Below, piece by piece: positions 1 through 64,000 of a stretch of 64,000 nt of DNA. This stretch comes from a virus (Duplodnaviria; Heunggongvirae; Uroviricota; Caudoviricetes). The stretch lies in IMG/VR virus record IMGVR_UViG_3300028603_000003, one strand, 5' to 3'. Below the pieces are notes generated by a model. That model was given only the letters and a program-made list of their open reading frames with translations. It had not been told where the DNA came from and ran no database searches. The position numbers and the translations under genes are program-made. Positions within the stretch are counted from its first letter, which is position 1. Each line of letters starts with the position of its first letter.

Positions 1-579
1 AGCCCTCACTTTATCAAGAAATGAAAACTGATTCCACTTTTCTACATCACACCAAGCACGATCTGGGTTAACTTGCATTCGGGTATACAATGGCTTTTCA
101 TAAAAAGCATACAACTCGTGCAGCCAATCATGATCGTACTTTTTGGTGACAGCATCCGTAAAGAAGTCAACGTTCATCTGATTGAGATTTGGGTTGCCTT
201 GTGGGAACGCTTCTTTTGTCAGACGAATCCTCTCTTCAAGGAAAGGCTGGTCATCTTTTGAATAGAGATGACACTTCAGATACTTGTGATAGTGGGTAAT
301 ATGTTTCTGGAAACTTAAGTCTCTCCAAAGATGGCTTCTCTTTATGAGGGCAAGCCCACAAAGAGACATAACATAAGCTTCGCCCCCATCAGGAAGTTTC
401 ACACGACCAAAAGAACGAAACTCTTCTGCCATGGCCCGATTGTTTAGAAACTCAGGGTCGTGCCACTCAGTTCCTTCGATTGGTGAGTCGGAAATCACGT
501 CCCAATCAGCATCTGCCTTTACAGGAAAGTCGTCGACCCAGAACGCAAGTGCTCTGCTGCCAATCAATACAGGTTCCAT
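1..579 (-). CDS. Nucleotidyltransferase-like phage protein (runs off the left window edge)
   Basis: Not in the ORF track; translated by hand from ATG at 579: MEPVLIGSRALAFWVDDFPVKADADWDVISDSP..., open towards the window edge. The hGS-x(n)-DxD pattern resembles the Pol-beta NTase signature. Confidence 0.55.
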   Translation of the reverse strand, partial: MEPVLIGSRALAFWVDDFPVKADADWDVISDSPIEGTEWHDPEFLNNRAMAEEFRSFGRVKLPDGGEAYVMSLCGLALIKRSHLWRDLSFQKHITHYHKYLKCHLYSKDDQPFLEERIRLTKEAFPQGNPNLNQMNVDFFTDAVTKKYDHDWLHELYAFYEKPLYTRMQVNPDRAWCDVEKWNQFSFLDKVRA

Positions 580-604
580 GACAAATCCTTTTTAATATTC
601 AAAT

Positions 605-946
605 CTATGCCGAAGGCTTCCAAAGCTTAGCGTACTTCAAAACATTCGGAACGTCTTTACTTGAAACTGGGCTTACAACAGCACAGGACTTTCGAGCTTC
701 GAGTTGGGTATTCTCGTGTCCAAGATAAACTTTGAAGTTAGGAAGGGTCTTTATCTTCTCGAACTCTTTTTCGTTTACTCGCAAGACAACCTTTCGGAAA
801 GAATTCTCTAACCAGCTATCGTAAACACTATCTCCAGAGAACTCCAGATGTGCTCCGAGCATTGAGTGCGCAACTAGAGTTGGCACCATAAAGTCATCGA
901 CTTCTTCTAATACTGCGATGTAAACCTTTGAGTATACCTCTGACAT
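605..946 (-). CDS. Peptidyl-tRNA hydrolase 2 (PTH2)-like protein
   Basis: LVAHS...W...SFRKVVLRV...GHENT...SCAVVSP parallels the PTH2 pattern QxxHA...W...KVVLKV...DAGxT...TVLGIGP; 113 aa; SD GGAGA upstream. Confidence 0.55.
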   Translation of the reverse strand: MSEVYSKVYIAVLEEVDDFMVPTLVAHSMLGAHLEFSGDSVYDSWLENSFRKVVLRVNEKEFEKIKTLPNFKVYLGHENTQLEARKSCAVVSPVSSKDVPNVLKYAKLWKPSA

Positions 947-960
947 TATCTCTCCAATTC

Positions 961-1018
961 TTTACAGGGTCAACTTTGGGCTATGTCAAAAATAGTTAAA
1001 GTTTGCTGAACTGACCCT
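961..1018 (-). ncRNA. Structured hairpin element B (putative ncRNA or cis-element)
   Basis: Minus strand AGGGTCA-GTTCAGCAAAC...TGACCCT-GTAAA: 7-bp closing stem (1012-1018/966-972) with inner AACTTT/AAAGTT and CTAT/ATAG helices. Confidence 0.4.
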
Positions 1019-1020
1019 TG

Positions 1021-1079
1021 CTAACAGGATGCGCATTGTTTGTAGTTTATGGTTACAAGTATTTTGCAGTAGGCATCCT
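1021..1079 (-). ncRNA. Structured hairpin element A (putative ncRNA or cis-element)
   Basis: Minus strand AGGATGC-CTACTGCAAAA...GCATCCT-GTTAG: 7-bp closing stem (1073-1079/1026-1032); same architecture as element B. Confidence 0.4.
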
Positions 1080-1086
1080 AAATTTT

Positions 1087-1186
1087 AATTTCTGGTTGGA
1101 CTCGAACCAACGGCCTAACCTTTATTCCCGGCATTTTGGTCCTTCACCTTGAGGGAGGTCTGCTCTACCAACTGAGCTACAGCAAT
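1087..1186 (-). tRNA. tRNA-like RNA with a 34-nt anticodon loop (intron-containing, pseudo- or decoy tRNA)
   Basis: ATTGCTG TA GCTC AGTTGGTA GAGC A GACCT [34 nt] AGGTT AGGCC GTTGG TTCGAGT CCAAC CAGAAAT T. D- and T-arms are canonical, the acceptor stem has one G-A mismatch, and no CCA is encoded. Confidence 0.65.
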
Positions 1187-1192
1187 TATTTG

Positions 1193-1268
1193 TGGTGGGC
1201 CGGGAGGGATTTGAACCCCCGATCAACATATTATGAGTATGCCGCTTTCACCGCTAAGCTACCGGCCC
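1193..1268 (-). tRNA. tRNA with CAT anticodon, most likely tRNA-Ile2 (lysidine type)
   Basis: 76-nt cloverleaf GGGCCGG...GCATA CTCATAA TATGT...GGTTCAAAT...CCGGCCC A CCA. C4:G69 and C5:G68 are the TilS recognition pairs, and there is no initiator C1:A72 mismatch. Confidence 0.9.
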
Positions 1269-1274
1269 ATTAGA

Positions 1275-1451
1275 CTAGTTCCAGTCTTTACCTAGAGAAT
1301 CGTATTCTACCACACCTTCAACCAAGTCTGCAAACTTTTTTGCTTCTTCGGCTGCTTCATCTACAGATTCTGCGATGACGTAGATGCTTTCGGTGATTCC
1401 TGTTTTCTTGATCCTACCAAACAGTTTATACAGCTTTTTCGAGTTCGTCAA
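1275..1451 (-). CDS. Small hypothetical protein (58 aa, TTG start)
   Basis: Translated by hand: MTNSKKLYKLFGRIKKTGITESIYVIAESVDEAAEEAKKFADLVEGVVEYDSLGKDWN; AGGA upstream; collinear with neighbours. Confidence 0.5.
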   Translation of the reverse strand: MTNSKKLYKLFGRIKKTGITESIYVIAESVDEAAEEAKKFADLVEGVVEYDSLGKDWN

Positions 1452-1653
1452 GACTAATTTCCTTATAAGATGGAATCTCTACCAAAATCAGATTGGCCTT
1501 AATCATCTTTGTCGTTGAAAGAAAGACCTTCACTTGATTAAGACTACCAAAAGACTTGTACCAAGGGGCAAGCCCACCTGAAACGGTTCTTGATAAAATA
1601 TACATTTTGCCTATCTCAAAGTATTTTACGTATTGTACATCAACGCAAATCAA
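1426..1653 (-). CDS. Hypothetical protein
   Basis: 75-aa ORF in the minus-strand gene run; start uncertain. Confidence 0.5.
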   Translation of the reverse strand: MICVDVQYVKYFEIGKMYILSRTVSGGLAPWYKSFGSLNQVKVFLSTTKMIKANLILVEIPSYKEISLDELEKAV

Positions 1654-2153
1654 TAGTCAATGTCTTTGTTTCCTAAAATTACATCCATGTTTCCTAAAAT
1701 TACATCTAAACGCGCGCCATTAAACGCACGTAACTTGTCCCAACGGAAAGAACGCCATTCTTTCTTGTCGAGGTCAAAAACATTCTGAACATCTGGGTTT
1801 TTCTTTCGTTCGACTTCGTTCTTGGGATGATACTCTTCACTAATCAGATTGTCAAGGTCTAGAGTTCCGCGAAGCTTTCGAATGCTTCCGTCAGCCTTTT
1901 CGAATTCTATGAGCACTTCTCCAGAATGCAAAGCTTCTAGGACTTTAGACTTTAGCTCTTCGTGTGTTGTGATTAAATTTTCTGTAGTCATAGCTGCATT
2001 ATCCAATAATTTATCAATATCATCAAGTTGCTCTTTGAGGTGATCTGATATTAGCAAGGCTTCGTTTAGTAGTCTGACATACTCTTGACCCTTGGCAGTA
2101 ATTGACGCAGCCGTAACTGCGTCATAAAGCCTAGAGTAATTTTGATTAGGCAT
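1650..2153 (-). CDS. Coiled-coil plus WYL_2/DUF2693-type Sm-like SH3 beta-barrel protein
   Basis: C-terminal VLIEFEKADGSIRKLRGTLD...VFDLDKKEWRSFRWDKL is the typical phage SH3-fold motif; start placed at the internal Met at 2153. Confidence 0.7.
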   Translation of the reverse strand: MPNQNYSRLYDAVTAASITAKGQEYVRLLNEALLISDHLKEQLDDIDKLLDNAAMTTENLITTHEELKSKVLEALHSGEVLIEFEKADGSIRKLRGTLDLDNLISEEYHPKNEVERKKNPDVQNVFDLDKKEWRSFRWDKLRAFNGARLDVILGNMDVILGNKDIDY

Positions 2154-2373
2154 TCTCTGCCTGCATCTCCGCTCGCGCGGACTTGCCAAGATTTCGAGAA
2201 ACAGTGTTTGCGTGAATCTCTGCCTCCATAAACATTCGACGGACAGTCTTTGAGATTCCCATGGTTGTGCTCATAACCTTTAGGCTCTGAGACATCACAT
2301 ACCCCTTTTCGCCGCGCTTGCGGGTTTGTTGAACTTGCTTCTCTTCGACCTTCTTTGCTTGCTTCTTTGCCAT
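2146..2373 (-). CDS. Basic hypothetical protein
   Basis: 75 aa, K/R-rich, ATG start, tightly packed between neighbours. Confidence 0.6.
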   Translation of the reverse strand: MAKKQAKKVEEKQVQQTRKRGEKGYVMSQSLKVMSTTMGISKTVRRMFMEAEIHANTVSRNLGKSARAEMQAENA

Positions 2374-2377
2374 ATTA

Positions 2378-2578
2378 TCAATTTCCTTTTACATCGTCAA
2401 CAAAATACTTGAATGCCTTATAGGCAAACTCCATGGCAATATAGACCGCCACACAAAAAAGCGTAGCGGCGAACATTACCGATCCAATAACTACCACGAA
2501 TGGAACCAGCAAACAGTATAGAAAGATTCCAATCCAGTCTTCCTTTTTATTTGAAAAGTCCCACACAGAAAATTTCAT
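2378..2578 (-). CDS. Small membrane protein
   Basis: MKFSVWDF...IGIFLYCLLVPFVVVIGSVMFAATLFCVAVYIAM hydrophobic span; ATGA overlap with the clpP stop. Confidence 0.6.
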   Translation of the reverse strand: MKFSVWDFSNKKEDWIGIFLYCLLVPFVVVIGSVMFAATLFCVAVYIAMEFAYKAFKYFVDDVKGN

Positions 2579-3138
2579 TTTAGTTCCTTTACGCGATCTG
2601 CAATACCATACTTTACTGCTTGTTCTGGGCTTAGCCAAACGTCAGATGGAATAAGAAGCTTCTCAACAATATCTTTGCGTTTTAGCTTGGTGCACTTTTC
2701 GTAGTGGTTTAGAAGCCGTTCTTGAATGTGATTGTATTCCTTCACGGTAGCCATAAGCTCGTGGTATTTGCCGTGGTTTGCCCAAGCAAATTGGTGACTC
2801 ATGACAGAGGTGTTTGGAGTTAGGATTCGCTCTCCCTTTTCGCCTGACATGAAAATCAATAGGCCAGCAGAAGAGATTTCTCCTAGTCCGATTGTTCGAA
2901 CTGGGATGTGACTGCCACGCATAACATCCACAACTGCAAATGCTGAAGAAAGATTTCCACCGGGAGTGCAGATCAAGAGATTAAGAATCTCTGGTGGCTT
3001 TTCTGCATAGTTGTTCGACAGAATCCAACTTACAACATCTCGACAAGATTCTTGATCGATGTCATCCATCAACAGATAAAAGGCGTCGTCTACTGGCTGA
3101 CCGCCCTTTAGTAATGCTTCGTTGATAATACTGAACAT
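2575..3138 (-). CDS. clpP: ClpP-like serine protease
   Basis: ICTPGGN, GEISSAG (catalytic Ser), VMSHQ (His), DVWLSPEQAVKYGIAD match the ClpP family. Confidence 0.9.
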   Translation of the reverse strand: MFSIINEALLKGGQPVDDAFYLLMDDIDQESCRDVVSWILSNNYAEKPPEILNLLICTPGGNLSSAFAVVDVMRGSHIPVRTIGLGEISSAGLLIFMSGEKGERILTPNTSVMSHQFAWANHGKYHELMATVKEYNHIQERLLNHYEKCTKLKRKDIVEKLLIPSDVWLSPEQAVKYGIADRVKELK

Positions 3139-3156
3139 AATATTCCTTTTTAAAGT

Positions 3157-3339
3157 TTAACCATCCCAACCCTCGTATTCATCTTCGTACAAATAATCTT
3201 CAAGCTCCCATTGCGACATGCGCTCAGCCTCTTCGTTACGAAGTTGCTTCTTGGAAGAACGCTCTTCGACCTTGGTGTGATGAACACCATGACGGACCTT
3301 TTTGCGTTCGAACTTGCCACGAAGAATTTCCTTTTCCAC
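3157..3339 (-). CDS. Hypothetical protein (basic N-terminus, acidic C-terminus)
   Basis: 60-aa ORF with SD, in the operon. Confidence 0.55.
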   Translation of the reverse strand: MEKEILRGKFERKKVRHGVHHTKVEERSSKKQLRNEEAERMSQWELEDYLYEDEYEGWDG

Positions 3340-3351
3340 CTTAATTTTCCT

Positions 3352-3579
3352 TTACCAGATAGTGACTTTGTTTTTGGGGAACAACACAACAGAAATGATC
3401 GGGAAATCAATTAGCTCGTCTGGAGTAACAGACTCCCCGTTAATGATGAACGCTTTGTTTTGAATCCAACGCTTCAATTCGCTGGATGATGCTCGACCGC
3501 GCTTGGCACCTTCTCTGCTTTGAAAGTGCATGACACTGTGAAGTTCTTTGAGGAATTGCCAAGCGGTGATCGTTTCCAT
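3352..3579 (-). CDS. Stand-alone S4-like RNA-binding domain protein
   Basis: SSSELKRWIQNKAFIINGESV resembles the S4 motif SxSEARRLIxxGxVxING. Confidence 0.5.
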   Translation of the reverse strand: METITAWQFLKELHSVMHFQSREGAKRGRASSSELKRWIQNKAFIINGESVTPDELIDFPIISVVLFPKNKVTIW

Positions 3580-3581
3580 TT

Positions 3582-5315
3582 TTAGCTCTCGATGATTTCA
3601 GAATAGCCGTTTACTAGCTTTACTTCAAGTTTCCTATCGAAAATGTGTTCGAAGGTGTCTTGGTTTGCGTGACTGATGACGAATATTCTACCTTCCTTTA
3701 GTTCCTGTGTCAAGAGGTTTGTCAAACTCTCTGTTCCTTCGAAGTCCATAGAAGAATCCAACACTTCGTCTAACACAAGAATATTGGCTGCGGCAGAGTT
3801 CTTAAGTGCTGCAACCTCTCTCCAAGCAAACAAGATTGCCAAGTTGATTCTAGACTTCTGCCCTTCTGAGAAGTTCTCGTAGGTGAATTCGTCGCGATGC
3901 CTAGATTTTACACTCTCGTTGAAGTTCTCGTCAAGCTCAAAAGAAACAAACAACCCGAGGGCATCAAGATACTTGTTGATCAGATGGTTGAACACAGGTA
4001 TATACTGTTTGATGATGTTTGTTTTGATCCCACCATCTTTAAGCATTGTTGAGGCTAAGGTTTGAATTCTACCTTCTTCTTCACACTCAGTCAAGGACTT
4101 TTCGAACTCAGCTACAGATTCAGAAAGTTGCCTAAGTTTGTACTTGATGTCTTCCTCATTTTCTGTTACAGAGCTTAGAGAGGCGATCTGCTTTTCTAGT
4201 CTATTGTTCAGGTTTGTTGTGTTTATAATCTCAGACTTTAAATCTGACTTCAGACGCTCACACTCTATCAGCTTGTCCTTAACAGCATTCCTTTTTTCAG
4301 AAGCTTCCGTAAGCAAAGTAATTTTTTCTGTTAGGTCGTTGATGCCGGTTTCTATTTCAGAAATGCTCGCCTCAATCTGTCCGACCATAGATTCCTTAGT
4401 CTCTTCAAAAATCTTCTGTTTACAGGTCGGGCAGTCCGTTGTATCTGTGTACCAATTCTTTTGGGTGTAGAGGGTGTTCTTCTTGGTTGTTATCTGACTG
4501 TAGAAGGTCTTGTACTTCGTAAGTTTTGTTGAGACATCCCCAAACTTCTCTAGCTTGGATTCCAGTTTCTTAGATTGTTCTTCGAGGGCGTGAAGAGAAT
4601 TTCTTTTGTCTTCCAGTGACTCGTTGTTGGTTTGAATCTCTTTGCGAATTCCTTCGATCTGCGCGGTGTTGTCTTCTCGAATCTTTTTCAAGATAGACTC
4701 AAGCATCTCAATCTTAGACTCTGCCTCTTCCTTCTGGGACTGCAACTTGTTTTGTTTGGTGGTCCGCTCTTTGATTCTATCCTTCAAAATCTCAGCCATT
4801 GTCGTGTAAACTTCTGCATCTAGAAGATCGTCAACAACTTCTCTTCTATGAGCAGGGGTTAGTTGCATGAATGGCACATAGTTGGCAGTCCCCAGAATAA
4901 CGACTTGACAAAATGTCTTGTGTGTCATTCTTAGGATTTGCTCTTCGAGAATCTTTTGATAATCTCTACTATCTGTCGGCTGGTTCATCAACTCACCGTC
5001 ACAGTACAACTCGAACACGGACGGCTTCATTCCACGGATAACTTTGTACTGTCTTGTCCCAACGAAAAACTCCACTTCAACCACACAATTTTTGCGGTTG
5101 ATGGAGTTGATCACACCCGACTTGTTAACCTTCTTGTAAGGCTTGTTGTACAGTGCGAACGAAAGTCCGTCTAGCAGCATGGTTGACTTGCCGCTGCCGT
5201 TCTTGCCCGAAACAAGAGTGTACTGTGCCTTGTCAAGCTCAAGTACAGTTGGCACATTGCCATAGCTGAAAAAGTTTCTAACCGAAACAGTTTTAAAATT
5301 AACTCTAGCCATCAA
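3582..5315 (-). CDS. gp46: Recombination endonuclease subunit, SbcC/Rad50-like ATPase
   Basis: Walker A GKNGSGKS, CPTC zinc hook in the coiled coil, FSEGQ signature, LDEVLD Walker B. Confidence 0.97.
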   Translation of the reverse strand: MMARVNFKTVSVRNFFSYGNVPTVLELDKAQYTLVSGKNGSGKSTMLLDGLSFALYNKPYKKVNKSGVINSINRKNCVVEVEFFVGTRQYKVIRGMKPSVFELYCDGELMNQPTDSRDYQKILEEQILRMTHKTFCQVVILGTANYVPFMQLTPAHRREVVDDLLDAEVYTTMAEILKDRIKERTTKQNKLQSQKEEAESKIEMLESILKKIREDNTAQIEGIRKEIQTNNESLEDKRNSLHALEEQSKKLESKLEKFGDVSTKLTKYKTFYSQITTKKNTLYTQKNWYTDTTDCPTCKQKIFEETKESMVGQIEASISEIETGINDLTEKITLLTEASEKRNAVKDKLIECERLKSDLKSEIINTTNLNNRLEKQIASLSSVTENEEDIKYKLRQLSESVAEFEKSLTECEEEGRIQTLASTMLKDGGIKTNIIKQYIPVFNHLINKYLDALGLFVSFELDENFNESVKSRHRDEFTYENFSEGQKSRINLAILFAWREVAALKNSAAANILVLDEVLDSSMDFEGTESLTNLLTQELKEGRIFVISHANQDTFEHIFDRKLEVKLVNGYSEIIES

Positions 5316-6388
5316 AATTCCTCTTTGTCAATAGCCTCTGTGTAAAGGGAATACATTAGTTGTTTTAGAGGAACCTTGTCAACATTTGTTTCAAGCTTCT
5401 CGATGTGCAGGTCTAGGATAGATTTGCTGTCCTTTAGTTCGACTGTTTCCAAATCCAACTCTTCTCCAGCGTCGGTCAGAATTGTCTCCCTAACATCGAT
5501 CACTTCAAGATCGTAACACCCACAGGATTCAATGTGAGTCTTCAGCTTCTCAGAAATTTTCTTGTCTATAGTTTCACAAGAAACGTACAGCTTCACATAA
5601 TGATTTTCGAAGGACTTGTCTTGTAGTAGGTCATCGACATCACTCTCAGAAGCAGCGTAGACCTTTTTAAACATTGTGTGTGGGCTTTCTACGAACTCGG
5701 CAATACCCGAGTCTAGGTCCAACACTGTAAAGCCTTTGGGATCGTTTACGTCGCTCCAAGTAAGCTCATAAGGAGTGCCTGTGTATGTAATGTTGCCATG
5801 CTGATTCCGATGATGGTAGTGTCCCGAAAATACGTGGTCAAACTTAGAATATTGAGAAGCATCGCGTCCATTTTCATTTTTTAATCCTTTGTACATATAG
5901 AAGTCTTTAAATTCGAAGTGACCAACGCAATATTTCGCGCTGGTCAATTCTACAGCAGAAGCAACCTGATTCTCGTTTTCTTCGCAAATCCAAGGAACGA
6001 AAAGAATCTCAGATTCTTTTATTTTGATTTGTGTCGGCTTGGAAACAGCCAGAATGGATGGCTTGTATGAACGCAGCGTCTGGTCTATCGCATTAACGGA
6101 TAGGGTCTTCTTGAAAGCAATGTCGTGGTTGCCAACTAGGGCGACCATCGTAATCTTTCGCTTCACTAGTTCGTCAGCGAATTTTTTCTTAAAGAAGTTA
6201 AGAGATACAAGATTCACTGTGGCGTGAGAGTCGAAGACATCACCAAGTTGAATGATGGTGTCAATATCTCTAGCTTCCAATTCCGAAAACAGAAAAGAAA
6301 AGAACCTTTCTTGAAGGTTCATAAAGTTTTGGGAACTCTTTCTTGCTCCGATGTGCAAGTCGCCTAGTAGGCAAATCTTACGACTCAT
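5312..6388 (-). CDS. gp47: Recombination endonuclease subunit, SbcD/Mre11-like nuclease
   Basis: GDLHIG, LGDVFD, GNHD, GHFE, SGHYH metallophosphoesterase motifs; adjacent to gp46. Confidence 0.97.
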   Translation of the reverse strand: MSRKICLLGDLHIGARKSSQNFMNLQERFFSFLFSELEARDIDTIIQLGDVFDSHATVNLVSLNFFKKKFADELVKRKITMVALVGNHDIAFKKTLSVNAIDQTLRSYKPSILAVSKPTQIKIKESEILFVPWICEENENQVASAVELTSAKYCVGHFEFKDFYMYKGLKNENGRDASQYSKFDHVFSGHYHHRNQHGNITYTGTPYELTWSDVNDPKGFTVLDLDSGIAEFVESPHTMFKKVYAASESDVDDLLQDKSFENHYVKLYVSCETIDKKISEKLKTHIESCGCYDLEVIDVRETILTDAGEELDLETVELKDSKSILDLHIEKLETNVDKVPLKQLMYSLYTEAIDKEEF

Positions 6389-6953
6389 CTGATTCCTCTG
6401 CCATAAAAATCTCTACACCAGAACGAACATACGGAACTTCTCGCTTCTTCCTAACCGGCTCTTCGGTCATGTCAATAAAGCTGTTCTCTTTGATGTATTC
6501 GATTACGTGGTTGTTAATGTCTGATTCCATATCATCAGAATCCTCAAACAAAGAGTCTACGCTATATTCTAGAATCAATCGGCCCTTGATTTTCTGCTCG
6601 TGCTTTTCTTTCTTGATTCTATTAACAAAAGCCTGCCAACATAGTCGGTTGAAGTATGCGAACGGCGGGCCTTTTTCTGGATTGTAGTTGTGCCAGTAAC
6701 GAAGACAAACTTCTACTCCGTCCATGATCATCTCTTCTTTGTAGGAATAACCAGAAAAGTTTCTGCGATAAGCCAGATGGGTTGAAATGTCCAGAAAACA
6801 CTTTGCGATGTAGTCAGTAACTTGTGGCTTCTCTTCGCTGTTCTTGTAAAGCTCTACCTGCTTGATCATCGCCTCTTTAAACAGCTTGCTATCGACATAG
6901 TGATTTGTCTTAATTTCGGGGTCTAGTTCTTCAATTTCTTCTGTCATAATCAA
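6378..6953 (-). CDS. gp55: Late-transcription sigma factor
   Basis: HYVDSK...YIAKCFLDI...NFSGYSYKEEMIMDG...PFAYF pattern of T4 gp55; synteny. Confidence 0.95.
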   Translation of the reverse strand: MIMTEEIEELDPEIKTNHYVDSKLFKEAMIKQVELYKNSEEKPQVTDYIAKCFLDISTHLAYRRNFSGYSYKEEMIMDGVEVCLRYWHNYNPEKGPPFAYFNRLCWQAFVNRIKKEKHEQKIKGRLILEYSVDSLFEDSDDMESDINNHVIEYIKENSFIDMTEEPVRKKREVPYVRSGVEIFMAEESDES

Positions 6954-7333
6954 TGCAATGCTCGTGTGTCTTGTTTGTAAATCTCTGTGTATAGTTCTTC
7001 AATCGTATCGCTTTGTCGAACATCATGCAGAGTCTGTTTGATGAAATTAATCTTGTAAAGCTTGGTGAATGTTTCGTTCGCGGGAGTTGGCTCGCTTACC
7101 ACAAACTCTTTCTTGATGAGCACCGTTCCTGTGTCACAGAACTTATATAGAAAGGGAAACATCAAAATCATTTCGCTGTATCCACCACTCGAATTTACGG
7201 CGGGATTCTGGGTTATCGTAAAGGGGTAATCCAGAATGTAGTATGATTGGTCGCTCTGATAATTCTTTAATACTTCGCCGATGATTGTCTCGCCAGTAGA
7301 CAATTTCAAAATGCTTAGTTTAACGTCGATCAT
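6950..7333 (-). CDS. Conserved T4-like hypothetical protein (Sm-like fold likely)
   Basis: ILKLSTGETIIGEV N-terminus is typical of the small gene between uvsW and gp55 in T4-like phages. Confidence 0.65.
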   Translation of the reverse strand: MIDVKLSILKLSTGETIIGEVLKNYQSDQSYYILDYPFTITQNPAVNSSGGYSEMILMFPFLYKFCDTGTVLIKKEFVVSEPTPANETFTKLYKINFIKQTLHDVRQSDTIEELYTEIYKQDTRALH

Positions 7334-8868
7334 TTCATAGGTATCCTTATTGTCTTGTAGTTGAATTGCTCTTGGGTATATAACGTAAGTCTATCAAGAA
7401 AGTGCTTCAAAGTAAAATTTATCTTTGATGTCTTTCCTGTTTTTGCTGACTTTATCGTAAAGTCATCAGCAATGTCATATAGAGTGCAAAAGCTCTTTCC
7501 TTCTGCCAGACGCAAGCCTCTACCGATTGACTGGAGGTTTCTGACCTTTGACTTGGTTGGTGAAGCAAAAATGATGTTGTCAATGTTAGAAACAGAATAT
7601 CCTCTGGAAGTTGTGCCGTATGATGCAAGCAATATGCAGTCAGTCTCGCTACTCACAATTTGCTGCCTGTACTCTTCTCTTTTTGTGGCAGACACATTGC
7701 CATCAATGTAGTAGATGTTCTTTTCTGTTTTGGATTCAAGGATTGATTTAATTGTCTTTCCTTGCTTCTCTACTAGATTGAAAAGTATTAGTGTGTTTCC
7801 CTTTAGATCGGTAGCTAAGTTTGCAATAAAATTGTTTCTAGCATCATTAGTGACAATGTAATCGATTTCTGTCTGGTAGTCAAAAGTCTTCTCAGCCATC
7901 ATTTTTTTGAAGGTTTTCTTGACTTCCTCTGGGTGATCAAGAACTAGACACTTTATCTTCAGTTCCGAAGCTGCCCCCATGTCAATCATGTCTCGTGTCG
8001 TCACGACCGTGTACGGCACTCCAAACAATCCAGTAAGAGCAAGAAGATTCATCTTGCAGTCCCGTAGCGTACCCGTTGCTCCGATCTTGAATACAACCTG
8101 ATTCGCAAGTTCCATGATTCGAGTCAGACTGGTAGCTGCGGCCTCATGGGCCTCGTCTACAATGATTGCTCTGAACTTGTTGAAGTGTGCTGCTGATTCT
8201 TTTTGTTGTGACTGCCATGTGGTGACAACAATGGGTTTGACTAGTGTCTTATCGTAGTCTCCAGAAACTTTTTGTACATGATCACTCACTTTCCATGTGT
8301 CGCGCATGCTATACTGTGTAAAGTCGGAGTACATTTGCTCGACAAGCCCCTTAGAAGGGACGATAAGCATTACGTTAAATCCTGCGAAAAACTCTGTCAA
8401 GTATCTGATAATGCAGTAGATTTGTAGAGACTTGCCGCTACTTGTGGCCGAAAGCAGGATTGTTCTCTTAGAGGTCAAGGCATGCACCACGGCATCGATC
8501 TGGTATCCCCTCAAGTCCATCGGCTCGCCATCAGATGTTGACAAAGAGATTTGACTGAGGTATGATTTCACATGTTCAGGGTCAATCTGATAAAAACTAT
8601 CTTCTTCGTTTTCTAAAAATTCAATCTCATAACCAAGTCTACGAACAAAAGAACTTAACTCTTCGGTTAAACCAACATAGATTCTCTTCGTCATGATGTT
8701 GTACAAACGAATCTTTCCATCCCATCTGCCTTGTTTGTATGCAGGCATGTGTTGATAACCAGTAACTTCGAACGTGAAGTTCTCATGAATCTCACGTTCG
8801 ACTCCAGAATCATCTGACCAAGCTTGTATGTAGGTTTCGTCTAGTTTTTGTATGAATACTTTACTCAT
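7330..8868 (-). CDS. uvsW: UvsW SF2 DNA helicase
   Basis: WDGKIRL, LRGYQ Q-motif, ATSSGKS Walker A, DEAH, QSIGRGLR. Confidence 0.97.
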   Translation of the reverse strand: MSKVFIQKLDETYIQAWSDDSGVEREIHENFTFEVTGYQHMPAYKQGRWDGKIRLYNIMTKRIYVGLTEELSSFVRRLGYEIEFLENEEDSFYQIDPEHVKSYLSQISLSTSDGEPMDLRGYQIDAVVHALTSKRTILLSATSSGKSLQIYCIIRYLTEFFAGFNVMLIVPSKGLVEQMYSDFTQYSMRDTWKVSDHVQKVSGDYDKTLVKPIVVTTWQSQQKESAAHFNKFRAIIVDEAHEAAATSLTRIMELANQVVFKIGATGTLRDCKMNLLALTGLFGVPYTVVTTRDMIDMGAASELKIKCLVLDHPEEVKKTFKKMMAEKTFDYQTEIDYIVTNDARNNFIANLATDLKGNTLILFNLVEKQGKTIKSILESKTEKNIYYIDGNVSATKREEYRQQIVSSETDCILLASYGTTSRGYSVSNIDNIIFASPTKSKVRNLQSIGRGLRLAEGKSFCTLYDIADDFTIKSAKTGKTSKINFTLKHFLDRLTLYTQEQFNYKTIRIPMK

Positions 8869-9323
8869 TAGTTAAGTCCGTTCATCATCTTCGTCCAATC
8901 AACGTGTGTTCGAAGGCTGTAGTTTCTTGAATTGATTTCTTTTACGATTGATTCTAGAAGTTGAACCGTAACCTCTAGGTCATATACTTCCTCATCGATA
9001 ACCATGATGTCTTCGTCCATTTTAAGAACGTCGCTCATCTCTGACTTGAGAATCTTGTTTCCTTGATACTGATTCCATCCATACTTGACAAGATCGTCTT
9101 TGGTCATTTCGCCTTTGTAATACTTGATCTTGTCTTTTTGTAGACGAAGCAACTTGTTTTCAGTTCTCTTTCTTGCTCGCCGAACATCGGCTAACAACCC
9201 AGTGTACTTTGAATGAAGAAGGGGAACATTTGCAATTTCTTTTGCTATGTTCCCCTCATTGATTTTTGCATCTTCTTTCCACATCGACTTAATCTGATCT
9301 AGGATTGATTCTGTCTTTTCCAT
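8868..9323 (-). CDS. uvsY: Recombination mediator UvsY
   Basis: W..D..I...NVPLLHSKY...KYYKG pattern; synteny between uvsW and gp3. Confidence 0.92.
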   Translation of the reverse strand: MEKTESILDQIKSMWKEDAKINEGNIAKEIANVPLLHSKYTGLLADVRRARKRTENKLLRLQKDKIKYYKGEMTKDDLVKYGWNQYQGNKILKSEMSDVLKMDEDIMVIDEEVYDLEVTVQLLESIVKEINSRNYSLRTHVDWTKMMNGLN

Positions 9324-9338
9324 AATAAACTCCTAATT

Positions 9339-9875
9339 CTATTTCACAATTTTGTAATAGCTGTACTTGAATGTTGCGGTTGCCACAAGATACTCAACAT
9401 CGCTTACCTGAGTAGTCAAGTCTAGGCCAGATAAAGAAGTAGGGAAAGCGTCATAGTATTCTACACGAGCAATCTCACATCCTCTATCTGACATGATAAC
9501 AAATTGTATATCAGAGGTCAAACTTTTTTCTGTTACTACTTCTGGATTCCCATCATTTTCTGCGATATAATCTTTTAAGTTCTGGTAATCGTTTACTCGT
9601 GCATACCCACTCATCCACTTGTAAACTTCAAAATAGTTGTTCATCTTGAAGTCAACAATGAACCGCACAACCAAGTCGCCGAAATCCGCAACTTCACCTG
9701 TTACGGGAATTGGTTTGAACGGAGTGGGCATGGTCGGATAACCGACAGACATTTCTGGAATTCCGGTGTTAACCGTGTAGAAAGAAACGTTCGGCAGTCT
9801 GGGGATAACTAGCTGAAACTGAGAGTTCTTCAGAAAGTTATATTGAGTATCAGAGGTTGTTAGTTCATATGACAT
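9339..9875 (-). CDS. gp3: Tail completion / sheath stabiliser protein
   Basis: NFL..SQFQLVIPRLPNVSFY...G...FGDLVVRFIVD..M.NY.E.Y.WM...FPTSLSGL...YL.A.ATF.Y. Confidence 0.88.
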   Translation of the reverse strand: MSYELTTSDTQYNFLKNSQFQLVIPRLPNVSFYTVNTGIPEMSVGYPTMPTPFKPIPVTGEVADFGDLVVRFIVDFKMNNYFEVYKWMSGYARVNDYQNLKDYIAENDGNPEVVTEKSLTSDIQFVIMSDRGCEIARVEYYDAFPTSLSGLDLTTQVSDVEYLVATATFKYSYYKIVK

Positions 9876-9913
9876 CTTGGTGTTCCTTGAGTTACGCTTG
9901 TATTATTTATGTG

Positions 9914-9943
9914 TTGACTTCGGAGTCATAGGTGTGCTAAGAT
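9914..9943 (+). promoter_or_regulatory. Sigma70-type promoter for the alpha/beta hydrolase gene
   Basis: TTGACT-N18-TAAGAT with an extended -10 TG. Confidence 0.5.
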
Positions 9944-9969
9944 GTGTATGTAATTCAGTGGAGAATAAA

Positions 9970-10548
9970 TTGAACGCTTTAATCTATGTACATGGCTGGA
10001 ACTCTTCTGGAGAGAGCGACACTGCGACTAAAGTCAAAGAACTCTTCGAAGATGAATTTGTGGTATTCTGTCCGACTCTAACCAAGAACCCTCAAGAAAA
10101 TATCAAGCTTCTTCGGAAGCTTGTTCTGGACTGTGTTCTTTCTGGGAAGGAACCTGTGCTCGTTGGTTCTTCTTGGGGCGGTTTGTTTGCCTTGATTGTC
10201 GCTAGACTGTATTCTACTCGATGTGTCCTCATTAATCCTTCGCTGGTGCCAACAGAAAACCTAAAGAAGTATCCGGGTGCTCTAGACGACGGTGAAACCT
10301 ACAAGGCTTACTGGAAGCTCCAGAGAAGCGTGTGGGGAGATGCAAAGTATTACAAGCACATTCCTATGTGTTTCCTTCTCGGACTAGAAGACTCTGTCGT
10401 AAACCCAGAAGAAAATGGCCTGCTGTATTGTAACGAAGCAGGCCACAGAGTCGTCCATCTTAATGAGGGTCACAGGCTTTCTAGCGAAAGCAGCTTTCTA
10501 GCTTTGCGCAATGAAGTGCTGAACCTTGCAAACACTGTTACTCAATAG
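9970..10548 (+). CDS. YqiA/YcfP-like alpha/beta hydrolase (esterase)
   Basis: YVHGWNS oxyanion segment, GSSWGG nucleophile elbow, DSVV, GHRL; TTG start at 9970 behind GGAGA (the track starts at 9877). Confidence 0.85.
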   Translation: MNALIYVHGWNSSGESDTATKVKELFEDEFVVFCPTLTKNPQENIKLLRKLVLDCVLSGKEPVLVGSSWGGLFALIVARLYSTRCVLINPSLVPTENLKKYPGALDDGETYKAYWKLQRSVWGDAKYYKHIPMCFLLGLEDSVVNPEENGLLYCNEAGHRVVHLNEGHRLSSESSFLALRNEVLNLANTVTQ

Positions 10549-11123
10549 ATATCCACGAATGGAGTTCCTGTCATGATCTTGGTCTTCCACTCTGATCCTA
10601 TCTTTCTTTGATAGAAGAACTCTTCTAGTTCAGGGTTTGCCTCGACTTCGGGGTCGTCTGGGTCTACCGGATAGATAATCTCATCATCAACAATTTTTTC
10701 GACTTCTTCTGGATGAATCACAAAATCCTCGAAGCCTGTAACCTGTCGTTTTGAAAACCGCAAAGAGCCTCCAGATATTTCTGCGTAGGCTCTTTCTTTT
10801 TTCATGTCGTCCCTTACAATCTCTGCCAGCTTTTGCTTTCCTTTCTGGCTACCATCAGAAGCAATAGCCACTCGTTTCCGCCCTTCCTTGTCTTTGTACA
10901 TAGCGACAGCGACGATCTTCCCGTCTTGTCTGACAAGCTTCCAGATGGGAATATTCTTCTTCATATCCTCAACATCGTTGAACCCAGACCCCTTCAGGCC
11001 GCCAATGTATTCATACGCTTTCTGTAAAAGGTCGTAAACTTCTTTGGCGTAGAGTTCCCGTTCGGCAGAGTCTGCATGTAGGAAGGTCAAAAACCTTTCC
11101 GAAATAAACTGTTTAAACTTCAC
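10542..11123 (-). CDS. Putative internal head protein, possibly GNAT-like fold
   Basis: Begins MKFKQFISE (T4 internal-protein-like leader); late promoter ATAAATAG at 11163-11170; WKLVRQDGKIVAVAMYK beta-hairpin is GNAT-like (weak). Confidence 0.5.
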   Translation of the reverse strand: MKFKQFISERFLTFLHADSAERELYAKEVYDLLQKAYEYIGGLKGSGFNDVEDMKKNIPIWKLVRQDGKIVAVAMYKDKEGRKRVAIASDGSQKGKQKLAEIVRDDMKKERAYAEISGGSLRFSKRQVTGFEDFVIHPEEVEKIVDDEIIYPVDPDDPEVEANPELEEFFYQRKIGSEWKTKIMTGTPFVDIY

Positions 11124-11139
11124 TTGATTGTTCCTTTGG

Positions 11140-11170
11140 TATAAGTAGTAAACGAATATTAACTATTTAT
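11140..11170. promoter_or_regulatory. Divergent late promoters (TATAAGTA on +, ATAAATAG on -)
   Basis: TATAAGTA at 11140-11147 (+) and ctatttat at 11163-11170 (-), between divergent genes. Confidence 0.55.
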
Positions 11171-11180
11171 CTGGATCGAT

Positions 11181-13076
11181 ATGAAATTTTTAAACTTTCT
11201 AAAAGAGTCTGAAGAAAGCCAAATACACGAAGTAAAGATGTCGCCATCGGTGCTGGCAAAGTTTGGCAATTCAGAAAAGGCAAACGAAATCCTTGTCGGA
11301 GCCGAATTCGAAATGTATTTTAGAGGTGCTATTACTAACGCAAAAGAGCTTCCACCTTGGGACAAAAATTTGACGTGGGATGACATCGAAGAATATGCCT
11401 TCAAAGATAATCCAGACGCAGTAACTAAGATGGAAGAAGGTTATGACGAATGGTATCAGACATTATTGGAAGAATATAAAGGGGATTATCTACAGCCAAG
11501 AATAGTAGAGGCTGCGATAGATGAACACGAAGACAAGTTGTTGAGATTCTACAATGAGCAACAACAAGTAACAGATTCAGAAACCTTAGAGGCGATCATA
11601 AAAGAAAAGGGTGACTACCCTGTATATCAATCCTCTAGAGAGTTTGAAAAAAAGGCTTCAGAAAATCAGAAGATTTACTCCAAGATTTCTTCTGCCTTGC
11701 AAGATGATATGGAAGGAATGTATAAAGCAGAGCTAGATGATTTCTTGCAAGACGCTTTGGGCAATCCCCCACAATGGGCTGGAAATTGGCTAGAATACTA
11801 TACCGATCAAACTCAAGAAACTTTGCAGAGGGACTTTGAAAATTCTGTAGACGTTTCGATTCCCAGATTTTTTGAATACATGCAGGCCATCAACGGATGG
11901 CAAAGTCTGAGTTCGTATTACGGTGGAAGTCTATCTGACGAAGAAGGGTTTGACATTGAAGCAGCAGAAAGTTTAGCTGAAAGTTTGAGTAAAGAAATAG
12001 GGTACGAGGTAGAAGTCTATTCTGAGTATAAGTCAAGTGAAGCTGGAGATTGGGTAGATAGAGGCGTTTGGGTTATGGAACCAGACGGGTCAGTTACAGG
12101 CCAAGGGGTCAGCAAGTCGGACCTTGGAATTGAGATTAAAAGTCCTCCGATTCCTTTACCTGAGTTTGTACAGATATTTGACAAGTTTGTTAAGTGGGCG
12201 AAAGAAAATAAAGCCTACACCAACAAACAAACTGGCCTTCACCTTAACATGTCAATCCCTGATGGCGGAAAGATTGACTATTTGAAGTTGGTTTTATTTG
12301 CTGGTGCAGATAAAGTCAGCGCAGATTTCGAAAGAACTTTCAGCGCATACGCAAAGTCAAATCTAAAAACTCTAGAGAAAGTTGTAAAGGATGACAACAG
12401 ATACGAAGATAGAATCTCAGATTCGATGGCCGCACTCAAACAAGGAATGCTAACTAAGGCGTCTAAAATTCTTGACGATTCAAATTCCGATAGATACATG
12501 CAGATTAACTTCAAATACAGCTACGTCGAGTTTAGAGCACCCGGTAACGATTGGTTAGATCGATACCTACCACAAGTCACAGAAACCCTTTATAGGTTCG
12601 GATACGCGCTTACAATTGCTGCTGACGTTAGTGCTGAAAGAGAAGAGTATGCAAAGAAACTTTATAAGCTTTTGTCTAATGCGGGAAGCGAAGACTTTCT
12701 GACCCCGTTCGTAAAATTTGCTTCTGGGATGATGAGTAAGAAAGAACTAAAACATACTCTGGCCTATAGGAGCAATATCAGAAAGATGCGATTTGATCCT
12801 TCAGGTATGACAGTCGAAGACTTCAAACAAATCTTCAAAGAGAACGGCCTTGACGAATTCAAAGTAAAGAGTCGAGATGGAAGGAACTTCTATACTGTGA
12901 AGGGAGAAAACCTCATACAGATTGGGAGACTTGGAACATCAGACAAGGTAACATACAGATATCATATGAGGTTTGAGAGAGAAAACGAAGACCCTATGTT
13001 TGTGGATACGATTCAAATTGTGTACTTCTCACCAAATCTAACAACAGAAATTCTTGGACTAACGGATAAAATCTAA
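11181..13076 (+). CDS. Putative amidoligase (COOH-NH2 ligase type 2, Amidoligase_2 family)
   Basis: VGAEFEMY, EPDGSV, GIEIKSPP, TNKQTGLHLNMS, RYMQIN and VEFRAPG in family order, with a long acidic insert after the first motif. Confidence 0.8.
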   Translation: MKFLNFLKESEESQIHEVKMSPSVLAKFGNSEKANEILVGAEFEMYFRGAITNAKELPPWDKNLTWDDIEEYAFKDNPDAVTKMEEGYDEWYQTLLEEYKGDYLQPRIVEAAIDEHEDKLLRFYNEQQQVTDSETLEAIIKEKGDYPVYQSSREFEKKASENQKIYSKISSALQDDMEGMYKAELDDFLQDALGNPPQWAGNWLEYYTDQTQETLQRDFENSVDVSIPRFFEYMQAINGWQSLSSYYGGSLSDEEGFDIEAAESLAESLSKEIGYEVEVYSEYKSSEAGDWVDRGVWVMEPDGSVTGQGVSKSDLGIEIKSPPIPLPEFVQIFDKFVKWAKENKAYTNKQTGLHLNMSIPDGGKIDYLKLVLFAGADKVSADFERTFSAYAKSNLKTLEKVVKDDNRYEDRISDSMAALKQGMLTKASKILDDSNSDRYMQINFKYSYVEFRAPGNDWLDRYLPQVTETLYRFGYALTIAADVSAEREEYAKKLYKLLSNAGSEDFLTPFVKFASGMMSKKELKHTLAYRSNIRKMRFDPSGMTVEDFKQIFKENGLDEFKVKSRDGRNFYTVKGENLIQIGRLGTSDKVTYRYHMRFERENEDPMFVDTIQIVYFSPNLTTEILGLTDKI

Positions 13077-13077
13077 C

Positions 13078-14340
13078 ATGGAAATAAGCAAATCACTTTA
13101 CGAAACTGTCTCGTCAATTCTTCTTAGGGAGTTTGACGAAACTATCACATGGAACAAATTGGGAGCAAAGCTGTTCCAAGTCTGGAACAGCTTTGAAGGT
13201 AATGAGCCTGTAGAGTCTACAGCAAAATCTATTACTATGGAGACAATCACTAGAGCAGACCCAACACAAAACAAAAAATATTCTCTATGGATTGCAACTA
13301 GAATTTCTAATAAAGACCCAGATTTAGTTCAATTGTTAGATGAAAGCAAATCCGCATCAATGATCGCGGTTGTCAATAATGTTCTTAGATACTTTGACAC
13401 ACTAAAGAATAACAGAAAAATTTCTGGCGCAGACGCAGACATTAATAGATACAAGTCTTTCAAAGAACTAGCAGAAAAGACTGAAAGCTTTCCAGAAGAA
13501 GAGATTATCTCAAATAAGTCTAAGAAACGTGATATTGCAAAGGAAATGCAAAAGCAAGCTGAGTTGTTCCTTAGCACACCTGAATATACAGTAATCATTC
13601 CAAAGACAGAAGAGGCTTCTTGTTATTATGGACAGAACACGAAGTGGTGTACTGCCGCTACTGATGGCCGCAACATGTTTAAAGCATATTCGAGCGATGG
13701 AAATCTCTACATCATCATCCCGAAGAATCCCTCATATGACGGGGAAAAGTATCAGGTTCACTTTAATCCAATTTCTATGATGGACGAGCTTGACGAAGAG
13801 GTAGAATTTGAAACGATGTTGGAAAAGTTTCCAGAGTTCTTCGAAAAGGTTGCGGAGGCTGGAGAGTTAGAAGACAGCGATTACGTTGTATTCATGAAGA
13901 ACGAAGTTAAACAAAGGATGATTAATAATTTCAATGAATTTATTAATCAAGCTGCATATGACATCGAGCAGGACGCAGAACAAAACGATGAAGGATACGC
14001 AGAATACATTGCTTCAGAATACAAAGACGAAGACGGAGAAATAGATTGGGAAAGAGGCTATGAGGAAATGCCATACTCGGATTACAACGATGAGCTTAAG
14101 TGGTGGTTGTCTAAGCTCATAGAAGACTACAAGTTTTCTGACCTGTCCGATCTGGCCGAGTGGTTGAAGCAATATTCTCATTATGAAGAACCCGTAACCG
14201 CACTATATGTGGGGAGATTCTTTAAATGGGTAATCAACGAGAAAGCAGTTGAAAATCGAGATGGCTCGTGGTATACAGACGCTCTTCGAGGTAAAGTACG
14301 CGAGCTTTCTGTTAATAAAAAAGACGGAAGCTTGTACTAA
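13078..14340 (+). CDS. PcfJ-like domain protein
   Basis: EEASCYYGQNTKWCTAA...NMFKAY...GNLYIII...KYQVHF motif, recalled from PcfJ-like domains of large phages; acidic C-terminus. Confidence 0.45.
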   Translation: MEISKSLYETVSSILLREFDETITWNKLGAKLFQVWNSFEGNEPVESTAKSITMETITRADPTQNKKYSLWIATRISNKDPDLVQLLDESKSASMIAVVNNVLRYFDTLKNNRKISGADADINRYKSFKELAEKTESFPEEEIISNKSKKRDIAKEMQKQAELFLSTPEYTVIIPKTEEASCYYGQNTKWCTAATDGRNMFKAYSSDGNLYIIIPKNPSYDGEKYQVHFNPISMMDELDEEVEFETMLEKFPEFFEKVAEAGELEDSDYVVFMKNEVKQRMINNFNEFINQAAYDIEQDAEQNDEGYAEYIASEYKDEDGEIDWERGYEEMPYSDYNDELKWWLSKLIEDYKFSDLSDLAEWLKQYSHYEEPVTALYVGRFFKWVINEKAVENRDGSWYTDALRGKVRELSVNKKDGSLY

Positions 14341-14365
14341 AAGAAAAGGGGCCATTGGCCCCTTT
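14341..14365. terminator. Bidirectional intrinsic terminator
   Basis: AAGAAAAGGGGCC-ATT-GGCCCCTTT between convergent genes; identical 25-mer at 61959-61983. Confidence 0.85.
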
Positions 14366-14366
14366 C

Positions 14367-15902
14367 TCATTTTTCGAGTTCTTGAATGTAGTCTACAAGC
14401 TGTTTGAGTCTATCATCTCGTTCTACACCAACAGAGCTTACGTTTCTGTATCCCAGAATTTCTTTTGTCGCATTTGTCTTTTCTTGTTTAGACAATCCAA
14501 CGTCACTATAGATTATTGTCAACATTTTCCACAAGATTTTTGCGCCTTCTGCATCTGACAAGTCTATATATTTCAATAGCGGGAAGGTATAAACCATTGA
14601 GTATTTGTTCAGAATAGATTTTGCGATGTCTGAGTTAATGTCTCCGAAATTATTCGTGTAACCTGAAATTACTCGCCTAACTGGTTCGATTGAATCTGAA
14701 TTTTGATATGAATCTACTGCGGCTCGTTTCAAAGCTTCGTGTAAAGCAGTGTTTAAAAAGTGGTTTCTGTTTGTGAGCAGTTCTTCGTCAACAGAAAGAT
14801 TTCCGCCATTGTTGAAGTCTAACTGAAGCTTAGACATAAGCTGCTTCGCTATGTCTTTTGTTAATCTTCCTTGTAACAACAGGTTTATAATTCTTTCGTA
14901 GTATTCATTACCTTTTACAGAGAATCGCTTTGCTGCGCTCCTAGAAACGTTCTCCACTCTTACCACTTTGTCAATTACTCTTGGATTGAAGATGACCATC
15001 TGATGTGGCTCATTGTTGTGCACAATGCCATCGCCATCGTCAATAACCCCGTCAATTCCAAGTTCCCTGAAAATCTTATTCCAGATTACAGGGTGGCCTT
15101 TTGCTGTGGGCTTGTCCTTCCACTTAGTACCATTTGCCCCCAAAATCTTTCCGAGTTTTTTTAATAGTTGGCGTTTCTGGTTAGGCGAAATATTTTTGAA
15201 CTCTGAGGCTTCTTTAGGTTTCCCCTTTGGAAAAGCTTTGTTCCACATTGTTGCCAAAGTCCAATGGTCAGCAGAAGACCCAGAAAAATCAAGAGGGTCT
15301 AGTTCTTCCCATTCTCCTTCGTAGTCTCCATCATATATATCAACTTCGTATTCTTTTCCTTCCAAAATGTGCGAAGCAGCTTTCATTGTAACGTACCAGA
15401 ATCTTCCACCCGGAGTGTCCACTCTTGCCATATTTGGAGCGTCCTCTTTCCACCTGTCAACCACTAGCTGTGGGTTTCGGGTAACAGGATCGAGCTTTGC
15501 AATGACATCGACTAACTTTTTGGTGAAGTATTCATATTGAGACTGTTCGAAAGAGACAAGGTCTAGCATCACTGCATTGGCTTTCCAGTCGAAAACGTTT
15601 GCGTAAGGTGCTTTTCCTTCGAACGGCAGAATATCTTTAAAGCTTCTGGTAGGCATCCTTCCCTTTGCTTCGTTATAAACCCAATCGAAAGGATAAGCGT
15701 AGATTCCAAGTGGAGTGTCATAAGTTGATCTTGGGTTAACACCAAGCTTATCAACGTGAGTCATAGAAAGCCCTACCCTAGATTTGGACTTCTGCCCTAG
15801 AGATTCATAAGCTGCCATGATGGCTTGATCCACATCTAGCTTTGGATTTTGTTCTGGGTTCCTTCTTGCTTCGAAGTAATAGTTTTTGAAGTCTGGTTTC
15901 AT
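14367..15902 (-). CDS. Putative ADP-ribosyltransferase-like internal head protein
   Basis: Start at MKPDFKNYYFE (15902) downstream of late promoter CATAAATA (15935-15942). TPLGIYAYP and LGIDGVID...NEPHQMVIFNP resemble the ART-PolyVal strands G.YF and GYDG...E.VVF.P; the first-strand His is not evident. Confidence 0.5.
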   Translation of the reverse strand: MKPDFKNYYFEARRNPEQNPKLDVDQAIMAAYESLGQKSKSRVGLSMTHVDKLGVNPRSTYDTPLGIYAYPFDWVYNEAKGRMPTRSFKDILPFEGKAPYANVFDWKANAVMLDLVSFEQSQYEYFTKKLVDVIAKLDPVTRNPQLVVDRWKEDAPNMARVDTPGGRFWYVTMKAASHILEGKEYEVDIYDGDYEGEWEELDPLDFSGSSADHWTLATMWNKAFPKGKPKEASEFKNISPNQKRQLLKKLGKILGANGTKWKDKPTAKGHPVIWNKIFRELGIDGVIDDGDGIVHNNEPHQMVIFNPRVIDKVVRVENVSRSAAKRFSVKGNEYYERIINLLLQGRLTKDIAKQLMSKLQLDFNNGGNLSVDEELLTNRNHFLNTALHEALKRAAVDSYQNSDSIEPVRRVISGYTNNFGDINSDIAKSILNKYSMVYTFPLLKYIDLSDAEGAKILWKMLTIIYSDVGLSKQEKTNATKEILGYRNVSSVGVERDDRLKQLVDYIQELEK

Positions 15903-15934
15903 ATGGCGTCCAATTATTTTAGGTATTCTTCTAT

Positions 15935-15975
15935 TATTTATGAACAACAAAAAGCCCGCACTAGGCGGGCTTTTA
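15935..15975 (-). terminator. gp23 terminator followed by a late promoter
   Basis: AAAAGCCCGC-N4-GCGGGCTTTT-like hairpin, then CATAAATA at 15935-15942. Confidence 0.8.
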
Positions 15976-15998
15976 TTTTACTGCTATACTTCTTAAGA

Positions 15999-17303
15999 TT
16001 ACATCAAGTTTACAATCTTGATCTTACGGAAGTAGTTGTTGCTGTTGGCTTGAATGCGGCCAAGACCCTGAGTGGTGCCTTCAGCGAATGGGTTTGCAAC
16101 TAGACCGTAGCGCGTTTTGAAACCGATTCTTGGTGCGAAGGTGTTTGGATCAACTGCACGAACCATCTGTAGTGGAACATATGGAGCGTAGTAGAGGCCA
16201 GCGTCATAGATGTTTGAACCCTTATAGCCTAGAACAGCGAACTGATCAGCGGCGTTTGAGTTAGCCATGTATGGGTCGATGTAGACCTTCATGCCGTTGT
16301 GTAGGGTGCCAGCGTAGGTAGCGCCAGTATCGTCAACAGTTAGCTTGTTGTTGATTTCTGGGGTGTAGCTTAGCTTGCCGGTCATAGCTAGGGCACTTGC
16401 AACGTCTGACGAGCAGATGATGAAGTTGGCCTTGCCGCGACGGGTTAGCTGAGCAACCACGTTAGCTTCGCGTTCTAGTTGGAATAGAAGACCCTTGAAA
16501 CGCTCTTCTGACCAACGACCGTTTGAGTCAACGTCAAGGTCGAAAGTACCAGTAACAGCGGTTGAACCAGCAACGCAACCAATGCGAGCAGTGGCGTAAA
16601 TTGTGCGGATGATTTCGCGGTTCAATTCGGCCAAGATTTCGGTTGATAGGATGTTGGTTAGTTCGCTTTCAGCGTCAAGACCGTGAAGAGCCTTCAAGTC
16701 CTGAGCTAGTTCCAAGCTGTAGTCGGCAGCAAGTGCGCGGCTCTTGGCGTTAACTTGAACCTTCTCGATGGTGAAGCCCATGTTACCGAACACGGCTGGA
16801 GTTCCGGTTGAACCAGCAGCGCCTAGCTGTTCAGCAGAAGCAGTGTCCATACCAGTACCGTTGGTAGCGGTGAAAGGATCAGTTCCTGACTGTGTGCCAG
16901 TACCAGAGAAAGCTGAGTTAGCTTCGTTGTAGAAAGCTTCTTGGCCTGACTGGTTGCTGTAGCGGGTACGCATTGCGAATACTAGGCCGGTTGGCTGTTG
17001 CATTGGCTGAACGCCACAAACGTCATAGGCGATTAGGTTTGGAAGTGAACGACGAACTAGGCTGATTAGCACTGGATCGTACTTGGCGATACCTGCGCCT
17101 GCGTCTGGGTAAGCACCTGTTTGGTTGCCGGGACCAGCTTCGTTAAGAGCCATGCGCTCTTCCTTCATAGCACGCTCTTGGTTCTCTAGAACGATAGCGG
17201 TATGACGACGCTTAACTGGGTCTTGAATCTTGCCGATATCTTCGTGGTCAAGAATTGGCGACCACTTTTCAACAAGCATCTGAGTGTTTTGAGACATTTC
17301 CAT
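15999..17303 (-). CDS. gp23: Major capsid protein
   Basis: LVEKWSPIL, YDPVLISLVRR, CGVQPM..PTGLVFAMR, KSRALAADYSLELAQDLKALHGLDAE, GFKTRYGLVANPF. Confidence 0.99.
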   Translation of the reverse strand: MEMSQNTQMLVEKWSPILDHEDIGKIQDPVKRRHTAIVLENQERAMKEERMALNEAGPGNQTGAYPDAGAGIAKYDPVLISLVRRSLPNLIAYDVCGVQPMQQPTGLVFAMRTRYSNQSGQEAFYNEANSAFSGTGTQSGTDPFTATNGTGMDTASAEQLGAAGSTGTPAVFGNMGFTIEKVQVNAKSRALAADYSLELAQDLKALHGLDAESELTNILSTEILAELNREIIRTIYATARIGCVAGSTAVTGTFDLDVDSNGRWSEERFKGLLFQLEREANVVAQLTRRGKANFIICSSDVASALAMTGKLSYTPEINNKLTVDDTGATYAGTLHNGMKVYIDPYMANSNAADQFAVLGYKGSNIYDAGLYYAPYVPLQMVRAVDPNTFAPRIGFKTRYGLVANPFAEGTTQGLGRIQANSNNYFRKIKIVNLM

Positions 17304-17355
17304 GTTTCAGTTTCCTTTTGAATAATTGAGTTTGATTGATAGAAACAATCTATAA

Positions 17356-17364
17356 CTATTTATG
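17356..17364 (-). promoter_or_regulatory. Late promoter for gp23
   Basis: CATAAATAG, a variant of the T4 late TATAAATA box. Confidence 0.75.
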
Positions 17365-17384
17365 ATTAAATTATTTTAAGCTTA

Positions 17385-19154
17385 TCAACCGCGCTTGAGC
17401 ATCTTTGCGTAGATGTCAACGGTAGATAGTTGCTTTTCTTCTTCTTTCTTCTCTTCGGTCAGAACTTCCTTGTCTGCCTTCTTGCCAAAGAATGATTCCT
17501 TGATAATCTCCAGCTTCCCTTGGAAAGTCTTTTCCGATTCGAAATCAACCTTTTCGGTTAGCTTTTCGAAACGCAGTTTCTGAGTTTCGGTCAGACCTTG
17601 AGAGGCTTCAGCGATGATCATCTTACGCTTCAATTCCTTGTTCTCTTTTGCTAGGTCCGAGTAGCCCTTTACCGATTCTTCTAGCTTGGTTTCTAGAGTC
17701 TGAATCGTTTCTTCTTGTGCACCAATCAAATCGAACTTTTCATCAGGAACATCGATATAATGCTCTTTGAATAGTCCCTTTAGACCATCAATAAATTCTT
17801 CGGTGAGTTCGGCACGTAGATTGCCCACCAAAGCTACTTTGTTTTCATTAACCCATTGATCAACTTCATAGTTGAGGAATGAATCAATTTTTTCTACAAT
17901 TGTGTCTTCTACAATTGAAATCTGCTTAGAAAGCTTCTGATCGTATTCTTCACGAATAGTCTTAAGCTTCACTGAATACTTAGCCTTAACGCGATCTTCA
18001 ACTAGTTTCTTGTGTTGCTCTAGCTTTTCGTTTAGAGCGGCTTCGAAGATTACACGAGTTTTTTCTTTAAAATCTTCTGAAAGAGTTTCGCCTGAGAGCA
18101 ATGATTCGATAACGTCTTCAGTTTCTGGTTCGTTAGCAGAATCTTCGAAAATCTTGATTCCCTTAGCGCGCAGTGCATTTCTTAGTTGAGCTAAGCTGAA
18201 TGGTTCTTTGTCGTGAACATTGAATGGTTTTCCGAAAGCTGGATAGATTTTATTTAGTTCATCTGTAGAAGCCAACTTTTTGTTTTTTAGCGCGTTGAAT
18301 AGCCCAACAACGCCGGAGATTCTGTCCTTGTCGAATGTGCGCTTTATTTCTGCGAATGCATCAGGGTCAGAATTTTTTAGGTCAACCAACTTATCGACAA
18401 CAAACTCTAGTGCGGGTGAGTCTTCCTTTGAGAATGTGTCTTTGGCAAATGAAGAAATCTTTTCTTTTGCTGTACCGAATTTGTCTTTTACGTTGTCGAA
18501 TACGCCTTCCTTGACTTCCTCTTCGCCTTCTTCTTCGCGAGACTCTTCGTCTTCGTGTTCTGGAGAAACAACAACTACAGTGACTCTTTCGTCTTCAGGC
18601 ATCTCACCTTCTTCGCCAGCAGGAGCTTCTTCGTCGTCAAACTCGCCTGCAACCTCATCAGAAGCCACAGGAGCCTCTTCTTCGCCTTCTAGGTCGCCTA
18701 GCTCATCACCGAGGCCAAGATCGTCTTCTGCGCCAGCAGGAGCTTCTTCTTCACCCTCTTTGTCCTCACCTTCTTTTTCTTCTTCGTCGTCGCCAGCAGC
18801 TTCAGTTAGCTCGTCATTTAGTCGAGCAACGATTTCTTGAGCTTCTTCTTCAGAATCTGCAACGTGCACAACTTCACCGTCAGCGTCCACAACGTTAACG
18901 CCATCGGCGGTGTAACTTGCCTTGCCTTCAGCTTCTTGAACTTCGTCTAGGTCTTCTTCGCCGAAGGATTCTTTTAGTTGCTTACGAAGGTCTTTTACTT
19001 TTGTTGTAAGCTTGGTAACGTCCTTGCCATCTTTCTTGAGCTTCTTAATCTTCTCTTGAGTGGCTTTCAATTCGGCCTTGACCTTTTCCTTGTCAACTGC
19101 CGAAGGCTTCTTACCTTCCTGAAGCATTTGACGAATGGTATCTTCTAGTGCCAT
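17385..19154 (-). CDS. gp22: Prohead core scaffold protein with an ~340-aa N-terminal extension
   Basis: C-terminal LSEDFKEKTRVIFEAAL...IDSFLNYEVDQWVNENK...F..GLK.LF.EHYIDVP is canonical gp22; position between gp21 and gp23. Confidence 0.92.
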   Translation of the reverse strand: MALEDTIRQMLQEGKKPSAVDKEKVKAELKATQEKIKKLKKDGKDVTKLTTKVKDLRKQLKESFGEEDLDEVQEAEGKASYTADGVNVVDADGEVVHVADSEEEAQEIVARLNDELTEAAGDDEEEKEGEDKEGEEEAPAGAEDDLGLGDELGDLEGEEEAPVASDEVAGEFDDEEAPAGEEGEMPEDERVTVVVVSPEHEDEESREEEGEEEVKEGVFDNVKDKFGTAKEKISSFAKDTFSKEDSPALEFVVDKLVDLKNSDPDAFAEIKRTFDKDRISGVVGLFNALKNKKLASTDELNKIYPAFGKPFNVHDKEPFSLAQLRNALRAKGIKIFEDSANEPETEDVIESLLSGETLSEDFKEKTRVIFEAALNEKLEQHKKLVEDRVKAKYSVKLKTIREEYDQKLSKQISIVEDTIVEKIDSFLNYEVDQWVNENKVALVGNLRAELTEEFIDGLKGLFKEHYIDVPDEKFDLIGAQEETIQTLETKLEESVKGYSDLAKENKELKRKMIIAEASQGLTETQKLRFEKLTEKVDFESEKTFQGKLEIIKESFFGKKADKEVLTEEKKEEEKQLSTVDIYAKMLKRG

Positions 19155-19190
19155 AATGGGTTAAACTCCTAGTTTATTTGTGTTATATAG

Positions 19191-19199
19191 CTATTTATA
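19191..19199 (-). promoter_or_regulatory. Late promoter for gp22
   Basis: TATAAATAG. Confidence 0.75.
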
Positions 19200-19219
19200 C
19201 TGGTTTATTTTTGAAACAA

Positions 19220-19867
19220 TCACTTAAGAACTTTGAAGCTGTCAATGTATTCTTTGAATAGCTTAAAATAAGTTTCTTGAAGTTGGGCTTTGCTTGCTTG
19301 CCTGACCGTTTCTCTAAATCTTTCTTGCCATTCTCCATCCACAAATTCCCATTCTTTTGATTCATAAATTGCTTCAACAAGGCTAGAGTAATTCGAAGGA
19401 TCATGTACGATATCAACGGTAGCCAACATGAAGTCATCCTGAACTTCATTAACTCCGTTTACTTCTCTAACAGACCCAAGTGCCCGAGTGCTTACTCCAA
19501 GTTTCACTCCACCTTCGAGTAGAGCTTTGGCTTGTTTGCCACATGGGGTATCTAGAATTTTAGCTTTACCCATAAGTTCTTTTCCTTCAAAGTGAAGGTC
19601 TTCAATCAAATGGGAAACTCTGTCTAGATTAATTGTTGCGCTATCTGGGTGATTGAGTTCTCCGACAGCACGCTTAGTGTTTACATATTCGTCGATGTAC
19701 TTCTCTACGGCAGGCTTCAAAACGCGCATCGGATAAATGCGCTTGTTTTTGTTTGGGGTGTCAGCCGAAGAAAAAGACCCGGTCAAGTAGTATTGCTTTA
19801 CACCGTCAACTGATTCGGTGATAATTTCTACTTTTGTATTGGAAGGTTCTACGATTAGTCTTGCCAT
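19220..19867 (-). CDS. gp21: Prohead protease
   Basis: NKNKRIYP, AVGELNHP, INLDRVSH, GKAKILDTPCG, LGVSTRALGS, DIVHDPS. Confidence 0.97.
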   Translation of the reverse strand: MARLIVEPSNTKVEIITESVDGVKQYYLTGSFSSADTPNKNKRIYPMRVLKPAVEKYIDEYVNTKRAVGELNHPDSATINLDRVSHLIEDLHFEGKELMGKAKILDTPCGKQAKALLEGGVKLGVSTRALGSVREVNGVNEVQDDFMLATVDIVHDPSNYSSLVEAIYESKEWEFVDGEWQERFRETVRQASKAQLQETYFKLFKEYIDSFKVLK

Positions 19868-19879
19868 TTTATTCTTCTA

Positions 19880-20449
19880 TTAGCTTCTTAATGGGTGATC
19901 TGCATCGCCATAACCGCCGACCTTTCTTACCTCAATAATCAAGGTAGAAGAGAAAGTTCCTGAAAGGGTTACTACGATGTCACTAGTGTTGTTTTCTGAC
20001 AGAGAGAAGCCGTCGAATTGCCAAATTCCTGATCGGGTAAAAGACAAAACATCAACTCCATTCCGAGTGATCTTAATTCCACCAGTAACGTCGGTGTCAT
20101 AGTAAACCTTGTTGATATTTACTTTTGATACTCCAGCGGTATAAACCTGACTGTCGAAAGTGTAGACCCCGGACGAATCAGCGGTTGTCGGAGCAGACAG
20201 GGTTACATAGTGGTCATGAATTTCGGTGACTGTTGTACCCGGAGTAATCCCGGTTCCAGAAACGGTTCCTCCAATTACAATGCCCAATGTATCTCTAACC
20301 TTGATTATGCTGTCTCCATTCTCGAAGAAAGCTTCTTTGTCGTTTGTTTCTACGAGACTAGAGAGAGTAATGGTGTGTGACCCATTGCCCACAAGCTTAA
20401 CCACAGAGTGATTAAGCGTTTTCTTTAGAGTGGTTGCGGTTACAGGCAT
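19880..20449 (-). CDS. Conserved T4-like head-region beta-rich protein with an inserted VSGTGITPGTTV module
   Basis: Lies between gp67 and gp21; ends IEVRKVGGY; internal VSGTGITPGTTVTEI...VTLSAPTT is a module common in phage structural proteins. Confidence 0.55.
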   Translation of the reverse strand: MPVTATTLKKTLNHSVVKLVGNGSHTITLSSLVETNDKEAFFENGDSIIKVRDTLGIVIGGTVSGTGITPGTTVTEIHDHYVTLSAPTTADSSGVYTFDSQVYTAGVSKVNINKVYYDTDVTGGIKITRNGVDVLSFTRSGIWQFDGFSLSENNTSDIVVTLSGTFSSTLIIEVRKVGGYGDADHPLRS

Positions 20450-20454
20450 TTAAA

Positions 20455-20616
20455 TTACTCCTGATCCTTGTTAAAGAATTCCTTGGCAACGTCTGTCTTA
20501 AGGCTCTGAACTTTCTCCAGAGCCTTTTGTGAAAAGACCTTGCTAAAAGATTCTTGGGCTTCAAGGTGCTTTCCTTGAACAACCTTTTGAATCATGTTTC
20601 TAATTTCTTCTTTCAT
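20455..20616 (-). CDS. gp67: Prohead core protein gp67-like (53 aa)
   Basis: Below the track cutoff; MKEEIRNMIQKVVQGKHLEAQESFSKVFSQKALEKVQSLKTDVAKEFFNKDQE resembles T4 gp67; late promoter CATAAATAG at 20647-20655. Confidence 0.75.
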   Translation of the reverse strand: MKEEIRNMIQKVVQGKHLEAQESFSKVFSQKALEKVQSLKTDVAKEFFNKDQE

Positions 20617-20650
20617 TGTTTGAACCTTTAAATTAATCTGTTACGACTAT

Positions 20651-22366
20651 TTATGCTTGTCTTTGTGTTGGGGGAGCGAATGTCACTTCTCCCCCAGAAG
20701 CTGGCTCTGCTGCGGTTGTCTCGGGAGCCTCAGTTTCTGCGCCAATTTCTGGAAGTTCTCCTTCCATGTCGGCACCAAAGTCAACAGGCGATCCGCCACC
20801 CAAATCCCCACCAAGATCGCCAAGGCCACCAGCAGCGCCAGTTGGAGCAGGCTTGTATTCCTTCGGGTTGAATGTGCGTTCCTTTTCGATTTGATCTTCC
20901 ATCTCCTTCGCTTCTTGCGCAGTCATTCCTAGAACTGTGCGATACACATACTGGCGAGAAAAATAGGTTCCAATGTAAGAGTCAATTTTTCCAAGAACGT
21001 CTAGTCGATCATTTAAAAGTTCAATGTCTTTTAGTTCAGTAAAGTTGTTGTCCTTACTGAAGATTATTTTGATGTCCTTGACAATTTCTTCCCACTCTTC
21101 GATTGTCATGATACCCTTTAGTACGCACTGAATTTTTAGCGCGTCTAGGATTAGACCTGAGAATCTTCTGCGAAGCTTGTCGATGAACTTGGAAAACTTC
21201 AATTCATCTCGGGTTACTTCAGAACTTCTTCCAAGACTAAACGCCTTGTCTTCTTGAAGTCTTGATAGTGGCACGTTAAGTGCTTGATATAGCTTGTTCT
21301 GGAAGTACACAACGTCTTCAATTTTGTCTAGAGCTTGTGCACCGGGAAGTGTGGTAACGTCTGCGGATTTGGCATCACCATAAACAGGCAACCACAAATC
21401 CTCTTGCATAGACATGAACTTTTTGTCGTCACGAACTTCACCTGTCTTTCCGTCATAGACCATTTTGTTTCTATACTGAGAAATCATCTTTCTCATGTAG
21501 CCTTCTTGCTGAGTCTTTGGCAAATGGCCGACAGGAATTTTAAATACTCTGCGCTCTGATGCCCGACTCAAACGATAGATGACGATAGCGTCTTCCATCA
21601 TGCGAAGTTGGTTTGCTGGACGAATTGCTTTGTGTAGGAAGCTAAGAACGTTTTGTGTCGATGGATCGGTCAGACCAGAGGTGCAATATAGAATCGAGTC
21701 TGGAGAAATCTTTAGGTGTTGTGAAGTTTGTGATGCTGGTTGTCCGACTTGACTGTTAGCAGAAGTTCCCCCAAAACCAGAATCAGAATAAACAAAATAT
21801 TCTTCTTTCTTGTGAAGCATTTGTGCGCCAGTGGAAGCCTGAACAGTTTCGTATTCAGTTACCTTCTTCATCTTGATTGCATCAATCAAACGAAGGTCGT
21901 TGATGCCTCTTTGAATGTGTTTCGGGTCAATTAGAATGTGGTAATAAATCTTCCCATCGACATACCAGCGACGAAAGATTTCAGATGCAGATTCTCTAAA
22001 GTCCAATAGGTCAAGAACATTGTAGAACTCGTGTTCGACAAAGTCTTTGATTCTGTCATCAACCTCAACAAACTCCAAATCCAACTTCACAATGTCGCCA
22101 TTGGAGTCTTCGCAGATTGCTTCGTTTACGATATCTTGAATTCCTTGATCAACTTCAGGGTAAAGAGAGATTTCTCTGTACCTGCGAACAAGTTCAGTTT
22201 CGCTTCGTGTAAGCCCTTCGATGTCGATGAAAGTTCCATAGAAGCCAGCGACCGTAGAAATAGGGAACGACCCATCGTCCGAAACTTCTGGTGAGAATGT
22301 CGGAGAGTTGTCTTTGTCTTCTTTTGATCTTACAATTTTAAACCCGAATAGATCGGTAAATGCCAT
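20651..22366 (-). CDS. gp20: Portal vertex protein
   Basis: YREISLYPEVD..I.DIVNEAI, FRRWYVDG, LSFLHKAIRPANQLRMMEDAIVIYRLSRA.ERRVF, RDELKF.KFI; acidic Pro/Gly-rich tail. Confidence 0.98.
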   Translation of the reverse strand: MAFTDLFGFKIVRSKEDKDNSPTFSPEVSDDGSFPISTVAGFYGTFIDIEGLTRSETELVRRYREISLYPEVDQGIQDIVNEAICEDSNGDIVKLDLEFVEVDDRIKDFVEHEFYNVLDLLDFRESASEIFRRWYVDGKIYYHILIDPKHIQRGINDLRLIDAIKMKKVTEYETVQASTGAQMLHKKEEYFVYSDSGFGGTSANSQVGQPASQTSQHLKISPDSILYCTSGLTDPSTQNVLSFLHKAIRPANQLRMMEDAIVIYRLSRASERRVFKIPVGHLPKTQQEGYMRKMISQYRNKMVYDGKTGEVRDDKKFMSMQEDLWLPVYGDAKSADVTTLPGAQALDKIEDVVYFQNKLYQALNVPLSRLQEDKAFSLGRSSEVTRDELKFSKFIDKLRRRFSGLILDALKIQCVLKGIMTIEEWEEIVKDIKIIFSKDNNFTELKDIELLNDRLDVLGKIDSYIGTYFSRQYVYRTVLGMTAQEAKEMEDQIEKERTFNPKEYKPAPTGAAGGLGDLGGDLGGGSPVDFGADMEGELPEIGAETEAPETTAAEPASGGEVTFAPPTQRQA

Positions 22367-22384
22367 GATGTACGTCCTTCATAT

Positions 22385-22411
22385 GACTCGGGGGCATAAT
22401 GCCCCCGAGTT
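22385..22411 (-). terminator. Hairpin terminator after gp19
   Basis: ACTCGGGGGCA-TAA-TGCCCCCGAGT inverted repeat. Confidence 0.75.
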
Positions 22412-22428
22412 TGTTGTTTTCTACTCTA

Positions 22429-22968
22429 TTAAACTACGTTACTCGCTAGGCGACCTTCCGTAGTCCAATATTGATATTGGAAAGTTACAGTGAAAGTCTC
22501 AATAGTATTTAGAGTGTCAAAAGACAATTCAATCGCGCTGACGTTTTCTGGGTATGCGCCAATCATTTTGTAAGTCTTGAGTTCATTTCCGTTTCTGTCA
22601 AGTTGAGTGACATACAAGTCTTGCCAATATGCAGCAGGCTCAAGTGCTCCGGTGTTGTCGCGGTTCTTGTTCATCAACTCCGACCAGTTTTCGAGAGCGT
22701 TGCGAACTCTGAAATCGTTGTCGTTGATGATAGTAACGGTCCAAGGTTCAAATGATCTATCACCAGAAGTTTTTACTGCACGACCTCTGTAGTAGGTTTC
22801 GATTGTCCCAACCGTAGAGGCTGGAAGCGAACCACCAGAACAGAAGAATTCTGTAAGAATTGTTGCTCCGGTGCCATCAACCAAAGGAAAGTTTAGCTGA
22901 ATTTTAAATTGGTTAGGGCGAATACCCCCACCGTAGAAGGCTGATTTGAACTGGTCAATGTTTGCCAT
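22429..22968 (-). CDS. gp19: Tail tube protein
   Basis: GGIRPNQF, LPASTVG.I...YRGR.VK..GDRSFEPWTVTIIND.DF.VRNALE.W, YP..VS.I.L.FD. Confidence 0.97.
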   Translation of the reverse strand: MANIDQFKSAFYGGGIRPNQFKIQLNFPLVDGTGATILTEFFCSGGSLPASTVGTIETYYRGRAVKTSGDRSFEPWTVTIINDNDFRVRNALENWSELMNKNRDNTGALEPAAYWQDLYVTQLDRNGNELKTYKMIGAYPENVSAIELSFDTLNTIETFTVTFQYQYWTTEGRLASNVV

Positions 22969-23000
22969 TTTGTTTTATTGCTCCTGTGAATCTTTATTGT

Positions 23001-23031
23001 TATTTATAAGGGGCATATTTCAGCCCCTTAT
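23001..23031 (-). terminator. gp18 terminator overlapping the gp19 late promoter
   Basis: ATAAGGGGC...GCCCCTTAT hairpin whose 3' arm runs into TATAAATA (23001-23008). Confidence 0.7.
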
Positions 23032-23056
23032 CGCAGTATTAGAAGTTAACCGGCAA

Positions 23057-24985
23057 TTATCCGCCAGTAATTTCACTGAAGCTAACGTCGCTACGAACTG
23101 CACTGAATGTCAACTGAATGAAGTTAATGCTATAAGCTGGCTGAACAAGGATGTCTCCCCTGAACTCGTTGCGCATGATAACTTCTGCTGTGTTGTTTGT
23201 TTCGTCGCACACAACCTTGAATGCGGTGATGCCTTCGCGTCCCTGAATTTCTCTCAAGAATGGTTCAACATATGCCCTGAATTGACTTCTAGTAGAAGCA
23301 GTGTTGTTCTCAAAGAGTTGGTACTGAGCAGCGCGAGCAATGGCTTTGCGCATAACAATAAACAATCTGCGAACGTTGAGTCTGTCGAATGCGCTAGGTC
23401 TGCTGGATAGAGTCTTGTCTCCATATAGAATTACGCCTTGACCGGGGAAGCTAACTACAGGGTTAATTCCAGCCGAATACAAAACATCTCTTTGAGTTTT
23501 GTTTGGATTGATTCCAAGCTTAACCACGTTCTTCAGTTGGCCTCTATTAAAACCAGCAGGAGATTTCCAAGCATCTGCTACTTGGTCTGACCTAGAAGTA
23601 AGACCAGCAATGTCACCGTTCAAAGGAACCCAACGATAGATGTCGTTGTACTTGTCATACTGGTATTTCCATCCGCTATCCATAAAGGCGTAAGTTGAAT
23701 TTGCATTCAGCGTTGTTTTGCGGTAAGTTACAATGTCGTCAATCTTGTCAGATGTAGACCCGATGATTGGACCGCCTGTTGGGGACACAGGTGAAAGATA
23801 TACGACGATGTCTTGCCTTGTTTCAGCCAGTGCCACCAATTCATTAGCAACAGTTGCGTTTGCAGGTCCAGAGATTAGAAGCGAGAAATCGTAAGTTTCT
23901 GCGTTCTCGAACTCTTCGTAAGCTAGGATGATTTCACCGTCAGCGGCATCTCCGCCGTCGTCGCCGTTGGCGAGAGTTTGGGTGATGGCTGTTGTGATTG
24001 TTTTAAACGCAGTAACAGGACTCACAACTGAACCGAAAGAAAGTCCGGTAGCGCCAAGTCCAGAAGTGGTGTGGCTCATCCACCAGATATACTTCGAAGT
24101 GCGGTTTACAATGTTTACATAGTAGTTAGAACCCTGACCGAAAAGTGTTGCATCAGAAGCTTTTGAAACAAACGCAAACTTTTCGATAACTGCACCCGGA
24201 ACGCCACCAATCAAACCATCAGTGTCAACAACAACGATGTGCATTTCGTCGTTTGCTGTTGGGTTTAGAGTGTAAGCATAAGCCGAGGTGCCGGGAGCGT
24301 CTGTGAATTCGTTCTTATAGTCCCATGCATCAAAGGATGCTGAGTCAGCAATAGAAACCTTCAGAGAGTTTCCGACAACACCGGGATACTTTGCTGCCCA
24401 CTGACCTGCAAAAGCTCTTTCAGTCGAACTCATCAGGTCGTAATGGCCTTCGTTATTAACCACCACTTTCTTAACGATAGAGAATGTTAGGTCGGTGTCA
24501 GTTACTGGAGAGTTACGGTCAAGTTGAAGCGAAAGATCGGTAGAAATTGTCTCTACATAACCGTAGAATGTTTCTGTTCCAGAAACGAAAACTAGTTTGT
24601 CACCAAGGTCTAGCTCTGTTTCGAAAAGTGTGCCAACACCTGTTACTGTGGGGTCGCCAGCGATTACAGAAATAGTTCCGGTTCTAGCAATCTCTTCTGC
24701 TGTCGAAGCGTTTCTGGCATATTTCAATTCTGCGCGATTAACCAAAAGGTTAGACGCATAGGCCAAGAAGTTAGCCGCACTGAAGAAGTAGCTAGCGGTG
24801 CGGTCGGTAGGTTTTCCAAAGACTGTTGCAAGTTCAGCCTCGTTTGTAATCAGGTATGGGTAGCCGACTGGACCCCAATCAAACACGCCAGCAATAGCTG
24901 CGGCAGTGGTTGACACTCCCGGAACAATACCTGTTAGATCGCGCTCAATTGTGACAACACCGGCAGAAAGTTGAGCAGTTGCCAT
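23057..24985 (-). CDS. gp18: Tail sheath protein
   Basis: LSAGVVTIERDLT, FDWGP, AAKYPG..GNSLKV, KYQYDKYND.YRWVPLNGDIAGL, W.SPAGFNRG, FDRLNVRRLF. Confidence 0.98.
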   Translation of the reverse strand: MATAQLSAGVVTIERDLTGIVPGVSTTAAAIAGVFDWGPVGYPYLITNEAELATVFGKPTDRTASYFFSAANFLAYASNLLVNRAELKYARNASTAEEIARTGTISVIAGDPTVTGVGTLFETELDLGDKLVFVSGTETFYGYVETISTDLSLQLDRNSPVTDTDLTFSIVKKVVVNNEGHYDLMSSTERAFAGQWAAKYPGVVGNSLKVSIADSASFDAWDYKNEFTDAPGTSAYAYTLNPTANDEMHIVVVDTDGLIGGVPGAVIEKFAFVSKASDATLFGQGSNYYVNIVNRTSKYIWWMSHTTSGLGATGLSFGSVVSPVTAFKTITTAITQTLANGDDGGDAADGEIILAYEEFENAETYDFSLLISGPANATVANELVALAETRQDIVVYLSPVSPTGGPIIGSTSDKIDDIVTYRKTTLNANSTYAFMDSGWKYQYDKYNDIYRWVPLNGDIAGLTSRSDQVADAWKSPAGFNRGQLKNVVKLGINPNKTQRDVLYSAGINPVVSFPGQGVILYGDKTLSSRPSAFDRLNVRRLFIVMRKAIARAAQYQLFENNTASTRSQFRAYVEPFLREIQGREGITAFKVVCDETNNTAEVIMRNEFRGDILVQPAYSINFIQLTFSAVRSDVSFSEITGG

Positions 24986-25012
24986 AAAAATTCTCCTAGA
25001 GTGAAATTAAAT

Positions 25013-25042
25013 TTGCATCCTTAGCATGCAATACTGTATAAT
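25013..25042 (+). promoter_or_regulatory. Sigma70-type promoter for the HNH gene
   Basis: TTGCAT-N18-TATAAT. Confidence 0.5.
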
Positions 25043-25074
25043 TTAATGTGATAGATTGTTTATCTACTTACCTA

Positions 25075-25087
25075 CTATTTATAAGTA
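25075..25087. promoter_or_regulatory. Late promoter for gp18 overlapping a TATAAGTA on the + strand
   Basis: ctatttataagta reads TATAAATAG on - and TATAAGTA on +. Confidence 0.6.
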
Positions 25088-25116
25088 GGCGTTTTTTGTT
25101 ATTTTGGAGTGAACGC

Positions 25117-25677
25117 ATGGCTGAAATGTTAGAAATTGGAAATCTCCGTCAGTATCTTGGTTTGGCGACAAACAAGCACAACAAATATAAAAGTAAAAAT
25201 TGGCTAAGAGGGTGGCGCATGAACAAGATGGAAATGCAATTATTTGGAATCACACAGGACGTTTATGGGTATGACTTGGCACAATATTTAGACAACAAGC
25301 CGATAGTCCCTGTAAAGGAAGTGATTCTAGACATTTACAGAAAGTACAAAACCCAGTCCGTAAGAAGAGTTGCAGTGTGGTGTTATCCAGAAAAGTTTAC
25401 ATTTTCTGAAAATTATTGGAAAAAGTGCAGGGAGCAGATTTTAGCTTCAAGACTGAACATTTGTGTTGTTTGTGGCTCCACCGAAAATCTACACGTTGAC
25501 CACAAACTTCCAAAGTCAAAGTATCCTCATTTAATGTATTGTACGGACAACCTTCAAATATTGTGTGAAACCTGCAATCTCAAAAAGGGAACTAAGGTAG
25601 AAAAGAAGTATTTAACTGAACTAAAACACTTGCTATCCTTGGATGTTAGTGAAGTCTATGTAGACGATGTCTTGTGA
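25117..25677 (+). CDS. Free-standing HNH endonuclease (putative homing endonuclease)
   Basis: CVVCGSTENLHVDHKLPKSKYP...DNLQILCETCNLKKG; antisense between gp17 and gp18; start at 25117 behind GGAG. Confidence 0.88.
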   Translation: MAEMLEIGNLRQYLGLATNKHNKYKSKNWLRGWRMNKMEMQLFGITQDVYGYDLAQYLDNKPIVPVKEVILDIYRKYKTQSVRRVAVWCYPEKFTFSENYWKKCREQILASRLNICVVCGSTENLHVDHKLPKSKYPHLMYCTDNLQILCETCNLKKGTKVEKKYLTELKHLLSLDVSEVYVDDVL

Positions 25678-25684
25678 AATACCA

Positions 25685-25738
25685 ACCAAAGTCGCGCAAA
25701 GCGTAAAGTAAATTTGACTCGCTTTGCGCGACTTTGGT
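25685..25738. repeat. 19-bp perfect inverted repeat (probable bidirectional terminator)
   Basis: ACCAAAGTCGCGCAAAGCG-N16-CGCTTTGCGCGACTTTGGT between convergent HNH and gp17. Confidence 0.8.
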
Positions 25739-25783
25739 ATAATGCTTTTTAAAGAAATTTTAATACAGGGTTTGTAAACTTAT

Positions 25784-27475
25784 CTACAGGATGTGTAAAG
25801 AGTCCTCGTCAAACCCATTAACTTGCTCCAGCAACTCGTCTAGAAACTCTATCTGTTGCTTTCTATCGAACATCCACTTGAAGTCATCAGGGATTACATC
25901 AATCTCTTCTTTGGTGAGTTCTGGTTCAGGATCATCCTTCTGCATCCCCATCACGTAAAGTTCTTGATTGACCTTAGCTAATCCACTTGAAAGAAGATTG
26001 GTTCTATCGATTCCAATCAAATCTTTAAAGTATAGCTGCAACGTCAACCAACCAAACAATACTAAAGGCATCACCAAGTCATCATGTGATCCAGCTTCTG
26101 CTGCATAGGTGTTTCTCTTTGCAACAAATGTTGACAACTCACTAATGATATTAATATCTGATACTTCTAGTTGTCCAGTCTCAATAAGGTTCTTTAGACC
26201 TTCACATCCCTTTCTCTTTGTCCTGACTGTAGTTCTCAATCCAAGGTGATCTTTCTTTGTCCAACCCTCTATTGTTGATGCAGAGGTCTTGAATACATTC
26301 TCATATTCAAGTTCGTTATACAGCGTATTTACTACAGATTCCCCCATGTCATTAGTCTCAACCAAGACGAAAGATTCATTGTAGTATTTACCTATACCAT
26401 AGATTTTATCAGGAAAAATCTCTGTAGATATCTCGTTGCTTCTATAGGTACATACGACCTTAAAGGGTCTTACCGAAACGTCAACTGTAACTAGAGTTGA
26501 ATAGTCATTCTCGGTTCCTCTAGCAACGTCAGCAATCGATATGTAATTATGTCCTTCAACTGGTTCTTCAAATACCTTAAGAGTTTCGTCTTGCCTCAAG
26601 GGAGGGTAAGTTGCAAGAGAGTTAATAGCACTCCCACTAATCAGAGTGTTTGAAGAGTTCTCAAAGGTACATAGAATATCTCGTGCAAACTTCAGTTCAC
26701 CCAAATCCCTCCTCTGCTGTGCCAGCCAATCATCATCTCTACCCGGAACAACATCCCAAGAATAGAAAATATGCTTGAAGTTGTTTGTGCCTGCTTCTGC
26801 TTCTTTCCACAATTTGTAGAAGTGGTTTCTTCCTCTTGGCGTTGAACTCACAAAAAGCTTTGTGGTTTCACCAGTAGAAAGTGTAGGCCAAACAGATGTG
26901 TTAAAGTCTTCTGCTACGTTGTTTGAAACAACCGCATATTCGTCAAGATACACTAGGTTCAAAGATTTACCAGTTACAGCGTTAGGACTTGTGGCAGCAG
27001 CAAATACTTTAGAGCCGTTTTCTAGTTCAATCGAGGTCTTGTTCCATTCAGTAACACCGACCTGCAAGAACAAAGGAAGATTCTCGTACATTGTTTTGAT
27101 ACGAGATAAAACTTCTTTTGCACCCGCCAACTTATAGGACAACAGAGCAACGTTTTGTTGTTCATTAAAGATTACGTGCCAAGTGATATAAGCAGCAGTA
27201 CATGTAGTCTTTGATTGCTGTCGCCCCATCATCGAGATTACTTTTCGTTCTTTCCACAAATGGGTGATAAAGTCTTTTTGGAAATCCCACATCTTAAATG
27301 GGATAAGCCCCTTATCCAAAGAAATGATCTTGCAATACTTCTCGATGAAATACAGTGGGTCTTCCGCACACTTGATTACTTCTTCAAGCTGTTCCTTTGA
27401 ATAGGGTATGGTGATCCCTGCCCTCTTCAAATTGGCAATTCCTAGATACCCTATATTTTTCGAGTTCTTAATCAA
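25784..27475 (-). CDS. gp17: Terminase large subunit
   Basis: YLG..NLKRA, DP.YF.EKYCKI, GRQQSKTT, YLDEYA, SSTPRG.NHFYKLW, ADVARG..NDYST, HDDLVM; no intein or intron evident. Confidence 0.98.
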   Translation of the reverse strand: MIKNSKNIGYLGIANLKRAGITIPYSKEQLEEVIKCAEDPLYFIEKYCKIISLDKGLIPFKMWDFQKDFITHLWKERKVISMMGRQQSKTTCTAAYITWHVIFNEQQNVALLSYKLAGAKEVLSRIKTMYENLPLFLQVGVTEWNKTSIELENGSKVFAAATSPNAVTGKSLNLVYLDEYAVVSNNVAEDFNTSVWPTLSTGETTKLFVSSTPRGRNHFYKLWKEAEAGTNNFKHIFYSWDVVPGRDDDWLAQQRRDLGELKFARDILCTFENSSNTLISGSAINSLATYPPLRQDETLKVFEEPVEGHNYISIADVARGTENDYSTLVTVDVSVRPFKVVCTYRSNEISTEIFPDKIYGIGKYYNESFVLVETNDMGESVVNTLYNELEYENVFKTSASTIEGWTKKDHLGLRTTVRTKRKGCEGLKNLIETGQLEVSDINIISELSTFVAKRNTYAAEAGSHDDLVMPLVLFGWLTLQLYFKDLIGIDRTNLLSSGLAKVNQELYVMGMQKDDPEPELTKEEIDVIPDDFKWMFDRKQQIEFLDELLEQVNGFDEDSLHIL

Positions 27476-27910
27476 TTACTGCAATCCTTTAATTTGTTTC
27501 AGAAGATCAGCAGTTGTTCCTTGAAAGATGATGTTGTTCTGAGTATTGTTAACAGTCTGAGTTGGAGACTCTTCTTTCTGAGCCTTGGACTTAATCTTCT
27601 CTTTCAACTCGTGAGCAGCCAAAAGCTGTTGGTTGATGTCTGCCAGACTCTTCATGAGTGTGCCGACTACTTCGTATGCTCGCGGGTTTTCTGCTGACTT
27701 GGCAAGCTCCAAAGCTCCGTTAAGGGCATCTTTTCCTGCCTCGATTATTTCAAATTGATTTGACCTGACATAGTCAAAGTCAACCTCTTTCATTTCTTCA
27801 TCTGTTTGTTCTTCTTGGACCGCAGGTAAATTTCCTGTAGACACAGTTTTTACTTCGTAGTCAACAATGTCTGTGATGTCCAATACTTCAGTTATTGCTT
27901 TAGGGTTCAT
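27476..27910 (-). CDS. gp16: Terminase small subunit
   Basis: DFDYVR...A..LA....NPRAYEV...LMKSL.D.N..L...H, IIFQGTTADLLK. Confidence 0.9.
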   Translation of the reverse strand: MNPKAITEVLDITDIVDYEVKTVSTGNLPAVQEEQTDEEMKEVDFDYVRSNQFEIIEAGKDALNGALELAKSAENPRAYEVVGTLMKSLADINQQLLAAHELKEKIKSKAQKEESPTQTVNNTQNNIIFQGTTADLLKQIKGLQ

Positions 27911-27913
27911 GAT

Positions 27914-28498
27914 TTATTCCTTGAAGATTCTCCAACCGTCCACACCAATTCTTTCTGTTGCGAGTCCTTTAGATTTAAACTGGGTTGTGTTTGAAATGCT
28001 GTTGACAAAGTTGTTGTATATCTTTCTGAGGCGAGGATATGCCGGAGAAAATTTCGCTTCTCCGCGATCTTCGACTACTCTTAGTAAGAGGGATGCTATC
28101 TTCGAGAAGTTTTGTATCAGATCAGAGATTTCCCTGTTTCCTTGTGAAATGTCAACAAGTCCCTTTATCGATAGCATTTTCTCTAGAGTATATTTGTCAA
28201 CAGCTTTGGCCGGTCTTACAGAAAATAGAACATTGTTATCGTCGTCTAAGAAAAAGAAAAACAGGTTTTCTTTGCTCCTAAAGCAAGTAACCTCAAGATT
28301 TGAATACAGGTCTTTTACTTTGTGTCTTGCGAATTTCCTGTCATCAAAGTCTGGGGAATTGGCCCCCCACTCGAACGCGGTGAGGGGTTCGAGTTTGAGT
28401 GTAATTTCTGTTAAGAACTCTTCGGGCCAGTAGCTCTTTCCTTCGTGCACAATCTTCACTTCTTCAAAATAAAAAGATTTGAACTTTTTTATGTTCAC
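27914..28498 (-). CDS. Putative internal head protein inserted between gp15 and gp16
   Basis: Begins MNIKKFKSFYFEE, close to FKNYYFEA of the 14367-15902 protein; non-core gene inside a late operon. Confidence 0.5.
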   Translation of the reverse strand: MNIKKFKSFYFEEVKIVHEGKSYWPEEFLTEITLKLEPLTAFEWGANSPDFDDRKFARHKVKDLYSNLEVTCFRSKENLFFFFLDDDNNVLFSVRPAKAVDKYTLEKMLSIKGLVDISQGNREISDLIQNFSKIASLLLRVVEDRGEAKFSPAYPRLRKIYNNFVNSISNTTQFKSKGLATERIGVDGWRIFKE

Positions 28499-28501
28499 GA
28501 T

Positions 28502-29236
28502 TTATTCCTTTGTGGTCCACTTCTCCACAAGCTTGTGAGGTTCATTTCTGTCAGCTTCGAATGGGTCAACCACAACAGAATACTCATCAAAAGCTTTCAT
28601 CGAATTCACACCAACAACCGCCTTCTTGATCTGGTTGGTAAACTGATCACTGTCAACATAAGGATAGAAGTTTAGCTTGGCAGTGAAGTTTAGCGTATGG
28701 ATGATTGCCCTTCTTTCTGTAAAGTTTCCGTCATAACTATCTTCTACCGAAACACTGTTGAGAATGAATGGGACATTCATTGTGGCCCCGGTGTTTTCAT
28801 CTGCGATAATTTGAACTGAATACTCAGGTTTGAAGAATGGCAGAATTTGTTCCACTATCGCAAACGCATCGTCAGAAGATTTTGTGTAGATGTAGAGAGA
28901 CAGATTCAAATTGTAAGGGACCGGACTTCCTTGTGAGATTCCGTTTGGGTAAGTTATTGCGCCAAACTTGTTTGTCATTCTGGCAGAATCGTAAACATAC
29001 CCATTGATTTCAAATCCCATTCTAGGAAGATCAATTAAAACTTTGTTGTTGAGGTTTGGGTCTTGGCGAAGTCTGACTAGAGTTTTGTCTTTCGGAGCAT
29101 ATGCAATCGGAACAGCAATTACTTGTTCCAGCTTTCCGTCTGGCAGATATCGATTTAGTTTTAGGTCAGAAAACATGGACCCAAAGGCAACAACTGTTTT
29201 TCTGATTATCGCGTTGTAGTAAAATTTTCCTAGCAT
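28502..29236 (-). CDS. gp15: Tail sheath stabiliser / completion protein
   Basis: FY...IRKTVVAFGSMF, VPIAYAPK, LPRMGFEI, PVPY.L...L.I.TK..DDAF.IVEQILPFF.P. Confidence 0.95.
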   Translation of the reverse strand: MLGKFYYNAIIRKTVVAFGSMFSDLKLNRYLPDGKLEQVIAVPIAYAPKDKTLVRLRQDPNLNNKVLIDLPRMGFEINGYVYDSARMTNKFGAITYPNGISQGSPVPYNLNLSLYIYTKSSDDAFAIVEQILPFFKPEYSVQIIADENTGATMNVPFILNSVSVEDSYDGNFTERRAIIHTLNFTAKLNFYPYVDSDQFTNQIKKAVVGVNSMKAFDEYSVVVDPFEADRNEPHKLVEKWTTKE

Positions 29237-29976
29237 GAGCCATCCCCAAACGGGTCATTAGGGTTCCAAGAATTAACAAATCCCTCTGCTTCTTCTTTGA
29301 AGTCGGCATTGGTTGCATATCTATTTTTCTCTTGGGTTTCGTCGTTCCAATGTTCACTTCCAATCAAAGAGCCTGATTCGGATATTAGGTCTTCTCCTGC
29401 TTCAGAGGCCATCGTGTATAGAAGAGAGTCAATTGCTACTTCTTGGGATATGGAATCAATTGCAGGAATGCCAGTTCTGAAAAGCTCGTTTGAATACTGG
29501 TACATTTCGCATTTCAAATCATATGTTGTGATGCGATCTAGTTGATAGAAAGGCTTTTCGTGCTCAACGAACTTTACCTCGTATAGCTCTTTCTGAGACT
29601 GACCAAACTCGATGAAGATTAAATCTCCTTCGTTTGGTCGAGAGTGAACTATTGTGACTCCCCGCTTACCAATTTCGGCTTCCCATCTTTTCTTGGAAAT
29701 TCTGAAGGTGTAGTTGTCTCGGAGTTCTAGACCGAATCTTGCGATAATCTCTGACTCGCCTTCTGGCCCCTCGAAGTTTTCAATGTAGACCTCGATAGGA
29801 ATTGCTAGGTCGAAGACGCTCAGTGTATCTTCTCCTAGAATGTTATCAAACTTTCGCAGTCTTCTTGGTAGGTAATAGACTTCAAATCCATAAATTTGAA
29901 TCGATTCGATTACCATATCTTCGTAGACCATGTGCTCCATCGTGGAGCCTTTGTTGAAGAATGGATTTAATGCCAT
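29230..29976 (-). CDS. gp14: Neck protein
   Basis: E.IQIYG.EVYYLPR, RFGLELRD, PNEGDLI, FEVKFVEHEKPFYQL. Confidence 0.95.
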   Translation of the reverse strand: MALNPFFNKGSTMEHMVYEDMVIESIQIYGFEVYYLPRRLRKFDNILGEDTLSVFDLAIPIEVYIENFEGPEGESEIIARFGLELRDNYTFRISKKRWEAEIGKRGVTIVHSRPNEGDLIFIEFGQSQKELYEVKFVEHEKPFYQLDRITTYDLKCEMYQYSNELFRTGIPAIDSISQEVAIDSLLYTMASEAGEDLISESGSLIGSEHWNDETQEKNRYATNADFKEEAEGFVNSWNPNDPFGDGSC

Positions 29977-29982
29977 GGTCGA

Positions 29983-30933
29983 TTATCCAATGAAAATAGC
30001 ATCAGGAGGAAGACTCCAGTATTCTTGCATCTTGTCTTCTAGTTCTTTAATCTCTGCGGTGGCTTCATCGTAGATTTGTTGGCCGTTAAGCGTGACCCCA
30101 CCCGGCAAAGACATGCCTTGATACTTTTTGAGGTTAGTGCCCCACTGCTGTTTGATTAGGGCTGTTGCGTATCTTTTCAAAAAGATATCGTCATACACCT
30201 TACCGTATTCTTGTGGGTCTAGAATTGCGTAGCATTCAAAAATCAAATATTGATCTGGGTTAACTTGCTTTTGCCAGTCTAGGTTTACAAATACCTTGTT
30301 TGTCTTTCTGTTGAATTTGATCGAGTGGTGAGTGTTCAGAGTAAAGTCGATTAGACTTAGGTGCTGTTGAACAACCGTGTAGTAGATCAGACTCATAGAA
30401 GACACGTTGTATAGGTCGTTCATTCTGATCTGATACGTAATGTCAAACATGCTGCCAGATTGGTTGTCGCCTTGGATTGGGAGAATTCTTAGAATGCTCG
30501 TAATGGCGTCAGAAACCTGCACGTAGCCGTTTTGTATGTCTCCGATGAACAGAGAGTCCACTACAGCCGTTGCGCCGCTCTGAGAGCCTGTAATCGTTTC
30601 TCCGACTAGGAACGTGCCTTCGAATACTTTCGTTCGAATCTTATTCGGTTCGTTGGAGTCGTAAACCCTACACTTGGCTCCAGACACACTACCAACAACA
30701 TCCTCGCCAACTGTAAAGCTGGCCCCAACATCGGTAGTTAATCTGATGTGGTTAGCTGTGATTTTGTGCTTCATGTAAAGCCGCTGAATACCGTCAAAGT
30801 GATATTCTTGCCACCACTGAATCGCATCATCAAGCCTGTCACTTATTTGCTCTTCAGCTACTGAGATATCCACCACAGGCTTACCAAGTTTTTTCAAGCA
30901 ATACTCGATGAAGTCTTCTCTGTTGTTAATCAT
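29983..30933 (-). CDS. gp13: Neck protein
   Basis: YCL.KLGKPV, DDAIQ...EYHFDG, WGTNLKKYQG..LPGGVTLNGQQIY.EA. Confidence 0.95.
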   Translation of the reverse strand: MINNREDFIEYCLKKLGKPVVDISVAEEQISDRLDDAIQWWQEYHFDGIQRLYMKHKITANHIRLTTDVGASFTVGEDVVGSVSGAKCRVYDSNEPNKIRTKVFEGTFLVGETITGSQSGATAVVDSLFIGDIQNGYVQVSDAITSILRILPIQGDNQSGSMFDITYQIRMNDLYNVSSMSLIYYTVVQQHLSLIDFTLNTHHSIKFNRKTNKVFVNLDWQKQVNPDQYLIFECYAILDPQEYGKVYDDIFLKRYATALIKQQWGTNLKKYQGMSLPGGVTLNGQQIYDEATAEIKELEDKMQEYWSLPPDAIFIG

Positions 30934-30952
30934 TTCTTGATCCTAAAATAAA

Positions 30953-30984
30953 ATGCCATCACCCCTATTTAGAAGCGATGGCAT
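30953..30984 (-). promoter_or_regulatory. Inverted repeat with the late promoter CTAAATAG in its loop
   Basis: ATGCCATC-N16-GATGGCAT; ctatttag at 30965-30972. Confidence 0.6.
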
Positions 30985-31003
30985 AATTGTTGAGTCTAAG
31001 GTC

Positions 31004-32476
31004 TTAAGGTAACGTGTAGAATCTTTGACCTTCTCTATACCTATCTGGCGCGAAACTTTCCGGTCGCTCTACCATCTGACTGAATCTCTGAGGTCTTGGC
31101 TGTTCAACCAAAAATGACTGTTGGATAATCTTTCTAGGACTGTCGAACTTATATTCAGAGGTTATCTGTCTCATAACATATGCAGAGACAGAATAACTGC
31201 CGTGTGCTTCAGACAGAACCGGAATCCTATATGACTCGCCAGAATATTCGCCAGTGACATAAGAAGCAACAAAGTTTCTAATTAGGAATTCTGAATTGAA
31301 TTCGGTGGAAACTGTTGACCTTATGTTGTACTGCGCGCCTTCGGTTACAGAAGCGTAACCCCTAATAGAGAAGTCTGACTCTATAATTCTGTTCGCGAAT
31401 TCTCTAACCGAGTAAGAAGCTTCGTTTGAGGAAGTGGTGAACCCTCTTACAATGTAGTCGTCTTCTGCTACTCGATCTGTATAATTCCTGACGTTGTAAT
31501 TTCCGTGGGCACGAGAAATTACAAACCTCTCGTTAAGAACCTCGTAGCTTCCGCTGGCCTCTGCACTGACAAACCCTCTGACCTTATAGCCAGCACTATT
31601 AGATTCTGAAGCATACAGCCTTGCCAAATAATCTGCGAACTGTTCTGTATATACATATCCCCTTACAGTGTGGGCAGATTGTTTATCGACTTCTACAAAG
31701 TTTCTAACATTGAATGTTGCGCTTTCGCTATTGCTAGAATACTCGCGAGTATCAAAAGAGCCTGTCTTGTTAGAGTTTACAAACTGTCTGGAAACATATT
31801 CGGCTAATGCTGAAGCACCGGAATAGTTTCTGACATTGTACGATGACTCTTCTACTCTTTGAGCAATGCCGCGAATCTTATACTGTGAAGCCTTGACGGA
31901 AGATACTGCACTTGTTGCCCCATCTACATGATAAGAGGCAGATACAGTCCTAGCTACATAATTTCTTACATCGTAGCTTGCGGAATTAGCATCGGAAACG
32001 TATTGTCTGGCGTTGTATCCCGAGGTTACTTCTTCAGATACAGAATTTCTTACATTGTATTGCGAACTTCTTGTGGCCTGAATCGAATTGCGAACATTAT
32101 ATTCGCCATTCGCGAATCGCGAACCTGTAAGAGTTCTAACATTATACTCTGCGGATTTTGTGTTATCAGAATACCCTCTGACAATAAAACTTCCGTTGTA
32201 TTGGTTCGAAACTGTAGAAGTGGTTTCAGCAGCAGTTTGCCAAGAATCGGAAGCGATTGGGCCTACCGTGTCTACGCCATCATCCCAGACAGCATAAGAC
32301 TTGTAATTTGTAGAAGCAGACAACCCCGAAGAATCTGGAACAAAGGTGTATTGTCCAGAAACTGTCGGCGAAGTGTCTGCGTCTGTATATACTGGCGAAC
32401 CAGACCAACCACCGATCCTGTCCCAAGTTGGAGCAGGATCGGAAGCCAAGTAGACTGCTAGATATAGATTTGCCAT
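31004..32476 (-). CDS. Fibrous virion protein with ~25 tandem ~14-aa repeats
   Basis: Units such as ATRSSQYNVRNSVS, DANSASYDVRNYVA, RVEESSYNVRNYSG; located at the wac/fibritin position upstream of gp13. Confidence 0.7.
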   Translation of the reverse strand: MANLYLAVYLASDPAPTWDRIGGWSGSPVYTDADTSPTVSGQYTFVPDSSGLSASTNYKSYAVWDDGVDTVGPIASDSWQTAAETTSTVSNQYNGSFIVRGYSDNTKSAEYNVRTLTGSRFANGEYNVRNSIQATRSSQYNVRNSVSEEVTSGYNARQYVSDANSASYDVRNYVARTVSASYHVDGATSAVSSVKASQYKIRGIAQRVEESSYNVRNYSGASALAEYVSRQFVNSNKTGSFDTREYSSNSESATFNVRNFVEVDKQSAHTVRGYVYTEQFADYLARLYASESNSAGYKVRGFVSAEASGSYEVLNERFVISRAHGNYNVRNYTDRVAEDDYIVRGFTTSSNEASYSVREFANRIIESDFSIRGYASVTEGAQYNIRSTVSTEFNSEFLIRNFVASYVTGEYSGESYRIPVLSEAHGSYSVSAYVMRQITSEYKFDSPRKIIQQSFLVEQPRPQRFSQMVERPESFAPDRYREGQRFYTLP

Positions 32477-32628
32477 TTCAATATGTCAGCGTCAAAGAAT
32501 GACGTGCCCCACTCGAAGTTATGTTTGTGGTTATCAACCCAGACAAATAAGGAATACCTTTTCCACTAGGGGTAGTGAAAAACTGAATTGGTTGTTTGGG
32601 GTGATTCTGTAGCAAATGCCACGGTGAG

Positions 32629-33045
32629 TTAGATGCCCTTATCGCCTCTTCGTGCGGGAATGTCTCCGAGCACAATGCCGCCAGCAAAGTTAGTAGGCTC
32701 AGTAAACACCACGCCTGAAGGTGCAGTGTCTTCGTTAGCAATGGTTTGCTCTGTGCCATTTAGTGCAGAAGTGCCAATGCCAATTGCGATTGAAGTTGTT
32801 GGTGAAGGGGTATTGTCCACGATCCAAACTTTGGGTGCAATCAAAGTCAGAGTTGCGTTTGCGTTGTGAACGTAGAAGCAACGATACTCGATTGAACCAG
32901 CAGTAGCTTGTGCTGCCGACACGTCGTCGAACATGTTGTTGACCCAAGCGGTCGAAGATTTAGCCCCACCCAAGCTAGCATTAGGGTCGCTGTTTGATGC
33001 TCCGCCTGATAGGCGATATTGGATTTCTGTGTCGATGATAGCCAT
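32629..33045 (-). CDS. Virion structural protein of the RLSGGASNSDPNASLGG family, possibly C-terminally truncated or frameshifted
   Basis: N-terminus YRLSGGASNSDPNASLGG...FDDV..A...G.IEYRCFYVHN is a recurrent phage structural motif; abrupt end GDIPARRGDKGI. Confidence 0.65.
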   Translation of the reverse strand: MAIIDTEIQYRLSGGASNSDPNASLGGAKSSTAWVNNMFDDVSAAQATAGSIEYRCFYVHNANATLTLIAPKVWIVDNTPSPTTSIAIGIGTSALNGTEQTIANEDTAPSGVVFTEPTNFAGGIVLGDIPARRGDKGI

Positions 33046-33055
33046 TTAATTTTCC

Positions 33056-33415
33056 TTAGATTTTGGTTATTCCGTTATTGATGAATACGTTGCCACCTGC
33101 GACGAAGTAAACCTCATTCGTTATGGTGGAATATAGAATCATGTCAAACAATGCTCTTTGCCAATTTATTGTTGAAGTAACTTCATACGGCAAATTAATT
33201 TCGATGTAGCCCTCTGACTCGTGGATTATTAGCAAACCATTCTCCGAGCTAAGAGACAACAAAACTTCCGAAGTTCTTTCGTTAGCTTTTATGTCCATCT
33301 TTGCGGCCAGACCCGAAAGCGGAACTTGCCCTGCGCCCCAATATATTGTGGCCTTGTAGTCCGCGTTGTTTCTTATGTTGAGGTTGACAATCGGTTTTGA
33401 GTGATCGTTAAACAT
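33056..33415 (-). CDS. BppU-N-like / Ig-like virion accessory protein
   Basis: L.I..NADY...I.W......LSG..AKMDIK.......LLSLSSENG.L.I....G.I.I.L...T..I.W..A..D pattern. Confidence 0.5.
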   Translation of the reverse strand: MFNDHSKPIVNLNIRNNADYKATIYWGAGQVPLSGLAAKMDIKANERTSEVLLSLSSENGLLIIHESEGYIEINLPYEVTSTINWQRALFDMILYSTITNEVYFVAGGNVFINNGITKI

Positions 33416-33722
33416 GTTCTATTCTCTTGTACCTATTTTTATATTTATTTAAATCTATAACCCAGAGATAACAATCGTTCGTTTCTTCTTCCATAGTCGC
33501 AAATGGAACAGAGTGGCCTTTGAATCTCCAAATCTTTACCTTGTGCACATTCTTGGAAATCAGATAGTCGATTAGTTGCTTCATGTTTTTTCTGGTAAGC
33601 TCTCCTTGCGCTGAGCCTATAACGCAAATACAAGGAAGCTCGTAGTTTAAAACTAAGGTGCAGGTTCTAGTTCCTTGTTCGTCGTGGAACTTTGCTGTCT
33701 CAATCAAAGGTTCAATAATCAT
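33408..33722 (-). CDS. Hypothetical protein
   Basis: 104-aa ORF overlapping both neighbours in the late operon. Confidence 0.6.
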   Translation of the reverse strand: MIIEPLIETAKFHDEQGTRTCTLVLNYELPCICVIGSAQGELTRKNMKQLIDYLISKNVHKVKIWRFKGHSVPFATMEEETNDCYLWVIDLNKYKNRYKRIEHV

Positions 33723-35242
33723 TGGTTAACTTGACACACAGATAAAATTGCTGATGGAACAGAAGGGCAAAATGCGGTTGCAGGTTCTCCTGACAAACTT
33801 ACGTTCGTGCTATCTGTTGCCCACATCAATTGAAAATAATCATTCGGAAGCATAGAGACAACAAAGTTCCAAGCTGGCGCTAACTTTCCTCCGTTTTCAG
33901 AAATTGTTAGGTTTGTTGCTGAGTGTGGAACATCGACTCCGTTCTTTCTATACCAGACCCATATATTTCGCCGGGTGCTGTTTGTGCTAGTAAATTGCAA
34001 TGAGAATTCAAAATTGAATAATCCTGAGTTCTGAGCAATAATTTTTGACTTGTCAACTGGGTCTTGAGTGAATCCGCTGGTAGGGTCTTGTAACCCGAAT
34101 CTAATAGGGTACGCAGTGTTTGGTGCTGCTGCTGTTTGGTTTGTCTCGTCGTGCCAGTTTCCATAATAGAGTCTTGGGAAAATGTTCGGTCTGACTAGAA
34201 GAACTCCAAGTGTCGGAGAAACTTTAAGCACGGTCCCTATCTTAAGTTTAACGTTTGGTGCTGTTGGGCGATTCTTGGTTAGCTGACCGGGAATTGTTGG
34301 GTGTGCAAAAAGAATGTCCCCCACTGCCCACGTTTCTCCCACTGTACTCCCAGTTGTGTTTAGCTCTCTTACCTTTCCTACAGCGGTGGCCCTTCCTGTG
34401 CCGCCCGGAGCAACGTCATTTGTTAATACACCGATTACATATTCTGGAATTGAATTTGCGTCGGCCACGAACTTCTCGACAGTTGGCTTTACCCAACCAT
34501 TGAATCCGTAAGCTCCTGCGAACTTTACAACCTCACCCTGTGATAATGTTGATGCGGTCCCATTATAAACTTCAATGTAAGTTTCCAATCCGACTTGGCA
34601 GGTAGAGCCGTCATTTTGGTACACGTCAATGCAATCTTCATTATGATTCCAAGCAATCATTCCGGGAACAGGAGTTACCTGCGGACCAGAATCTTCGAAT
34701 GTGAGAGAGTTTATCTTTCCCTGATCACCAGAAATATACCCAAAGTAGAATTTTTTGGTATCTGGATCATACCTCAAAATATGATCTGGATTGCCAACTG
34801 AATACCTGTCAACATCATCAAGATTTTTCAGTCTCACCTCACCAGAGCCATATGAGCCTAGATATGTCGTCGAAAGATAATTTTCAATTCCTTTTACCCT
34901 AGACTCAAGACTTGTAGATTCTGTTAGTCGAGTCTTCTGCTTTAGAATTTCGTATGCCTCTTTGACTAAGTCGATTTCTGGCTCTGTGCTCGCCTCTACA
35001 GTAGGAGAAAGCAACACTTCTTCTAATATTTGTGGTTGCGGCTCTTCTGTTGATTTTTCAGGAGTATTCACGAAACTCTTTGAGGATTTCTTTTCCCTAA
35101 TTTGCTTTGCGAGTTGAAGTGCTTTTTTTTCTTTTACTTCCTTTAACTCTCTGTGAACAGAATCATCCACCGAAACCCCAAGGGCTTCTGAAAATTTTAT
35201 CAGAGTTTCGATTTCTCTTTGCTTGTCAAATTCTTTTTTCAT
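33719..35242 (-). CDS. Fibre-like virion protein with a C-terminal TNF/BclA-C-like jelly-roll domain
   Basis: Charged N-terminus, GSGEVRLKNLDDVD linker, capsid-cement-like middle, C-terminal QNSGLFNFEFSLQF...WYRKNG.DV...WNFVV......YFQLMW. Confidence 0.6.
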   Translation of the reverse strand: MKKEFDKQREIETLIKFSEALGVSVDDSVHRELKEVKEKKALQLAKQIREKKSSKSFVNTPEKSTEEPQPQILEEVLLSPTVEASTEPEIDLVKEAYEILKQKTRLTESTSLESRVKGIENYLSTTYLGSYGSGEVRLKNLDDVDRYSVGNPDHILRYDPDTKKFYFGYISGDQGKINSLTFEDSGPQVTPVPGMIAWNHNEDCIDVYQNDGSTCQVGLETYIEVYNGTASTLSQGEVVKFAGAYGFNGWVKPTVEKFVADANSIPEYVIGVLTNDVAPGGTGRATAVGKVRELNTTGSTVGETWAVGDILFAHPTIPGQLTKNRPTAPNVKLKIGTVLKVSPTLGVLLVRPNIFPRLYYGNWHDETNQTAAAPNTAYPIRFGLQDPTSGFTQDPVDKSKIIAQNSGLFNFEFSLQFTSTNSTRRNIWVWYRKNGVDVPHSATNLTISENGGKLAPAWNFVVSMLPNDYFQLMWATDSTNVSLSGEPATAFCPSVPSAILSVCQVNQ

Positions 35243-35274
35243 GCGGTTCTCACCATGTATGCGCCCAAAATAAA

Positions 35275-35307
35275 AAAGCCACTTTACCTATTTAGGAAAG
35301 TGGCTTT
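35275..35307 (-). terminator. Terminator hairpin after pagL with a late promoter in its apex
   Basis: AAAGCCACTTT-N11-AAAGTGGCTTT; CTAAATAG at 35288-35295 on the minus strand. Confidence 0.7.
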
Positions 35308-35325
35308 GATGTGTATAGAGATTTT

Positions 35326-35784
35326 TTAGAATTTGAATCTTAGCTGAATTCCGTCAATACCTGTGTTTGGGCGGTGAATGCCAGCAGAAGAGTAGTGGAT
35401 ATATTCTACTTGAAAAACTTTCCACTCCAAGCCGACACCCAGTCTGAAGTTTGTGTCTCCTACTAGTGGGCTTCCGTCTTGGTAAGAAACCCCAATTCGG
35501 TAGTAGTTTTTTCCACCAAGGAATGTCCAGTCTGGTCTGACAAGGTGAGACAAAGAGAAGATGTTTACCGTGCCTTGGTCGCCTCGCTTTGTGCTTCCGT
35601 GTCCGATTTGAGTGGCATCAATCTCAATGCCTTTGTACTCGTACCCGATGCTCCCGAAAGCCATAGAAGAGTTTGCCGCGGTGTGACCCAAACTTACTCT
35701 CCATCCGTCTTCGGCTCTCGCATCATATGCAGCCAAGATTAGAATGACGATAAATGCGATTACAGCAATCTTTGTGAAGTTCAT
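35326..35784 (-). CDS. pagL: PagL-like lipid A 3-O-deacylase (outer-membrane beta-barrel)
   Basis: Signal peptide MNFTKIAVIAFIVILILAAYDARA, alternating beta-strands, terminal Phe; IHYSSAGIHRPNTGID aligns with PagL IHYSNAGLKQPNDGIE (His, Ser, Asn and acid retained). Confidence 0.75.
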   Translation of the reverse strand: MNFTKIAVIAFIVILILAAYDARAEDGWRVSLGHTAANSSMAFGSIGYEYKGIEIDATQIGHGSTKRGDQGTVNIFSLSHLVRPDWTFLGGKNYYRIGVSYQDGSPLVGDTNFRLGVGLEWKVFQVEYIHYSSAGIHRPNTGIDGIQLRFKF

Positions 35785-36203
35785 AGTTTAAGTGCCTCTT
35801 GTAGTAATTTGTCTGCATCTAGTTTATGTGGTTTGTCGATGCCGAGTGCAGCGCCAATAGACTCAAAACAAACCCAGTGTTTGTCGTTGTGGCCGACGAA
35901 CGGAAGCACAAACCGGATGATGTTTCTGTAGTCATATGGATCGCCATCGTGTTTTGCAAACCAAGCAAGGACTCTTTTCTTTAGCTCTGGATCGTCAGAA
36001 ATTTCAAACACATCCCATCTTCCGCTTTCCAGATCGATTACCTTTGATCTTACACCTCCGTCTCTGCTCGAAGAAGAATAGCAAACGCCATCCACAACAA
36101 TTTCTGCATGGGAATATTTACTAAAAGTCCAGAGACGAATCGAGTAATGAGAGATTGAGTGGGCCACATCTTCAGGTGGCCCCTTATACAATGCTATCTT
36201 CAT
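35781..36203 (-). CDS. Permuted papain-like NlpC/P60 enzyme (YiiX/YaeF-like)
   Basis: His in YSHAEI precedes Cys in WVCFE, with GDPYDY between them, as in permuted NlpC/P60. Confidence 0.75.
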   Translation of the reverse strand: MKIALYKGPPEDVAHSISHYSIRLWTFSKYSHAEIVVDGVCYSSSSRDGGVRSKVIDLESGRWDVFEISDDPELKKRVLAWFAKHDGDPYDYRNIIRFVLPFVGHNDKHWVCFESIGAALGIDKPHKLDADKLLQEALKL

Positions 36204-36206
36204 GGC

Positions 36207-36689
36207 TTATAGGAAAGAAGGAATTTCATCAGGTCTTGCCGGTGTGTTAATAATAGCGTCAAGTTCTTCGGTTGTTAGCCTGAATGACTCTGGAATAGAA
36301 GCGCCAGTCAGGAACGTCACGTCGGCACGAGTGTCCTCTCTTTCCAAATCAATGTAAGTTGCGAGATTGAATGTTTCAAAGAAGTCGTCCATATTGGGGT
36401 CAACCGCTGAAGCTGCCTTAGATGCCATCCACTTTGCACGGGGAAAACGATTCTTGAATGCCAGTTTAGTAATCTTCCAAGTTTCGATTACTTCAGGTTC
36501 GGGTTCCACAGGTGGGCTAAATTCTCCTGTGGTTGGATTATAGGTCCAACCCGGACCTGATACTGTTTCTTCTTCTGGATAATCAAGAAGAACTACATTG
36601 TCGTATTCGGGGGAAATCTCGGATACATAGTCAGGGTCTGCCACAATTACATTGTGGACAACATTGTTTTTTACTAAAGCGTATCTCAT
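36207..36689 (-). CDS. Tail fibre assembly / chaperone-like protein
   Basis: MRYALVKNNVVHNVIVAD...GPGWTYN...F.PP N-terminus and ITKLAFKNRF...A..IDL C-terminus typical of fibre-associated proteins. Confidence 0.65.
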   Translation of the reverse strand: MRYALVKNNVVHNVIVADPDYVSEISPEYDNVVLLDYPEEETVSGPGWTYNPTTGEFSPPVEPEPEVIETWKITKLAFKNRFPRAKWMASKAASAVDPNMDDFFETFNLATYIDLEREDTRADVTFLTGASIPESFRLTTEELDAIINTPARPDEIPSFL

Positions 36690-36703
36690 TTACTATACTC
36701 CGG

Positions 36704-37489
36704 TTATTCTGTCCAAAAAACAATACATATGCCCTGACCGCCACCGCCGCCTGCTCCGTTGCTCCCTCCTGCTCCAACGGAGGCGACACCTGCGCCCCCG
36801 GCTGCTGCTCCTGCACCTCCGTCTAATCCGCCAGCACCACGGCCACCGGCGGTGGGCGTCCCGCTACCACCGCCACCGCCGAAGCCCGCACAGCCCTTTC
36901 CACTTTGTTGGGTATCGAATCCTCCGTCCCCACCCGTAGCACCACCTGATGAACCATACGAACCATAGACAGCGGGGGATGCATAAGAGTCATATCTGAT
37001 GCGGCCACCGCCGCCTATTCCGCCGCCTATTCCGCCGCCACCCCCTCCCCCTTGTGCTGTAGCTACATTTCCAAACTTGCTATCGCCCCCGGCACCTCCC
37101 GAGGTTGCCCCGGTTGCTGGACCTCCAGCGCCACCGCCGCCAATAACAACTGCCTGATTTCCTCCAGCTATAGCCGCGACAGAAACAGGTACGGTCAAAA
37201 CTTGCCCGCCGCCGCCGCCGCCTTTTGCTCCACCATAGAATCCACCACCGCCACCGCCACCGTAACCGCCACCGCCACCGCCACCGACGGCACCGCCACC
37301 ACCACCGTAACCGCCGCCGCCGCCGCCATAACCTGCGGCAACAGCGCCAGCCCCACAGCCGCCGCCACCGCCGCCAACAAGCAGAATATTAACTGCACTA
37401 ACTGAAGCTGGCTTTACCCAAGTCCCACTCGCCACAAATGTTTGAGATTTAATTTTTACCCCGCCTAAAAATTGACTGAGCATGCTCAT
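36704..37489 (-). CDS. Glycine-rich adhesin (gp38-like polyglycine domain)
   Basis: SQTF..SGTW.KP..V....ILLVGGGGGG...GGGGGQGICIVFW; many GGGGG(Y/F) segments. Confidence 0.75.
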   Translation of the reverse strand: MSMLSQFLGGVKIKSQTFVASGTWVKPASVSAVNILLVGGGGGGCGAGAVAAGYGGGGGGYGGGGGAVGGGGGGGYGGGGGGGFYGGAKGGGGGGQVLTVPVSVAAIAGGNQAVVIGGGGAGGPATGATSGGAGGDSKFGNVATAQGGGGGGGIGGGIGGGGRIRYDSYASPAVYGSYGSSGGATGGDGGFDTQQSGKGCAGFGGGGGSGTPTAGGRGAGGLDGGAGAAAGGAGVASVGAGGSNGAGGGGGQGICIVFWTE

Positions 37490-37878
37490 GTTAAAGACTC
37501 CTTTATTTTTTTGTCTATTGCATCTGTTGCAACAGTTTTAATGTTTTGGTGTACTACCCAATCTAATCCAGTTGACGGAATGAAAGTCATTGCAAATATT
37601 GCAAACGGCTCATCACATTCCATATTTTCTTCTAGCCCCATTATCTTATTTCCGTTTCTGTGTATTGTTAGTGAGTTTGCTGCCCACGATCCATAATAAT
37701 CAGAAACTATTATCTTCATTCCGGGCATTGGGGATGAAGGCAGAACCAAAATTCCACGTTGATTCCAAGTATTCACAAAATAACTCTTTTCGTGTCTGAC
37801 GTACTCATATGAGTATTCGTCACCGGAATTTATATGTAGTTTATCCGAGGTGAAAAGATAGAATTTTCCATAGTCCAT
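37486..37878 (-). CDS. Tail fibre / baseplate-type protein (gp9/gp10-like beta domain)
   Basis: LVLPSSP..G..I.VSD..GSWA.N.LTI.RNG.KIMG.....D motif. Confidence 0.6.
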   Translation of the reverse strand: MDYGKFYLFTSDKLHINSGDEYSYEYVRHEKSYFVNTWNQRGILVLPSSPMPGMKIIVSDYYGSWAANSLTIHRNGNKIMGLEENMECDEPFAIFAMTFIPSTGLDWVVHQNIKTVATDAIDKKIKESLT

Positions 37879-37894
37879 TTGTAGTTTCTCGAGT

Positions 37895-38701
37895 TTAAAT
37901 TAATTTCCATCCTATAGTTGAATTGACGTACAAGAACGTCACTGTGAAATTTTCTATGTCAATCGTAAAATTTTCTGCAATTGACATAATATTTGATCCG
38001 TTTCTGGCTACCGTAGTATCAGTGAACTCTCCAACTCCTACAGTAACTTCCCATCCGGCAGAAGGAGTTGCAGGAAGAGTGATCGTTCTTCCGGCAGCAG
38101 TTACAAAGCATCTCTCCAGATTTACCAGAGTCTTAGAAACAGCAGTTGTGGTTGTTGTATATCCACCTTGTTTGGCATCGAGGGCTGCTTGTAATCCAGT
38201 AACGTTTGCGATTGTGTGTGCGTGGCTATTGTCTTGGACTGTTACTGTCAGTGAAGCATTAGCCGAACCGTCAAAAGACGCAGAACCTGTCGCATCCCCG
38301 GTTAGCTCGATTGTTCTGGCGGTTGTCAGCTTTGTTGCGCTAAGAACATTTTTTGTCGAGTCAGCAGTGTTGTCAACGTTTGCTAGTCCAACATCAGACT
38401 TGGTTAAAGTCACCGCCCCTGTTTTTCCAGCTACCGAAGTTACAGGCACAACGATAGCCCCAACAGCATCTTGAACGAAGGCTGTAGTTGCCACCTGCCC
38501 AGTGTCTGTCCCTAGAGGTGCAGTCGGCGCAGTTGGGATGCCTGTGAATGTGGGGTTATTTGTTGGAGCCTTAGACGCCAAATCTTCTTTGATTGAGCGA
38601 AAGTTTCCGTCAACTTCCAAGTTTGTCAATGGAGAATTTTTAACTACCGTTGCTGGCGGAATAGTCGCCGAATCCGAAGTTCTGTAAATTAGGTTTGCCA
38701 T
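37895..38701 (-). CDS. Short tail-fibre-like protein
   Basis: LTN.EVDGNF N-terminus, PTFTGIPTAPTA..GT.T.QVATTAFV, VTSVAGKTGAVTL..SDVGL.NVDNT, and a gp9/gp10-like C-terminal domain. Confidence 0.7.
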   Translation of the reverse strand: MANLIYRTSDSATIPPATVVKNSPLTNLEVDGNFRSIKEDLASKAPTNNPTFTGIPTAPTAPLGTDTGQVATTAFVQDAVGAIVVPVTSVAGKTGAVTLTKSDVGLANVDNTADSTKNVLSATKLTTARTIELTGDATGSASFDGSANASLTVTVQDNSHAHTIANVTGLQAALDAKQGGYTTTTTAVSKTLVNLERCFVTAAGRTITLPATPSAGWEVTVGVGEFTDTTVARNGSNIMSIAENFTIDIENFTVTFLYVNSTIGWKLI

Positions 38702-38703
38702 TT

Positions 38704-38922
38704 TTACTCTTTATCTTTTTCTTTGGTTAATACCATAACAAGCTTTGCAAGCTGGTCAACAGTATCGGACAAGTTTTCGATTTTGTCTGTCAACCTATTT
38801 ATAACATCTTGTTGTTGCTTGTACTTCTTGTATTCGGTTTCTTTCTTAACGATTATATTGCCGAGAGAATCCTTATAGACTCCCTCGACAATTTTTCCGT
38901 TTTCGTCTTTCACTCTCATCAT
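38704..38922 (-). CDS. Small coiled-coil baseplate-associated protein
   Basis: RV....G.YKD...G.I......EY..Y plus a coiled coil, as typically found after DUF4815-type genes. Confidence 0.55.
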   Translation of the reverse strand: MMRVKDENGKIVEGVYKDSLGNIIVKKETEYKKYKQQQDVINRLTDKIENLSDTVDQLAKLVMVLTKEKDKE

Positions 38923-41438
38923 GTCAAAGCAATTACCCGATAAGACTTTACAATTGGTGCCCTAGTTGGATCGGTAGCAGTTAGAATGCACTTTAAATCA
39001 TAAGTGTCGTATTCTGGCAAGTTGTCTAATCTGAATTCGTATTCCAAGAATTCTCCGATGAACGAGGATTTGTTTCTGTCCACTCTACATTCAAGTTTCT
39101 TCCACTCTAGCAATTCGTGTTGAACTCCCGAGCTTGAGTTTGAAGTTCTGATATACCAATCAACAGAGCTTCCGGGAATTGAACTAATGGTAGAAAAGAT
39201 TCTCACTCCATTAGAAACAATCTCCAACTTGGTCGGCTTGGTAATGTACTTTGACTTAGCGTTCCCACCAGTGGCAAGTAGCTCTGTGTTGAACGGAGTC
39301 AATACAGCCTGCGCAGCGGCCCCAATTCCTGTGGTGTCGCCTGACCCTCGGGTAATTGTGATGATCGGCTTCTTGGTGTATCCAGACCCCGCAGCAGTCA
39401 CGTTAATGGCAGAAATATATCCGCCAGTCAAAACAGCAGTGGCTGTGGCCTGAACACCGTTCGACATATCTGGTGCAGAAATTGTCACGATTGGGGTTAC
39501 GGTGTATCCAGACCCCGCAGCAGTAATAACAACACTATCCAAAGAACCAGTAGAGTTTGTTGCGTCCAAGTCTTCTCCACTTTGACTGTTAATCAGAGTG
39601 TTGAATACATGCAATTGAGGTACAGTCTTCAAATTAATTACAGGACTCACATTTGGGTTTGTCGAGTTAAGTCTGTACTCTACGGTAGCAGAAGAATTTC
39701 CCGACATAAAGCTAGTTTCATTTTGTGAACTAGCAATCAAAGAGTTTTGCTTAAGATCAAAATACTTTCCGAATCCTTTGAATTCCAAACTTTGTCCGCC
39801 AGTATATGGAACTAGATTACCACCATCGAAGTTTCCGAGTGTGGTATATAGCGTGGAATTTAACCTGCTGTCGCCAAACACTTCAGAGTCAATGGTAGGC
39901 ATGAATGCTGTATATGGCTTATTCACACCAACAGAAAATGTTGGGATAACTGAGGAATACAACACTGCCCCAACACCTGTTGACGTATTAATGCTAACAA
40001 TTGGATTGCTGGTGTATCCTGAACCGGGGTTCGTAATCTCTACCGCAGATACATTTCCATTGTTGAGGATTAAAGAAGCCGCAGCACCAGTACCTCCACC
40101 TCCTGTGATTGTAACTGTGTCTGTTGCGAGATAACCGCCTCCAGCTTGCTCCACTCCGATGTAGTTTAGCAAGTTCGCATCATCGATTTTTCCCGTCTTT
40201 GTTGCTTGAGATACAACCGCGAATCTTAAAGTTTTCGAGTCTAGCACCTCTGTGACAGTATGAGTCTTATTGAACTCGGAGCTAGGAATTCCGTTGTAAA
40301 CAGCATCTGTTCTTGTTACAACATTGAACTTCGAATCTACAAAAAGTCCGTGATCTTGTGGGTGCTTATAAGTTACAACGTTACTTCCACTGACTGTGCT
40401 AAACTGATATCCATATGCAGCAACTTGTGGAACCTTCGCATTAAATCTTACAGTGCTGTTGGTGGCAGTATTGAACTCTGCCTTGTAAATCGTAAACTTG
40501 ATGTCTTCAAATTGCTCAGCAGTCCAAGTGATGTTGTTTTCTGATTTGAAAACTGAACCAACATAGGGTTGATCGTAAATCTTTCGACCGTCTTCAATCG
40601 AGTTTTCGCCAAGCCTAGAGGTATATACTTGGTAGTTGTTGCTGTTGGTTCTTAGAACAAAGCAAAAGTCTGAATCCTCTTCTAAATAGATTGGGGGATT
40701 GAATGTAAACTTTGTCGGGACAGAAGCATTCTGACTCACATTAACGTCTGCCGCCGCCAGAACACTAACAAAGTTGGCACTGTCAACATCAAACTTTGCT
40801 GGATATCCATTCACCATAGGGCGAATTTCCATTCTAACTGGGAGAGTTGGGTCTTTGCTGGCAAAGAAAACATCTATCGCAGAAAGGAACATCCCTCCAC
40901 GGACTCCGTATGTGAAGAACGATTGTGCCAGTGGGTCAGCCTGAACAGGAACAGGTCTTTCAACTGTTATGATTGTTGTCTTTGTTGTTTGGAAGAAGTC
41001 AATTCTTCCTTCAGACAGAAAAGTTGCACTCGCAGAACCAAAAGTAGAGCCGAGTTGATTTAGTGCGTTGATGTCTGCACTATCAGTCACAGTTATCTTG
41101 TATGTCCCTACGTTGAATTGGTCCTGTCCAACGACGAACTCTATTACAATCTGTCCGATGTTGTCAGTGACTAGATCGTCGCCGACTGCCCCACCCTGCG
41201 GTCTGCAATATTGGGTAACGTTCTGGTCGCCAAAGAACACAAACATCTTAGTGTTAGGTCTTGCTTCGATCAGGGTTAGAGTGATAACCTGCGAGCGAAT
41301 AAACTGAATAGCCTCTTGTCTGTTCAGTTGTCGCTTACTAACAACTCTCCGATTTACGTTAGCGTTGTTAGTAGAAGATGAAGGCAGGTTGCTATTGTTG
41401 TTTACTGGTCCTTCGAATGGTCCCGCTACAATTGCCAT
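38919..41438 (-). CDS. Baseplate/virion structural protein, C-terminal half of a DUF4815-type protein
   Basis: RPNTK...FF, DPLAQSFF, FL.AIDVFFASKD..LPV..EIRP..NGYP, SVFKSENN.TWTA.Q.EDIKF; V.IT..GSGY repeats. Confidence 0.75.
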   Translation of the reverse strand: MAIVAGPFEGPVNNNSNLPSSSTNNANVNRRVVSKRQLNRQEAIQFIRSQVITLTLIEARPNTKMFVFFGDQNVTQYCRPQGGAVGDDLVTDNIGQIVIEFVVGQDQFNVGTYKITVTDSADINALNQLGSTFGSASATFLSEGRIDFFQTTKTTIITVERPVPVQADPLAQSFFTYGVRGGMFLSAIDVFFASKDPTLPVRMEIRPMVNGYPAKFDVDSANFVSVLAAADVNVSQNASVPTKFTFNPPIYLEEDSDFCFVLRTNSNNYQVYTSRLGENSIEDGRKIYDQPYVGSVFKSENNITWTAEQFEDIKFTIYKAEFNTATNSTVRFNAKVPQVAAYGYQFSTVSGSNVVTYKHPQDHGLFVDSKFNVVTRTDAVYNGIPSSEFNKTHTVTEVLDSKTLRFAVVSQATKTGKIDDANLLNYIGVEQAGGGYLATDTVTITGGGGTGAAASLILNNGNVSAVEITNPGSGYTSNPIVSINTSTGVGAVLYSSVIPTFSVGVNKPYTAFMPTIDSEVFGDSRLNSTLYTTLGNFDGGNLVPYTGGQSLEFKGFGKYFDLKQNSLIASSQNETSFMSGNSSATVEYRLNSTNPNVSPVINLKTVPQLHVFNTLINSQSGEDLDATNSTGSLDSVVITAAGSGYTVTPIVTISAPDMSNGVQATATAVLTGGYISAINVTAAGSGYTKKPIITITRGSGDTTGIGAAAQAVLTPFNTELLATGGNAKSKYITKPTKLEIVSNGVRIFSTISSIPGSSVDWYIRTSNSSSGVQHELLEWKKLECRVDRNKSSFIGEFLEYEFRLDNLPEYDTYDLKCILTATDPTRAPIVKSYRVIALT

Positions 41439-41468
41439 TTTGAATCCTTGATGTTAATAGGTATTTAC

Positions 41469-41519
41469 CTATTTATGTGTTTGCGGGAAAATCCTGCTTA
41501 GAAATATCCAAGCAGGATT
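41469..41519 (-). terminator. Terminator plus late promoter between the two DUF4815-type halves
   Basis: AATCCTGCTT-N10-AAGCAGGATT(TT) spans the upstream stop codon; CATAAATAG at 41469-41477. Confidence 0.7.
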
Positions 41520-44500
41520 AGACCCGGTAAAGTAGACTTCAAATTAACTGAACCTGATCCAGTAGGCTCTTGAGGTCCAGCAACAATATCAGAAGCAGGT
41601 TTGGGACACACAGAAGGCTCCCAAGGTCCAGCAACAATATCGCCGCCAGCAGAAGGAACTGGGGTTCTGATTGGGATATCCACATATTCAGTTCTAGTTT
41701 CAAAGACATCAGGTAGTTCAACTATCTCTACCCACCTATCAACTGGCGGCACCACATCCATGATTCCGTTCCAACTAATTGCCACAAATGGATTAAGGTT
41801 TGTAACTCTTGAACTCAAGGGCTGCTGTGCAAAAACAACATCTGTGTAAGGGAGCATGATGTAATCTCCCTTTTTTACATACCCACTAGAATTCGACTCG
41901 TCCAACTCCAAAGCACACACAAGCTTTTCTTTTCCTGCGTGAAGGCTTTCTTCGATGAAAGTCGTGGTGAATTCATTTGAAGTCGTTCTTGCGATTGTGA
42001 GTGGTTGTGTGAAAGTCTCCACCAAGAATCCGGTTTTGAATCTATTCAGACCAGTCTCTGCGTCGATGATTTCGTAGTTGGAAATTCTTGCTTCTTCGGC
42101 AGTTAGAGTTGCAAACTCTTCGAGTCTGTCAATTCTATTTGTTATTCCTTTGATGTCTTGCATCCGATATCTTTCTGCCCCTAGTCGAGTCAGAAATATG
42201 TCGTACACATTAGCTGTATATGCAGGAACTTCTATAGAGTTTAGAGCAAACTGTCCCGCTGGAACCGCAGATGCAACAGGGTTCTCGTCTGGAATTCCGG
42301 TGATTACATTAAGTCTCCCTGAAACGTCGATTGCTAGAGTGTCAATTCTAGGAACGAAATATCTAAGATTCGAAACGAATGCTGTGTCGGGCACAATCAA
42401 GTCATTGCGCTTTGCGCCAGCCCCACCCATTGTATCATCCGCACCCACAGTTGATCTAAAGTCCAAACAGGAAATTAGATTGTATGTATTTCCAGAAGTG
42501 CTAGAGTTATAGACGTAGGCAGTGTCTAGATAATCAGGCTCTCCGCTATAAGAGTCAATGCAGAAAAAGTCTCCAGAAGTGCTGTGTTCGAAGTAGTAGT
42601 AGCTAACAGTTATTGAACCAGAAGGCGCGGGGCGTCCTTGTTTTAGGAACAGTTTGCCCTTTTTGTATTCATAATCGGTCTGTCCGTCCCAAACGTTATA
42701 GTTCGCGGTAACGTCACCCACACCGTCAATTACAGAAACCAACTCTACAATGTCTGCCTTGTCCAAAACAATCTCTGCTGTCGGCGATGACACTACCTGA
42801 TTATGCAAAGTTTTTGTTTTGGTTTTGGGTGAAACATCAGTCTTCATCACGTTGCAATAGACTGTGACTGTAGTGTTCGTCGGACCAGAATCTAGGGTCA
42901 AAGTATTTCCTGTTACGTTAAGAGAAAACTTTGTATTGGAAACGTTGCCGCCACTATATACCGCACTGAAAGACCCCACTTCGATTGGCATGATCGTTCC
43001 TGTAGCAATAGTAACCGAGCCGTCGCCGCTACCATCAGTCACAATCTTCAATTCTTTTTGCGAAGTGTATGTGAGGTTGTATACTCCACCAACAGTCTTC
43101 AGCGAATACGCGCTTTGCTTGGGAAGTTCGAAAATAGCCGCACTGGTTCCTTGAACAAATACCGAGTATCTAGACTCCAAAACAGAAGACGCAGTAGAAG
43201 TTGCCCCTACAATCAAATCACCAATCTTAGGAATTTCGTTTGCCGTGTCTGCTCTATACAAATAAACTTTAGACTCTGAAGGATTCCAATACTTTACAAC
43301 TGCGGTCCTACCAGAAGAATGAGAAACGACTTCCCCTGCTGTGTATGCACCAGAAGAAAGCGGTGTGAAGAATTCGTGCACCAAGTAGCCATATCCTGAT
43401 CCAGAGAATCTAATTCCGCCGACGCTTTCAATGGTTGTCCCAGAATTCAAAACCAAATCTGTAACCCATACTTTGTAGATGACAGCGTCAGTTACGTTTA
43501 CATCTCCCGCAAAATAATCGATAGCCAAAACTTTAGCCGAACCTAATTGGGTCGCACTTCCGTTGGCTGCGTTACTGTCGTTCCATAGGGTTACTTGTTC
43601 GTGCGAAGAAACTCCCAATCCGCCGCGAAGATTCGAGACAAGAATGTATTGGCCGAAGCTCGGTCTAATCGAAAATTCATCTGACTTAATGTGTTCTGGA
43701 GTTCTGGCCTTGTCTAGTTCGATGCGTGTTCTAGAAAACTTTTCTACCTCGAATCCTTCGACATATGCCTTTCCCGGAGAAACTTCGAGCACAAACTTAT
43801 TAATGTCTCCGTCTTCATAAAGACCTCCATTCGTGCCGAGCTTTAGGTGTTCTCTGACAGAAGGAGAAATTCCCTGCACGACATAGTTTCCAGACTCATC
43901 AAATGTTCTGCGAGCAAGAGATTTTTCTAATTCAGAATACTTTGGATTTCTTGCATGCTCTTCCAAGTTTCCTTGGTTGTATCGCATCAACTCTACAAAG
44001 TCTGCATTAATGGGTTGATTCAAGCCAAGGGTTGTTAGAACCAGAGTAATTTGAACTCTATCTGCACCGGGAGCGGCGTAGTTGTAAGAACCCTGCGCAG
44101 GGTCAAGCAAAGTCTGGTCTTGATCTGCGTCGATAACTTCTTCTACAATTCTGAATAGAACAGAGCAAGAAGGCAGAGAGTCATACTTGGAAATTACAAC
44201 CGACTGCGCAGGAGTGTATACAAATGTTCCGTTGACATAATAAACCCCCGCATTTACAAAGGCCATCGACCCTGCACCAGTGGATGCTGAAGGCTTTACT
44301 GTAGCTCTAATAGCAAAGTTTTCTTTTGCATAGATTTCCTCGCCGTCAGAAAACTTAATGTTTTCTCCCGATCCTTTGGTGTACGCCAAATAGAAAGTAA
44401 CTGGGTCTGCGCCTTCTTCTCCTACGGTCTTCTTGATATAGGCTTCTACCCCAGAAGTCGCTCCGACAAATACTTTGCCTTCGTACAAGGAAAGGTTTAG

Positions 44501-44755
44501 TCCTGTTCCGCCATAGGTAGACTCTACCTTAACAAAAGGCACTGCCAAGTCAGCATAGCTATTACCCGGAATTACTACCGAACCATGCTTGAAAATGTGA
44601 TTACCAAACTTCGCGATTTGGTCGCGAAGAATGGATTGAATCTGTGTTAGCTCTCTGGCTTGAACGGCAACACCGGGCTTGAAAAGAATCTGGTGAAAAT
44701 TCTTAGTACCATCGAAGTCGTCGAAGTAAGGATCGGAATTTAGATTAATTGCCAT
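41498..44755 (-). CDS. Baseplate/virion structural protein, N-terminal half of a DUF4815-type protein
   Basis: N.DPYFDDFD..KNFHQILFKPG.AVQARELTQIQSIL, NY.APGADR, LARRTFDESGNY.V, RFKTGFLVE.F. Confidence 0.8.
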   Translation of the reverse strand: MAINLNSDPYFDDFDGTKNFHQILFKPGVAVQARELTQIQSILRDQIAKFGNHIFKHGSVVIPGNSYADLAVPFVKVESTYGGTGLNLSLYEGKVFVGATSGVEAYIKKTVGEEGADPVTFYLAYTKGSGENIKFSDGEEIYAKENFAIRATVKPSASTGAGSMAFVNAGVYYVNGTFVYTPAQSVVISKYDSLPSCSVLFRIVEEVIDADQDQTLLDPAQGSYNYAAPGADRVQITLVLTTLGLNQPINADFVELMRYNQGNLEEHARNPKYSELEKSLARRTFDESGNYVVQGISPSVREHLKLGTNGGLYEDGDINKFVLEVSPGKAYVEGFEVEKFSRTRIELDKARTPEHIKSDEFSIRPSFGQYILVSNLRGGLGVSSHEQVTLWNDSNAANGSATQLGSAKVLAIDYFAGDVNVTDAVIYKVWVTDLVLNSGTTIESVGGIRFSGSGYGYLVHEFFTPLSSGAYTAGEVVSHSSGRTAVVKYWNPSESKVYLYRADTANEIPKIGDLIVGATSTASSVLESRYSVFVQGTSAAIFELPKQSAYSLKTVGGVYNLTYTSQKELKIVTDGSGDGSVTIATGTIMPIEVGSFSAVYSGGNVSNTKFSLNVTGNTLTLDSGPTNTTVTVYCNVMKTDVSPKTKTKTLHNQVVSSPTAEIVLDKADIVELVSVIDGVGDVTANYNVWDGQTDYEYKKGKLFLKQGRPAPSGSITVSYYYFEHSTSGDFFCIDSYSGEPDYLDTAYVYNSSTSGNTYNLISCLDFRSTVGADDTMGGAGAKRNDLIVPDTAFVSNLRYFVPRIDTLAIDVSGRLNVITGIPDENPVASAVPAGQFALNSIEVPAYTANVYDIFLTRLGAERYRMQDIKGITNRIDRLEEFATLTAEEARISNYEIIDAETGLNRFKTGFLVETFTQPLTIARTTSNEFTTTFIEESLHAGKEKLVCALELDESNSSGYVKKGDYIMLPYTDVVFAQQPLSSRVTNLNPFVAISWNGIMDVVPPVDRWVEIVELPDVFETRTEYVDIPIRTPVPSAGGDIVAGPWEPSVCPKPASDIVAGPQEPTGSGSVNLKSTLPGLILLGYF

Positions 44756-44757
44756 CT

Positions 44758-46830
44758 TTATAGTCTTATGAAAGTTTTGATTGTTACGATCTGACCTTCA
44801 GTGAATGTAAACGGAATCTCATATGATACATACAAGAGTTCTCCAGAAAACTTATTCACGCTTGGGATAGAGTCTAGCGAAATGATTTGATATTCTCTTC
44901 CGTCGAGATTTTCTGTCAAAAACTTTCCGGTTGGAAGATCATAAGATTCGCCAATTTGTTGCATCATTACTACTTTAGTTATGTCGTCGAACGCTACAAC
45001 TTTGTATTTATTTATGCCATTAGTCAATGTTTCGTCAACGACCAAATCATCTGTGGTGTTGAACCTGAACTTGTAAGTGAGAAAGTTTGTTTCACCAGAG
45101 AAGAACCGGTTAGAATTAAAAGAGAATGGGTTTCTAAGAACTCCGAAATTTCTGAAGTCCTGTTGAATCATATTCAAGTCGGTATCTCTAACAAGCGTTG
45201 TGTTAATGGCAACGGTATTTGCGTACAGTTCTTTAGGAGCATTCGATCCGTGGCCCCCTTGTGGAGACAATACAGCGTATGCTTCAGCGTCTTTGTACCC
45301 AAGATAGTTTGGCCTGCTTGGGTCTTCAATGACGATTCTGGTGTAGTTGTATCCCACACCAAAGTTAGTAACGTTAATTGCTTGAATTCTTCCGTCAACA
45401 ATAACAGGGACTGCTGTGCATCCTGTTCCGTTTCCTTCAACAGTCACGGTTGTGTTAAACAAGGAATAGTTTTCTCCCGGCTCAGTAACAACAATTGAAT
45501 AGATAGCCCCTTCTGTTGCGGTCTGTTCTACAATTGATTGGTTGGAGTTGAAGTCTGACTGACTAACGCTAGCCAATAGGTTCGCCCCGACGCCTGTGCC
45601 GACTACGTTAATTGTTGCGTAGGTATAGTTTATGCCCCTGTTTTCGACAACAACAGCAACAATTCTCCCATCATAGATTACTGGAGAGAATGCTGCGCCT
45701 TCCCCGTCGCCTTGGACCACCAACTGTGTGCTAGTATCTGTGCGATAATTGATTCCGGGGTCTTCAATCGTGACCTCCACAATCCTTCCTTCGTGCTCAA
45801 TAGCTTTTAGAATTGCGGTAGGGTTTCCGTACTTTCCCGTTCCTACGTTGACGCTCTCTGCGTCGATAACTGTAATTGTAGGGTCTGAAACGTATCCAGC
45901 ACCTTCATCGACAATTGTGACTCCAGATATGCTACCGTCCACTCTAGAAACGTGTGGAACTAAAATTCCGCCCCCGACTCTGAATTGTATTGTATCGGTT
46001 GGAAGATATCCAATTCCAGCCTCTTCGACTGTCACCTCAGTAATTTCTCCAGCGACGATGACAGGAACAAGAACAGCGCCAGAGCCTGTAGAAGTCCACA
46101 GATCAATCTTTACCCCTTTCGTATACCCAGAGCCGCCATCAGCGATTGTGACGCTCAGAATCTCTCCTAGCGGCCCTACAACGATAGTTCCTGTTGCTCC
46201 GCTACCTGTAGTAGACCCTGTCAGTTGAATTACTGTTAGCTGAACGTCGGCATATCCTTCACCTGATTCCAAAATAGATACTTCGTCAATTGCTCCCTGA
46301 TTGTAGAAGCTGTCGGACAAAGCTCTTTGAACCGGCATGAACTCCACACTCGCAAACTTATTTCGTTTGAACGGTGGAATGTTGTACATGTACTTCCAAA
46401 TGTACCCATCTGAAGTTTTAAATGGGAAGAACGACTGCCCTGTAGGTTCATGCGTCGATGGCGCTCCGTGTGCATTATGCAGACACTTATAGACATTCTC
46501 TTCAGAATTCACACAATAGAATGCAGACTCTTTCAAGTCTTTTTTGTGGTCCCATTGCTCGTAGACAGTGTCAGTTTCCCAGACGTGCCTTTTGGTTACA
46601 AGAGAAACGTCAGAAGGGTTAATGCGTTTTAGATAAAGCATTTCTCCTCTGATCAAATCGTCATACTCTTGAGTAGTTGGAATTGGGTCTGTAGGAGGAA
46701 TATCACTCGCACTCCAAGGATCAACTTTCCCCAAGAAATAATAGTAGTTTGCTCGCTTGTATAGAATATCGTTTGCCAACGAATCGGCGACAAACGTATG
46801 AAAATCATTTCTGATAGATTGTTGAGTCAT
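44758..46830 (-). CDS. gp8: Baseplate wedge subunit gp8-like with V.I...G.GY repeat insertion
   Basis: YY.FLGKV.PW, VYKCLHN...PST.EPTG, DGY.WKYMY.I, FMPV, LSP.GGHG.N...EL. Confidence 0.85.
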   Translation of the reverse strand: MTQQSIRNDFHTFVADSLANDILYKRANYYYFLGKVDPWSASDIPPTDPIPTTQEYDDLIRGEMLYLKRINPSDVSLVTKRHVWETDTVYEQWDHKKDLKESAFYCVNSEENVYKCLHNAHGAPSTHEPTGQSFFPFKTSDGYIWKYMYNIPPFKRNKFASVEFMPVQRALSDSFYNQGAIDEVSILESGEGYADVQLTVIQLTGSTTGSGATGTIVVGPLGEILSVTIADGGSGYTKGVKIDLWTSTGSGAVLVPVIVAGEITEVTVEEAGIGYLPTDTIQFRVGGGILVPHVSRVDGSISGVTIVDEGAGYVSDPTITVIDAESVNVGTGKYGNPTAILKAIEHEGRIVEVTIEDPGINYRTDTSTQLVVQGDGEGAAFSPVIYDGRIVAVVVENRGINYTYATINVVGTGVGANLLASVSQSDFNSNQSIVEQTATEGAIYSIVVTEPGENYSLFNTTVTVEGNGTGCTAVPVIVDGRIQAINVTNFGVGYNYTRIVIEDPSRPNYLGYKDAEAYAVLSPQGGHGSNAPKELYANTVAINTTLVRDTDLNMIQQDFRNFGVLRNPFSFNSNRFFSGETNFLTYKFRFNTTDDLVVDETLTNGINKYKVVAFDDITKVVMMQQIGESYDLPTGKFLTENLDGREYQIISLDSIPSVNKFSGELLYVSYEIPFTFTEGQIVTIKTFIRL

Positions 46831-46851
46831 ATTCCTCTAACCTTGGATTTA

Positions 46852-47292
46852 TTAGTTTGCAGTAACAGTCCAAACAATAGTGATTGTGTCAAACGCAGAT
46901 TTGTTTACAACTGGGAAAACAGTTCGGCATAGCATTGAACCGGCAGTTACATCGTTAAAAATTCCTGCCTCGGTGATTGCTCCTGTTCCTACTCCGGGAG
47001 CAAATACTGCTGTATATTGAACTGAAGGGCCGGTAACAGTTGTGTTTGTGATCGCGGCTCGACCAGCTTCTGCTAGCAGTGCGGTGTGTGCGGCGATTGG
47101 TTCTACAGTGCTAGTGCCAATTGCCATGTGCGACATTGCGGCAGCACCGCCGTTTCCTAGCCTACTAGCAACAACTTCTTTGCCTGTTGACACTACTAGG
47201 TTATGTGTGTCGATTTTTTGTTTTACATTTCCATCGGGTCCGGTAAGAACGATTGAAAGTGTGCCAGTCATTTTGATTGAATCGTTTAGCAT
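46852..47292 (-). CDS. Conserved virion structural protein
   Basis: NLVV..G...ASRL......SHMAIGT...L..E.GR...F..G.GTGAITEAGIFN....G.ML.RTVF.VVNK pattern. Confidence 0.6.
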   Translation of the reverse strand: MLNDSIKMTGTLSIVLTGPDGNVKQKIDTHNLVVSTGKEVVASRLGNGGAAAMSHMAIGTSTVEPIAAHTALLAEAGRAAITNTTVTGPSVQYTAVFAPGVGTGAITEAGIFNDVTAGSMLCRTVFPVVNKSAFDTITIVWTVTAN

Positions 47293-47328
47293 TTTTGCTC
47301 CTTGAAATTATTGATTCAGTTTAACTAT

Positions 47329-49170
47329 TTATTCGACACTTATCTGGATGTGTGTCTCGTTGGGGTTGGTATAGTTTTCTGCGAAATATTCGTCAACATA
47401 TTCACCGACGATGTCATAAACTTCGAAGCCGTCATCTAGATAAAAGCTTGTTGACTTTGCTGCATTTTCCGAAATAACCACGGCGTCAGAAAGAACTGAT
47501 ATAACTTGTCTTTCCAATTGGTCGTCGTTGATTCCAACAACGTCATTCAAAACAACTTCAGATGATTTTGTTGTCGAGTCCTCAAAATCAACGCCATCAT
47601 ATTTGTACAGCCCAACGCTTCTATTTGAAGACTCGCTAATGTTAATCTCATCTGTCTTTGCGAGAGAGTTTATCTTGTAGAGTGAGTCGCTGAAAGATTC
47701 AATTGAATCTTCTTTGTATAGTGTTGGGTTATTTGCAATTTGCTCTTCGACGTTAATGACATCAAACAAGAAAAGTCTCTCGTTTGAAATTGTTCTGGAT
47801 ATTGATATGTCTCCGGTAAAGTCCGCAATTGTTTGTTTGTTAGAATTGAAGAAGGGCTTTAGTCCTGCTGGCCCGATTAGCTCTTCGATTGGCCCCATCT
47901 GGTTCATATCTGAAGAAGTGTCTATCAAATAAGAAAACACTTGATAGAAGTAATTGTCTTGCAGTCTTATGAATGGGTTAGATAGCTTGCCTCTGTCTCC
48001 CTCCCAATAACCAACAAGCGAGGTTTTCGGTTGGAACTCAAACTCCAAGGAAGTTCTAGACTCTAGCCAAGTTGAATATGAAACTTCTTGAACAATTTGC
48101 GGGAATGTGACTATAACATCATCGTACTCAATTACTACCTTTCCTGTGTAATCCTCAGAAATATAATTCTCCAAAAAGTAAGAATCCGCTGTTCCCGCGT
48201 CGTTTGCAAATCCTCTTATACTTTCAGTTACCGAATCGATGATGTCCAGAATCTCAATGTTGTGAGAATATGTCAGCGGAGATACAGAAGTAATAACAGA
48301 ATCGATTGTGACCACGCTACTTTGAGGTGGCTTCCTGAATGGAGAAACATAGTATATGGTTCCGGGCAGGTGTTGATACCCATACTCCAAAACTTCGAGT
48401 GCTTTTAGCTCTCCGTTGTCTCCAACCCTAGTGACTCTGGCAACACTATTTTTGCCATTTGCCTCGATGGTAACTACTTTACCAATTTGCCAATACTTTC
48501 CTTCTGCAATTACTTTTACTTTCGCAGGAGAATTTCTCACAGTGCCAGTAAAGATTACGTTTCCGTTGTTGTCAATTGCTTCAACTTTGTCACCAGTGTA
48601 GATGTCAACTCTGTATGTGAAGTTGAAGTAAGCTCTATAAGTTGATGCCGAAGTTCTTTCAATCCTTGTTGGGAATGCATCTGTTGTGTTGTCTTCGTGT
48701 GTGACAGCTAATTTGAAGTCAACATTATCTAGAGGCAATGATCCGCTGACAGTGTTCATTGTGATGAAGCTTTCTTGCACCCAACGACCATCTGACGCCC
48801 GAAGAATTTGTTCTCTTGGGTAAGAGATAATAATCTCTTCGTTGAAGAGCATTCTAAACAAAATTCTGAATGCTTCTTCGGTTCCCTTTGCCGCATAGAG
48901 AGACTTTAGATTAGAAGCAAAAACTTTAGAATCCTTCATTGCGATGCTCAATGGTAAAGCGAGTTCTTGCTTGAGTTTGAGCAAGAACTCGGGGTCCATA
49001 TCGTCAATGTCGGTGTTGTATAGAAGCTTCGACAAAGAGCCAACTGCACCAGAACCTTGCTCCATGAATTCGTAATAATTCTTTAAGAACTGCACGAAAA
49101 TTGGATAGTCTTCTCTGATGTGGTTTGGAATCTGAGATGCTACTACAGTTGAAATTTTCTTGTTAGTCAT
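47329..49170 (-). CDS. gp7: Baseplate wedge initiator gp7-like
   Basis: V.SQIP..IREDYP.FV.FLK.YYEF.E, Y.AKGT..AF..LFR.L.NE, LQDNYFYQ.FSY; follows gp6. Confidence 0.65.
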   Translation of the reverse strand: MTNKKISTVVASQIPNHIREDYPIFVQFLKNYYEFMEQGSGAVGSLSKLLYNTDIDDMDPEFLLKLKQELALPLSIAMKDSKVFASNLKSLYAAKGTEEAFRILFRMLFNEEIIISYPREQILRASDGRWVQESFITMNTVSGSLPLDNVDFKLAVTHEDNTTDAFPTRIERTSASTYRAYFNFTYRVDIYTGDKVEAIDNNGNVIFTGTVRNSPAKVKVIAEGKYWQIGKVVTIEANGKNSVARVTRVGDNGELKALEVLEYGYQHLPGTIYYVSPFRKPPQSSVVTIDSVITSVSPLTYSHNIEILDIIDSVTESIRGFANDAGTADSYFLENYISEDYTGKVVIEYDDVIVTFPQIVQEVSYSTWLESRTSLEFEFQPKTSLVGYWEGDRGKLSNPFIRLQDNYFYQVFSYLIDTSSDMNQMGPIEELIGPAGLKPFFNSNKQTIADFTGDISISRTISNERLFLFDVINVEEQIANNPTLYKEDSIESFSDSLYKINSLAKTDEINISESSNRSVGLYKYDGVDFEDSTTKSSEVVLNDVVGINDDQLERQVISVLSDAVVISENAAKSTSFYLDDGFEVYDIVGEYVDEYFAENYTNPNETHIQISVE

Positions 49171-50956
49171 CTGTTAACTCTAATTTTACCTCAGAAATAC
49201 CTTGCTTCCTGTTTATAGCAAAAAGCGCAGAACTCTTATCCAAAAGGATGATCTGATTTCTGACAGTTGTTACGTCGATGTTTGTTGAATTGTAGTAGAA
49301 GTAAATCAAGTTATTATTGTATGGGATAGAGTCATACAGAAAAGCACTGATTTTCAACTTACCAGAATCATAATCCAAAGTGCCAATGGCAGGGATCAAA
49401 GTTTCCTTAGTCTGATAGTTTACAAGATTGATCTTACCATTACCATCTTCAATGAAGTATCCAAGATAAATCTTGTTTGCAACGTTTACATTGAAAGCGG
49501 TTGAATAGAAAGAACCCTTCTGAATCTTTTGACTGAGCGTGGTGTCAACTTGACTAAACACACCTAACAGCGGAGCGTGAGTTTTCATCAATCTCAATTT
49601 CACCGAAGACCCGACAATGGAGCTATCCAAATTATCAATTGCTCTCGTCAGTCTAGACATAATCAGATTTGTACCAAAGCTTTCCAACCCTTCGAAGTAT
49701 TGTGTTACGCCGTTTACAACAATTGACTTCAGTTGCTCTTCGGTTCTTGTCATATCAGTTCTGTTGGCTCTGACAGAAATATCAACTCCAACATAGGTGT
49801 ATATCGGGTCAACAAATTCTGGAGTGATAGACATAACTCTCTTTTTCTTCAGGTCCGCTAGAATCAAATCCTTTATTGAGTCGGACAAAAACTCTCCAGT
49901 CGAAGGTCTACCACAAATAAAAACCTTTCCATATACGGGAGGTGAATTATCTTCTCCACCCCAGACCACTACACTAGAAATTTCTGGGAAGTTTTTGTGA
50001 ATGTAAACTTCGTAGTCACTGGCAGTCACAAGCCGTTCTTGGGCTGCATAGGCTTTGGGCGCATAGAACTTTACGGAATCGACTCCCTCTTTCGCCGAAC
50101 CCCCAACAGCAGCCGATTTGGCGATAACTGTTACGTTGTTGTATCCGTCAACAGAACCAATAGAAAAGAACTTTGCTCCGTTTGGCGCACCCAGACTTGG
50201 CTTTATGTATTCAATGTGAACAATGTTTCCGTCTTCCAAACTTTTTCCAAGAAATCCATCCCCAAAGTAAATTTCATATCGACCACGGTAGTTTTCTTGA
50301 ACCCAATAGACTTTGGATTCGCCATTGACGTTTGCCAGTCCATCCGCAATCTCATAGTTCTCGGTGGTGTTATCTGTCAGAGAAGTCTGAACTCTCACGG
50401 TCAACAAAGAAGTGTCAACATCTTCTGAAGGAATCTCAAAAATCAGATTCGGATTAACCGAAGTGTCAACAGTATAGTTGTAACTTAAAGTTGCACCTTC
50501 TTTTAACACAACGTCTGTAAATTTGTATTGACCGTCTTTCAAAGAGGTTTGTGTTGAAGACATTACATAGAAAGCATATTGTTGACCTTCGTTGTTCGTT
50601 AGAAGTCGAGTCCCTTTCTGGAGTGTAATGTACTCTGGGGAGTCAGTCGGAACCACAACAATGTCAACGATTGCTGTGGCCGATCTGGCTGACCTTGGTG
50701 TGTAGCCCAAGGTTTTCGCTCTGGATACAACCGAAGACCTTTTGATTGCAGAATCCAAGAACGACTCATTCATGATCATATTGGCATAGTAGGCATTGTA
50801 GTGCGTGTTATACGCCAACACGTTTAGAAGAACCGTAAGAGCAGACCCTTCAAAATTGTAGTCTGTAAATTGATCTTGAGATTTCAGATACTCTTTCAGA
50901 TTATCTTTGATCCGATCAAAGTCCAATTCTGTGATGTTTAGTTTTTTGCTTGCCAT
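49163..50956 (-). CDS. gp6: Baseplate wedge subunit
   Basis: ELDFD.IK.NLK.YL..Q..F.DYNFEGS, ESFLDSA..RSSVVS.AK.LGY.PRS, ERLVTA.DY, VWGGE.N.PP.YGKVFI. Confidence 0.96.
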   Translation of the reverse strand: MASKKLNITELDFDRIKDNLKEYLKSQDQFTDYNFEGSALTVLLNVLAYNTHYNAYYANMIMNESFLDSAIKRSSVVSRAKTLGYTPRSARSATAIVDIVVVPTDSPEYITLQKGTRLLTNNEGQQYAFYVMSSTQTSLKDGQYKFTDVVLKEGATLSYNYTVDTSVNPNLIFEIPSEDVDTSLLTVRVQTSLTDNTTENYEIADGLANVNGESKVYWVQENYRGRYEIYFGDGFLGKSLEDGNIVHIEYIKPSLGAPNGAKFFSIGSVDGYNNVTVIAKSAAVGGSAKEGVDSVKFYAPKAYAAQERLVTASDYEVYIHKNFPEISSVVVWGGEDNSPPVYGKVFICGRPSTGEFLSDSIKDLILADLKKKRVMSITPEFVDPIYTYVGVDISVRANRTDMTRTEEQLKSIVVNGVTQYFEGLESFGTNLIMSRLTRAIDNLDSSIVGSSVKLRLMKTHAPLLGVFSQVDTTLSQKIQKGSFYSTAFNVNVANKIYLGYFIEDGNGKINLVNYQTKETLIPAIGTLDYDSGKLKISAFLYDSIPYNNNLIYFYYNSTNIDVTTVRNQIILLDKSSALFAINRKQGISEVKLELTDD

Positions 50957-50959
50957 ATT

Positions 50960-51364
50960 TTATCTTGTTCTTTCTAGTAGAAAACTTAATGTGATTGGCT
51001 CAGATACGTTAACCATCTTAAACACGACTGCAATTGTAATCTGATTCCTTGAGGGGCTTGCCTCGAATAAAACATCCCTAATCTCCGCTCTAGGTTCGTA
51101 GTTCAGGATGACGTTGGATACTTCTTGCGCCACAATGTTCTTCATCGCGTTATTGTAGTTTTCGAACAGTTGGCTAGACAGAGAAGAGCCGATTTCTGGA
51201 TGAAAAGGAACTTCAAAGTTTCTTGTCAACAGAAGGTTTTTTATAGCGAACTTGACAGCCTCTTCATCCGACTTTACAGTAACGTCGTCAGTTATTGGGT
51301 GTTTTGTGAACGAGAGGTTCAAATCCTTGAACCTCTTTACCTGTTTGTTTACAATGTATGACAT
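50960..51364 (-). CDS. gp25: Baseplate wedge subunit
   Basis: FKDLNLSF.KHP.T.DV, AVK.AI.NLLLT...E.PF.P..GS, NYEPR. Confidence 0.93.
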   Translation of the reverse strand: MSYIVNKQVKRFKDLNLSFTKHPITDDVTVKSDEEAVKFAIKNLLLTRNFEVPFHPEIGSSLSSQLFENYNNAMKNIVAQEVSNVILNYEPRAEIRDVLFEASPSRNQITIAVVFKMVNVSEPITLSFLLERTR

Positions 51365-51393
51365 GCTTTGAAGTTTCCTCTTAATCTGACTAT

Positions 51394-54309
51394 TTATGCC
51401 AACTTGGTTAAACCGTCAGAATGCTTTTTGTGGTTGAAAAAGGTCATCACTTGATTCTTGTTTTGACTTGGAGTTCTGGACAGAGATACATGAATCCATG
51501 GATTCGTAGTTCCAAAGTTCTTGTACTCCAATAGCAATTGCTTAAAGCCAACCATTTCTTTGATGTCCTTGGCTATTTGGAAATAATCAGACTTAGTTGC
51601 TCCGACAAATTGCAAATCAACAGCCTGACCCAAAACGTGATCTGAAATCTTAGCTCCGCTATTTTTGTGTCTGAAGCCTGAAGTGACGATCATGTTCGGA
51701 TACTTCCTGAATATCGGCTCAAGGACGTTCAAACAAATGTTCTGAAGATTGGCTACAGCCTCTGCTGCGGATATTCCGTATTGATCGCGGACTGAATTCT
51801 TAGTTACCGCAGTCTTACTAGAAACCTGCCCCAAAGTAAAGTTTGGAGAAAGCCTCATATTGTCGGGGTAGTTTTCCACGCTGTTGATGGTTTCAAAGTC
51901 AACAGGAATCAAACTCTTAGAAACAAGATTGTTAGAGGTGTCTCTCTCAATTTCTACTGGGGATGCATTTAGCTGTTCAATTGTCGCACTTCCAGAAGAA
52001 ACCATGTTGTTAACATAACTATTGTACTCTTCAGAATTTTCAGTCTCTTCTTCTGTTTCGAAGTGGTAAGCACTTGCTTCGATTCGTGTGTTAGGGCGAA
52101 GAGCTTCTAGAGTAGACAAGTTTATGTCCCTTCTTGATTCTTCTGTAACTCCAAAATCAGCACCCAAAGAAACAATAGAAACAAAATCTTCTGCTTTGGA
52201 TTCTTTGTTTTGCATGCTAACGTTTTCGGCGTCACCCAAGATGTTAGCAGCCTTAAAGGAAATATCTCCACCTGCCCTTAACCAAGCCTCTCCGTTTGCA
52301 GACACTCGGTGATCTGCCAAGGTTTTATTGTTGTAGTTTGTAGATGTAACGTTGATGTCTAGCTCAGCCGTAGCCACAATATCTGTTTTAGCCAAAAGAT
52401 CAATTGAAGTATCAGAGTCAAAAACAATTTTGTTTGCCTTCAACGTCAAAGTTTCTTTCGCCGACATGTCGATATTTCCAGAGGCTTTCACAGAAATGTC
52501 GTTGTACCCAATAACTGTAGTATCTCCAGTAGTCTCAATGTTTGTGTTTCCGTAAGAGTAAATGTTTACTGATCCATTTACAGTTAGGTTACAATTGCCA
52601 CCAACAAAAACATTCCCATTTCTTTCGATAATTTCATAACCGTCCCCCACAATTTTTCTAACCATAGTGCCATTGTTGTCTATTTCAACAAAGGTTCCTG
52701 CTCTATGATAAACGTGGATTCTTTCTGATCCGGGAGTGTCGTCAACTTCTATTACATGTCCAGCTTCAGATTGACTGACATGGTTGTATGGATACTTGGA
52801 AGCATAGGGAACTTCTGGCTGATTCCAAGTTCCCCCATTGTTGGCAATCACAACCCCACTAGTCAAATCTCTTTTCTTTTTGTCAACAATTGTTTGGTTG
52901 ATCTTGTCATTTCTTGCGAGCCTATTAGTGTCTGGTTCGTTTAGGTGACTTACTAGTGGGTACTTTCCTGCGGGATCGGTGAAGCCAAGGTAGTTAGCCC
53001 TTGCTATTTCAGACAAGTTCTCTTCTTGAAATTCAAAGTCTTGCGCACTATCCTCACGAACGTTAGGAACATATGCGATTGTTGCTTCGCCCGTTGTTCC
53101 TTTTGCCACTGAATTAGACGCAAGCAACCCGTCCTTTGTGGCTCCAGAACTAATGAGAGAAATTAACTTTTGCTTCTCTTTGCTAACTCTGCTGGCCTCG
53201 CTAGGGAATCTGGAAGCTTTCAGGTTATACACCATATTAACAAACTCGGAGTCTGAGACTCGGGTTCTTTTTCCAATAGCATCAACAATCAACTTCACAG
53301 TTCTTGTGTGCCAGAACTGTACAGATGTGCTCCATATGGCGTCTTGAACAGCAGGGCCATTGTCTTCGAAGTTCAGTCCTTTAGATTTTAGAATAGAGAT
53401 TACTGGGTCGTAATACTTTTTCTTGACAAATTGTTGCTGTTCAGATTTGAAGTCTTCTGTGTAGTATTGACCAATTAACTTCCATCTCTCATCAAACTCT
53501 TTGGTCGCAGGGGTCATACCATCAAAAAGTTCTTTGTACTTCGACTGAGCAATGAACTCTTCTACTGGGGATGGCTTGGTCTTCTCCCTGTACTTCCCTG
53601 CGTTCTTAGACGCAGTTAGAGGCACCTGTGAAGGCAAGAAAGAGGCGAACTGGTATGTCCCATAGGAAGCACCTCCTAAATCCCAACTGGCTGCTCCATT
53701 GTAGTCGTTGATTGTTCCCGGTCCTTTGCCTCCACTCTCAAACTCTTCTGATGTCTGCCCCAAAGTCCACTTTACGGGGTTGGTCAATACGGGAGTTGAA
53801 TTGCTTGAAGGGATCGGAGAAAAGTTTTCCTTTTCTCCGACGTTTCCGTTAGACAATTCTCCGACGCCAGACGCCTCAAGATTATTGATCAGTTCCTCTA
53901 TCGGGTCCGAAGATTTAAGTTCGTCTGCAATGTACTCTTGAGGAAAAATTGAAGCGTCATTGAATGTGCTGGAAATCTTTACTGAGTTTTCTTCGCTGTC
54001 AAACGTGTTCAGAACATTAGCTGGAATGCCAATGATGGAACCAAACAACATTGGTTGTTGCTTAGACTCAGGGTCTGTGAAGAATACGATAACCCAAGAG
54101 CCGCTAACAAGCCCTGTCGGGGAGCTACCAATTCCGTTCATAGATGCGCTGGTTACAGGCATGATTGGAGTTGCCCAAGGCAAATCCTTTGTAGGCAACA
54201 TTTGTTTGTTTTCGGTGTGCACACCTATGACTCGAACACGACATCTTCCCAACTTAAGGGGGTCCATGATGTCTTCAACGACTCCAGTATAAAAAACTTG
54301 CTCTGTCAT
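51394..54309 (-). CDS. gp5: Baseplate hub spike gp5 with a VgrG3-like lysozyme domain and a C-terminal M15 peptidase
   Basis: GVVED..DPLKLGRCRVR..G.H OB-fold; GGASYGTYQFAS domain; YPYNHV...E.GH..E.DDTPG.ERI beta-helix; C-terminal TSGFR...SDH..GQAVDL...WIHVS. Confidence 0.93.
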   Translation of the reverse strand: MTEQVFYTGVVEDIMDPLKLGRCRVRVIGVHTENKQMLPTKDLPWATPIMPVTSASMNGIGSSPTGLVSGSWVIVFFTDPESKQQPMLFGSIIGIPANVLNTFDSEENSVKISSTFNDASIFPQEYIADELKSSDPIEELINNLEASGVGELSNGNVGEKENFSPIPSSNSTPVLTNPVKWTLGQTSEEFESGGKGPGTINDYNGAASWDLGGASYGTYQFASFLPSQVPLTASKNAGKYREKTKPSPVEEFIAQSKYKELFDGMTPATKEFDERWKLIGQYYTEDFKSEQQQFVKKKYYDPVISILKSKGLNFEDNGPAVQDAIWSTSVQFWHTRTVKLIVDAIGKRTRVSDSEFVNMVYNLKASRFPSEASRVSKEKQKLISLISSGATKDGLLASNSVAKGTTGEATIAYVPNVREDSAQDFEFQEENLSEIARANYLGFTDPAGKYPLVSHLNEPDTNRLARNDKINQTIVDKKKRDLTSGVVIANNGGTWNQPEVPYASKYPYNHVSQSEAGHVIEVDDTPGSERIHVYHRAGTFVEIDNNGTMVRKIVGDGYEIIERNGNVFVGGNCNLTVNGSVNIYSYGNTNIETTGDTTVIGYNDISVKASGNIDMSAKETLTLKANKIVFDSDTSIDLLAKTDIVATAELDINVTSTNYNNKTLADHRVSANGEAWLRAGGDISFKAANILGDAENVSMQNKESKAEDFVSIVSLGADFGVTEESRRDINLSTLEALRPNTRIEASAYHFETEEETENSEEYNSYVNNMVSSGSATIEQLNASPVEIERDTSNNLVSKSLIPVDFETINSVENYPDNMRLSPNFTLGQVSSKTAVTKNSVRDQYGISAAEAVANLQNICLNVLEPIFRKYPNMIVTSGFRHKNSGAKISDHVLGQAVDLQFVGATKSDYFQIAKDIKEMVGFKQLLLEYKNFGTTNPWIHVSLSRTPSQNKNQVMTFFNHKKHSDGLTKLA

Positions 54310-55599
54310 TTATTCTAAACCTTTTGATAGTGATTCCGTAAAGCACTGCATGATCATATTGTGTGTGCTCCCTTCTATTCTGTGATGGATAGCCCCAACC
54401 AAAAACTTTCCAGAGAAGTAGTTATTGACAATCTCTTCTCTTCCGTCACCCCGATTTACCGCATGCTTCTGCGCCAACTCCATAGTCACACAGTCTCCTG
54501 CATGCAAATCAAATCTTCCAGAAACAACAATGTCTGCCTTGTGAACAGAATAAGCCTGTCCCATTAGAGACTTTCTTTGTGTTAGCCATTGGTCAACCTT
54601 AAAGTCTCTTTGTCCATCATACACAAACTCGTTGTTGGTAACAGAGAATATCGCCGAGCTTCTGCGTCTTATCAGATTTGGAGAAGCAACCGGAAAGCCT
54701 CCTAGATGGTTTGTTTTTGAAAAGCTTTCTAGATAATCATGAGTTGTGGTTTTGATGGTTTTCGATAGGAGATTTGTATTTATGAGTCTGCTTGCATACA
54801 TGCCGCTCTCGCTGCGATTTGCGTAGTCGAAAACTTCTTCCACATACAAATCTCTAATTACGCCATAGTCCAATTCTAAATTTCTGGTACTGCCGTTTTC
54901 TGTTGGCATCCTGACGTAGTTGTCGTATCTATAATGAATTCCTTCTTTTGGCTTTTGGGCGTACATAGAATCCAGAGAAACAAAATTAAACTTGTTATTC
55001 AAAGTCTCGTAGAATACAAATGTTGGGGAATCGTTTTCCTTTTTCAGTGCCCGTACCGAAAGCCAGTTAATTGTCTTGAGAGGATTCCAAAATGGTGACG
55101 CAAAGACAATGCTGTTCGCAGTCCTCTCTAAAACCAAGTCCTTGTTCGACGCTAAAAATTCTTCTGATTTGAATATCTCTTCTACTAAATCAGAAATGTT
55201 ACCCTTGAAAGACTTTGACACCTTTTTATTCATGTCAACAATTTGCTCGAATGAACAGAAATGAATCAAGTAAACTTGTCCTCTTTCTGTGGTGTAGTGT
55301 CTATCGGAAATTTTGTACACATACCCAAAATAATCAACAGTGCCTACTTCCCCCATTGTCGGAGTCTTCAGCTTTATGTTAATCAACTCTTCGCCGATAA
55401 AAGGGAAGTTGTGGATCAGATCGAAAGAGTCGGATATCGATATTGTCCCATGAACTGTGTTCGTGAAAATGTCTTCGTAGATTGACAATTCAATCATTTG
55501 TGGGGCAATGTCAATTCTTTCTCTCTTGTGAGAGAAAACCTCAATCGCTACAACCTCTACCTCGCCAGCATATTTGATTCCTGTGTCGCTCGCCTTCAT
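54310..55599 (-). CDS. Baseplate hub protein (gp27-like)
   Basis: LSIYEDIF...G.I.I.DS..L...FP.IGEE, F.FYET, FSGKFLV.AIHH.I; position next to gp5. Confidence 0.65.
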   Translation of the reverse strand: MKASDTGIKYAGEVEVVAIEVFSHKRERIDIAPQMIELSIYEDIFTNTVHGTISISDSFDLIHNFPFIGEELINIKLKTPTMGEVGTVDYFGYVYKISDRHYTTERGQVYLIHFCSFEQIVDMNKKVSKSFKGNISDLVEEIFKSEEFLASNKDLVLERTANSIVFASPFWNPLKTINWLSVRALKKENDSPTFVFYETLNNKFNFVSLDSMYAQKPKEGIHYRYDNYVRMPTENGSTRNLELDYGVIRDLYVEEVFDYANRSESGMYASRLINTNLLSKTIKTTTHDYLESFSKTNHLGGFPVASPNLIRRRSSAIFSVTNNEFVYDGQRDFKVDQWLTQRKSLMGQAYSVHKADIVVSGRFDLHAGDCVTMELAQKHAVNRGDGREEIVNNYFSGKFLVGAIHHRIEGSTHNMIMQCFTESLSKGLE

Positions 55600-56087
55600 T
55601 GTTTAACTAGCCTATTGTATTCGTCCACAAAAAATTGAGTCAATTCTGGCTTGACGATTTTGATCAATCGTCTTTTGTCATTCTGCGTAGAATAGTATTC
55701 GAGGTTTGTGATTGGGTATACATTTAATTGAGACTCGGTTCCATTAACCCAATTGCCGTCGCGGTCCTCATAGTGGTGAATAGCTATCGGATCGACAAAA
55801 GACTCAATATATGCCAACAAGTCCATGTCCGACATGGGCCAATCTGTATAGGGGTCAATGATTTCGTTGACCAACAAAATTATCCAATGCAAAGTTGGCT
55901 TGTTGTAAACTCTAGCTGCAACATGTTCTGGGCGCTCTCCGTCCCTAACAATATAGTTTTCGTATAGAAACACAGAGTCCTTTATAAAGGAAGCCACCTT
56001 GGTTCTAACAGTAACGTCCTTTACAATCTGCTCTGGAATTTCTTCGGTTAGTTTGTAGTAGATAAGCGGCATCGATTCGAAGTACAT
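55596..56087 (-). CDS. gp53: Baseplate wedge subunit
   Basis: MYF..MP.I.Y, Y.VRDGERPE.VA...Y....LHWIILL.N.I.DP..DWP. Confidence 0.92.
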   Translation of the reverse strand: MYFESMPLIYYKLTEEIPEQIVKDVTVRTKVASFIKDSVFLYENYIVRDGERPEHVAARVYNKPTLHWIILLVNEIIDPYTDWPMSDMDLLAYIESFVDPIAIHHYEDRDGNWVNGTESQLNVYPITNLEYYSTQNDKRRLIKIVKPELTQFFVDEYNRLVKQ

Positions 56088-56088
56088 A

Positions 56089-57192
56089 TCAATATCCCTT
56101 CATGATTCTTTCTTTGGTTAGTAGCTCTAGCTCTGTGAATGACAAGTCTAGTTTGATAGATTCTGGTGCACCGTCTTTATAAGTCACAAACTCGTTGTTT
56201 GGTGTATAGGAAATTTTCAAGTCTGTCAAGACACAGGTTGAAATTTTATTCAGGAAAGTATTCTCTACTCCCCGGAAATAAAACTTAATGTCGAACTCAG
56301 AAGGATACACATAGAAGAACCCACCTGTGCTTAGCTCTGGGTGCATGTGAAACTTCAACTCTTGTATGATGTTGGTAATCACCAAAGATTCGAAGTCGTT
56401 CTTTGGAACTAAAGTCCAAGAGAAATTAAACTTTCTAAAGCCGACGTTCTTGAATAGTTGCTCTTTTCTTGGGTTGATTGCTGTTCTTGTTAGCTTGTCT
56501 GCAAGCGCCTTTCCATCCGCTAGCTTGTCTCCAAATACTCTTTGAGTTAGTGGATTGTTTATTACTGCCGCACCAACCCTTGCGCCAGTTCTGGCTAGAA
56601 TCGTTCCTGCGACTTTGCCAAGCTCGTTCATCGCTTCTTGGGACTGGGTCTTAGACATAGAATCGAAAAGGTCTGCTCCTACCCCAAGGTTTTCGCCTTC
56701 CCACGAAATTCCATAGTCTGCTCCCAAGTTTGCTGGAACAGGCAGAATGATTGCCCTGTTAATGCGCTTCATTGTTTTGGTGAAGGTTCCAGATGTCGCC
56801 CCAATTGCTTGATCAATAATTTTGTTTGAGGTTACACCTGAAGGGTTGTCGAGGTCCACATCGAATATGTCTTCCAAGTAATCGAAAACTTTTTGTCCGG
56901 CCTTTCCGATTATAGAGTCCCCGATGCTGGTGCTGATTCTATTTTGTTCAGTCGCCACAACGTTGCCCAAGTCTCCTGTCCTTCCCGCATACTTTGACTG
57001 CGAATCCACATTTATATAAATTACCATGTAGTGAGGATCGGCCTTTTCTCCCAAGTTTGTTGGGTATTGATAACTCTTAAAGTCGTATCCGCTCCCGGCA
57101 GAAACTTGACCGTATCCGTTTTCTGAGTCTTGCGGCAAGAACGATCCTGTAGAGTAGGATGGGGCTGAATTTCCAAAGATTTTGTCTAGCAT
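56089..57192 (-). CDS. Baseplate tail-tube cap (gp48-like)
   Basis: NP..EQLFK.V.FRKF.F.W.L.PK...E...I..II..LK..MHP, YP.EF.I, K...CVLT...ISYTP. Confidence 0.7.
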   Translation of the reverse strand: MLDKIFGNSAPSYSTGSFLPQDSENGYGQVSAGSGYDFKSYQYPTNLGEKADPHYMVIYINVDSQSKYAGRTGDLGNVVATEQNRISTSIGDSIIGKAGQKVFDYLEDIFDVDLDNPSGVTSNKIIDQAIGATSGTFTKTMKRINRAIILPVPANLGADYGISWEGENLGVGADLFDSMSKTQSQEAMNELGKVAGTILARTGARVGAAVINNPLTQRVFGDKLADGKALADKLTRTAINPRKEQLFKNVGFRKFNFSWTLVPKNDFESLVITNIIQELKFHMHPELSTGGFFYVYPSEFDIKFYFRGVENTFLNKISTCVLTDLKISYTPNNEFVTYKDGAPESIKLDLSFTELELLTKERIMKGY

Positions 57193-57206
57193 TTTAATTT
57201 CCGTGT

Positions 57207-57237
57207 CTAAATAGGTGATGACTAACTACTACTTATG
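57207..57237. promoter_or_regulatory. Divergent late promoters (CTAAATAG on +, CATAAGTA on -)
   Basis: CTAAATAG at 57207-57214 and tacttatg at 57230-57237, between the gp48-like gene and gp4. Confidence 0.55.
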
Positions 57238-57242
57238 ACGCA

Positions 57243-57746
57243 ATGGCAAAATTTCACAAGGGAAAATATAAACCCAAACACCCAGAAAAGTACGTCGGAG
57301 ATGTAAACAACATCGTATACAGGTCTTCTTGGGAGCTATCATTTTGCCGTTGGATCGATAACAACCCCGCAGTAAAAAAGTTCAACATGGAAGGCGTTGT
57401 TATTCCGTATGTATCTGTCGTTGACAATAAAGTTCATAGGTATTTCGTAGACTTCATATTAGAATACGAAGACAGGAAAGGTGAAACTCGTAGAGCACTC
57501 GTCGAAGTAAAGCCTCACAAACAAACTCAACCTCCTGTTCCGCCGAAGAAAAAGTCAAAGTATTACATAAACGAAGTCCTGACCTATCACGTAAATATGA
57601 GCAAGTGGAAAGCTGCGATTGAATTCTGTAAGAAAAATAGTATGGACTTTGTAATTTTAACCGAAAAGGGCGCAATAAATCTAACCAAGGGCGCAGCCTC
57701 AGAAGAAATGCTGTTAGAAAATTTAGAAGGTTTCAAATGTCACTAA
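57243..57746 (+). CDS. gp4: Head completion nuclease (TnsA-like)
   Basis: GKYKPKHPEKY.GD...I.YRSSWE..F..W.D.NP, IPY.S..D.K.HRYF.DF, VEVKP.KQT.PP, N..KW.AA. Confidence 0.93.
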   Translation: MAKFHKGKYKPKHPEKYVGDVNNIVYRSSWELSFCRWIDNNPAVKKFNMEGVVIPYVSVVDNKVHRYFVDFILEYEDRKGETRRALVEVKPHKQTQPPVPPKKKSKYYINEVLTYHVNMSKWKAAIEFCKKNSMDFVILTEKGAINLTKGAASEEMLLENLEGFKCH

Positions 57747-58462
57747 GAAAATTCATGGACAAAGTTGGTAGAGATGGAATTGCTCTGCAATCAAAATACA
57801 GAGTAGACTTCACAATTCCGCCTATCTTGTTGGCAGAAGACACACACGCAACAACAGAAGACCTTTCTCTTTATTGCACTATGGCTACCATGCCAAAAGT
57901 AATGTTGAACACAGGACAGATCAAAACTTACGGTCCAGCCAGACAATACGCATACGAAAGATCGGGTTCGGAAAGCACTCCAATTTTGTTTTATGTTGAC
58001 CGTAACATGAATATCAAAAGATTTTTTGATTTGTGGGTTGAGAAGATTCAATCTCTTAAAAACTTTCACTTGTCATACTTCGACGAATATGCAACGGAAA
58101 TCAAGATAACCCAACTTGATCATCAAGGGAACGACGTTTACTCTGTTGTGCTGGTCGGCGCATTCCCTAAAATCATTAACGACTTACAGCTTTCTGCCGA
58201 TACCACCCAACCACATTCGCTAGACGTGAACTTCGCTTATTGGTATTGGACTCCAGTTGACGTACAAGGCGTTCGAGATGATTACTTCTGGAATACATTC
58301 TTGGGCGGAATTTTCAATGAATACCAACTACCTTTTAATAAAGTAGAGGACATTGTTCAGTGGGGAACCGATTACGCGGGATCAAAGATCACCGACAAAA
58401 TCAGAAGCTTGGGTGTATATCAGGACTTGGGCAAATTCATTGCTCCGTTTAATAAATTTTAA
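57737..58462 (+). CDS. Baseplate tail-tube initiator (gp54-like)
   Basis: gp19-like fold: FYVD.......FFDLW, Y.EY...I.I.QLD, FPK.I....L, V.F.Y.YW. Confidence 0.65.
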   Translation: MSLRKFMDKVGRDGIALQSKYRVDFTIPPILLAEDTHATTEDLSLYCTMATMPKVMLNTGQIKTYGPARQYAYERSGSESTPILFYVDRNMNIKRFFDLWVEKIQSLKNFHLSYFDEYATEIKITQLDHQGNDVYSVVLVGAFPKIINDLQLSADTTQPHSLDVNFAYWYWTPVDVQGVRDDYFWNTFLGGIFNEYQLPFNKVEDIVQWGTDYAGSKITDKIRSLGVYQDLGKFIAPFNKF

Positions 58463-58476
58463 CATGAGGTTTAATA

Positions 58477-59172
58477 ATGTCTTTATCATCGATTAACACA
58501 GCACCAACATATGAATTGACACTTCCTTCGAGCAAGAAGAAAATGAAATATCGCCCATACAATGTGGGCGAACAAAAGAATCTTTTGCTGGCCCAACTGG
58601 AAAACAACAAAGAATCAACTGTAGCTGCACTGAAAGCTTTGTTGACTAATTGCACATATGAAAAATTTGATGTCGATTCAGCGCCAGCATTTGACATCGA
58701 ATACATCATGATTCAACTCAGAAGCAAAAGCGCAGGCGAAGTTGTCGATGTTGGCGTGGAGTGCAAGGGTTGTGGAAAGGTGTTCCCCGCTCAACTCAAT
58801 CTAGAAAAAGTCGAGGTTCGCGGAGAAGCACAAAACAAGATTAAGCTTAACGAAGAACTATTTTTGTTGATGAAGTATCCGACCCTAGATTCTTCGGTGA
58901 ACTTTGATCCAGAAAACATTGACAGCGTATTTGAACAAATTGCAAAGTGCATCGAAGCAATTGTATATGGTGAAGATGTATACGATGCCAAGGAACAATC
59001 AACAGAAGAATTGGTAAAGTTCGTAGAATCTCTTACCGAGTTTCAAATGAACAAAGTAAAGAGCTTTTTCGAATCAATTCCTTCTGTGGTGTATGAAGCG
59101 GATCACAACTGCGTTCACTGCGGACACTCGAATAAAGTAGTTCTAGACAACGTATCCGATTTTTTTATGTAA
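58477..59172 (+). CDS. gp26: Baseplate hub assembly protein
   Basis: P.YELTLPS..K..KYRP..VGEQK.LL.A, FD.EYI..QLR.KS.GE, MKYP, FF...P. Confidence 0.92.
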   Translation: MSLSSINTAPTYELTLPSSKKKMKYRPYNVGEQKNLLLAQLENNKESTVAALKALLTNCTYEKFDVDSAPAFDIEYIMIQLRSKSAGEVVDVGVECKGCGKVFPAQLNLEKVEVRGEAQNKIKLNEELFLLMKYPTLDSSVNFDPENIDSVFEQIAKCIEAIVYGEDVYDAKEQSTEELVKFVESLTEFQMNKVKSFFESIPSVVYEADHNCVHCGHSNKVVLDNVSDFFM

Positions 59173-59348
59173 TGGTTTGTCATGAATCCCTTGAAGAATA
59201 CTATAGAGCCAACTTCACACTAAAGAACAGCCATGGGTACTCCCTAAGTGAACTTGACGGAATGCTACCTTGGGAAAGAGAAGTATATGTCAACTTGTTG
59301 TTGGCTCATCTAAAAGAAGAAAAGATCAGATTAGAAAATTCAAGGTAA
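59172..59348 (+). CDS. gp51: Baseplate hub assembly catalyst (58 aa)
   Basis: Below the track cutoff; MVCHESLEEYYRANFTLKNSHGYSLSELDGMLPWEREVYVNLLLAHLKEEKIRLENSR; TAATG overlap with gp26. Confidence 0.88.
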   Translation: MVCHESLEEYYRANFTLKNSHGYSLSELDGMLPWEREVYVNLLLAHLKEEKIRLENSR

Positions 59349-59351
59349 ACT

Positions 59352-61397
59352 ATGATCAATAATAATATCCAAAATCAACAAGAAAAGCTAATTGACAAGT
59401 TCGGAAAGTACGAAGACTATGTGGTCGAAGCCAAGGCTCTGAACCAGAAGACGCTTTCTCTTGTTGATTGGATCATGGCTAAGCAAAAGCAACTTGCAAA
59501 CAACCAAGAAGCTAACCTTAAGCGCCAAGAAACATTCTTGGCAAACCAAGAACAAATACATCGCAGACAAGTAAAAACTGTGGACGGGATTCTGTCGGCC
59601 CAAGAAAGTAGAGACTTTAAAGAAAGCAAGTACAGGAAGGAATTGAGCCTGTCCATGACTAAAGGGTTTAAAGACTTTCTGGGAATCCGAAACGACATCA
59701 AGGCGCTGAAGAATCCGGGATTGGCTGCTAGCAACACACTGAGAAAAGCAACAGATTCTCTAGTTAATTTCGAAGAGCTACCCCCGATCTTTAAAGACTT
59801 GGAGAAGGGAATTTTCGGCTCTTTGGACTTATTGTTAGGAAAGATCGTTGACCCCATGGTTTCTGGTATTGGCGGATTTCTAGCCAAGCAGACTCTCGGG
59901 AGAGCAAGAGAAAACAAGCAGGCGAAGTACCTAGCAGATAACGACCCAGAATTTGCAGCAATCGAAGATCGAAAGGTGGCTCTAGAAGAAGCAAAGATTT
60001 ACCTAGAGAATAGAAAGAACTCTATAAAAGAGCTTCAGCAGCTAGAAGAGCAAAGAGTTCGACTATCGGAGTTGGGGTCGAGTAGCGAAAGTCTGGAAGA
60101 AAAGATTTCTGAAATTAGAGACTTCTTGTCTTCTGGCAGAGAAAGAGAATCTTCCTCCGACAAAACACCATCAAACGATAGCAGAGATAGCAGAACAAAA
60201 ACCTCTCAGGTTTCTAGAAATGCTTCTGTGGGGCTTTCTGAGAGAAAGTTTATAGAGTATAGTTCGGCCATAGATAGCAACCTAACCTCTGTCGTCATCG
60301 GTATTTCTAAGCTGGATAATCGGTTGACCGCAGTTCAACAGGAAAGAAAAGAAGATGCTTCCAAACTATACCAAAAGATTGACGACGCAGAAAATGGAAT
60401 CATCGGGGCACTGTACGTCATATCTGACTCTATAGCGGATACGCTGGCATTCAACAAGCGCAAAGCTTTGTCTGACGAAGAGGCTTCAGAAGAAAGTTCA
60501 AGAGTGAGAAGACTGGAAGGCTCCAAGTCTCAACAAAACGAAGAACTGACAGTAAGAACCGAAGAGGTAGAATCTAAGTCTGACTGGTTGATGAGCACCC
60601 TTGCAGGAATTGGTGGAATTTTCGGGTTCCTATCAGAAAAGATTACTGACAAGCTAGCAGCAATAAAAAAGATGTTTAGTGGATTGCCCGACATATTCCC
60701 CGACATAGACGTGTCGGTAAAAGATTTGAAGAATGCATTCAAAAATTTTGGTGCAGGTATTGTCAGGGCGATTCGCTTCTTGTCTACTAGAGTTTTCGCC
60801 CCCTTGGCTGCTACCTATATAGCCACAGAAATTGTAAGGGAAATTGAAGAAGCAGAAATCTTTGATGAGAACGGCAAGCTAACAAAAGTTGGCAGTTTTG
60901 TCAACAAGAGCCAGAAGCTTCTGGGGGGCGCGGGCATTGAAAAGCCAAGATCGGAAATGTCGATGGTCGAGCAAATCGAAGACGATGCTGACACTGGATG
61001 GTGGGACTTCACAGGAAGAAAAAAGGACGCACAAAAAATCAAGTGGCAGAGGTATGCCGCCAACAACGAAGTCCCTCAAGAAGTGGCAGATGCCCTTAGA
61101 AAGAACTTCGACTTTTATGTTCCCAAAGAAAATATTTCACCAAACAGAGCGATACTTGACAAGTCCGCACCAGTCGCAAAGTCTACAGGAACAGAAATTG
61201 AGTCTCAAACAACCAAACTTTCAGAGGTTAAAGAGTCCATAGAACGAGAGTCGAATCAGTCTGCTCCTGTTGTGATTGCTCCTAGTAGCGTCAACTCAGT
61301 TAACAACACAACTGCGATTGGTCTTAGACCTAGAGCAAGATTCTACGAATCAACGTTCGAGCGAATGGTCGGAGACAGGCATAGAGTAGGGTTCTAA
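59352..61397 (+). CDS. Baseplate hub / tape-measure protein (gp29-like)
   Basis: Long alpha-helical protein with a hydrophobic middle segment, after gp26-gp51; C-terminal APVVIAP...VN...T. Confidence 0.55.
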   Translation: MINNNIQNQQEKLIDKFGKYEDYVVEAKALNQKTLSLVDWIMAKQKQLANNQEANLKRQETFLANQEQIHRRQVKTVDGILSAQESRDFKESKYRKELSLSMTKGFKDFLGIRNDIKALKNPGLAASNTLRKATDSLVNFEELPPIFKDLEKGIFGSLDLLLGKIVDPMVSGIGGFLAKQTLGRARENKQAKYLADNDPEFAAIEDRKVALEEAKIYLENRKNSIKELQQLEEQRVRLSELGSSSESLEEKISEIRDFLSSGRERESSSDKTPSNDSRDSRTKTSQVSRNASVGLSERKFIEYSSAIDSNLTSVVIGISKLDNRLTAVQQERKEDASKLYQKIDDAENGIIGALYVISDSIADTLAFNKRKALSDEEASEESSRVRRLEGSKSQQNEELTVRTEEVESKSDWLMSTLAGIGGIFGFLSEKITDKLAAIKKMFSGLPDIFPDIDVSVKDLKNAFKNFGAGIVRAIRFLSTRVFAPLAATYIATEIVREIEEAEIFDENGKLTKVGSFVNKSQKLLGGAGIEKPRSEMSMVEQIEDDADTGWWDFTGRKKDAQKIKWQRYAANNEVPQEVADALRKNFDFYVPKENISPNRAILDKSAPVAKSTGTEIESQTTKLSEVKESIERESNQSAPVVIAPSSVNSVNNTTAIGLRPRARFYESTFERMVGDRHRVGF

Positions 61398-61405
61398 AAA
61401 GTTTT

Positions 61406-61448
61406 AAAAAGTGCTTGACTATGTGTGAGGGATTCTATACAATACACA
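61406..61448 (+). promoter_or_regulatory. Early sigma70 promoter P1
   Basis: AAAAAGTGC-TTGACT(61415-61420)-N17-TACAAT(61438-61443)-ACAC. Confidence 0.85.
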
Positions 61449-61493
61449 CATCGGTTGAGACAACAGCAAGTAAGTCACCTAACCGAAAGATGT

Positions 61494-61535
61494 AAAAAGT
61501 GCTTGACAGTAAAGTTTAACTGCCTTACAATACAC
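61494..61535 (+). promoter_or_regulatory. Early sigma70 promoter P2
   Basis: AAAAAGTGC-TTGACA(61503-61508)-N17-TACAAT(61526-61531)-ACAC. Confidence 0.88.
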
Positions 61536-61568
61536 TCACTGAAACAAACTTTGATTAGGAGAAACACC

Positions 61569-61943
61569 ATGGAACTCAACGTCAACGTCACCGCCAAGAT
61601 CGCCGAATTCGCCAAGGCCAACAAAGTGAGCCGCGCCAAGATCGAAGCTCTCGCAGTTGAGCTTCTGAAGGAAGCTGGCGGCAAGGTTGTCACTGGCGCA
61701 GGTCGCAAGGCTTCCGAAGAAACCCTGAAGCTCCGTGAGCGCGTCCTGAATGTGAAGGCAGAACTCGGAGTTGAAAGCTTCACCGCTGTCGAACTTGCCG
61801 CAGTGTATGGTGTGAATGTTGTCGAAGTTCACAACGCACTGAACTACTTCGTCAAGCTCGGCAAGTTCGCTAAGCTCGGTCTGGCCGAAAAGGAAGAAGG
61901 CAAGCGTGGTCGCCGCCAAGTTATCTGGGGCGTGATTGCTTAA
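61569..61943 (+). CDS. Early, highly expressed basic protein with a probable winged-helix domain
   Basis: ATG at 61569 behind AGGAG; FTAVELAAVYGVNVVEVHNALNYFVKLGKF...GRRQVIW is wHTH-like; strong C-ending codon bias. Confidence 0.65.
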   Translation: MELNVNVTAKIAEFAKANKVSRAKIEALAVELLKEAGGKVVTGAGRKASEETLKLRERVLNVKAELGVESFTAVELAAVYGVNVVEVHNALNYFVKLGKFAKLGLAEKEEGKRGRRQVIWGVIA

Positions 61944-61958
61944 ACAAAAAGCAGCAAA

Positions 61959-61983
61959 AAGAAAAGGGGCCATTGGCCCCTTT
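61959..61983. terminator. Bidirectional intrinsic terminator
   Basis: Identical to 14341-14365; lies between convergent genes. Confidence 0.85.
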
Positions 61984-61987
61984 TTCA

Positions 61988-62272
61988 TTACGCTTCCAGA
62001 TTCACAATCTGTTCGTAGAACTCTGCAAACTGCTCTTCTTCGGCTGTTACTTGATCGAAGTTTTGCTGGTGATAAACCTTAGCTGCCTTGCGAAGAACCT
62101 TCTTGGGAATGTTGTAATTTTCGGATGCGATGTCGATTGCTTCCTTGATGTACGTCTTTTCGCCCTCGATGCGAGTGAGGCACTTCGACAGTTCTTCGAA
62201 AAGATCGAGAATGTTCTTGCGATCTTGGGGGTTGCTTGGTAGTACGAATGCTTCTTTGTTTTCAATTGCCAT
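61988..62272 (-). CDS. dsbA: T4 DsbA-like double-stranded DNA-binding protein
   Basis: NPQDRK.I...EELS.CLTRIEGEK.YIKEAI......IPKK...K.AK.YH.Q.F...AE...F..FYE.I. Confidence 0.85.
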   Translation of the reverse strand: MAIENKEAFVLPSNPQDRKNILDLFEELSKCLTRIEGEKTYIKEAIDIASENYNIPKKVLRKAAKVYHQQNFDQVTAEEEQFAEFYEQIVNLEA

Positions 62273-62306
62273 GATTAATTTCCTCTTCTTTTGTTTAAGT
62301 TATAAT

Positions 62307-62672
62307 TTACTCTGATAGATTGTTAGACCACAAGTAATAAGAAGGATCAGAAGTATTAAAGTCTGATTCCTTCTTCGCGCATTCTTCACAATATGGGTGG
62401 GTGCCACAAAATTGAGTGTTGCGAAACCAAACTGCCGGTGCACCGCACTCGATACATTTTTCTTCTTTCATTTTTTTAGGTCTACTCATTTGTTGTTCTA
62501 ATTCATAAATCGCGGCTTTCAATTCATACAGACAATATTCTACGTCGCTGATGCAGATGCCGTCAACTAAATCGACAACGAACGCATTGTCTAGATTGTT
62601 CGCCGCTCGCATTATATCTACTTGCGCTTTGAGTAGCGCCACAGTCAAGTCGTTCACAATAAAATTCTCCAA
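62307..62672 (-). CDS. Hypothetical protein with a C-terminal Cys-rich (zinc-finger-like) segment
   Basis: CIECG...CGTHPYCEEC. Confidence 0.55.
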   Translation of the reverse strand: MENFIVNDLTVALLKAQVDIMRAANNLDNAFVVDLVDGICISDVEYCLYELKAAIYELEQQMSRPKKMKEEKCIECGAPAVWFRNTQFCGTHPYCEECAKKESDFNTSDPSYYLWSNNLSE

Positions 62673-62673
62673 G

Positions 62674-63471
62674 TTATTCAGCCGAGGCAGCTTCCTCTAG
62701 TTGATCAACAGCCATGATAGAGGACTTCTGGGTGCGAGTCAAAGATTTTAGCTTGGCTAGGAAAATCTCGACAAGCTTCGAAATGGCACCCTTAACTCTA
62801 TCAGTAGCCGAAGCCTCTTTCAACTTTTTCTCTTCGAACTCCCTGTCAAGAGCAATCCGCTTTTCTTTTTGAAGTTGACCCAACCTTGTGTTAATCTCTG
62901 GCATGGACTTTCTGTCGGCAGTCAAGGCTTTCTGCATCAACGAAGAAATCTCTTGTTGTATTTCTGCTACACTTCTACCAACAGATTCTTCAATATTCTT
63001 GACACGAGGAAGTAGTTCAATTAGACTTGTAATATCCAAGGTCTGTAGTTCATTCAACACTTGTGCTAACTTAGGATCAACAAGTTTAACATTTTCAATA
63101 ACACCTCTTGTTGTAACTGTTTCCTTGTACTCTTCAAGAAACTTCTTCTGCTCATCGTTTACTAACTCAAGAGCACGCTCAAACGCCTTCTGGTACTTGA
63201 CTGAAGTTGTCTTCCTTGTTGTGTATTCTAGCATGGCATGCTTCACAGTCATTGACTTAGCCTCTTCCTTCTTCACCACTGGTAGAAGTTGAGATTGAAT
63301 CTGATCAACCCGAGAAGCAATCTTCTTGGTGATGATGTTCATGACTGCTGCCTGTCGTTCCAAGAAGGCCCATTCCTTAGCAAGCTCTTGAATCTGCTTC
63401 TTGGTAAGTTTGACTTCTTCATCGTCTTCTTCTAGAATGAACGAAGATTCAAGGTATAGCTTTAGTAACAT
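62674..63471 (-). CDS. Late helical protein, putative internal head protein
   Basis: MLLKLYLE-SSFILE-EDDEE leader; internal NIEES, LKEAS, LEEAA; late promoter TATAAATAG at 63505-63513. Confidence 0.5.
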   Translation of the reverse strand: MLLKLYLESSFILEEDDEEVKLTKKQIQELAKEWAFLERQAAVMNIITKKIASRVDQIQSQLLPVVKKEEAKSMTVKHAMLEYTTRKTTSVKYQKAFERALELVNDEQKKFLEEYKETVTTRGVIENVKLVDPKLAQVLNELQTLDITSLIELLPRVKNIEESVGRSVAEIQQEISSLMQKALTADRKSMPEINTRLGQLQKEKRIALDREFEEKKLKEASATDRVKGAISKLVEIFLAKLKSLTRTQKSSIMAVDQLEEAASAE

Positions 63472-63534
63472 ATTTTACTCCGAGTTGTACTTATTATAGA
63501 TCAACTATTTATAGAAACTTATTATGGAAACACT

Positions 63535-64000
63535 ATGACTGTATATCAAATTCTAAAAAAGCTGGAAAATACTTCTTCTCGCAAAGAAAAAGAAGCCATC
63601 CTCTTATCTGAAAAGGATAACGAAATCCTCAAGGATGTGATTAAGATGGCTTTGAATCCGCATCTAAACTTCTACATTAGAAAGATTCCAAAATATGCCT
63701 TTACAACCGAAGAGCTTTCACTGCAAGATGCTATCGGACAATTGATTGTTATATCCGGTCGTATACTCACAGGAAATGCAGCAATCAATTTCCTAGCAGA
63801 CCTTCTTTCAAAGTGTTCCGAAGAAAATGCTTATGTGATTGAGCGAATCATCGAAAAGGATTTGAAGTGTGGAGTGTCACACTCCACAGCAAATAAAGTA
63901 TTCGGGAAAGACTTTGTGCACGAATACCCTGTCATGCTTTGTGAAAAGTTTGAGAAGAAACTTGTTGATAAACTTCCGTGGTCTACTGGAGTTCGAGTAG
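63535..64000 (+). CDS. gp30: ATP-dependent DNA ligase (N-terminal part, runs off the window)
   Basis: MTVYQILKKLENTSSRKEKEAIL...ALNP..NFYIRKIP...TGNAAI..L, IIEKDLKCGV. Confidence 0.92.
   Translation, partial: MTVYQILKKLENTSSRKEKEAILLSEKDNEILKDVIKMALNPHLNFYIRKIPKYAFTTEELSLQDAIGQLIVISGRILTGNAAINFLADLLSKCSEENAYVIERIIEKDLKCGVSHSTANKVFGKDFVHEYPVMLCEKFEKKLVDKLPWSTGVRV

What the first reader, a model, noticed from the sequence alone, without database searches (positions are those of the whole stretch)
1087..1186. tRNA scaffold with a 34-nt anticodon loop
Seen: intact D-arm, T-arm, 5-nt variable loop, anticodon stem (GACCT/AGGTT) and acceptor stem (one mismatch), but the loop is CCCTCAAGGTGAAGGACCAAAATGCCGGGAATAA, 27 nt too long, and no CCA is encoded. 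Removing 27 nt after CCCTCA, the canonical 37/38 intron position, gives a 7-nt loop CC-CTC-AA (Glu, CUC) with a non-canonical C33. AAGGT occurs twice in and next to the loop, so a duplication scar is also possible. Inference: a short intron (too small to self-splice), a tRNA mimic or decoy for anticodon nucleases or uncharged-tRNA sensors, or a pseudogene.
Basis: partly seen in the sequence, partly recalled or inferred. Interest (0 to 1): 0.7.

Follow-up and report, generated by a model that had tools for sequence, protein, structure and literature searches.

The report
Phage tRNA scaffold carrying conserved module
The odd tRNA gene is real, but its oversized loop is neither an intron nor decay: it is a conserved folded module shared by about 90 tRNA-shaped RNAs of unrelated uncultured phages, which probably use the tRNA frame as a stable carrier; what the module binds is untested.

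Summary
The element (1087-1186, minus strand) belongs to a phage family: 81 aligned members plus 8 held-out ones. The '34-nt loop' is a structured module: a covarying stem, UCA, a GGY-NAAGG-RCC hairpin, YGCH and an A-rich bulge.

It is not an intron: only 1 of 81 members can be cut to a canonical anticodon arm, and the proposed Glu(CUC) product has C33 and no Glu identity elements. It is not a pseudogene, duplication scar or assembly error.

Encoded CCA is mostly lost (11/53, against 359/440 in neighbouring tRNAs) and acceptor identity is free, so it is probably uncharged and non-decoding. The core pattern sits in a tRNA frame in 45 of 47 hits, and in three 34-kb phages it is the only tRNA-like gene.

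Best reading: an unspliced tRNA-scaffolded RNA whose module binds a conserved host tRNA-handling factor, most likely as counter-defence. The partner is unproven. New lead: Rnl5 RNA ligase is enriched in carriers (12/18 against 1/22) but not obligatory.

I found no Rfam or literature description. This scan noted the same family before on other DNA (e1-1856326). No expression data were obtained.

The parts
1087..1186 (-). Whole tRNA-scaffolded RNA gene (100 nt to the discriminator; no encoded CCA)
   Evidence: Rfam tRNA 47.3 bits; family model R1 103.7 bits (member of the training set)
1180..1186 (-). Acceptor stem 5' strand; pairs with 1088-1094. Pairs 1-6 vary freely with compensation, G7 invariant
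   Evidence: 30-55 double-sided changes per pair, 96.6% of cells paired
1084..1094 (-). Acceptor 3' strand (1094-1088), discriminator U (1087), AAA instead of CCA (1086-1084)
   Evidence: family discriminator A37/U28/G8/C8, CCA 14/81
1162..1177 (-). D arm; pairs 12-23 and 13-22 invariant, pairs 10-25 and 11-24 broken in 16 and 24 of 81 members
1156..1160 (-). Anticodon-stem 5' strand (pairs with 1121-1117); reduced to about 2 bp plus an internal loop in one subfamily
1153..1155 (-). Module stem P2, 5' strand (CCC), pairing with GGG at 1129-1127
   Evidence: 26, 15 and 6 compensatory changes, 1 broken cell in 243
1150..1152 (-). Conserved UCA junction strand; an extra hairpin is inserted right after it in some members
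   Evidence: U and C 81/81; L040, L087, L150, L159, L160, L170, L194 carry the extra hairpin
1138..1148 (-). Module hairpin P3: GGY stem, NAAGG loop, RCC
   Evidence: Y:R pair UA 37, UG 30, CG 14, never CA; AAGG invariant
1130..1137 (-). A-rich linker and YGCH strand; invariant G may pair with the C of UCA, invariant C left free for a tertiary contact (inferred)
1122..1129 (-). P2 3' strand (1129-1127) and A-rich 4-5 nt bulge (1126-1122) between module and anticodon stem
1112..1116 (-). Variable loop ending in invariant GCC (C47, rare in ordinary tRNAs)
   Evidence: 81/81, including all 14 not selected for it; 12 among 898 ARAGORN tRNAs of the same loci
1095..1111 (-). Canonical T arm
1193..1268 (-). 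Context: canonical CAU tRNA with encoded CCA, probably Ile2, 6 nt upstream on the same strand; likely co-transcribed
   Evidence: no terminator-like site between, sigma70-like sites at 1451-1423 and 1660-1632
605..946 (-). Context: PTH2-like ORF downstream; not a conserved neighbour of the family
   Evidence: PF01981 E 7e-4, below cut-off; no close homologue beside other members

Best explanation
An unspliced, non-decoding phage RNA built on a tRNA frame. Shown here: the tRNA top half (7-bp acceptor stem, D loop, T arm) is kept by compensation, and the anticodon loop is replaced by a conserved 27-30-nt folded module. Inferred: it is co-transcribed with neighbouring tRNAs, cut out by the host's tRNA-maturation nucleases and protected by the tRNA fold, and is usually not aminoacylated. 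The module (AAGG loop, junction bases, C47) is the working part and binds one conserved partner. Because carriers span very different phages and share no obligatory phage gene, the partner is most likely a host tRNA-handling factor. My single most likely function is counter-defence: a competitive ligand for tRNA-cleaving or tRNA-sensing defence proteins, acting alongside the phage's spare tRNAs and RNA ligase. Confidence 0.85 is for the class (functional unspliced scaffold plus module); the counter-defence decoy function itself is about 0.35.
For: Family of 81 distinct members, mean identity 70%, minimum 52%. Structure 92% paired against 27-47% for slid controls, 0/500 shuffles; top APC-corrected mutual-information pairs are predicted pairs. 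Module core 1.59 bits per position against 0.32 for acceptor pairs 1-6, and the same bases are invariant in the 14 members not selected on the core. Core-only scan: 45 of 47 hits lie in a tRNA frame; 8 held-out members score 91-97 bits against at most 65 for anything else. Extra hairpins are tolerated at one fixed point. CCA encoded in 11/53 against 359/440 neighbours. One copy per genome. Sole tRNA-like gene in three 92-96% complete 34-kb phages. Rnl5 ligase 12/18 against 1/22 in tRNA-Lys-bearing controls. Phage tRNA arrays and RNA ligases are read as counters to tRNA-cleaving defences (PMC7824862, PMC11455837).
Against: No partner identified. Anticodon nucleases are diverse and patchy (own knowledge), which fits poorly with an invariant module across many hosts. 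CCA could be added after transcription, and 14 of 81 members still encode it. The Rnl5 link is not corrected for kinship or habitat, fails in the 34-kb phages, and the window's own nearby ligase is Rnl2-like. Part of the core's conservation is built into my search patterns.
Confidence: 0.85

Rival explanations
1. Same RNA, different target: it binds the ribosome, with the tRNA elbow at a tRNA site and the NAAGGR loop pairing with the anti-Shine-Dalgarno 3' end of 16S rRNA, to bias or protect translation.
For: The loop plus next base reads UAAGGG 28, GAAGGA 23, GAAGGG 13, UAAGGA 7, complementary to the 16S end CCUUA. The R position is always a purine. The ribosome is conserved across the many hosts implied.
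Against: Only 5-6 nt, and the R base is paired in a covarying stem. The following triplet is AUG in only 38/81 (ACG 22, UUG 11, UCG 8), so it is not a start site. No geometry or binding test was possible.
Confidence: 0.2
2. The module is a ligand-binding aptamer or small ribozyme (for example a sponge for an immune nucleotide, or self-cleaving to mimic damaged tRNA) carried on a tRNA for stability.
For: Compact core with many invariant unpaired bases, a possible 2-bp pseudoknot (loop GG with CY: 96% paired) and an optional peripheral hairpin, as in riboswitches and ribozymes (own knowledge).
Against: No Rfam riboswitch or ribozyme match at E up to 1. The pseudoknot has no double-sided change and is broken in 6 members. 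The module is not found free of the tRNA frame.
Confidence: 0.17
3. RNA subunit or substrate mimic of a phage RNA-repair ligase (Rnl5 or Rnl2-like), analogous to Y RNAs with Ro60.
For: Rnl5 is the only gene of the 83-kb carrier G003 with a homologue in all six other carriers compared; 9 of 10 carriers at least 60% complete have it, 7 of 14 within 10 kb of the RNA. The window's phage and G068 carry related Rnl2-like ligases.
Against: Three near-complete 34-kb carriers have no Rnl5 and no match to either ligase query. Nine cultured Rnl5 phages lack the RNA. RNA-repair genes cluster with tRNA arrays anyway (PMC7824862).
Confidence: 0.12
4. A short protein-spliced intron at 37/38 giving tRNA-Glu(CUC).
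For: The excision gives an ARAGORN-recognised tRNA-Glu; 32 of 81 members would give the same CC-CUC loop start; carriers often have an RNA ligase.
Against: Only 1/81 can reach U33 and purine 37; only 31/81 have 4 or more anticodon-stem pairs in register. C33 occurs in 29 of 1476 ordinary tRNAs. The product lacks U34, U11-A24, U13-G22:A46 and the missing residue 47 that define Glu identity in E. coli (PMC9976931). The phage already has tRNA-Glu(UUC). The 'intron' is better conserved than the acceptor and anticodon stems.
Confidence: 0.04
5. Decaying pseudogene, duplication scar or assembly error.
For: One acceptor mismatch and no CCA in this copy; a few broken copies exist elsewhere (L242, L162, L174, L191).
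Against: Identical in several assemblies; 98%-related phage L001 keeps it with paired changes; family-wide covariation; double AAGGT in 1/81.
Confidence: 0.01

Closest known systems
Canonical class I tRNA (Rfam RF00005)
   Same: Acceptor stem, D loop, T arm, U8/A14, G15/C48, G18/G19, 5-nt variable loop; sits in tRNA arrays. T-stem pairs predict an ordinary, weak-side EF-Tu affinity of about -9.5 kcal/mol (values from PMC3239215).
   Different: No 7-nt anticodon loop, no synthetase identity, CCA mostly not encoded, lower D stem relaxed, invariant C47.
YrlA / Y RNAs with Ro60 (Rfam RF02553; PMC4201824)
   Same: Non-decoding bacterial and phage RNA with a tRNA-like domain joined to a separate conserved module.
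   Different: Normal D-then-T order with free acceptor end; no GNCGAA motif; TROVE in 3/22 and DUF2828 in 1/21 carrier genomes.
Phage T4 species I and II RNAs (rnaC, rnaD)
   Same: Stable RNAs of unknown function inside a phage tRNA cluster.
   Different: Neither carries the module or scores with the family model.
tRNA introns (eukaryal/archaeal 37/38; bacterial group I in anticodon loops)
   Same: Extra sequence in the anticodon loop.
   Different: No common excision product; too short for a group I core; module integrated with the scaffold.
Engineered tRNA-scaffold expression (cargo RNA in place of the anticodon loop; from my own knowledge, not looked up)
   Same: Same architecture: tRNA frame for processing and stability, cargo on the anticodon stem.
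   Different: Natural, with a fixed conserved cargo.
tmRNA (RF00023)
   Same: tRNA-like top half with the anticodon arm replaced.
   Different: 100 nt, full D arm, no conserved G3.U70 or CCA, no tag reading frame.

Membership tests
Functional elongator tRNA | Cloverleaf top half with conserved tertiary bases | tested here: met
Functional elongator tRNA | 7-nt anticodon loop with U33 and purine 37 | tested here: not met
   34-nt structured insert
Functional elongator tRNA | Conserved synthetase identity (discriminator, acceptor pairs) | tested here: not met
   all four discriminators, free acceptor pairs 1-6
Functional elongator tRNA | CCA end and aminoacylation in vivo | not testable with these tools
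   encoded in 11/53 against 359/440 neighbours; post-transcriptional addition untested
Intron-containing tRNA (37/38 protein-spliced) | One excision restores a canonical anticodon arm across homologues | tested here: not met
   1/81
Intron-containing tRNA (37/38 protein-spliced) | Product carries identity of its anticodon (Glu) | tested here: not met
   C34, C11-G24, C13-G22, G46, C47 against the set in PMC9976931
Intron-containing tRNA (37/38 protein-spliced) | Spliced RNA detected | not tested
Group I intron in tRNA | P3-P9 catalytic core | tested here: not met
   27 nt; no Rfam match
YrlA / Y RNA | GNCGAA Ro60-binding motif and T-before-D order | tested here: not met
   the weak YrlA hit (22.7 bits, cut-off 69) spans two tandem genes, a known false positive (PMC4201824)
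YrlA / Y RNA | Ro60/TROVE gene within about 4 kb | tested here: not met
   TROVE 3/22, DUF2828 1/21 genomes; the window's phage has DUF2828 6.3 kb away
T4 rnaC/rnaD | Sequence or structure homology | tested here: not met
Known riboswitch or small ribozyme | Match to a curated covariance model | tested here: not met
Known riboswitch or small ribozyme | Ligand binding or self-cleavage | not testable with these tools
   needs bench assay
tmRNA | G3.U70, CCA and internal tag frame | tested here: not met

The most novel reading that the evidence does not exclude
Phages have evolved a natural tRNA-scaffold expression cassette that delivers a small RNA effector: a conserved module that inhibits a host tRNA-targeting defence or engages the ribosome. 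That would be a new class of RNA-only phage effector, used across unrelated phage groups and able to work without the phage's own tRNAs.
Probability: 0.35. Interest if true: 0.85.

Novelty: new variant of a known kind. Interest (0 to 1): 0.62.

Why it matters
tRNA finders either skip these genes or give them arbitrary introns and anticodons (His, Glu, Thr, Arg, Asn and others), so they are hidden in phage annotations. A 100-nt RNA with an invariant core, shared by T4-like, 83-kb and 34-kb phages and nearly absent from bacterial genomes, is cheap to synthesise and test. It bears on why phages carry tRNA-like genes, and on whether RNA decoys exist against tRNA-targeting immunity.

Tried and rejected
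BLASTN against 50,697 phage records with the element and with two other subfamilies' inserts: no record with the module. Family model on nine cultured Rnl5 phages, including Limnohabitans phage DC31: only ordinary tRNA scores. So no cultured carrier was found.

Pattern scan of 185,579 prokaryote genomes: 4 hits, three real members on MAG contigs that look like phage (tRNA clusters; two with Rnl5) and one chance hit.

Neighbour-gene clustering: no conserved adjacent gene; the top cluster looks like HNH-type endonucleases (my reading of the sequences). PTH2, DUF2828, TROVE and CCA-adding enzyme (4/22) are not linked.

EF-Tu anti-determinant idea: T-stem falls in the normal range. Mimicry of 23S helix 35a: best score 12.4 against a shuffled 95th percentile of 12.1, members 17.6-25.2, not significant over 12 tests; no match in 16S, 5S, tmRNA, RNase P or 4.5S. 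Mini-mRNA with SD and AUG: start triplet not conserved. Internal CAU:AUG pairing beyond the C-G pair: no covariation. CsrA-type GGA loop: broken in 44/81.

Eight paper searches found no description of this family; the library lacks most subscription journals.

Full report
Observation. The window is part of a T4-like phage: major head protein, portal, terminase and tail sheath, closest cultured capsids about 60% identical. On the minus strand a canonical CAU tRNA (1268-1193) is followed after 6 nt by the element (1186-1087), two hairpins and a PTH2-like ORF. Rfam scores the element as a tRNA with an insert in the anticodon loop. The stretch is identical in four assemblies on record and nearly so in a fifth, whose one stem change keeps the pair.

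A family, not an accident. A scan of viral contigs for a D arm and a T loop 40-70 nt apart, with no constraint on the middle, returned several insert classes; one shared the window's insert in 13 distinct sequences. Further scans of viral, metagenome and genome contigs gave 81 distinct members, mean identity 70%. A pattern made only of the 25-nt core hit 47 viral stretches, 45 of them inside a tRNA frame. The eight new complete ones score 91-97 bits with the family model, while ordinary tRNAs and other insert classes stay at or below 65. There is one copy per genome. Carriers include T4-like phages (6 of 21 have gp23), an 83-kb group whose RNA ligase is 71% identical to that of Limnohabitans phage DC31, and 34-38-kb phages.

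Anatomy. The loop is a module: stem P2, UCA, an optional extra hairpin, hairpin P3 (GGY, NAAGG, RCC), an A-rich linker, YGCH, the P2 3' strand and a 4-5-nt bulge. P2 shows 26, 15 and 6 double-sided changes with one broken cell; the P3 Y:R pair is UA, UG or CG and never CA; acceptor pairs 1-6 change on both sides in 30-55 sequences each. Overall 92% of cells pair, against 27-47% when partners are slid. These counts are sequences, not independent events. The core holds 1.59 bits per position against 0.32 in the acceptor stem. Search patterns inflate this, but the same bases are invariant in the 14 members not selected on the core. The scaffold has its own constraints: GCC at 46-48 in all members against 12 of 898 ordinary tRNAs, invariant G7, and a relaxed lower D stem. 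I infer that module and tRNA core fold as one unit.

Not an intron. Trying every single excision in every member, 1 of 81 can give a 5-bp stem with a 7-nt loop, U33 and purine 37. In one subfamily the anticodon stem itself is down to about 2 bp. The phage already encodes tRNA-Glu(UUC). ARAGORN's intron mode assigns members many different anticodons. The doubled AAGGT is private to this copy.

Probably not charged. All four discriminators occur and acceptor pairs are free. In 53 loci with at least two ordinary tRNAs, 11 elements encode CCA against 359 of 440 neighbours; in the 42 loci where most neighbours encode it, only 9 elements do (Fisher p 9e-19, uncorrected for kinship). In the window's phage 8 of 10 tRNAs scored end in CCA and the element does not. 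The host enzyme could still add CCA. The T stem is not an EF-Tu anti-determinant.

Partner search. No adjacent gene is conserved. Ro60-like genes are not linked; DUF2828 goes instead with the ACAGCAA-type inserts. Comparing the complete 83-kb carrier with six other carriers, the only gene shared by all is an Rnl5/DRB0094 RNA ligase. It is in 12 of 18 carrier contigs of at least 60 kb, and 9 of 10 that are at least 60% complete, against 1 of 22 control phages picked for a tRNA-Lys and 2 of 15 picked for other inserts. The link is not obligatory: three near-complete 34-kb carriers lack it, and there the element is the only tRNA-like gene. The window's phage has an Rnl2-like ligase 8.4 kb downstream; the rest of its genome could not be searched. 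Habitat and lineage confound the comparison, so this is a lead.

Mechanism. Shown: conserved fold, no common splice product, loss of encoded CCA and identity, independence from phage tRNAs. Inferred: co-transcription with the upstream tRNA, maturation by host tRNA nucleases, and function through the module. With no obligatory phage partner and many implied hosts, the target is most likely a host factor. I rank a counter-defence ligand for tRNA-cleaving or tRNA-sensing proteins first (about 0.35), given the setting among spare tRNAs and RNA-repair genes (PMC7824862, PMC11455837). Ribosome binding through the Shine-Dalgarno-like loop (0.2), an aptamer or ribozyme (0.17) and a ligase partner (0.12) follow. 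None is tested.

Novelty. No Rfam family other than tRNA matches; T4 rnaC and rnaD lack the module; it fails the YrlA tests (PMC4201824). Eight paper searches found no description, within the library's limits. tRNA mimics are a known kind, so I class it as a new variant. This scan reported what appears to be the same family from another genome (e1-1856326) with the same conclusion; I reached the family before reading that note and tested the claim here. The CCA comparison, the stand-alone copies and the Rnl5 lead are not in the lines of that note I could see.

Noticed in passing
window 961-1079 (-): Two tandem hairpins with a CWGCAA motif between the element and the PTH2-like gene, conserved in L001. 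They resemble the ACAGCAA inserts of other tRNA-like genes that sit beside DUF2828; this phage has DUF2828 at L244:16156-17544.
   Followed up: partly
window 1193-1268 (-): The CAU tRNA has C4-G69 and C5-G68 and is probably Ile2; the 98%-related phage L001 has a different gene, tRNA-Ile(UAU), at the same place.
   Followed up: partly
L244:12285-19279: Beyond the window start the same phage has ten more ARAGORN tRNA calls (one an odd Phe(AAA)), further T-arm-bearing elements near 13850, 14957 and 15819, DUF2828, a dCMP deaminase and an Rnl2-like RNA ligase.
   Followed up: partly
L011, L022, L046, L055, L056, L063, L073, L075-L077, L116, L153:1495-1616: A second large class of tRNA-like genes with ACAGCAA-type inserts, many next to DUF2828; one is annotated as a 122-nt tRNA-Lys in Erwinia phage Kaldavass, where removing the insert near position 29/30 would restore a Lys(UUU) arm.
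   Followed up: partly
L233, L234, L237, L239, L241, L243, L092 (upstream of the element): Repeated short hairpins with a GYGACA...GGAGAG core precede the element in small phages, up to four per genome; no Rfam match.
   Followed up: no
L242:1610-1695; L162, L174, L191: Broken copies: one lost its T arm by fusion to the next gene, three keep only the 3' half.
   Followed up: partly
L159, L160 (MAG contigs labelled Sediminibacterium and Dependentiae): 211-kb and 226-kb contigs with tRNA arrays, Rnl5 and the element; probably phage contigs binned into bacterial genomes.
   Followed up: no
L151:1835-2192; L160:872-1285: Phage-encoded tmRNAs (a permuted betaproteobacterial type in L151) lie in the same arrays as the element.
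   Followed up: no
L052/L120, L032, L064, L121, L018/L036, L065: One search shows further recurring insert classes in viral tRNA-like genes that belong to neither family.
   Followed up: no

Follow-up and report, generated by a model that had tools for sequence, protein, structure and literature searches.

PagL of Pseudomonas aeruginosa (2ERV), Salmonella and Bordetella is a lipid A 3-O-deacylase, an eight-stranded outer-membrane barrel of about 150 residues with a signal peptide and a C-terminal aromatic residue. Its active site consists of a Ser-His-Glu triad and an oxyanion Asn (review PMC4402001). PagL is chromosomally encoded and regulated by PhoPQ. Lom of phage lambda and the related Ail-OmpX type are also small eight-stranded outer-membrane barrels, phage-encoded near tail-fibre genes, but Lom is non-catalytic and is a moron expressed from the prophage. 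Phages are also known for O-antigen conversion, in which the sugars of LPS are changed, and for encoding outer-membrane proteins without catalytic activity. The early lipoprotein Llp of T5 forms a stoichiometric complex with FhuA, and proteins of the Llp/Cor type inactivate the receptor of the phage itself; their genes lie beside receptor-binding genes, and they have been proposed to protect progeny from debris and to block superinfection. At lysis, phages breach the outer membrane by means of factors such as spanins and disruptin. In the literature that we searched, we found no description of a natural phage-encoded PagL, or of any natural phage enzyme acting on the lipid anchor of LPS, and the phage PagL clade reported here is apparently undescribed.

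The window, the whole stretch of 64,000 nucleotides analysed here, comes from a T4-like myovirus and spans its region of structural and replication genes. Among the encoded proteins are the major head protein, portal, sheath, large terminase, baseplate wedge and hub proteins, a gp46-like nuclease and a helicase. The capsid protein shares ∼60% identity with its counterparts in Synechococcus myophages and Methylophilales phage Melnitz, and a megablast search of the deposited phage collection with 6 kb gave no match at the DNA level. The gene of interest and its main elements are as follows.

35326..35784, minus strand: PagL-like gene, 152 aa (ORF call and translation)
35713..35784, minus strand: predicted Sec signal peptide, residues 1–24, cleavage after ARA (heuristic, model and family)
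35353..35397, minus strand: catalytic motif, His130-x-Ser132 ... Asn140 ... Asp144 (phmmer, alignment of relatives, hhalign)

By sequence comparison, the product of this ORF is a divergent member of the PagL family. It matches the Pfam PagL model (PF09411) over residues 69–151 with 28.9 bits, above the gathering score of 23 (E 1.4e-6), and the same search returned no second family at E≤1, including the Ail/Lom/OmpX and OmpA barrel families. No NCBIfam model matched, and PHROGs gave only a marginal match to an unnamed family. A profile of the phage clade aligned by hhalign with ten canonical chromosomal PagLs at 97.9% probability (E 4e-13, 119 columns) across residues 28–151, so that the homology is not confined to the C-terminal motif. 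The divergence is nonetheless considerable, with members of the clade scoring about 29–36 bits on the Pfam model versus 70–156 bits for chromosomal PagLs. Among PDB sequences, phmmer identified 2ERV (E 0.0097), to which the phage protein is about 20–24% identical. An AF2 model built on 22 relatives (pLDDT 92, pTM 0.80) consists of an N-terminal helix followed by β-strands, and its structural matches are eight-stranded antiparallel outer-membrane barrels. The best of these is 2ERV, with PagL ranking above all non-catalytic barrels, although Foldseek on its own cannot tell PagL and OprF apart (E 4.9e-4 versus 4.2e-4).

The segment IHYSSAGIHRPNTGID (residues 129–144) is paired by phmmer with IHYSNAGLKQPNDGIE of 2ERV (chain positions 125–140), with identical spacing of the catalytic and oxyanion residues. 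His130, Ser132, Asn140 and Asp144 align with His126, Ser128, Asn136 and Glu140 of PagL, in a 2ERV residue numbering (for example, oxyanion Asn136) that follows the phmmer chain positions. These four residues, together with Ser133, are invariant in 22 relatives of 38–75% identity, and the pattern H-x-S-x7-N-x-G-x-acid is kept in 143 of the 149 non-canonical family members. Two substitutions set the phage protein apart from 2ERV: a Ser follows the catalytic Ser where PagL carries Asn129 (H-x-S-S versus H-x-S-N), and the acidic residue is Asp instead of Glu. Both are present in 131 of the 143 members that keep the motif. Since Asp also occupies the acidic position in several chromosomal PagLs (L055, L061–L063 and L066), the change from Glu to Asp represents variation within the family.

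The N-terminus, MNFTK-IAVIAFIVILILAA-YDARA/ED, contains a basic residue (K5), a 14-residue hydrophobic core with a 12-residue Kyte-Doolittle mean of up to 3.7, and an A-x-A site, a signal-peptide call that is heuristic and not the output of a dedicated predictor. A hydrophobic N-terminal leader is found in all 149 family members, most of which end in F, W, Y or L. The last residue here is Phe152, equivalent (again heuristically) to the C-terminal aromatic signal for outer-membrane insertion. An earlier sequence-only reading had called this gene PagL-like on the basis of a signal peptide, a small β-barrel pattern, a terminal Phe and the motif IHYSSAGIHRPNTGID, by comparison with the His-x-Ser, oxyanion Asn and Glu of Pseudomonas PagL. 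That assignment survives the profile, alignment and structural comparisons above, with 2ERV and not an OmpA/Ail-type barrel as the best structural match, with the signal peptide as a heuristic call and with Asp144 in the place of Glu140.

The gene is the last of a six-gene unit that runs on the minus strand from 38701 down to 35326, with intergenic gaps of −4 to +16 nt. The other elements of the unit are listed below, in the order in which they would be transcribed.

38796..38803, minus strand: TATAAATA, T4-type late-promoter motif (motif match; presumed function)
36207..38701, minus strand: four upstream genes, encoding in order a 268-aa tail-fibre protein, a 130-aa fibre/tailspike-like protein, a 261-aa Gly-rich protein and a 160-aa protein without assigned function
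35781..36203, minus strand: 140-aa permuted NlpC/P60 (YiiX/YaeF, C92-like) protein, translationally coupled to PagL (model matches, invariant residues)
35266..35307, minus strand: intrinsic terminator, a 14-bp hairpin with one bulge followed by UUUUUUAUUUU (folding versus shuffles)

The start of the PagL-like gene overlaps the stop of the 140-aa gene by 4 nt (ATGA), and a ribosome-binding site (AAGAGG) is located ∼11 nt before it. The promoter motif lies in the 217-nt gap upstream of the unit and is the sole ATAAATA-type motif in that stretch; five T4-type late-promoter motifs occur within the window, compared to 1.56 expected. The terminator hairpin begins 19 nt past the PagL stop and is unusually stable (dG −18 kcal/mol, z −3.97, none of 200 shuffles as stable). 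It was missed by a simple terminator scan, probably owing to the bulge in its stem, and the same terminator is conserved in L052, the closest relative of this phage. Late co-expression with the fibre genes is a well-supported prediction from this arrangement. The gene had previously been placed at the end of a fibre/adhesin operon and considered to be probably expressed late; the six packed genes, the upstream motif and the downstream hairpin with its U-run agree with both proposals, the latter as a prediction of expression. Unlike a phage moron, which has its own promoter and terminator and is expressed independently of the flanking late genes, the gene has a terminator only, and the 4-nt overlap leaves no room for a promoter.

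Two other genes near this unit deserve mention. The 261-aa protein inside the fibre operon (36704–37489, minus strand) consists largely of Gly runs (GGGGGYGGGGG...) and has no family match; its gene raises the local GC content to 48.5% and produces a strong negative GC skew. Downstream, a 507-aa gene (33719–35242, minus strand) starts ∼24 nt after the U-run of the PagL terminator and is missing in L052. Lacking a separate late-promoter motif, this gene may rely on read-through of the terminator for its expression.

The model of the 140-aa protein (pLDDT 90.5) best matches a cysteine peptidase from B. cereus (3KW0, E 4.7e-5) and E. coli YiiX (2IF6). These matches, together with the invariant His32 and Cys112, identify it as a permuted NlpC/P60 protein (C92-like). 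It has no signal peptide. This protein is very common on marine phage contigs (163 relatives), usually in tail-fibre regions. The pair that it forms with PagL recurs in one relative, L071, and we considered an obligatory two-gene lipid cassette. This was rejected, since L052 keeps the NlpC/P60-like gene (88% identical) without an intact PagL and PagL elsewhere follows unrelated genes. Nor is the 140-aa protein a conserved partner, as a marine virus contig and a Microbulbifer prophage have genes unrelated to it just before PagL.

In L052, an unrelated 233-aa gene replaces the 5′ four-fifths of PagL. This gene was considered as a relative of the 507-aa gene of the window, and the two proved to be unrelated. 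What remains at L052:6164–6319 is a decayed 3′ remnant of PagL, the last ∼75 nt (…AGIHSPNKGIDRIQLRFKF), from which His-x-Ser has been lost, together with the terminator. The PagL-like gene is therefore dispensable, and the replacement marks the locus as a hot spot of cassette exchange. We conclude that the gene is an exchangeable accessory cassette and not a core gene, and that any benefit it confers is conditional.

Relatives of the protein are rare and strongly associated with viruses. A word-based search returned 56, nearly all metagenomic, including one on a Global Ocean Virome contig; a few, from Microbulbifer and Denitromonas, are annotated as “acyloxyacyl hydrolase”. An exhaustive search of 1.84 billion representatives yielded only 74 clusters (50% identity) at E≤1e-3. 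Thirty-nine loci were located in IMG/VR versus four in 185,579 species genomes (one genome per species). In all four of the latter, the gene is preceded by a long gene of fibre type, and two have the same gene context as prophage entries of IMG/VR. By tblastn, neither the 152-aa protein (P0001), nor a canonical PagL, nor a distant member (P0082) has a homologue in 50,697 deposited phage records. In a quick tree, indicative rather than conclusive as it has a midpoint root and SH-aLRT support only, nine of ten chromosomal PagLs group in one clade and the phage-type copies from bacterial genomes nest among viral sequences, while copies from T4-like contexts are interleaved with those adjacent to lysis genes. 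Such a phylogeny against bacterial PagL had been suggested with the original reading. The gene belongs to a divergent PagL clade that occurs almost only on phage contigs and prophages.

The position behind late genes is general within this clade. A same-strand ORF lies within 400 nt upstream of PagL in 40 of 41 distinct loci; the gap is ≤15 nt in 26, and in 20 the two genes overlap. PagL nearly always comes immediately after a tail-fibre or fibre-chaperone gene, frequently with the same overlap of 4 nt. These upstream genes are of Peptidase_S74, DUF4376, Collar-domain fibre and tfa-like cluster types. On the other side, holin, amidase or M15 endolysin genes follow PagL directly in L015, L022, L023, L039 and L050, among others, and a group of P2/Mu-like contigs has a lysis cassette (amidase, M15 peptidase, holins) downstream. 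Given the tight upstream gaps and late-type neighbours, PagL is an integral part of late operons rather than a free-standing moron. In 15 viral loci (e.g. L009:6095–6319), PagL is directly followed by a conserved 51–97-aa protein with a single N-terminal transmembrane helix, whose gene often overlaps PagL by 7 nt. No PHROG matches this protein, which could act as a partner of PagL or be holin-like; the window lacks it. The T4-like relative L048 contains a diversity-generating retroelement (2275–4997) two genes upstream of PagL in the same fibre region, consisting of an mtd-like target gene, bAvd and a reverse transcriptase.

We propose that the gene encodes an active serine esterase of the PagL family that is made late, inserted into the outer membrane and deacylates lipid A, a reading to which we assign a probability of roughly 75%. 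The protein would be made late in infection together with the tail-fibre proteins and exported by Sec, and the host BAM machinery would insert the eight-stranded barrel into the outer membrane of the infected cell. There, the putative Ser132-His130-Asp144 triad, with Asn140 as the oxyanion residue, would cut an ester-linked primary acyl chain off lipid A, the 3-O chain if the analogy with PagL holds, leaving under-acylated LPS in the outer leaflet. The phage thus probably edits the lipid anchor of the host outer membrane late in infection. Whereas PagL is a chromosomal, PhoPQ-regulated enzyme, this one is virus-encoded and would be co-transcribed with tail-fibre genes.

The substrate is what we infer from the kinship with PagL, and the divergence of the clade leaves some room for a different one. 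An active esterase with the same fold could act on another outer-leaflet ester, such as another position of lipid A, a mislocalised phospholipid or lysolipid, or a host-specific glycolipid. The low scores on the Pfam model (about 29 bits against 70–156), the H-x-S-S in place of H-x-S-N that is invariant in 22 relatives, and the hosts of the nearest cultured phages, Synechococcus and Methylophilales, would be compatible with such a change. We nevertheless regard it as improbable given the whole-barrel homology, the identical spacing of catalytic and oxyanion residues and the best structural match to 2ERV; we know of no PF09411 member that acts on another substrate. A non-catalytic barrel like Lom or Ail/OmpX/OmpA, masking a receptor or blocking other phages, would share the fold and the vicinity of fibre genes, and its PagL-like residues would be relics. 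Relics would not be expected to remain invariant down to 38% identity (His, Ser, Asn and Asp) or to be kept in 143 of 149 members. PagL is also the sole Pfam match and exceeds all non-catalytic barrels structurally, so that we find this explanation scarcely credible. The retained hydrolase triad and the translational coupling to late genes likewise distinguish the phage PagL from Lom.

The lipid A deacylase could instead serve lysogeny, as a conversion moron expressed from the prophage that alters host lipid A for resistance to cationic peptides, immune evasion or membrane fitness, the T4-like copy being a recombination passenger of little function. Copies do occur in Microbulbifer and Denitromonas prophages, the gene has been lost in the nearest relative of this phage, and morons are classically found in the slot that follows the fibre genes. 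Such a moron would need a promoter, yet most loci lack the room for one (gap ≤15 nt in 26 of 41, overlap with the upstream late gene in 20 of 41). Moreover, many carriers are T4-like, with genes for gp13–gp17 and the baseplate wedge in the vicinity. Phages of this kind form no lysogens, and the catalytic residues are intact in their copies. This makes a conversion role very improbable.

For a late lipid A deacylase, the pay-off to the phage may lie in lysis, with the outer membrane loosened or vesiculated just before or during lysis so that the last envelope barrier yields. This fits the late timing and the adjacency to lysis genes, and we rate it at somewhat below even odds. Like spanins and disruptin, the enzyme would be late and directed at the outer membrane, and in several phages its gene adjoins those of holin and endolysin; it has no sequence or structural relation to them, and would work on LPS enzymatically rather than by membrane fusion or peptide insertion. 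A more tentative possibility is that altered LPS lowers the binding of progeny or superinfecting phages to the dying cell and its debris. This fits the linkage to fibre genes and recalls Llp/Cor, although Llp binds FhuA and the phage PagL is a predicted late enzyme on lipid. Most fibres, however, bind sugar epitopes that are distant from the acyl chains of lipid A and unchanged by deacylation, and this weakens the idea. Other pay-offs account for the remainder. The earlier sequence-only reading had likewise offered destabilisation of the outer membrane for lysis, shedding or inactivation of the receptor, and exclusion of superinfection as possible roles. In a broader and rather doubtful version, the whole clade would be an enzymatic lysis factor produced along with the last structural proteins: deacylated lipid A would cause the outer membrane to fail or vesiculate after holin and endolysin have acted, supplementing or replacing spanins in many marine and environmental phages, with debris trapping fewer progeny as a side effect.

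Should these enzymes prove active, phage manipulation of the Gram-negative envelope would extend to the remodelling of lipid A. This would matter for how the outer membrane is breached when cells lyse, for the production of vesicles in the sea and for the amount of endotoxin in lysates. The clade is easy to test, as it is widespread on viral contigs, present in cultured prophage carriers and small. These carriers include Microbulbifer thermotolerans, Microbulbifer sp. HZ11 and Denitromonas iodatirespirans IR-12. Microbulbifer sp. HZ11 (L055) carries both a prophage copy (30.9 bits) and, elsewhere on the chromosome, a canonical PagL (73.9 bits), and offers a natural system in which the chromosomal and phage-type PagL can be compared.
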